Origin: Wallemia ichthyophaga EXF-994
Taxonomy: Eukaryota; Fungi; Basidiomycota
NCBI RefSeq assembly: GCF_000400465.1
Contig: NW_008806287.1
Location: 300,824-332,823 of the forward strand
Direction: 5' to 3'
DNA: 32,000 nt
Position numbers and translations under genes: made by a program
In this document: positions 1 through 32,000 of the stretch, one piece after another
How the letters are laid out: each line of letters opens with the position of its first letter
How positions within the stretch are numbered: the stretch's first letter is position 1
The notes under the pieces: model-generated
Seen by the model: only the letters and a program-made list of their open reading frames with translations
Databases searched by the model: none
What the model was told of the DNA's origin: nothing

Positions 1-118
1 AGTCACCACGCGTCTTACGCAGAAACACGTCGCGCGCAAGATTGAAATAAGCGGCAGGAAGAGAAGCGGGAGTGGGAGTGCTGTTATCAATCGCAAAACA
101 TCCACACCGGAAATAAGT

Positions 119-2200
119 ATGATGAGAATGACGAGCTCGGATAAAGGCGAGGGTAAGAAGAAAATGACGCTCCCACATACCCGCACAAAGTCTATCAGCA
201 CACACACACATCCTAATCAATTATTACAGGGAGCGGAGAGTTTGTCGCTAGGTATTACAGACGGTCTCGCGCGGAATGGTTTTTCACAGAATGACCAGCC
301 CCAAAATATACCATCGCCTCATACACCTAAACATAATATACCCCCACCCAGTACGCCTACACAGAAAATCCTCGCACCCCACACAACATCTCCCCAGAAA
401 TCACCAGACGCACCACAAGCACCGCCGTCGTCGCCCGTGTGTGCACACACGCGTGGAAGCACCAATTTGAGCCCATCTGCTACAAATCTATCAACACTAC
501 CACCGTCAGCCATACCGCCGACGCCAACACCACCAAAAGACGCTGTCGAATCGACCTCGGAAGGTGTTTACTGGCCGCGCGAGCATATTATCAAGAACAT
601 CCACCGCTTTATGCGCTACTCCTCGGCAGCGTACGGCAAGTCATTTATGCGTATTCTTGGTATCGGCGGGGATGCGACAGCGGACCACACAGACACGTCT
701 GCGCACCAGCAACACATCAACCACCACGCATTTGCATACCACAATAACATACCTATCGACGCAATTCTTCTATCGTCTTACACTAATCCCTATGATAATT
801 TCAAGAAGGACAGCGGGAAGATCTACCCGCTGGTGCACTACATAGCGATTGACCACAGTGCGCAGTCGATTATCCTCACCTGTCGCGGCACGCTAGGGTT
901 CCAGGACATACTAGTTGATCTAACGTGCAACTATGCGCATCTGGACTTAGATGCAGGATCTTATGACAAAGACGGCTACTATGCGATACACGAGGGAATG
1001 TTAAGCAGTGCTTATCGACTAGCACACTCTCATACGGTGCTCTCTACAATTCGTAGGGCGCTACTCGAGTATCCCCGCTATGGGTTGGTGCTCTGCGGAC
1101 ACAGTCTAGGCGGTGGAGCTGCAGCTGCGCTAGCTTTGCTATGGGGCACGCGATCGGATGTGTTCGCAACGCAGGCACGCAATAGAGGTATGTCATTTAA
1201 TGTGAAAGCGTCGACCACTTTCGTCACGGGATTTAAATCACTCTTGCCGGAAGGTCGCTCGCTTAGCTGCTACACTTACGGCACACCATGCGTATCCACT
1301 CCTGACCTCACAGCATATGCGCGAGGTCTTATCATTAGCGTCGTCAATAATAAGGATATTGTCCCCACACTCTCACTCGGTTTGCTGCACGATATGCGCA
1401 AGATGGCTATCATGTTGCATGAGGAAGAGGGCAACATTACGGATGAGATTATTGGCCGCGTGCTCGGGTTCAGAGGAGAGAACGGCTTACAGAGTGGCGA
1501 AAGTAATCGGCGTCGGAGTGATTCAAACGGAATTGAGGGTGCGCGGGGTGGGAGTGGCGATGTAATTGAAACACACCGCACAGATACAAACAGATACAAA
1601 CACACTCACCCGACTGACAAAGTAGATGAGATGGCAGAGGACCTAGGTACGCCAGCCGACACACTACGCACGATAACACACCAAGATGCAAAGGTGGGGC
1701 ACACCTCCAACGCTATCCTTAAACCTGGTTACGTAGATCCAGCGCTAGTTGCAACGACGCCGCAAGCCGACCAGGAGCTCAGCGACTGGCTCTGGAGTTT
1801 GAAGACAACGATCGGAGCTGACATGGATGCGGTGAAGCTGTATCCGCCGGGCGAAGTGAGTTAGATGGAGCGTCTTTAGCGGATTGTGTAAATCGGCTGA
1901 CGATGATTGCAGGTGTTTGTCGTAGAGAGGTCCACGTGTCTAGTGACGCTGGAGTGTGGCGGGGGCGAGAACGGTGAGGAGGAGGGTGAAGGTGAGCTTG
2001 GTACGGAACAACACACCCACTCTCACTCTCACGCCTCGCCCCAATATAAACAGGAAGCTCATCGCGTTATTTTGAGATACTGCCAGGATGTGGAAAAGAG
2101 GTTCAACGAGCCGTTCTTTAGCAAAAGCATGTTCACGGATCATAGCCCCGTCGAGTATGAACGTGCGACGCAGCTCTTGTTTGATGGGATAGCGGGGTGA
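119..2200 (+). CDS. Lipase class 3 / diacylglycerol-lipase-like alpha/beta hydrolase with a long Pro/Ser/Thr-rich N-terminus; one intron (1856-1912)
   Basis: Nucleophile elbow CGHSLGG, RGTLGFQD and YTYGTP..S motifs. A GTGAGT...GCTGAC...TTGCAG intron joins YPPGE to VFVVER in frame with ORF 1907-2200. Confidence 0.85.
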
Positions 2201-2631
2201 TGAAGATGGTGATAGCGATCGCGATGGTAATGATGATAACGTTAGCGATAGTAATGATAGCGATAGTAATAAAACCTAACAACGATAACAACGATAAACA
2301 TAACAAAGATAATAATACCAGCAACGACATTAACACTCCAGCATAACTACAGCATTTCTCGAGCACTTCACACACTTGTAACATTAGGCAATAGCTTATA
2401 TATCAATCTTTTTATATTGTTTGCGTATTTTCTCAGTTACAAAGAAATAAATCTATGAGAGTAAAAATGAAGTATTAAAGGTGTAGTGAGTAGTACTATA
2501 GAAGAGGGTGGTTGGGGGCAGTAGTATCGAGGTTAAGTAAGGGGAGAAACTGCGCCAAATATAAAGTTAACGATGCCGAGAGGTGAGAAGGTTGTAAAGG
2601 TTGTGAAGAATCGAGACAGCAAACCACCCAC

Positions 2632-4276
2632 TCAAGCTATCGACTCACGCTTATTAAACTTAGCGACAAAGCCGTCTTTGGGGAAAATAGTGGCAATGAC
2701 TTCAACATTGTGAGATTGAGGAGTAACAATGTGTTCCCAGTCCATAAGGACGCTGGCAGACCCAATGAGAGCGGTCATATGCAAAACGGCGTATTCCTTC
2801 CCGAGGCAATGATGAGGACCATGTCCGAAAACGAGATAGTTAGCAGCAGCTTTTTCAGCATCGCTCGGATTACCATTAGCATCAGGAAGCCATCTTTCTG
2901 GCCTAAATGACTCAGGGTCGCCATACACTGCCGGATCATGAAGCGAGGGGTAGATACTAGGAATGAGCATAGTACCTTTAGGTACAGTGTAATCAGCGTT
3001 GATAGGGAAAGGTTTTTTAGTGAGATAAGGCACCATAATAACAGGAGGCTTGATACGAAGAGATTCCTTTATACAAGCGCGTGTATAAGTCATCTGGTCG
3101 ATCATATCGAGAGTAGTTGGTGAATCTACATCGCCACCACGGACACGATATTGCTCTTCACGTACCCGACCCAGTACCTCCGGATGATCAGCTAGTAATT
3201 GAAAGATGTAAACAACACCACTGGTCATGGCATCCTGAGAAGCGAATAGGAATGATAAGACAACCATAGCCATTTCGTTATCGGAGAATTCGCGCGCGCG
3301 TAACACTTTGCTTGAACCATCTGTATGAGCGTTGTTTTTAGCCTCGTGCATCGCCTTCGTCCAGTGGTCAAGCAAACACTCTGGCTCTGCATCATTGCTC
3401 ATGCGCTCCTTAGATTGAGCGGACGCATGCTCAAACCATTTAACAGCCACTTTGCGTGCTTTTATCGCTTTGTATACCTTAGTACCAGGCCAAGCGAAGG
3501 GGAAGTTGACCAGCTCGAGCGCGACGGTAATAAGCCAGTATTTGGCACTGATATCGTCTTGCGCATGCTGGGGAATGTATTCGCCACAAAAGACTTTTAA
3601 TGAGGTTTCCATGTTGAGATCGCGCATGGACATCATGTAGCTCTTGGGAGTGGCATCACGCGTCCACTTGTCAAAGTACTTGCGGTAGATGGACTCTTGA
3701 ATGGGGAGATAGCTGCTTAGTGCGCGGCGGGTGAATAATACGTTGAGGCCCTTGCGGTAGTCGGAATGCACCTTGCCGTTGAGGAAGACCCAGTTGTTAG
3801 GATCGAGAACCTTTTTGGCACTGGCTACGAGACACGGCTCGGCGTAGGAAGCGCTGCTGAATATTTTGCGACTGTACTCGTTCTTGGCAGCTTGGACGAT
3901 GAAGCTAGAGAGTGTGGATGTTAGACGGGGGGCGATACAATGAACTAGATAAACCAGACTAACATATTGAAAACAGAGACTGCAGATAAATCACCCAGCT
4001 TCCATCCAGACATGTAGTTCTCCAGACTAGGATTTAAACTGTCGGCGAAACGACCAATAATGGGAATAGACCAACTGGGACCCTGTAAAGGAGGTTAGCG
4101 GATATATCAACAAATTAGCACTCAAAACACACGGGCAAATGACCCTTTTTGTACTTGTAAATGGCCTGCTCGAGGATGAGCAGCGAGGCAGCAACGGCGA
4201 GAATGGCAGTAAGGAGAGGCTGGCTAGTGCGCTCAACGGGTTGAGCGTCGGTATAATAGCTTTGCGTTGAGTTCAT
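2632..4276 (-). CDS. ERG5: Cytochrome P450 CYP61, sterol C-22 desaturase; introns 4083-4132 and 3905-3963
   Basis: FLFASQDAMTS I-helix, ESLR (ExxR), FRPERW and heme motif FGHGPHHCLG. Spliced N-terminus reads MNSTQSYY...LLILEQAIYKYKKGHLP|GPSWSIPIIGRF, ATG at 4276. Confidence 0.93.
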
Positions 4277-4780
4277 CCGTCGTTGTTGATGATATCGTTG
4301 TCGTTGTCGTTGTTGGTGAGTAAGATCGGATGAAATCAGGCCATTTCGGTTATGATGAAAATGGCGTTGAGAGTGTTTGTGGGAGTGCGCATGTGTGTGT
4401 AGTTTGTGTATGTGTGTGTCTTTATATACTCTGCTCTTACCAATATAACCAGCTAAAATTGTAGTAATGTCTTGGCTTACATAAAAATAACGCCAAAAAT
4501 TACGTGAAAATGATGAACATGTGTGTATATTTGAGTGTATTAGGTTTATTCAAAATGAAAATACCTCAATTTGATTAAGAATTTAATGGTGAAAGTTGGC
4601 ATATATTTTGATTACATGTGTGCAGGTGTGCATGTGTGCAGTTGTACATGTGAGCATACAAGATAGCTTGAATGTAAGCATAAGAATAGGAATAAACAGG
4701 TATAATAAAACAAATCAACGTATTCGCGAAGATGGGAGAGATGGAGAGATGGATGGATGGATGGATGTTGTCAGGAACTT

Positions 4781-5512
4781 CTAAAGGATAGTACATCTTC
4801 GTCTACGTTGATTTCTTCTATAGGGCTGAGCAGGATGTTGATTAGTAGTACCATTGACACTTTGTCTCTGCCGCCTAATCTCTCTGACGACGTGAAAGAA
4901 AGCTCTTTCAACATTAACGCAAGTTTTAGCAGAAGTTTCAATCATGGAGCATTGTAACTTCTTTGCCATGAGTTGAGCCTCTGATAGACTAACTTCACGC
5001 TCATAAACCTTGTCACACTTATTTCCAACAAGCATCAGTGGTATGTCATCACTCTCCTTAACACGAGTGATAAGATTACGGAATTTATCGATTCTATCGA
5101 AAGTGGAACGTGAAGCAATTGAGTAGACGAGTAAGAAACCTTCGCCTTCTCTAATCCATTGATCGCGTAGAGCAGTATACTCCTCTTGACCGGCTGTATC
5201 AAGAACTTCAAGTAAAGCAGGGCTATCATCTAAAACAACTTGCTTTCTGTAGCTGTCTTCGATGGTTGGATCGTAGGTTTCAACGAAGGAGTTCATGCAG
5301 AACTGGAACAAATTTAATTGGTGAATTAGAAAGTGCGCTTACTCACCTGTACAGTCAGCGCAGTTTTACCAACACCACCATCACCCAATACACTAAGTTT
5401 ACTGAGATGTGTTAGTAGTGGGCGGGCTCAAAACACTTCAACTAACTAAGGCGTGGCTTTTGACTGGTGTATTTGTTAATAGATGTAGATTACATTTAAA
5501 CATACTAACCAT
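4781..5512 (-). CDS. RAS2: Ras-family GTPase (fungal Ras2/RasB type); ATG-only first exon, 17-nt second exon, polybasic tail and CAAX (CTIL)
   Basis: Spliced M|SKATPY|KLSVLGDGGVGKTALTVQ|FCMNSFVETYDPTIEDSYRK; DTAGQEEYTALRDQWIR; NKCD; ETSAK. Confidence 0.9.
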
Positions 5513-5742
5513 TTTCTGTGTGTTTGTATGTGTTAAGAGAGTAGCATCTTACACACAGAGCAAACCAACTAAAATTTAAATTTGAAAATAAAAAACACCA
5601 ATATGATCATATATACTGTATATTTAACAATATGAATTTATAAATCCGTTTAAATTACTCATTTTATATTTATATTTGAATAACTGAGCTGGCTTTTAGC
5701 TCGCGACGCAGCTCCTTTAGCTAAACCAAATTAAGTGTAATT

Positions 5743-6334
<592 letters not shown>

Positions 6335-6452
6335 TCCCCCTCTTTTCTTTTGATTATTTCATCATATCCTGGTATTTTCGGTGTGTTTTGTGTCTCGTGT
6401 ATCCCATGTGTTCCGCGTGTACCTCCCTACAAACCCCTCTTGATCCCCAACC

Positions 6453-8794
6453 ATGAAGACCTTTTCAAGAGAACAAGTTGCAAACGTGAGATAATCGTCA
6501 ATCACCTGTTTACCCCACTCACACTCCCACACAGCACAATTCCAAAGGAGATTGTTAGCCTGGCTTATAACCGGTAATACCCTTTCTCACGCTCTGTATT
6601 CAGTGTGGATCGTTATCGACAGCACCGTGTGTCCATCTCTTGCCATCTCCTAATATCTCCAATTCCCTTAGATCTACGACGTTTCCAAGTGGGCTGCATC
6701 TCACACGCCACCTACTCACCCACTCACTCCCGTACAGATTCATCAACATCCATCCAGGCGGCGCTTCCGTCTTCTTCGACGACGATATCGCTGGCCAAGA
6801 CGCTACTGAGCAATTTTTCAACCTCCATCGGTTCGTTCTCTTTGATTGTTATCTCACCCTCACCGTACCCAACCAGCCTCGATGTCCTCGAAAAACCTCA
6901 GTACAAGCGCCTTATCATTGGCCAAATTGAGAATGAGAAACCTGTTATTAAGTTCCCTCAACCAGGTGATCTTTCCGAGGGTGTGTCATGTGTCTTGGTG
7001 TTTCACATTCCATAACTCTTTTTACAGTACCATACGGCGAGCCAAGCTGGCTATCGCAAGCATATCACTCTCCATACTACAAGGAGGTGTGTCTGATTTC
7101 TACTAATCATATCACTTCACTCACCACCTTAACAGTCCCATAAAGCTCTGCAGAACTGGATGAGAAAGTTCGTAGACACTGTCATCACCCCTGACGCTCT
7201 TGCACGCGAAAAGGATGGCAAACGATGCTCTGATGGTGTTGTCGAGAAAATGGCGTGAGTTGGAAATTTTTCACGAAGTACTCCCTCACTTTTCACCATG
7301 CAGTCAATACGAAATCAATGCCATGCGTCTCGGCCCAGGTAAGCATCTTCACGGCCGCACCCTCGCAGAAGGCATCGTAAAGCCAGAGGAATTTGACTAT
7401 CTCCATGAACTTGTCATCAACCAGGAACTCGTCCGTCACGGCCAGCGTGGATATGGCGATGGTTTGCTCGCTGGTATGGTTATCGGTCTCCCACCTGTCC
7501 TCAATTTTGGAAGCGATGAGTTGAAGGCGTGAGTATCAGTTGAGCGGCAATAATCACGCACCCCTCACATATACTCCAGCCGCATTATCCCTCAGGTTCT
7601 CTCCGGCGAAAAGGTAAGACACGCCCCATTATTATATCATGTCTCACATCAACGTGATCAGTTCATCTCACTCGCCATCAGTGAGGCTTTCGCAGGCTCT
7701 GATGTCGCAAACCTGCGTACGACAGCAGTCAAATCTCAAGATGGCAAACATTGGATCATAAACGGTACCAAGAAGTGGATCACAAATGGCACCTTCTCCG
7801 ACTACTTCAGCGTAGGCTGCAAGACGGAGGGAGGTCTAACAATGATCCTCGTAGAGCGCACTGAGGGTGTATCTACGGAGCAAATTAAGACATCGTACTC
7901 TACTACCGCCGGAACAGCGTACATTACATTCGATGGTGAGGGTGGTGTTTTTGAGTGAATAACATAGAGCCCACTAAAACACTCAATAGATGTCAAAGTC
8001 CCTGTCGAAAACACTCTTGGTCCTGAAGACGGTGGGCTGCTCGTTATACTCTCCAATTTCAACCATGAGCGTTTTGTAATGGCGACTGCGTCGACGCGTT
8101 CGATCCGGTTCGTTGTTGAGGAGTGTTTCAAATGGGCCAACCAGCGTAAGGTGTTTGGCAAGACTCTCCTCGGCCAGCCAGTCATCCGCTACAAATTAGC
8201 AGGCATGGTCGCCAAAGCTGAATCCTTGCAAGCTTGGCTTGAGTATGTGGGCTATCAGATGACCAAGGTGGGTGGGGTTTGTTAATGTTGCTACTTTCGC
8301 TCATTAAACACCTCCTTATCGGCGCAGATGACGTACAAGGAGCAGTCGAAGCACCTCGCCGGTCCAATCGCGCTGCTCAAGATGCAGTGCACAAGGGTCG
8401 AGAATAGTGTTGCTGACGATGCTGTACAAGTGGGTTTGTCGGTGTCCGATGACCCAACCGTCTCACTCCCTCGCAGATCTTCGGCGGCAGAGCTATCACG
8501 CAGACAGGCATGGGACGCAATATTGAGATGTTCAACCGCACCTATAAATTTAACAGTGAGTGTGTACTCTATTAATAGCACCACACAATTAACAACACCC
8601 TTCCAGGCTTACTCGGTGGTTCTGAGGGTGAGAAGGAGTATTTACACACGCGCGATGCTGACGCGAGACAGAAATTTTGGGTGATCTTGGTATACGCCAG
8701 GCTATGAGACAGGTGCGTGTGCAGCAGTATCTTTCATGTCACTCATCTCACATCACTAATATCGCTACAGATGCCAAAGAGCGCACGTCTCTAG
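6453..8794 (+). CDS. Acyl-CoA dehydrogenase with N-terminal cytochrome b5-like heme-binding domain; ~16 introns
   Basis: Spliced MKTFSREQVAN|HNSKGDL|WIVIDST|IYDVSK|FINIHPGG (b5 HPGG). ACAD motifs LAISEAFAGSDV, INGTKKWITNG, FNHERF, QIFGGR and LGGSEEILGDLGIRQ; ends MPKSARL*. Confidence 0.88.
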
Positions 8795-9230
8795 CACCCC
8801 AGCACGCTAAACAATCTTGTATGTATAACTAATGATGATTGATACCTCGAGAAATATGAAGTTTTCAACTTTTGGATTGGTAAGACTGTAACTGATATTG
8901 AGGAGGAATGAATAGATAGAAATAGAAATAGAAATAAGGGATGATCATGTTACAAGGGAAGAAAATATTTTGCATCCCCTATAGCAAGACAAATCTGGGT
9001 TTTAGATATGTCGCACCCGCTCTGTTTGCACTCGTATGAGGTATTCCAAAAATCAGGAACGCACGTGAATTTTCAGCGGACAGTGCAGTCTGGAATTCTT
9101 CAGACCGAATTGCAGCTTTTTGATCAACCATCGTTTTCGAAGTAAAAGCAGGCTTTTAGCGAAGACATTCATCAAGTACCGACAACCTACACACATACAG
9201 ACAGACACGTATAAACACACTCATTTAGAA

Positions 9231-10121
9231 ATGCTATCAAAACTCGCACTCGCTTCTCTCGCCGCTTACGCTAGCGCACACGGTATAGTGTCGCAGGTAA
9301 TGGTCGGTGGCCAGTGGTACAACGGAGCCAATTACGGCTCAACAAATGACAACTCCCCTGTACGCGGATTCCCTTACGACGGAGGGTATGTGCCATACTA
9401 CAACGTGAACACAGATGACATCGTTTGCGGTGCGAATGGCCACGGTTCTGTACCAGTAACAGCAACTGTCAATGCCGGCGACGACGTGAAGCTCCGCTGG
9501 CACGGTGACCGTGGTCCAACTGGGGACTACTGGGGCCACTACGAGGGTTCTGTAATGGACTACCTGATGCGCTGCGACGGTGATTGCAGCAACTTCCAGA
9601 CAAGCTACGGCAATGCGCGCGTGTACAAGATCTGGGAAGCTGGTCTCGACACATCTCAGCCACGCCCTGACCAAGGTTTCTGGCCATCTCGTCCTCAAGG
9701 TGATGGTTTGTGGGCAATGGATGACATGTCTCGTAACTGGGGATCATGGCACACAGTAACCATCCCAGCCACAACCGCACCAGGCCAGTACATGCTGCGT
9801 CACGAGCTTCTCGCTCTCCAGGCCGCATCGAACCTTGCAGGCACAGCTGAGACTCCAATCGGTGGTCCACAATACTACCCTGCTTGTGTCCAGCTCAATG
9901 TCGTCAACAATTCCGGCAACGTTGTCTACCCACCTGAAACTCCAGTCAGGGAAATCTACAGCACTGGTGACGCTCAGGTCAACATTTACACTCCTGCTCC
10001 TAACGGTATCGAACATTTCGATATCCCTGGTCCAAATGTTGTCAACACCTCCCCTTACAAGCGCTCCGCTCGTCGTGCTGATCGCCACGCACGTCGTGAG
10101 GCTTTCGGTAAGACTCACTAA
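9231..10121 (+). CDS. Secreted AA9 (GH61) lytic polysaccharide monooxygenase
   Basis: 16-aa signal peptide then His1 (HGIV, 9279), DIVCG, second brace His in WGHYEG (9537), GQYMLRHE, and PQYYPACVQL with the axial Tyr. The true start is the ATG at 9231, not the TTG at 9120. Confidence 0.9.
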   Translation: MLSKLALASLAAYASAHGIVSQVMVGGQWYNGANYGSTNDNSPVRGFPYDGGYVPYYNVNTDDIVCGANGHGSVPVTATVNAGDDVKLRWHGDRGPTGDYWGHYEGSVMDYLMRCDGDCSNFQTSYGNARVYKIWEAGLDTSQPRPDQGFWPSRPQGDGLWAMDDMSRNWGSWHTVTIPATTAPGQYMLRHELLALQAASNLAGTAETPIGGPQYYPACVQLNVVNNSGNVVYPPETPVREIYSTGDAQVNIYTPAPNGIEHFDIPGPNVVNTSPYKRSARRADRHARREAFGKTH

Positions 10122-10394
10122 GCGGTGTGCACAATGTGCATTCACCGGCGCTCTACCAGTAAATATCAGTGGGAACATTTATTGGTATACTTATTTATAT
10201 TTCACTTGATCTTTCTTTGTTCTTCTCTGACGTCTGAACTGGTTTCAGCGTCTTTGTCTTATTGTTTTCTATACATTCGTTTCGCGTCGGTCACTGTATA
10301 TGTGCACGAGTGTTAACAACAAAATATCCATGCTTAATATAATGCGAATACAATAATGCGTATATAAAATGCGCCCAACACGCATGCTACCATG

Positions 10395-11693
10395 CTACGC
10401 GGACAGACGCTCCAACACCTCCTCGATGGCGTCAACAGCGCGTGTAAGGATAATTACCTGGTTTGTCAGCAGCGACTGCAGCATGACGAGCACACTCTCT
10501 CTAACAGTGTCTCTGTTAGCGAGGAGTGTCTTGAGGGTCTGCGACGTGCTCATAGCCTTATTCTCGAGCATGTGAAAGAGTGCAGCGTGGAGATCGAACT
10601 CGATGTCCTGGTTAGTAGAGGGGGAGTCATCGAGAGTTTGCAGGCTGCATGCGCCTTCGTCGCTGATGTTCTCATCAGCCAGTGAGCGCATCAAGAAGCG
10701 CAATCCCACTGGCATGTTCTGCGTAAGTGAGAGGTTGAATGTGCATAGTGAGCCGTCTTCAAGCAATAGATTCCACTTGCGTAAAAGGTCTTGCTTGCGC
10801 TGCGAGAAATCCATACCGGCACCGGCACCTACCTTGAATGGAACTATGTCGTACTCAAGGTTGTCAACAGCGAAGCCATAAGCTAGAAGGAGCTCATTGG
10901 TTGCTTTGGCCCCGTAGTTGTTGAATACCTCGCTACCCTCTAAGGCACCGTGCGGCAGACTGATGGCTATTTTGGAAGTGCGTGTATAGATACTATCCTT
11001 CCACACCACTGCCGACATGGGCTTGTGGTTGCCTATGTCCCACAGAGGGACGAGCATCGGTGTGCTACTGCCACTCGTATTATCACTGCTACTCATGCTC
11101 GTGTCTGCATTTCTGCTCCCACTCCCGCTTATCAGTTTCGAGGGGAAGGAGCGTGAGGAGAGCATAGTGAGAGAGTGCTTGAAGACATCGTACGAAAATG
11201 ACGCTAAACCATTAGATGCCAGCCAATCGGTAACGACGACGTAATCCCTTTGCCATTGCAACTCTCGCTCCCGCGTTGTGTTGTACAGACTCGTCGGCTG
11301 CGTGTACTCGAGCTCGGTGGGTGTCCAGTAGAGAGTCGTCAGCGTGCTTCCTATTGGCTGAAGCATAGCGACGTATGCGCGGTGCTTCAGTGCTCTTTGC
11401 AGCGAGTCGGGTTGGTTGTCGTAGTTGTAGTGCAGCGCTAGGTATACGACTACGAGGATATCCTCTCTTAGTGGCGTGTAGCTCAAGGCGTGGAACAGCT
11501 TCCTGCAGGAATCACGCGTTATGCACACACCCTCTGTCACACTGACTATCTCTGTCTCCTGCGCTATGTCTTTCTTCGCTATCCAACTGTAGCCAGATTG
11601 GGGAGAGTACGCAATGTCCATGTCGTCGTGTAGTTCACAGCCATTCTCCTTGAGCCAAGCTTTGAAGTTGTGGATGGTGGTAGTACGAGACAT
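10395..11693 (-). CDS. SET-domain protein lysine methyltransferase (Efm1/Rkm/SETD3-like family)
   Basis: FKAWLKENG, SSRSFP, LVPLWDIGNH and EVFNNYGAKATNELLLAYGF motifs; intronless 432-aa ORF. Confidence 0.85.
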   Translation of the reverse strand: MSRTTTIHNFKAWLKENGCELHDDMDIAYSPQSGYSWIAKKDIAQETEIVSVTEGVCITRDSCRKLFHALSYTPLREDILVVVYLALHYNYDNQPDSLQRALKHRAYVAMLQPIGSTLTTLYWTPTELEYTQPTSLYNTTRERELQWQRDYVVVTDWLASNGLASFSYDVFKHSLTMLSSRSFPSKLISGSGSRNADTSMSSSDNTSGSSTPMLVPLWDIGNHKPMSAVVWKDSIYTRTSKIAISLPHGALEGSEVFNNYGAKATNELLLAYGFAVDNLEYDIVPFKVGAGAGMDFSQRKQDLLRKWNLLLEDGSLCTFNLSLTQNMPVGLRFLMRSLADENISDEGACSLQTLDDSPSTNQDIEFDLHAALFHMLENKAMSTSQTLKTLLANRDTVRESVLVMLQSLLTNQVIILTRAVDAIEEVLERLSA

Positions 11694-11785
11694 ACTCGAA
11701 ACAAGCCATCGTGGGCGGGAAAGAGCGAAGAAAATGTCTATAGAATGAAGACGTACAAGATTCTAGTGCCTTTGTTTAACTTGAT

Positions 11786-13156
11786 TCACTTGGGATCCTC
11801 CACCCCCTTATACTCAAACACAGTCCTTCTCAACCTCTTGAAAGCTTCCTCGGCATCTTCTATCGACGCCATCGAGTAGCTCAGCCGTGTGTATGGGGTG
11901 ACACGCGGAGTTGGGTAGAAGACCACACCTGGGAGGGCAATTACACCGTTGTTGATTGCCCTCTCTTTGATCACTTCGTTGCTGTCGTCGCAATCCAGTT
12001 TAAGCCACAGGAACATTCCGGCAGTTGGGGTCACCCAGCTAGCGATATCGCTCATATGTTTAGCAGCTGCGCCCTCGAAAGCGTCGCGCTTGACTCTATA
12101 GAAGTCTGCAACTCGCGCCACATGGTTGAGCAGTCCGTCTATTCCCCAGTGCGCAAATAATGCCTGTACTATAGCCTGTGATGTGGAATTTGGTTGAAGA
12201 TTTGCAGCTGAAGTGTGCAGATCCATCGCTTTAATTATCTCCTGTGGTCCTGTTGCCCAGCCAATTCTGATCCCCGATGAAAGAACCTTGCTCATCGAAT
12301 CGAGTCGCAGAACTCTGCCGCGCTCCCCGCCGAGTTGCTTCTCCAGTGCAAAGTAAGAAGGCACCCTCTCACCGTCGAAAGTGAGGAAATAGTATGGATC
12401 GTCTTCAAGAATAAGGAAATCGTGTTTGCGTGCTAGGTTGAGTATATCTACTTTCCTTTGTTTACCGGCAGAAGCACCAGATGGGTTGTTACCAGTGGGG
12501 ACAGTGTAGACGAGTTTTGGGCGTGGTTTGTCTTGTGGCCAGTTGTCCATGACTTGCGCTAGTTTCTCAGCGGACATGCCCTGCTCATCGCACTCAATCT
12601 CAACAAACTGAGCACCAGCGATGGTCATTTCTGGGATGGCGCCCGTGTATACAGGTGACTCAATAAGAACGTAGTCACCTTGCTCAATTAGTGCAGCACA
12701 TGCCTTTGTGAAAGCGTCTTGGGAACCGTTTGTGATTGTGATTGCGAAATCATCCTCACCTGCCTCACAACGACGGCCGTGAACGTGGTTTTGGAGGTCA
12801 GAAACGAATTTGTGAAGTCTTGGTAGACCACATGTAGCAGTGTACTGTAATGCCTCCGCGAGATCTGGACCTGCATTGATTTCAAGTTTCGGGTGGGGAG
12901 CTCCCGGGGAAACAGGCTTAAGGGAGACTGTGATGTTTTCAAAGGGGAATGTTTCTGGGCTGAATAGGTAAGAATATTGCGTATAAACCACGCATTCAAC
13001 TCACTTTGGTTTACCAGCCAGCAAAGAAATCATACCAGGCTTATTCTCAAGCGGGAAAAGGGCTCTGATAGCTGATGGGTGTCTTGATTTAGCTTGGGCA
13101 GTGAGCCAATTATCGTAATGCGTTGAATCCAGCTGAGAAGAAGGTTGACAAGTCAT
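11786..13156 (-). CDS. ARO8: PLP-dependent class I aminotransferase (Aro8 / 2-aminoadipate transaminase type); one intron (~12960-13005)
   Basis: MISLLAGKP|NPETFPF, LQYTAT.G, TVPTGNNPSG, EDDPY, and DSMSKVLSSGIRIGW (PLP Lys). Confidence 0.85.
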
Positions 13157-13228
13157 TTCTCGTCGTCGATAAGGCTCTATAAGATTGGGATAGCTTGTAA
13201 GTGTAAATTTAAAAATGAAAAATGCATC

Positions 13229-13261
13229 AAATATCAATCAAATATCAATTAAATATCAATC
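13229..13261. repeat. Three tandem copies of an 11-nt unit (C/T)AAATATCAAT
   Basis: caaatatcaat caaatatcaat taaatatcaat, between the p23 stop and the ARO8 start. Confidence 0.7.
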
Positions 13262-13875
13262 AAGGCTTCTTTTCTTCATCTTCTTCTTCGTCTGGCTGCT
13301 CACCACCGCCGCCTTGTGCTTGGCCAAGTTGTTGCATCATCTGACACAAAATTAGCTCTATTTAATCAAAATCGCCAACACCACTCACAGCTTGGAGATC
13401 CATTTGACCACCACCTTCACCACCAGGCATATCCATACCTTCCATAGGGTTTGGCTCTTGTACACTGTCTTCCTGCTCGTCCTCATCGACGTAGAGTGAC
13501 CAATCAACGATAACAAAAGGAAGCTTGACTTTCTCCTTCTGCAAGCGTGGCCAGTACTCAGCTCTTGGTGTGGATTTGAGCAGCGTGAGTGTAATACCCT
13601 TACCAGTCCTGTTTACTCTGATTGGCTTGTCGAGTACGCTATCAAACAAGTTTATCTCAAATCCATATTCCTTGCCGTTTGATGTTGCTTGAAAGCTTAT
13701 CTTCTCCGGAGTCAAATCGAGCTTTGGTGTGCCTTCAATGTCACTCAAGTTAATAGTGACGAAGAGTAGATTCCTGTGCAAATTGTTAAGCGTGTAAAAC
13801 ACACAATCCTTTCACTAACTTCTCTGCTTCAGTTTCTGAGCTTCTTTGCGCCCACTTTACTTCTGGATGTTGCAT
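13260..13875 (-). CDS. SBA1: Hsp90 co-chaperone p23 (CS domain), two introns
   Basis: MQHPEVKWAQRSSETEAEK|NLLFVTINL..., AEYWPRLQKEK, VDWSLYVDEDE, and an acidic Gly/Met-rich tail ending EEKKP*. Confidence 0.88.
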
Positions 13876-14223
13876 AATGATCGTACAAGTTGAAGAAACT
13901 TGAAGAAGCTTTTTGATCGTTTGGCGTATATCCTCGTAAATACTTCGCTTTATATCATTTATTGTGCAATACATATCACTCTCCAACCACCCGCTCCTCT
14001 TCCTCTATCACTCCGTCTGTTTTGCTAACCACTTGCGTCATCCGCCGTGGCCCAATGCCTTCATTTTCTCGTAATGCTAAATGTATAAACTTTTAAAAGC
14101 CTTATAGGGATTACGCTTTGCCTTAATTACTCCATGATAAAATAAAGGCAAAAAGTCTTAATCAGATTTTGCTATTGAAGAATTGCGCTTTAGGTGAACA
14201 GTATTAACTGTTACAATTAGAAT

Positions 14224-14230
14224 TATATAT
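14224..14230 (+). promoter_or_regulatory. TATA-like element upstream of the permuted tRNA
   Basis: TATATAT about 20-25 nt upstream of the inferred leader (~14250). Function is inferred. Confidence 0.45.
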
Positions 14231-14262
14231 CAGTTCGAAATAATTCAATGGGAGTAGCTGAT

Positions 14263-14338
14263 ATCGAAAGGTTGCAGGTTCGAGCCCTGCGTCGGTCACC
14301 ACGGCCGGCTGGCTCAATGGTAGAGTATTCGACTACGG
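14263..14338 (+). tRNA. Circularly permuted tRNA-Arg(ACG): 3' half (nt 38-73, 14263-14298), CCAC linker, 5' half (nt 1-37, 14303-14338)
   Basis: Acceptor GGCCGGC/GTCGGTC (5 Watson-Crick + 2 G-U pairs), D-arm GCTC-AATGGTA-GAGT, anticodon stem TTCGA/TCGAA, loop CT-ACG-G|A, variable loop AGGTT, T-arm GCAGG-TTCGAGC-CCTGC, discriminator A. No matching outer halves are visible nearby. T-runs begin at 14346. Confidence 0.88.
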
Positions 14339-14780
14339 CTAAAACTTTTGTTTTTACTGTCCATTTTACAGCTCTACCGGAATTATCTTTACAGACGCGT
14401 TATTATGGGCTAATATTTATATATTTTTGAGTTGCGCGTCTTCAACTAAACGCTTCTTTTCTTTTCGTTGATTTCATGTATAAATAAGCTCTTACGCGTG
14501 CGCAAGTGTAAGCTAGACGCGCAAAAAGTTAAACAGATAGCAACAAAGACTTAGTGCTAAAACGTGGATCTATTTTTATATGCATGTTCCTGCTTTGAAT
14601 TGGTGACATGCACAATTTATGTCGTAGGAGCAGCGAACAATGCGCAATGCGCAACGCGTTAGTGTAGAATAATTAACAAAAAACCTTGATACACTATTTT
14701 AAAAAGAGATAAATTTTGACTTTGTTTTCATGAACTGATTTCACCACTGTCTTCTTGAATAACATCAACGATAAACCAAA

Positions 14781-16227
14781 ATGAGTCGCCCAGAAAACGT
14801 TGGAATTAAGGGAATAGAGATTTATTTCCCAAAGAGAGTTAGTTGAGGTGGTTCTGGTACTTCTCTCAGCTCACACACCGCACAGTGCATCTCAGAAACT
14901 GATTTAGAGCAATTTGACGGCGTTTCTGCTGGAAAGTACACTATCGGATTCGGACAGCAATACATGGCTTGCTGCGATGACAGAGAAGATATCAACTCTT
15001 TCGCCTTGTCCGCCGTCGATGGCCTTCTCAAGAAGTACAACGTCGATCCAAAATCTATTGGCAGATTGGAAGTTGGCACTGAAACTGTCATCGATAAATC
15101 CAAATCTACAAAGACTGTCTTAATGGACTTGTTCAAGGATTCTGGCAACACTGACATTGAGGGTCAGTCAAACGTTTGCTTTCTTTACCATTTCTCATTT
15201 ACCTACAGGTGTTGACACTAAGAATGCTTGTTACGGCGGTACCTCAGCCCTCTTTAACGCTGTCAATTGGGTTGAATCTTCTAGCTGGGACGGCAGAGAC
15301 GCTATCGTCGTAGCCGGTGACATTGCCATTTACGCTGAAGGTTCTGCTAGACCTGTCGGTGGTGCAGGCTGCGTTGCCATGCTCATTGGTCCAAACGCAC
15401 CAATCGTTCTTGAGCCTACTCACGGTACATACATGACAAACGCATGGGACTTCTACAAGCCAGACCTCAACTCTGAATACCCAGAAGTAGATGGCCCACT
15501 CACTATTGACTGCTACTTTGGATCTCTCGACAACTCGTACGACTCGTACCGCGAGAAATACTCCAAGCGCACCCAAACCAACAAGCAAGACGTTAAGGGT
15601 GACAACTTTGACTTCATGGTCTTCCACTCTCCATACGGCAAACTTGTCCAAAAGGGTCATGCCAGACTCACCTACAACGACTTTGTATCCAACCCCTCCC
15701 TGCCAAAGTTTGAGGGTATCGATCAAGCTATCGCTTCAGTACCAAAAGCAAAGACGTACTTTGACAAGGCAATCGAAAAGACATTCATGACTGCCGCTAA
15801 GGATGCCTACAGCAAGCAAGTTGAGCCTTCTTCAACTACCTGCAAGCGTCTCGGTAACATGTACACTGGTTCTCTCTACGGTGGTCTCGCATCTCTCCTC
15901 TCCAACGTCAACTCGGATGACTTGCAAGGAAAGAGAGCGGGTATGTACTCTTACGGATCTGGATGTGCTGCATCCTTCTTTGCTGTCAAATTCGTCGGAT
16001 CTACAAAGCAAATTGCTGATGCGGTCGATTTACACAAGCGTCTCGACTCGATGAAGGTTGTTCCTGTGACTGAATACGTTTCTTCCCTCAAAACTCGTGA
16101 GGAGAATCACAACGCAAAGTCTTATGCTCCTAAAGGTCAAATTGAAAACATATGGGGTGGTGCTTACTACCTCGACAACATTGACGAAAAATTCCGTCGT
16201 CACTACAAACAAGCTCCACTCGCATAG
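14781..16227 (+). CDS. ERG13: HMG-CoA synthase; introns 14838-14885 and 15163-15208
   Basis: MSRPENVGIKGIEIYFPKR, GKYTIG, RLEVGTET, NACYGGT (catalytic Cys), FHSPYGKLVQK, GNMYTGS. Confidence 0.96.
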
Positions 16228-16431
16228 ATTGAGTGATCGTGTTTTGTTGAACCGCTGCAATGCCACACCCAATTGATAGAAAAACCTTTGTTTAGATAAC
16301 ATTTGTATTAGCAGTATATTCCATTTCTTAGGATTAAAAGGTTGTGTTTGGTTTTTTTGGTTGCTCATACACGCTACCTCACCTACAAAAATCACAATAC
16401 GATCATGCAATACAACATAAATAAGACACTC

Positions 16432-18666
16432 TCACATACTTTCAAACAACAAATTAGCCGCCATTTCCGTATTTTTCTCACAAGCAAGATAGCATTGCTT
16501 GGCTTGTTCAAAGTCAAATCCACCAAATGAACAGAGCTGTGTGATGTTAGTTTTACTCCATTTACTCGCTAACCTTCACTCACATTCTCAATTGCCTCTC
16601 TGTCTGAAGGTGAGACGTCGACTTCTCTTTGTTCTTGCTCTCTTTGCTCTCTTTCCTGTCTAGCCGTCTGTTCAGAAGCTGCAAGAACGTCATGAGGAAT
16701 ATCTTCAGCCTCATTTAAACTTTGTGCATTCGCAGCTGTAACGTGTTAAATGGGAATCAACCATATAACTTAACTCCCACCTTGTGTACTAGCCTGCTCA
16801 CGAGCAATGGCCATAAGATTCAGCCAGCTGCTGCTCTTCAACAATTTCTCCAAATCTCTTTCATCCCTATTGATACCAACCTTCAATGCCAATCTAGATT
16901 CATCCGCACTGAACATTCCAGATGGCTCCAAGAAAGCAATCAGATGCCAATCATTGAGTATATCACAAAGCGCCTCCTTCTTTTCATTAGTGACACTTTC
17001 AAGGTCAACATCATCCGAATTATGGAAACCCAATCCAGTACTCTCAGAAACAACTGGCAAGAAAGTCGAGATAAGCTTGCTGACAGACTGATCCTGGAAA
17101 CCTTGTCTGTTTTCTATTGGAAATACGCTGCTCTTAAACACCGGGTTGGACTGGTTAGGGAAACCGTGTGTGAGATTAACAAGCAGATATTCCACAGGGA
17201 AGCACGGTTTAGCGTTCTTTTTAACATCTATTCCGTACTCATTTTTGTAGCGGTAAAACACATCGGGAATGTACTTTCCCGGTTTAGACTCTTTCATACG
17301 CAGCGTTGATGGCTCGACGGATGGTTCGACGATATCTGCATCGATGAGTGCCATTCCTTGATCAGAGATTTGGAATGCAGATATATCAATACCGCCATTC
17401 TGCGTGCCACTGAGCACGCAAGTGATAAATCTTGAGTTGAATCTACCACTCTTGGATTGTGTTGTTTGTAACTTGTGTTGATTCTGTAAGTGTCCCGCGA
17501 AACACAACTCCAATGAAGATAAAAAGAAACTGTCTTTGTGGCGCTTGAATAGTGGTGACTGAGTGCCCGGTGGTTGGGAGAGATCGGAGTATATCATACC
17601 GAGTACCTCTAATCCAGCATTCTGCGCCAATTCAACGACCCTCTCTTGATCTTCCCATGGTAAGCCGAGAGTCATACCGTCGACTTCACCTTCTTGTGGG
17701 ATCTCATGCACCGCTTCGACGACGGCCTTAATACCCATAGGCACAGCTTCATATGGTGCATATCTACCGAGCAGAATACCAAATCTCTGCAAACCAGAAG
17801 CGCGCCAGAAGTTCAGCAATCCTTCAACCAAACCAGGAGAGGAAAATTCGACATGATCGAGCATTCTGTATTCCTGGACTTGGAGAGTGATAGCGTTAGG
17901 AACCCACTGCTTAAATTTAAAGTCCAATTCTTCTAAAGGTGGTAGCTGCGCGACAGAGGAGGTTGGTGGATTACTATCTTTGAGTTTACGAAGGTATGCG
18001 TGAAATGATAAGTGCTTTATGTTCTGCTGAGCTTGGTATTCTTTGTCGTAAGGCTGAGGAAAAGTGAGAGTGATAAATGGAATACAATCAACGCACCTCG
18101 ATTGGAAGTGTGTTTAGATTACCTTCCCTCGAAGAAGACGACGTCTGGCGAGGTATCTTACCAGACTGCCTAAACCAATGCGCGTCGATTGGATGGTCTT
18201 TTACGAGTTGCCACGGTCTAGCGGGAAGGCTAGAAGTAGTACCAGAAGCAGTGCTAGAGGATTGCGCTGGCTCTGGCACTTTTGCAGAGGAGGCGAAAAG
18301 AAGATCACCGTGCCTAGGAAGAGTGCTAATCAGCTAAATTCCTTGTAAATCCTATCAATCCACGCACTTTATACCCAAATCGGATAACTTCCTCTTTGAG
18401 AGTGACGACAGCTGAGTCTCACCACCCCTAGGCTCATTTGAGAGCGATAGCGTGTGCTTATCGAGTGTAGGTGCACTCTCTATAATCTACACTTTCCGTC
18501 AACGCGAATCCACGCCACCTGCGCTGCTACCCACTCTATCTCCCAGCAATTCGATCGAATCATCTCCACTCAAATCGAATCTGAATGTTCCTTCAGCTGA
18601 GCGTATTCTGACAATCTAAATGACGCCATTAGCGTGTCTATGTGTACTAGCACTCCCACCAACCAT
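16432..18666 (-). CDS. NPL4: Npl4 (Cdc48/p97 cofactor): UBL domain, degenerate zf-Npl4 region, MPN-like domain and C-terminal UBA domain
   Basis: M|IVRIRSAEGTFRF (UBL); KHLSFHAYLRK, AITLQVQEYRMLDHVEF, GLQRFGILLGRY, FPVEYLLVNLTHGFP. Spliced C-terminus EAIEN|LCSFGGFDFEQAKQCYLACEKNTEMAANLLFESM*. Confidence 0.9.
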
Positions 18667-18722
18667 TTCAACGTCAATGTAAACCCTAAAGAGATACAAC
18701 ATTCATATATTTCTTAAAATTA

Positions 18723-20305
18723 TCACATTATCATACAGTTGACATCTTCTATCCCATTCTCCTCCATGTGCTCCTTCTGGGCTTCTTTGTCGTTCGCTTT
18801 CGCTTTCGCGCGGACTTCCTTTGGAAAATACAGCTCCATGAAACCAACGAGGGCTTGATCGAGATTATCTGAATGACTGTCTGAGTAAGTGCTTATCTGA
18901 CGATCGCCGACTCACTTCTATTCGCTGACATCACTACAGGTGCCCTACACAATGGGCAATCTGACTGGCCGCGCTTTTGCATCTTGACGAGGCATCTAAC
19001 GCAGAATATATGAGTGCAGCTACATAATTTGTTAGCTTGTTTCAAACATGAATACACCTAACTCACTTTAACCTAATTGGCTTTGTTTGTTTTGTTAGCA
19101 GCACCCTACCACAACCAATGCACCCACCTTAAACGCAATCTCTTGGCATATTAAACAATTGTAATCGTCTATAGACGGGATTATTGGTATCAATGTCTCC
19201 GTCAGCCTCGCAAGAAGTACTCTAGGCAAGCTGATAGTGTAGAATGTCCAACCGAAGTTAGAGTTCTTGGAACTAGTTGCAGACTGCAACGCGCTCCCTT
19301 CGACACCAGCGAAAGAGTAGAAAGAATCCGTAGGCAGTGCTGTCATTTTCATGTGTTTCTTGAGTATTTTCCGCGCTGCTTCAAGATTCGCAGTATAGAA
19401 CTTTTTAATCTCGAGCAAAGCCATATTCAGTTCCAAGAACTGATCAAGAGCCTGCCGTGATCGCTTTGACTTCATAGTCCGACTATCACCTAGTCCACGC
19501 TTGACGACCTCAGCAGCGAATGCATTCAGACGTATCTCCGCACTCTCTACATCCCTTTCACCCCGACTAGACTCAGTTATACCTTCATATATTGCAGATT
19601 CCACCCAGAGCGTGAAAATCTCCCGCCACGCGTATAAATCATTCGTCTTCTTCTTGTGCAAACCGAATGTCGAATGATTTACCGCACTCGGTCCTGTTAC
19701 ACCTGTTATGGCATTACATAGCGTCTCTACCTGCGTGGCGAACTTCTTCTTTTCAACCATTTGCAGCGCCTCGAGCTTATCGAATGCAGCTGTGAGTGCG
19801 CCCAAGAACTTTGCATCCGCGTTGAGGGGTATGTGAATTTCTTTGTTGGATGGATCTGTGCCATCTGTGAATATTTCTTCCATATTGTCCTGATGCTGCT
19901 TATCAAGGTCCTTGTTTGAGGTACTTGACGTACTCGCGGTGACGGCATCTAAACCGGAAGAGCCCTTCTGAAGGTTGTAGAGACTCAACCACTCCTCCCT
20001 GCTATCATTATCATTGAACTGTACAATAAGTCGAGGCTGTGGCTGATTCAATGGCCCGTCAAGGACATATTCGATGTGGGTATCTTCCGTTTTCCTCAAA
20101 AGCAAATCGAGCAACTTCGATTTATTCAATCCGATCATGTTAAGCTCCTCGACGACATCCGTTAGAAGCTTTTTAAGGTGCTTATACTCGATGCTGTTCT
20201 CCTGCCACTCTGTGGGGAAAGTTAGTGCGATGTGGCACGTGAAGTATAACACACACCCTCTGGGAATTCTTCATTTAGCTGCTCAAATTGTTTCCCGTAT
20301 TTCAT
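18723..20305 (-). CDS. SPX-domain / C3HC4 RING E3 ubiquitin ligase (Pqr1/NLA-like), ending in CMIM
   Basis: MKYGKQFEQ...FPE|EWQENSIEYKHLKK and NMALLEIKKFYTANLEAARKILKKH (SPX). RING CLIC...AFK|PIRLN|CTHIFCVRC...CPLC, which uses a 14-nt micro-exon at 19067-19080. Confidence 0.87.
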
Positions 20306-20514
20306 TGCTTGGATGCATACGATTCGCGTTTCACGTTGATATTTTTTGATAGCACTTAAGCAACCCCAGTTACACTAGCTTTACTCAGTTTGGTATGTGG
20401 TACAAGGGCTTGAAATGCTCGAGGAAATTATTCCATTCAGCGCACGTTGCTTAGGTTTGTCTTGGAAATTTTATACTTGAATTTTTTTGTAAAAATAGCG
20501 CGTAAATGCATATT

Positions 20515-22759
20515 CTACAACTCAATCCTATTATACTTGGCATCATGATTGTGCAATTTGCTCTGATTGATCTTTATCCTCTTCTCATCCGCCTTAACAA
20601 AGACTTCAACCGACCACTCAAACCACACCTTCTTGTTATCAGTAAGACGCCAGAGATGTACATCCACCTCGCTATTCGTTGGTAGATATACGCCCGTGTT
20701 TATTGGAAAATATATTGGGAACCAACTTAACATTTCCTTATCATAACGCTCTGGATGTGTCGATAGCCACACATTCCCGTACAAATGTGCTTCAAAGTAT
20801 CCTGCTAATCCATGCAGAACACCAGCATAAGGAATAGTGAATGTCAGATGGGCTGCTCTTGTGTTATGATAGTTTGTCATCGGATTCCCATTTCGATCCA
20901 TCACAAACTCATACTTGGATGGGTGCTTATACGACCAACATTGCTGAACTGCCTTACGATTGCTTTCTTTATCCATTCCGCTGAGTATATTTACAGCCTG
21001 GAACATGACCACGTAAGGCATTTCAGCATTCTTAGCATCTCCCATGTGCATCACCTCATTATACAGCTTGGTTGACGATAGTGGGGCTATGTATGACGTG
21101 TAGTAGGATGGTATTGACACTCCATATGGCTTCAAAAGCCTCATAGCACCATCTAAACATTCGGGAGAGAGTTCATTATCACCAAAGCTACCAAGTAGCT
21201 CAGAGATGAGTATATCATTCTTCTGCTCGTCTTCCAGTTCTATAATACGCATATCGCCAAAAACCAACTCTACACTCGCGATTTTGCTCTCATTCCATTC
21301 ATCCATTCTACCTTGCAATGTTACACAAGCATTTGGGTTTTTCTCTACGGCCATTATGTGTATCCTTCTACCTTCAGCTGCAGCTTCTACTGCGTTAATT
21401 GCTCCTTGCACTAATGGCCCTCGACCAGCACCAACGACTGCTATCCTTGTCAGTGAATTTGGTTCTTTATCGAGCAGTGCTAGGTATGTTGCTTGTTCGT
21501 ATTTTTGATACTTGATAGGATCTTTTTCGAATATTTCATATGTCGAGCTATCCAAGTTGTCAAGAAGAGGCTGCAGCGGTGCTTGTAACCAATCCATATA
21601 TCCACTTGCAAACTGCTCGACAGAAGTTGCACTGTCGTTTGAAAGCTTCTCCATGTAGCGTAGGTATTGCACATATGCTTTGCTGCCACCGGACTTGTGA
21701 ATACCTTCGTAAGTCTCAGTGAGTACAATTGTCGGAAGTGTCTGTTTGTTGGAATGAGTTGAGTTAATAGAAATGACAAAGAAAAAAATACCCACTTTGA
21801 TCTGCTCCTTGATAAACTCCTGACAAGACTTGGAGAGAACAGGATATCCTTTTGCGTTCCCTACAAAGGCATTTGCTGGTATAATAATCTGCCGAGTTGG
21901 TTCACTCGACCATCTCTTGAGTGCACAGGGCGGTGGCAGAGGCTGGCCAAGATCCAACGCCAGGCCAAGCCTAGGCGAGTAGTCACAGAGTGTACGTATA
22001 GCATCCCAGACTTCCCACGTCGATGAAGGATCGCCCTTGAACTCAGATAACGCCGGGGATACGCCGGATTGCTCAAGTTCAGCAGGATCAGACACAGGTA
22101 TCATGACAGAAAGCTGCAAATACGACGTGCTATCTAATGCTGCCATAACAGACCGAGCATAGTCTGCGACATGTTTCCGATTCTTCGGTGCTGGTAATAT
22201 GAGCGTGTGTATACTAAGATAAGAAGCGTACGCGACTTCCTGCTTCAGAGCCATCTCCGAATCAAACCTGATTCCCTCATCTGGAGAATCGAGCTCAAGC
22301 CAATCTGACGCAAAGGCAATTATCGACTCGCATTCGTCTGTGCGCGTGAGTGATTAGAGTAATGGAATAAGCGTATTTAACGCACCAAGCTTAGAAACAT
22401 TTACTTCATTCTTATCGTAAACCCTTGTTAGCCTCCAGACTTCTGCCTCCTTGGCTGTCTGTCGATCTTGTACAACGTTCTCTGTCGTCAAGGCCAATAA
22501 GAGCAGGCAATCAACAAAATCAAAACGCACCAGACTTTCCAGCTATATAGCTCGCCCTAGCTCTGCCCTTATTGACATCGTTTTCGTTTGAAACACAGTA
22601 GCGCTGCCAACGAGTTTTCCAGGTGGGTTTGGTGAACGGGAGAGTGATTGCGTCGTAATCAAGATCGAATGCATCATTCACGTGATCCAAAATTGTCGGA
22701 TTGCTATCGAGCAAGTCCTGATCGATGTGGTTCGCTATCGGCACACGATTCCCGGTCAT
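20515..22759 (-). CDS. PRMT5: Type II protein arginine methyltransferase PRMT5 (Skb1/Hsl7); at least 3 introns
   Basis: LQAPLQPLLDNLDSSTYEIFEKDPIKY, VVGAGRGPLV, AVEKNPNA, ISELLGSFGDNELSPECL, MLSWFPIYFP. Two spliced N-terminal exons start at MTGNRVP (22759). Confidence 0.93.
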
Positions 22760-22838
22760 GGTTACTGTCCAAGGGAAAAGACAGACGCGTAAATGTGCCA
22801 AAGTGTATTCATGCATAAATCACAAGTACTCAAGCATT

Positions 22839-24764
22839 TTACAACTCAAACCCTTCCGTACTCAACTTCTCCTCAAATGTCAACACCTCAAACACCAACC
22901 TACGCCATATCTTGATAGCAGCCGTCTTTGAGTCTTCAAGCATCACGGGCTCAAGCGTCTCCACAAATTCATCTATACCTTGCTTTGATTTGAGCTGATC
23001 GCTCACAATTTCCATCATTTCTTCATCAGCTTCTCCGAAATACTCCTGCATCAGTGACTTTGTAATGGGTATGAGTCTCTTTGAGATAATTGCATCTGTT
23101 ATAGCATCCCAATTCACATCAAATCTGGATAACGATGTGTAATCTTCTGGGACATCGTTAGCAATTTCTCTCAATCGCACTCTTCTCGCAGCCTCTCTCT
23201 GCTCCGGCGTGAGATCATCTTTGTCTGGAACAATACCGCTGTAGTCGAGTTTGACAAGTTTGCGCTTTTGTATTGTCTCGCCGTTTTCATCAACCTCCTC
23301 ATCGTTGAATGCTGTGGTACGTGCTGCTTGCTTGGATGGCTCCGCCGTCTCAGTATATTGGGTGGGCTGAGCGGCTGCTGACAATCTAATCGGCATACCG
23401 TCATCCATCAAAACACCTCTCTTCTTCTGCTCTTTAGTGAAGTTCTCCATATCTCTAGCTTGTTGCTCTAAGAAAACTTCAGTGTCTCTCTTAACCTTTT
23501 CAGATTCGTTTACTTCCGCCACTTTATCTGCTTCATCTGCGGTCTCTTCTTTCCGTCTAGCTTGTGAGCGTCCATTTCTCCATTTGCGTCTAAAGCATGT
23601 AAGTTAGGTGATGTAAAGAACGGCACACCCACCTGTTCACGTAGAACAGTTCATTCTTTTCAGCTAGTTTATCATCGTCAACTGCTAGTAGCTTATGTAA
23701 TGCACTCTCCCTCGCGCTAGTGTCAGAGCTATCATTTGCCCTTTCTCTTGCAAGATCTCGATCATATTCATTTAGTCTTGCTCTCTCCTTCCCTTCAAAC
23801 TTGCGTTCACGGTCTCTGAAAGCCAGTTCTCTATCTCTAGACCTCCTGGACAGACGATCTTTTTCTGATTTCTCATCTTGCTCGGCCATTGACAAGGCTT
23901 GCTCTAAGGTCATTGGCAAGTCTTCAGATCTGTCTTGTTGATGGCTAGAAGACGACCTTACGAAGCCGACAGGTTTATTGAATGACTGTGGATCATTAAC
24001 ATTGGAGCCACTGATACCGCTTCGACTACCCCACTTTCTCATGTTAGATTTCTGATCGCGTTCTCTTTCTCTCTCAGCCTGATCTCTCTCCAAACGCTCT
24101 TTATCGCGCTGCTCTTTCTCCTGTCTCTGCACCTGCTTAGATTTGACAGCAGGGTTTACCATAGTGCCTGATCTGAACATTTCGATCATGTTGAGTGTCT
24201 CCTGTCTATGAGCCTCAGGTATCTCCTCTGGAGGTAAATCACGAAGGTGGGCAGGTGTATCGTCTGCTATAGGAACTGCATTGTTCATATTAGGGCCTCT
24301 AGCGTATAGGTTTGGATCTGACATGTGATCCAGTATCTTTGCTATCACTTCCTCTGCTCTGTGCTCCTCCAATTCCTCATCGTCTGTTTTAAGCAGAGTC
24401 TTCTCGTAATCGTCTAGAAATGCTCTCGTTTTCTCGTCTGGCTTCACCAGCAGATTCTTGCGTGGTTGACCGCGTTCACCAGCGGGGACTGACACGCCAT
24501 TAAGCGTTTTGATTGCTCGGAGTACACTATCTGGCTCGGCAAACGTCGCGAATCCAAAAGCCTGTGGTTTGCCTGTTGGGCCTCTAACACGATTGAGAGT
24601 AACGAGATTTCCGGCGGCCTTTGATATTTGATTAGAGGGAATTATAATTGAGGTGGTACTCGATATGGTACACTCACATTCAGTAATCTATCCAGCCACT
24701 CATCACTTACGCCTGCACTGATACTACCCACAAATACTGTGAGCTTCTCGCTACCTGGGACCAT
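22839..24764 (-). CDS. RRM + PWI U1 snRNP-associated splicing factor (RBM25/Snu71/Usp107-like)
   Basis: N-terminal LTVFVGSISAG|VSDEWL and GKPQAFGFATF (RNP motifs), a charged RE/RD-rich middle, and a C-terminal PWI-like segment (YFGEADEEM...LEPVMLEDS...KIWRRLVFE). Confidence 0.82.
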
Positions 24765-24839
24765 TGTAATGTGCAAAGAGAGGAAAGTACAAATAATATT
24801 AATTAAAAGGTATTTGACAATGAATTACTTTAAATGCAT

Positions 24840-25954
<1,115 letters not shown>

Positions 25955-25987
25955 ATTTTACTTAACACGTCGTCGTTCTCTTTAAAG

Positions 25988-26012
25988 ACGCGCAGGCGCA
26001 GGCAATACGCGT
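25988..26012. promoter_or_regulatory. MCB-like elements (ACGCG at 25988, ACGCGT at 26007) upstream of PCNA
   Basis: The MluI box lies about 35-55 nt upstream of the PCNA ATG. MCB control of PCNA is established in yeasts, but the motif also occurs in other spacers here. Confidence 0.45.
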
Positions 26013-26273
26013 CGTGATCGTAATTTCATCGTAAAAATATTTGTGTGTGTGCCAAATAAATGGACTAAGTGATCGTGGTTACGAGCGTATGAGCTACCGC
26101 CTTGATACATCCCCACATCCTCAAACCATTCATCAAAACAGCTTTGTCTATAAGACTAATATGTTTACAAAGGCATCATCTATATCTTCATGTGTAGCAA
26201 ATAATATCTAAGGAATCCAACCAAAAAACATCAAAAAATTGTCAAAGAGAGAAGACATCCCATCTACCTCCGA

Positions 26274-28218
26274 CTACCTCTTATCATCTTCACTGCTATC
26301 CGAGTTATTCTCCCTCCTCCCTGCACCTCTATGCCTGAGATTGTTGTTTGCACTCTCCGCCTCCCTGTCACTCAAGCTTGGTCTCAGCATTTGTTCGTTT
26401 CCAGCAACAACAGCAGGATCCAGTGGCTTTGGTTTTTCAAATACCGAAAACTCAGCGCCAGTTATCTTGGAGCGTATGTACATGTACAATACCCTAACTC
26501 CAAATGCAGCAATTGTCCAGAGAATTGAGCCCACTGGCGCTGCAATAAACGTACCTAAAGCCTCGAAACTGTTGTACGATGGATAGAGACCTTCGTTGAT
26601 AATGAGCAAAGCACCTGCAGATGAAGCATCTCCATTGTAATAAACCAAGCCGAATAAGAATACGGTGAGAATGCCTGGTGGTGGTGGTGGTGGTGAGCAG
26701 AAGCCGAGATTTTGCATAATAACTTACCTCCCAGTCCACCTATTATCACATCAAACCCATTCAGAAAGTATAATCTGTCCGTAAATCCAAGTAACATTGC
26801 CGGCATAATAGCAGCGGACACCAGATCAGCAATGAGATAAAGAATGAGGACATCATTTACTTTGTTGGATGCTACTGGTCCAATTACAGCTGCATTTCTA
26901 AAAAGAACGTCAGATTAATCAGCACTTCTTAGTAAGAACCTACACAATCAAAATCAATCTTGTCCACCAAACGTTAATCTTGTTTCTGAATATGTCATTT
27001 GAAACTGTTGCAACTAAAGCTGTTTGGAGCGTATCATACGCTGCACATGAGAGAGCAACAGACAAGACCATCATCAACCCATTTATCCACGCTGGACAAA
27101 ACCTGTTGACGAGAAGGAAGAGTACTGTTGAGCTGCTATCTTCGTTTACGTTGTTGGGACCTGGATATACGTTTGACCAAGAAGCAATCAAACCAGCTTT
27201 AAGTGGTGTTGATTTTGGTGTTAAATGGGTGGTGGGTATTAGAGAAGGTAAATCACTCACAAAATCCAACAAGGAAGGTCAAGCAAAAGATGAGACAAGC
27301 TGCGAGGATACAGCCGATTGTCAAATCTTTCTGAGATTTGGCGGCGTAACAACGCTGCCAGTAGCTGGACAAGAAGTAGTCTTGGATGTGATGTTAGTAG
27401 AGAGTGTGGTGTCTTTGTGATTTTGCACTCACTGTTGAACACAACAGCGACTGGGAGAACTTAAACTTGAATTAACTTTGATTAGGAGGATAAGCTAACA
27501 ACCCACTGTACAACAGTTGCCAACCGAGCTGACTATCCTTCAACAGATCTGATCTTTGGTGAATCAAATCGGTGTCAATTTCTACATTCACGGCGACTGC
27601 AATTGTGCAAACAACAACGAGAATAATGAAGAAAGAAGCCTGAATGGTATCAGTTACGAGGGATACCTTGAAACCACCCCAAGCGGTGTACATCATGGTG
27701 ACCAGCATTTCCACGACGATGGGCATAATCAGCCAAACGTTTTGAGTTTCTGAAGACCATCCAGTGAGTGACTGAATGACAGAGTGAATGGAAGTCATTT
27801 CAGAGAGCATAAAAACGTATAATGTGATAATAGTGAATGTAGATAAGAAAAGACCAGCTGGAACACCGAATCTAGCCCTAATGAACTCTGTCAAGATAAA
27901 ACCCTCCGGACATTTCTTTCGAAGTTGAGAAGCGAGTGGTGGGAAAGTGAGCAGTGGTAGACTGGCAGCCAAAGAGTACGTTATCAGTGGCTGTAGACCG
28001 TAAGTTGCAATTTCTGGGTAAGTGAGTTGTAGGCCAGCGCCCAAACCTTGAGCAGCAAAGTTGCACATAATAACGCCGCTATTGGCAGTCTTTGCGGCTG
28101 CCAGGAAATCTGTTTTGGTCTTGGTAACGAAGAAGCTGATCACCAAACCGATAATGAGGAAAACACCCAAGGTGACGTAGATGATAGCCATTGAGGCATC
28201 GTCAGAGGGATATGCCAT
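26274..28218 (-). CDS. DUR31: Sodium:solute symporter family transporter, DUR31-like (putative thiamine/polyamine transporter); several introns
   Basis: MAYPSDDASMAIIYVT, NFAAQGLG, RKKCPEGFILTEFIRARFG, GGFKVSLVTD, spliced YFLSSYWQRCYAA, and multiple TM segments. Confidence 0.78.
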
Positions 28219-28684
28219 GAGAGGATCTATCTGTTGGTGGTTTCGGAAAAAGGATTAATTCCTCTGGATCGCCACAAGATGGGAACTAGGAACGGACTTA
28301 AGTGGGAGGATATGGGGAATGCGAAGGATATTGAGATATTTGGGAGTTTATAAAAGCTTGTCAATTAAATTTCACTCTTTTCCAATGTCGTTCCTATCGC
28401 AGCGGTAAATAAATGTGCCTGGCCAGGGTGCTATAGGGTGCTTTAGGCGTTAAGGATACAACAATTCGTTTTCTAGGCCTTAGGAACACTTAACAGCTTT
28501 AAATCAATTCAATCGCATTTTCCAAGCCGCAAAAAAACCGAGATAATGGAGCAGCGGAAATGATTAGAAAATACTTTCGAAATAGCCTCTTAAAGAACAT
28601 AAAATATCTCAAATGAATTTCCACACGGATTTCACAGCTTTTTAAGCCTCGGATGACTAACCCGATCTTGGTAGCAAACCACCA

Positions 28685-30154
<1,470 letters not shown>

Positions 30155-30568
30155 AAGCGATAGATCATACATGACATTATTTTTTATTCCACGTATGAAA
30201 AAGCCACAATCGATGCTGTCAAGCATTTTGAAACATTAGACATGTCGATAATATTACTTCGGAAAAAGGACCAGCATTGGGGTACGGTGTCGAAGTCCGG
30301 TCTCTCAGAGACCCATTCTATAGGTTATTTTAGCAAGCATTTAAATATTGTCGATACAATTCGTCTTATTCCTAAAATACTTTGAAAAGATGAAGAGTTT
30401 TAGTAATCTAGATCATCGCCTATAACTCAAAATACGCTAACCTTGCGCATAAAAGAACATTAGACAACAGTCTTGTAAAAAGTTCAGCTTTATCTTCCGC
30501 CTAAAGCGACCCATTGCATCCGAGATGCCACAAACGGCCCAAAGGGACAAGTAGCAGAACAAATAATT

Positions 30569-30681
30569 CGTCAGCTGTAGGATTCGAACCTACGCACTAC
30601 AAGAGTACTTGATAGTATGCTTTGGAAGAACTCCACTTATGAAATTCTAATCAAGCGCCTTAACCACTCGGCCAAACTGAC
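30569..30681 (-). tRNA. tRNA-Ser(AGA) with a 31-nt intron (30614-30644) at the canonical 37/38 site
   Basis: GTCAGTT/AGCTGAC acceptor, TGGCCGAGTGGTTAAGGCG D-arm, CTTGA/TCAAG anticodon stem, long variable arm, GGTTCGAATCC T-arm and G73. U32 can pair with intron A(-3). Confidence 0.93.
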
Positions 30682-30694
30682 TATGTAAATGTCT

Positions 30695-30979
30695 TGATCT
30701 TTGTGAGGTCAAAGTGCACACAAAGAGCAAGGCGCTGAGATTAATAAAAGAATTAAGTCTAAGATGTATCAAAAGAAAAGGTAGTCGTTTAAATAGTTTA
30801 GAATTCTAGGTTTTATTCCCATTGTCTCGTTATCTTCATTGTCCTCGTGCATAATCATGCATTATCTTCATTGTTCGTTTTATTCTCATTGTTCTCATAG
30901 CGACCATGATGTCATGTTACCTGTTCCTGCATCTTGCCCGCTGTATTACCTACGAAGGTAGGGGCACATCCTTATATCA
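30695..30979 (-). repeat. Putative 3' LTR (~285 bp) of the gypsy element
   Basis: Starts TGAT immediately after the polypurine tract, with an inverted ATCA end at 30695, a TATTTAAA box and AATAAA motifs. The distal end is inferred and the partner LTR is outside the window. Confidence 0.6.
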
Positions 30980-30992
30980 CTCCCCCCTCCTT
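30980..30992 (-). other. Polypurine tract of LTR retrotransposon
   Basis: AAGGAGGGGGGAG directly followed by TG on the minus strand. Confidence 0.8.
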
Positions 30993-32000
30993 GTAACTAC
31001 GTCCCCGTAGTTGCTAATTTCATGAAGTGCTTCCGCGTCTACCCACGTTGCGTCGCTGATTGGTTGATTTTGCCACTGAACGAGGTATTGAGTGCCATCT
31101 GGTGTGTCCGTGATCGATAATATGTTTTGTACCTGTCCACGTCTGTATAATTGATCGTCGTCCTCTCATTGATACCGATTATTGTTTATGGCCATTGTTG
31201 CTCTTGTCATCAAAGAGGTTGGTTGTTGTGGTCTGTCTGTGTTTGCCTTTTTTAAATAGCTTGCGTGAAAAACATTATGTGCTCGGGTGTGCCTTAATTC
31301 TACTCGGTACGCGGTGCTCCATTTGTCTAAAACTCTGAAGGGTCCTAACCATACGCTGTCCGTCCTAAGTCGATACATTGATGGTATACCACTATTGTGG
31401 ATGTATACCATATCACCAATGTTGATGTTCTCTTCTCGTCGGGATTGGTTTGTATAGTTTGAATTGTAGTCCTTGATCCTCCTTAAATTGTCCTTTGCTC
31501 TGGTTGTCATGCTCTTGACTATTGAAGCGAATCCGTTAGCTGATGGTGTCTGTGTTGCGTGTGTGATTGTCCCTGGTCTGTTTACGTTTTGTCCATATTC
31601 AAAATAGAATGGTCTGATTCCTGTTGAATCATGTTTTGAATCGTTATAACTGAATTCTGCTAATGGCAATAGTGAGTCCCAATTTGTTTGTTGATTGTTG
31701 GTGTAAGATCTGATGTATTGTTCCAATGTCTTGTTTGTTCTTTCTACCTGTCCGTTTGTTTCTGGATGCCCGCCGCTTGTATATCTTAACTGTATTCCCA
31801 GTAGTTCGTGTAATTGTCTCCAAAAATTCCTAAATCTTACGTCTCTATCGTGAATGAAAATTTTGGGTAGTCCGTGGTGTCTAAATACGTTGGCCAAATA
31901 TAAGTATGCTATGTCTGCTCCTGAGGTTGTGTCTTTTGTTGCTATAAAATGTCCCCTTTTTGATAGATGGTCCACTACTACAGGTTAGGTTAGGTGAACA

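Follow-up and report, generated by a model that had tools for sequence, protein, structure and literature searches.

What occupies the C-terminus of Npl4 in Wallemia, a salt-loving fungus? The Cdc48/p97 unfoldase relies on Npl4 as its central ubiquitin adaptor, which feeds ubiquitin-tagged proteins to Cdc48. As an earlier note correctly stated, animal and many fungal Npl4 proteins end in a ubiquitin-binding NZF zinc finger, and budding yeast has none. The NPL4 gene studied here lies at 16432-18666 on the minus strand of a 32,000-nucleotide stretch of Wallemia ichthyophaga DNA (the window). Our model has seven exons (18664-18666, which holds only the ATG, 18535-18615, 18368-18486, 18097-18313, 16781-18053, 16584-16735 and 16432-16536) and encodes 649 aa. 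It is identical (100%) to NCBI W. ichthyophaga models over 100% of its length, and all six introns are 43-54 nt long with GT..AG ends. Pfam recognizes the N-terminal UBX-like domain (UN_NPL4, PF11543) with 34.4 bits (cut-off 21.9), the zf-NPL4 region (PF05020) with 105.9 bits and the NPL4 domain (PF05021) with 340.8 bits, the latter at residues 230-557 and covering profile positions 1-308 of 309.

The large NPL4 open reading frame ends at 16781. Intron 5 (16736-16780, 45 nt, GTGGGA...TACAG) joins exon 6 to it in frame, and intron 6 (16537-16583, 47 nt, phase 0, GTGAGT...CTAAC...CAG) follows inside helix 1 of the UBA domain discussed below. The earlier note had proposed two spliced 3' exons separated by intron 6. 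Minus-strand translation of 16584-16735 ends with REVDVSPSDREAIEN and that of 16432-16536 gives LCSFGGFDFEQAKQCYLACEKNTEMAANLLFESM and the stop, and both agree exactly with the string reported there. Exon 6 encodes a charged linker (16626-16735, residues ~565-601, AANAQSLNEAEDIPHDVLAASEQTARQEREQREQEQR), part of which is homologous to the linker ahead of the NZF in Npl4 of other basidiomycetes. Its 3' end (16584-16625, residues 602-615, EVDVSPSDREAIEN) starts the segment resembling the second UBA domain (UBA2) of Rad23, with a pre-helix extension and most of helix 1. The coding part of exon 7 (16435-16536, residues 616-649) contributes the GGF loop and helices 2 and 3, and the protein ends 4 residues past helix 3, at the TGA stop codon in 16432-16434. 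Public databases already contain Wallemia proteins with this tail, for the most part in mis-fused models; XP_009269154.1, TIA81881.1 and TIA87032.1 from W. hederae carry it.

Retention of intron 5 would lead to an Npl4 product ending in ...STQGGS*, and ORF-only gene calls end at this very position (385-aa ORF). The 3' exons could lie outside the expressed Npl4, as an annotation artefact or a rare isoform, and the shorter protein would be the main product. We regard this as very unlikely in view of the other Wallemia sequences. The UBA tail and a phase-0 intron at the same position in helix 1 are found in all four sequences, W. ichthyophaga, W. hederae and two further ones, L001 and L002, and the splice phases are kept in all of them. 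Intron 6 has 47 nt in W. ichthyophaga, 46 nt in L002 and 47 nt in W. hederae and is also present in L001. Intron 5 has 48 nt in both L002 and W. hederae; L001 lacks it, and there body, linker and UBA helix 1 are contiguous in a single open reading frame. Codon differences in exon 7 are concentrated at third positions; synonymous and non-synonymous changes number 13 and 0 for L002, 18 and 2 for W. hederae and 18 and 3 for L001. Because these differences are nearly all synonymous, the tail is judged to be coding. The introns and the 3' flank diverge to 61-72% identity and carry indels, and the third-position changes in exons 6 and 7 indicate strong purifying selection. At the level of codon comparison, purifying selection on the tail is thus shown across the four sequences. 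A separate small UBA gene was also considered and rejected, since it would have no start codon of its own and its helix 1 sits in the Npl4 linker exon; the UBA fold requires both exons. From the sequence we infer that the isoform with the UBA tail is expressed.

The earlier note had likened the C-terminus to Rad23 UBA2 and had named a Pfam scan as a check. Pfam UBA (PF00627) matches residues 609-645 at profile positions 2-37 of 37. The score is borderline to passing: the tail by itself reaches 25.4 bits and the full-length protein 21.2 bits, the gathering cut-off being 22.4 bits. A stronger signal comes from phmmer against the PDB, which finds yeast Rad23 at E=1e-7 and UBA2 of hHR23A/B at E=3e-5 to 1e-4. 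All PDB matches at E<=1e-4 are Rad23/hHR23 UBA2, and the next family, the CBL UBA, follows at E=0.036. The alignments to yeast Rad23 and hHR23A/B begin at query residues 2-3 and include the pre-helix extension 'V.V.P.D..AI..L'. An exhaustive HMMER scan of 1.84 billion proteins gave 213 matches at E<=1e-3. Among the best 150 of these, 107 contain the Rad23-specific XPC-binding domain; the match is C-terminal in 113 of 152 proteins examined, and 9 of 10 top matches scanned have Rad23 architecture. None of the matches contains an Npl4 body. The signature A.E.L...GF....A.QAY.AC.KNE..AAN.LF is conserved. The loop S-F-G-G-F of the tail exceeds the usual L-G-F by one residue, and loops of its length (LGGF or LGNF) occur in a minority of Rad23 UBA2 domains.

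An alignment-based AF2 model of the tail gives a compact three-helix bundle (helices 7-20, 24-33 and 38-48; pLDDT 89) with the G-G-F loop between helices 1 and 2; it rests on an alignment of Rad23 proteins and hence leans toward the Rad23 fold. The single-sequence model of the 74-aa tail is weak (pLDDT 69). Best Foldseek matches to the alignment-based model are 2qsf_X (Rad23; TM 0.81) and 6xqi_F (UBA2 of hHR23A; rmsd 0.9 A). As judged from sequence and model, the last ~48 residues of Wallemia Npl4 are a UBA domain, and its closest relatives, including the pre-helix-1 extension, are the C-terminal UBA domains of Rad23. The resemblance drawn in the earlier note is therefore supported by PDB search, exhaustive scan, XPC-binding counts and structure comparison. 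A short domain (~40 aa) with a borderline Pfam score would fit a chance likeness of a helical tail. We find such a coincidence scarcely credible, and it is effectively refuted by the phmmer E-value for yeast Rad23, a ranking made up exclusively of Rad23 UBA2, the 213 matches of the exhaustive scan, the conserved signature and the XPC-binding counts. The UBA2 module is the only part that Wallemia Npl4 shares with the Rad23 family (UBL-UBA1-XPC-binding-UBA2); no ubiquitin, XPC-binding or second UBA domain was found in the protein or in the window. A search of a 5.8-billion-protein index with the 74-aa tail returned one candidate and no scored match, which does not mean absence as the word index is weak on short queries. 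A JGI metagenome scan with the tail matched 600 pattern stretches, none of which was confirmed as a relative.

As a possible origin of the module, the earlier note had suggested exon capture from RAD23. The UBA2 sequences nearest to the tail belong to scattered eukaryotes at 50-62% identity and point to no single donor. The Rad23 with the most similar UBA2 (62.5% identity) is of protist type, with diatoms and an oomycete as named relatives. In cluster look-ups of 20 further top matches no Wallemia appeared; the entries were Blastocladiella, Syncephalis, Sorochytrium, Coelomomyces, Neospora, Spongospora and unnamed proteins from metagenomes or transcriptomes. A single captured RAD23 exon is ruled out because the homology spans the intron, starting 14 codons upstream of intron 6 inside exon 6. 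A nearby RAD23 gene or pseudogene was likewise rejected; tblastn with seven Rad23 proteins matched only exon 7 in the window.

The Npl4 proteins of other Basidiomycota end differently. A CxxC...CxxC NZF is located in the last 45 residues of 114 of 117 other basidiomycete Npl4 proteins, with the T-F motif in the form CPHCTFEN....DC.VCGLPL, and none of the 117 has a UBA tail. Wallemia Npl4 has no CxxC-x(9-11)-CxxC with T-F motif in its last ~30 residues. Upstream of the NZF, the linker motif 'EDIP..V' of Polyporales, Pucciniales and Tremellomycetes aligns with Wallemia. Because the relatives end in an NZF and this upstream 'DIP..V' linker aligns, the Wallemia UBA is placed at the NZF position. 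The earlier proposal that a ubiquitin-binding NZF was swapped for a zinc-free module is borne out by these comparisons together with the Rad23-UBA2-like tail, and sequence comparison confirms a real, conserved and lineage-specific domain swap in Wallemia Npl4.

The earlier note further claimed a parallel loss of the other zinc fingers, which holds as well. The zf-NPL4 region lacks the ZF1 and ZF2 motifs despite its Pfam score. In the degenerate ZF1 (18045-18150, spanning intron 4; residues 123-143, RQTSSSSREGNLNTLPIEPYD), alignment shows that all ligands of C-x-H-x(n)-C-x2-C are lost, with SSSSREGNLN in their place, and the segment is 4 residues shorter; its part SSREGNLNTLPIE is identical in W. 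hederae and L001. At the ZF2 deletion site (17880-17924, residues 184-198, DFKFK/QWVPNAITLQ), 17 residues are missing, including C..H..C..C. A regex survey found ZF2 kept in 116 of 120 homologs, and three of the four without it are Wallemia entries. Loss of ZF1 and ZF2 is common to all Wallemia sequences examined. NZF-bearing basidiomycete Npl4 proteins also keep ZF1 and ZF2, whereas Wallemia has none of the three fingers. By homology its zf-NPL4 region is a family member that is predicted to be without zinc.

In comparison with NZF-type Npl4, as in human and animal NPLOC4 and nearly all other Basidiomycota, Wallemia Npl4 has the same core and a partly homologous linker with the DIP..V motif. 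Both carry a small module on a flexible C-terminal linker, which binds ubiquitin in the NZF type (PMC9377798) and is predicted to do so in Wallemia. The Wallemia module is a zinc-free three-helix UBA and not a CxxC...CxxC RanBP2/NZF, and the ligands of ZF1 and ZF2 are lost in addition. The Npl4 proteins of Saccharomyces cerevisiae and Chaetomium thermophilum are likewise fungal and without NZF (PMC9377798, PMC7785736). Yeast Npl4 has no C-terminal ubiquitin-binding module at all and keeps both Cdc48-anchoring zinc fingers, whereas Wallemia has a replacement module and no fingers. For plant NPL4 (Arabidopsis, Marchantia) a plant-specific UBXL-MPN linker contact has been reported; Wallemia retains a ligand-less zf-NPL4 scaffold (105.9 bits). 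The plant NPL4 paper describes no C-terminal UBA on NPL4, unlike the situation in Wallemia. UBA2 of Rad23/hHR23A/B is the best match in sequence and structure; the tail shares with it the extension before helix 1, the G-F loop, 'AC.KN...AAN.LF' and the location at the extreme C-terminus. The host protein differs, being Npl4 and not a UBL-UBA1-XPCB-UBA2 shuttle, the loop is one residue longer (GGF), and no Rad23 found exceeds ~62% identity. UBA-UBX cofactors of Cdc48/p97 (FAF1, UBXN7, p47/Shp1) bring a UBA to Cdc48-Ufd1-Npl4 and aid engagement of ubiquitylated substrates (PMC9377798). There the UBA acts in trans, on a separate UBX protein and usually at its N-terminus; in Wallemia it is in cis on Npl4.

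We consider it likely that Wallemia Npl4 combines a normal core and a charged linker with a C-terminal UBA of Rad23 UBA2 type, which takes the place of the NZF as a zinc-free accessory ubiquitin receptor. The core comprises the UBX-like domain, a zf-NPL4 region that has lost its ligands, the MPN/NPL4 tower and the CTD, followed by a linker of ~40 residues and the three-helix UBA at the extreme C-terminus. In the Wallemia lineage, the NZF of the ancestral basidiomycete Npl4 would have been exchanged for another accessory ubiquitin receptor, also flexibly tethered but independent of zinc. By analogy with Rad23 we infer ubiquitin binding and chain preference of the tail. The UBA would contact the Ile44 patch of ubiquitin through the G-F loop and helix 3, and would probably favour K48 chains like UBA2 of Rad23. 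Like the NZF of human NPL4, it would raise the avidity for polyubiquitylated clients of Cdc48-Ufd1-Npl4, and core unfolding would still rely on the conserved Npl4 tower and groove. The NZF of Npl4 is the highest-affinity but a non-essential ubiquitin site (PMC9377798).

Two other roles have to be weighed against that of an accessory ubiquitin receptor. The UBA may mainly act in cis as a protective cap, a tightly folded C-terminal domain lacking any unstructured tail. Such a cap would stop the proteasome or Cdc48 from engaging and unfolding Npl4 itself during its work on polyubiquitylated clients, a function compatible with ubiquitin binding. UBA2 of Rad23 protects only when C-terminal, an unstructured extension abolishes protection, and protective UBAs have Phe in the x-G-F-x loop and depend on a leucine of helix 3 (L392) (Heinen et al. 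2011, PMC3105319). The tail fits this pattern in its UBA2 type, its G-F with Phe, its 'ANLLF' and its end 4 residues past helix 3, and the charged, probably flexible linker of ~40 residues could otherwise serve as an initiation site. However, the ancestral linker with its small NZF apparently managed without a cap, and the protective effect is known from proteins that dock on the proteasome via a UBL domain. By analogy, a mainly protective role is possible but, in our estimate, doubtful. Alternatively, the UBA could bind a ubiquitin-like domain, either the UBX-like domain of Npl4 itself or a UBL/UBX cofactor, which would lead to autoregulation or to cofactor recruitment on Cdc48. UBL domains are bound by UBA domains of Rad23 and Dsk2; PDB 2bwe, which is in the Foldseek listing for the tail model, is the Dsk2 UBA-UBL complex. 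Npl4 does offer a ubiquitin-fold partner in UN_NPL4. This domain is normally bound to the N domain of Cdc48 (PMC7785736), and we judge binding of a ubiquitin-like domain to be improbable.

A reading beyond the accessory ubiquitin receptor is that Npl4 has been rebuilt fully zinc-free in Wallemia, with a UBA2 of Rad23 origin serving as both K48-chain receptor and degradation-resistant cap, by coordinated adaptation and not by drift. We put this forward as speculation that is rather unlikely to hold. Copper released from disulfiram derivatives has been proposed to target the zinc fingers of Npl4 (PMC7785736). Given the copper sensitivity of these fingers, a zinc-free Npl4 might, if the reading is true, reflect adaptation to low water activity and, for instance, to metal, ionic or oxidative stress under such conditions, and zinc fingers regarded as crucial in yeast and human Npl4 would be dispensable in a fungus. 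Independent of this, an Npl4 that is predicted to have no zinc site and carries a Rad23-type UBA in the NZF position provides a natural comparison for the contribution of the C-terminal module. It bears on whether chain selectivity depends on the kind of module, NZF or UBA, and on how Npl4 is seated on Cdc48 without ZF1 and ZF2. The case cleanly illustrates how, within one eukaryotic class, a domain can be replaced like for like in function by one of a different fold. Its interest is moderate, since the effect is restricted to this lineage and the proteins are already public.

Elsewhere in the window, at 14264-14338, we noticed an apparent circularly permuted tRNA-Arg(ACG) gene, and compensatory changes in W. 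hederae speak for it. ARAGORN run on the window reported no tRNA; the permuted gene was spotted by eye and confirmed by rearranging its halves. Among the items of this window it may be more novel than the Npl4 tail.

In Wallemia, Npl4 is predicted to end in a UBA domain that resembles the C-terminal UBA2 of Rad23 and stands where related basidiomycete Npl4 proteins carry the RanBP2-type zinc finger (NZF). The model that we derived from this sequence of W. ichthyophaga (Basidiomycota, Wallemiomycetes) places NPL4 on the minus strand with seven exons encoding 649 aa: exon 1 (18664-18666, the ATG only), exon 2 (18535-18615), exon 3 (18368-18486), exon 4 (18097-18313), exon 5 (16781-18053, the large NPL4 ORF), the penultimate exon 6 (16584-16735) and exon 7 (16432-16536). 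The six introns have GT..AG ends and lengths of 43-54 nt, consistent with the short introns reported for W. ichthyophaga (mean 61 nt; PMC3849046). The intron at 16537-16583 proposed in the earlier note was recovered exactly (intron 6; 47 nt, GTGAGT...CTAAC...CAG, phase 0), and the exon translations agree with the tail proposed there at every letter. Intron 5 (16736-16780, 45 nt) lies between exon 6 and the large ORF of exon 5. The spliced model is 100% identical over its full length to NCBI W. ichthyophaga proteins, and the tail is already contained in the public models XP_009269154.1/EOR00090.1, TIA81881.1 and, for W. hederae, TIA87032.1.

At the 5' end (18616-18666, minus strand), the start codon is apparently followed directly by a 48-nt intron (ATG/GTTGGT...TTTAG/ATT). 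Splicing yields M-IVRIRS, in agreement with the MIVRVRS start in relatives; TIA81881.1 instead begins at another in-frame ATG, 36 nt further upstream (MLYLFRVYIDVEM...). Most public W. ichthyophaga models, such as XP_009269154.1 (1106 aa) and TIA91023.1 (1117 aa), join NPL4 to an upstream SPX-RING gene (region 18616-20252, minus strand). The two genes are separate in one strain's annotation (TIA81892.1 and TIA81881.1) and in W. hederae, and a stop codon closes the SPX-RING ORF at about 18724-18726. The joined models are apparently an artefact of annotation.

Pfam detects UN_NPL4, zf-NPL4 and NPL4 in the model, plus a UBA (PF00627) at residues 609-645 that covers the entire profile. With a cut-off of 22.4 bits, the UBA scores 25.4 bits for the tail alone and 21.2 bits within the full protein. 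The proposed resemblance to Rad23 UBA2 holds. Across the PDB, sequence matches at E<=1e-4 are exclusively to Rad23 proteins, in their C-terminal UBA2 (yeast Rad23, E=1e-7; hHR23A/B, about 3e-5 to 1e-4), and the next-best family is the CBL UBA, at no better than E=0.036. The alignment with Rad23 starts ahead of helix 1, within the Rad23-specific 'V.V.P.D..AI..L' extension. Among 1.84 billion representative proteins scanned exhaustively with HMMER, 213 matched at E<=1e-3, and no Npl4 body was found in these. The UBL/UBA/XPC-binding/UBA architecture is present in nine of the ten top matches scanned, the XPC-binding domain in 107 of the best 150, and the match to the tail is C-terminal in 113 of 152. 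The AlphaFold2 model of the tail consists of three helices (pLDDT 89), and its top Foldseek matches are Rad23 2qsf_X (TM 0.81) and hHR23A UBA2 6xqi_F (rmsd 0.9 A), with numerous further UBA domains ranked behind. Because the input alignment consists of Rad23 proteins, the predicted fold counts as confirmation and not as independent evidence.

Three related loci were recovered, from a Wallemia sp. (L002, 89% protein identity), from W. hederae (L003, GCA_004918325.1) and from an AT-rich Wallemia-like fungus in a metagenome (L001, 28.7% GC, 61% identity). All three encode the tail and share the phase-0 intron after ...AIEN. L001 lacks intron 5, so that its Npl4 body ORF runs on without a break through the linker into UBA helix 1. 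Exon 7 codons of W. ichthyophaga differ from those of L002 by 13 synonymous changes, all at third positions, and no non-synonymous change; the counts are 18 and 2 against W. hederae and 18 and 3 against L001. In the same comparisons, identity drops to 61-72% in the introns and the 3' flank, where indels also occur. Set against these diverged regions, the exon 7 codon pattern is, at the level of sequence, that of translated and constrained sequence. The GC content of the whole L001 locus (5064 nt) is far under the 45% of W. ichthyophaga and the 40% of W. sebi (PMC3849046). L001, the most distant of these loci, belongs to a cluster of 13 members on contigs up to 162 kb and may come from an unsequenced or otherwise unusual fungus of the Wallemiales, common in metagenomes.

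Among the best 120 Npl4 homologs, 117 are non-Wallemia sequences, apparently nearly all basidiomycete. CxxC-x(9-11)-CxxC occurs within the last 45 residues in 114 of these 117, typically as CPHCTFEN.....DC.VCGLPL with the T-F ubiquitin-binding signature of NZF; the other three are truncated, mis-modelled or have one spacer residue more. A UBA was found in none of the 117, in line with the replacement of the NZF that the earlier note had put forward. The 'EDIP..V' motif that precedes the NZF in relatives aligns to the Wallemia linker, and the replacement is therefore limited to the last ~50 residues. The parallel loss of other fingers suggested there also holds. In the zf-NPL4 region, ZF1 (CRHGPKGMCDYC) reads SSSSREGNLN in Wallemia (18045-18150, minus strand), so that its ligands are replaced, and ZF2 (PCPSG.HP.WPAGIC.KC) is gone through a 17-residue deletion (17880-17924, minus strand). 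Both changes of W. ichthyophaga recur in W. hederae, in L002 and in L001, the most distant locus, and the ZF1 replacement sequence 'SSREGNLNTLPIEPYD' is itself conserved. Both Cdc48-anchoring fingers are thus predicted to be zinc-free. The MPN tower is anchored to the D1 ring through ZF1 and ZF2, which cupric ions disrupt (PMC7785736). Like Wallemia, plant NPL4 lacks ZnF domains (PMC12902296), the only precedent for a finger-less Npl4 in the literature searched.

In human NPL4, the NZF binds ubiquitin with the highest affinity of all its sites and helps unfolding without being essential; as the earlier note had stated for budding yeast, it is absent from yeast Npl4 (PMC9377798). The best-supported reading of the tail is a like-for-like substitute for this finger. 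The UBA would serve as a small receptor for ubiquitin, carried on a flexible and charged tether, and would add avidity for chains, probably K48-linked, on Cdc48-Ufd1-Npl4 clients. Sequence elements tied to UBA function, the G-F loop and the helix-3 'AANLLF', are present; the loop reads G-G-F, and a minority of Rad23 UBA2 domains have a loop of this length. In a rival reading, compatible with a role as NZF substitute, the UBA may protect its host Npl4 from proteasomal degradation. Rad23 UBA2 shields its host only when it is C-terminal, has a Phe in the loop and carries no unstructured extension (Heinen et al. 2011, PMC3105319). All three features are found in the Wallemia tail, where the protein ends four residues past helix 3. 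That this tail binds ubiquitin, prefers one type of chain or shields its host is our inference.

Exon capture from RAD23, as suggested in the earlier note, is a possible origin of the tail. The closest UBA2 domains found share 50-62% identity with the tail and come from scattered eukaryotes, among them protists, Blastocladiomycota, Zoopagomycota and chytrids, so that this 45-residue domain does not single out a donor. Homology to Rad23 begins 14 codons before intron 6. Any captured fragment would have had to include this intron, or the intron came later. Seven Rad23 proteins searched by tblastn against the window matched exon 7 only, with no other part of RAD23 nearby. The literature searched does not mention Wallemia together with Npl4. 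By title and abstract, the top-listed papers on Npl4, 'UBA domain' and NZF concern UBA-UBX cofactors or other NZF/UBA proteins, with no Npl4-UBA fusion among those inspected. The Npl4 tail represents a clean and conserved domain replacement within a well-studied machine, coupled to the loss of fingers held crucial elsewhere, restricted to one lineage and with a putative functional role.

Elsewhere in the window, an apparent circularly permuted tRNA-Arg(ACG) gene lies at 14264-14338 on the plus strand (flanks 14223-14355), between HMG-CoA synthase and a small unannotated minus-strand ORF (13362-13802) without Pfam match. Its halves are reversed, with the 3' half (14264-14298) followed by 'CCAC' and the 5' half (14303-14338). 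Put in the usual order, they form a perfect tRNA-Arg(ACG) cloverleaf broken at the canonical 37/38 position. An encoded CCA is unusual in a eukaryote. The element is preceded by TATATA and followed by a T-run. ARAGORN detected no gene in the native-order sequence, and Rfam gave only a sub-threshold match to YrlA, a family whose tRNA-like topology is permuted in the same way. From its sequence, the element is a possible circularly permuted tRNA gene. Such genes are reviewed for algae, a nucleomorph and one archaeon (Thermofilum) only, not for fungi (PMC3978253). A syntenic copy is present in L003 (10684-10732, minus strand), and the L002 segment is 10032-10060. The W. hederae copy has only four substitutions in the tRNA body, which make two compensatory pairs, C-G to A-T at acceptor 3-70 and T-A to C-G at 28-42 of the anticodon stem. 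Leader and trailer have diverged between species, yet remain mutually complementary within each.
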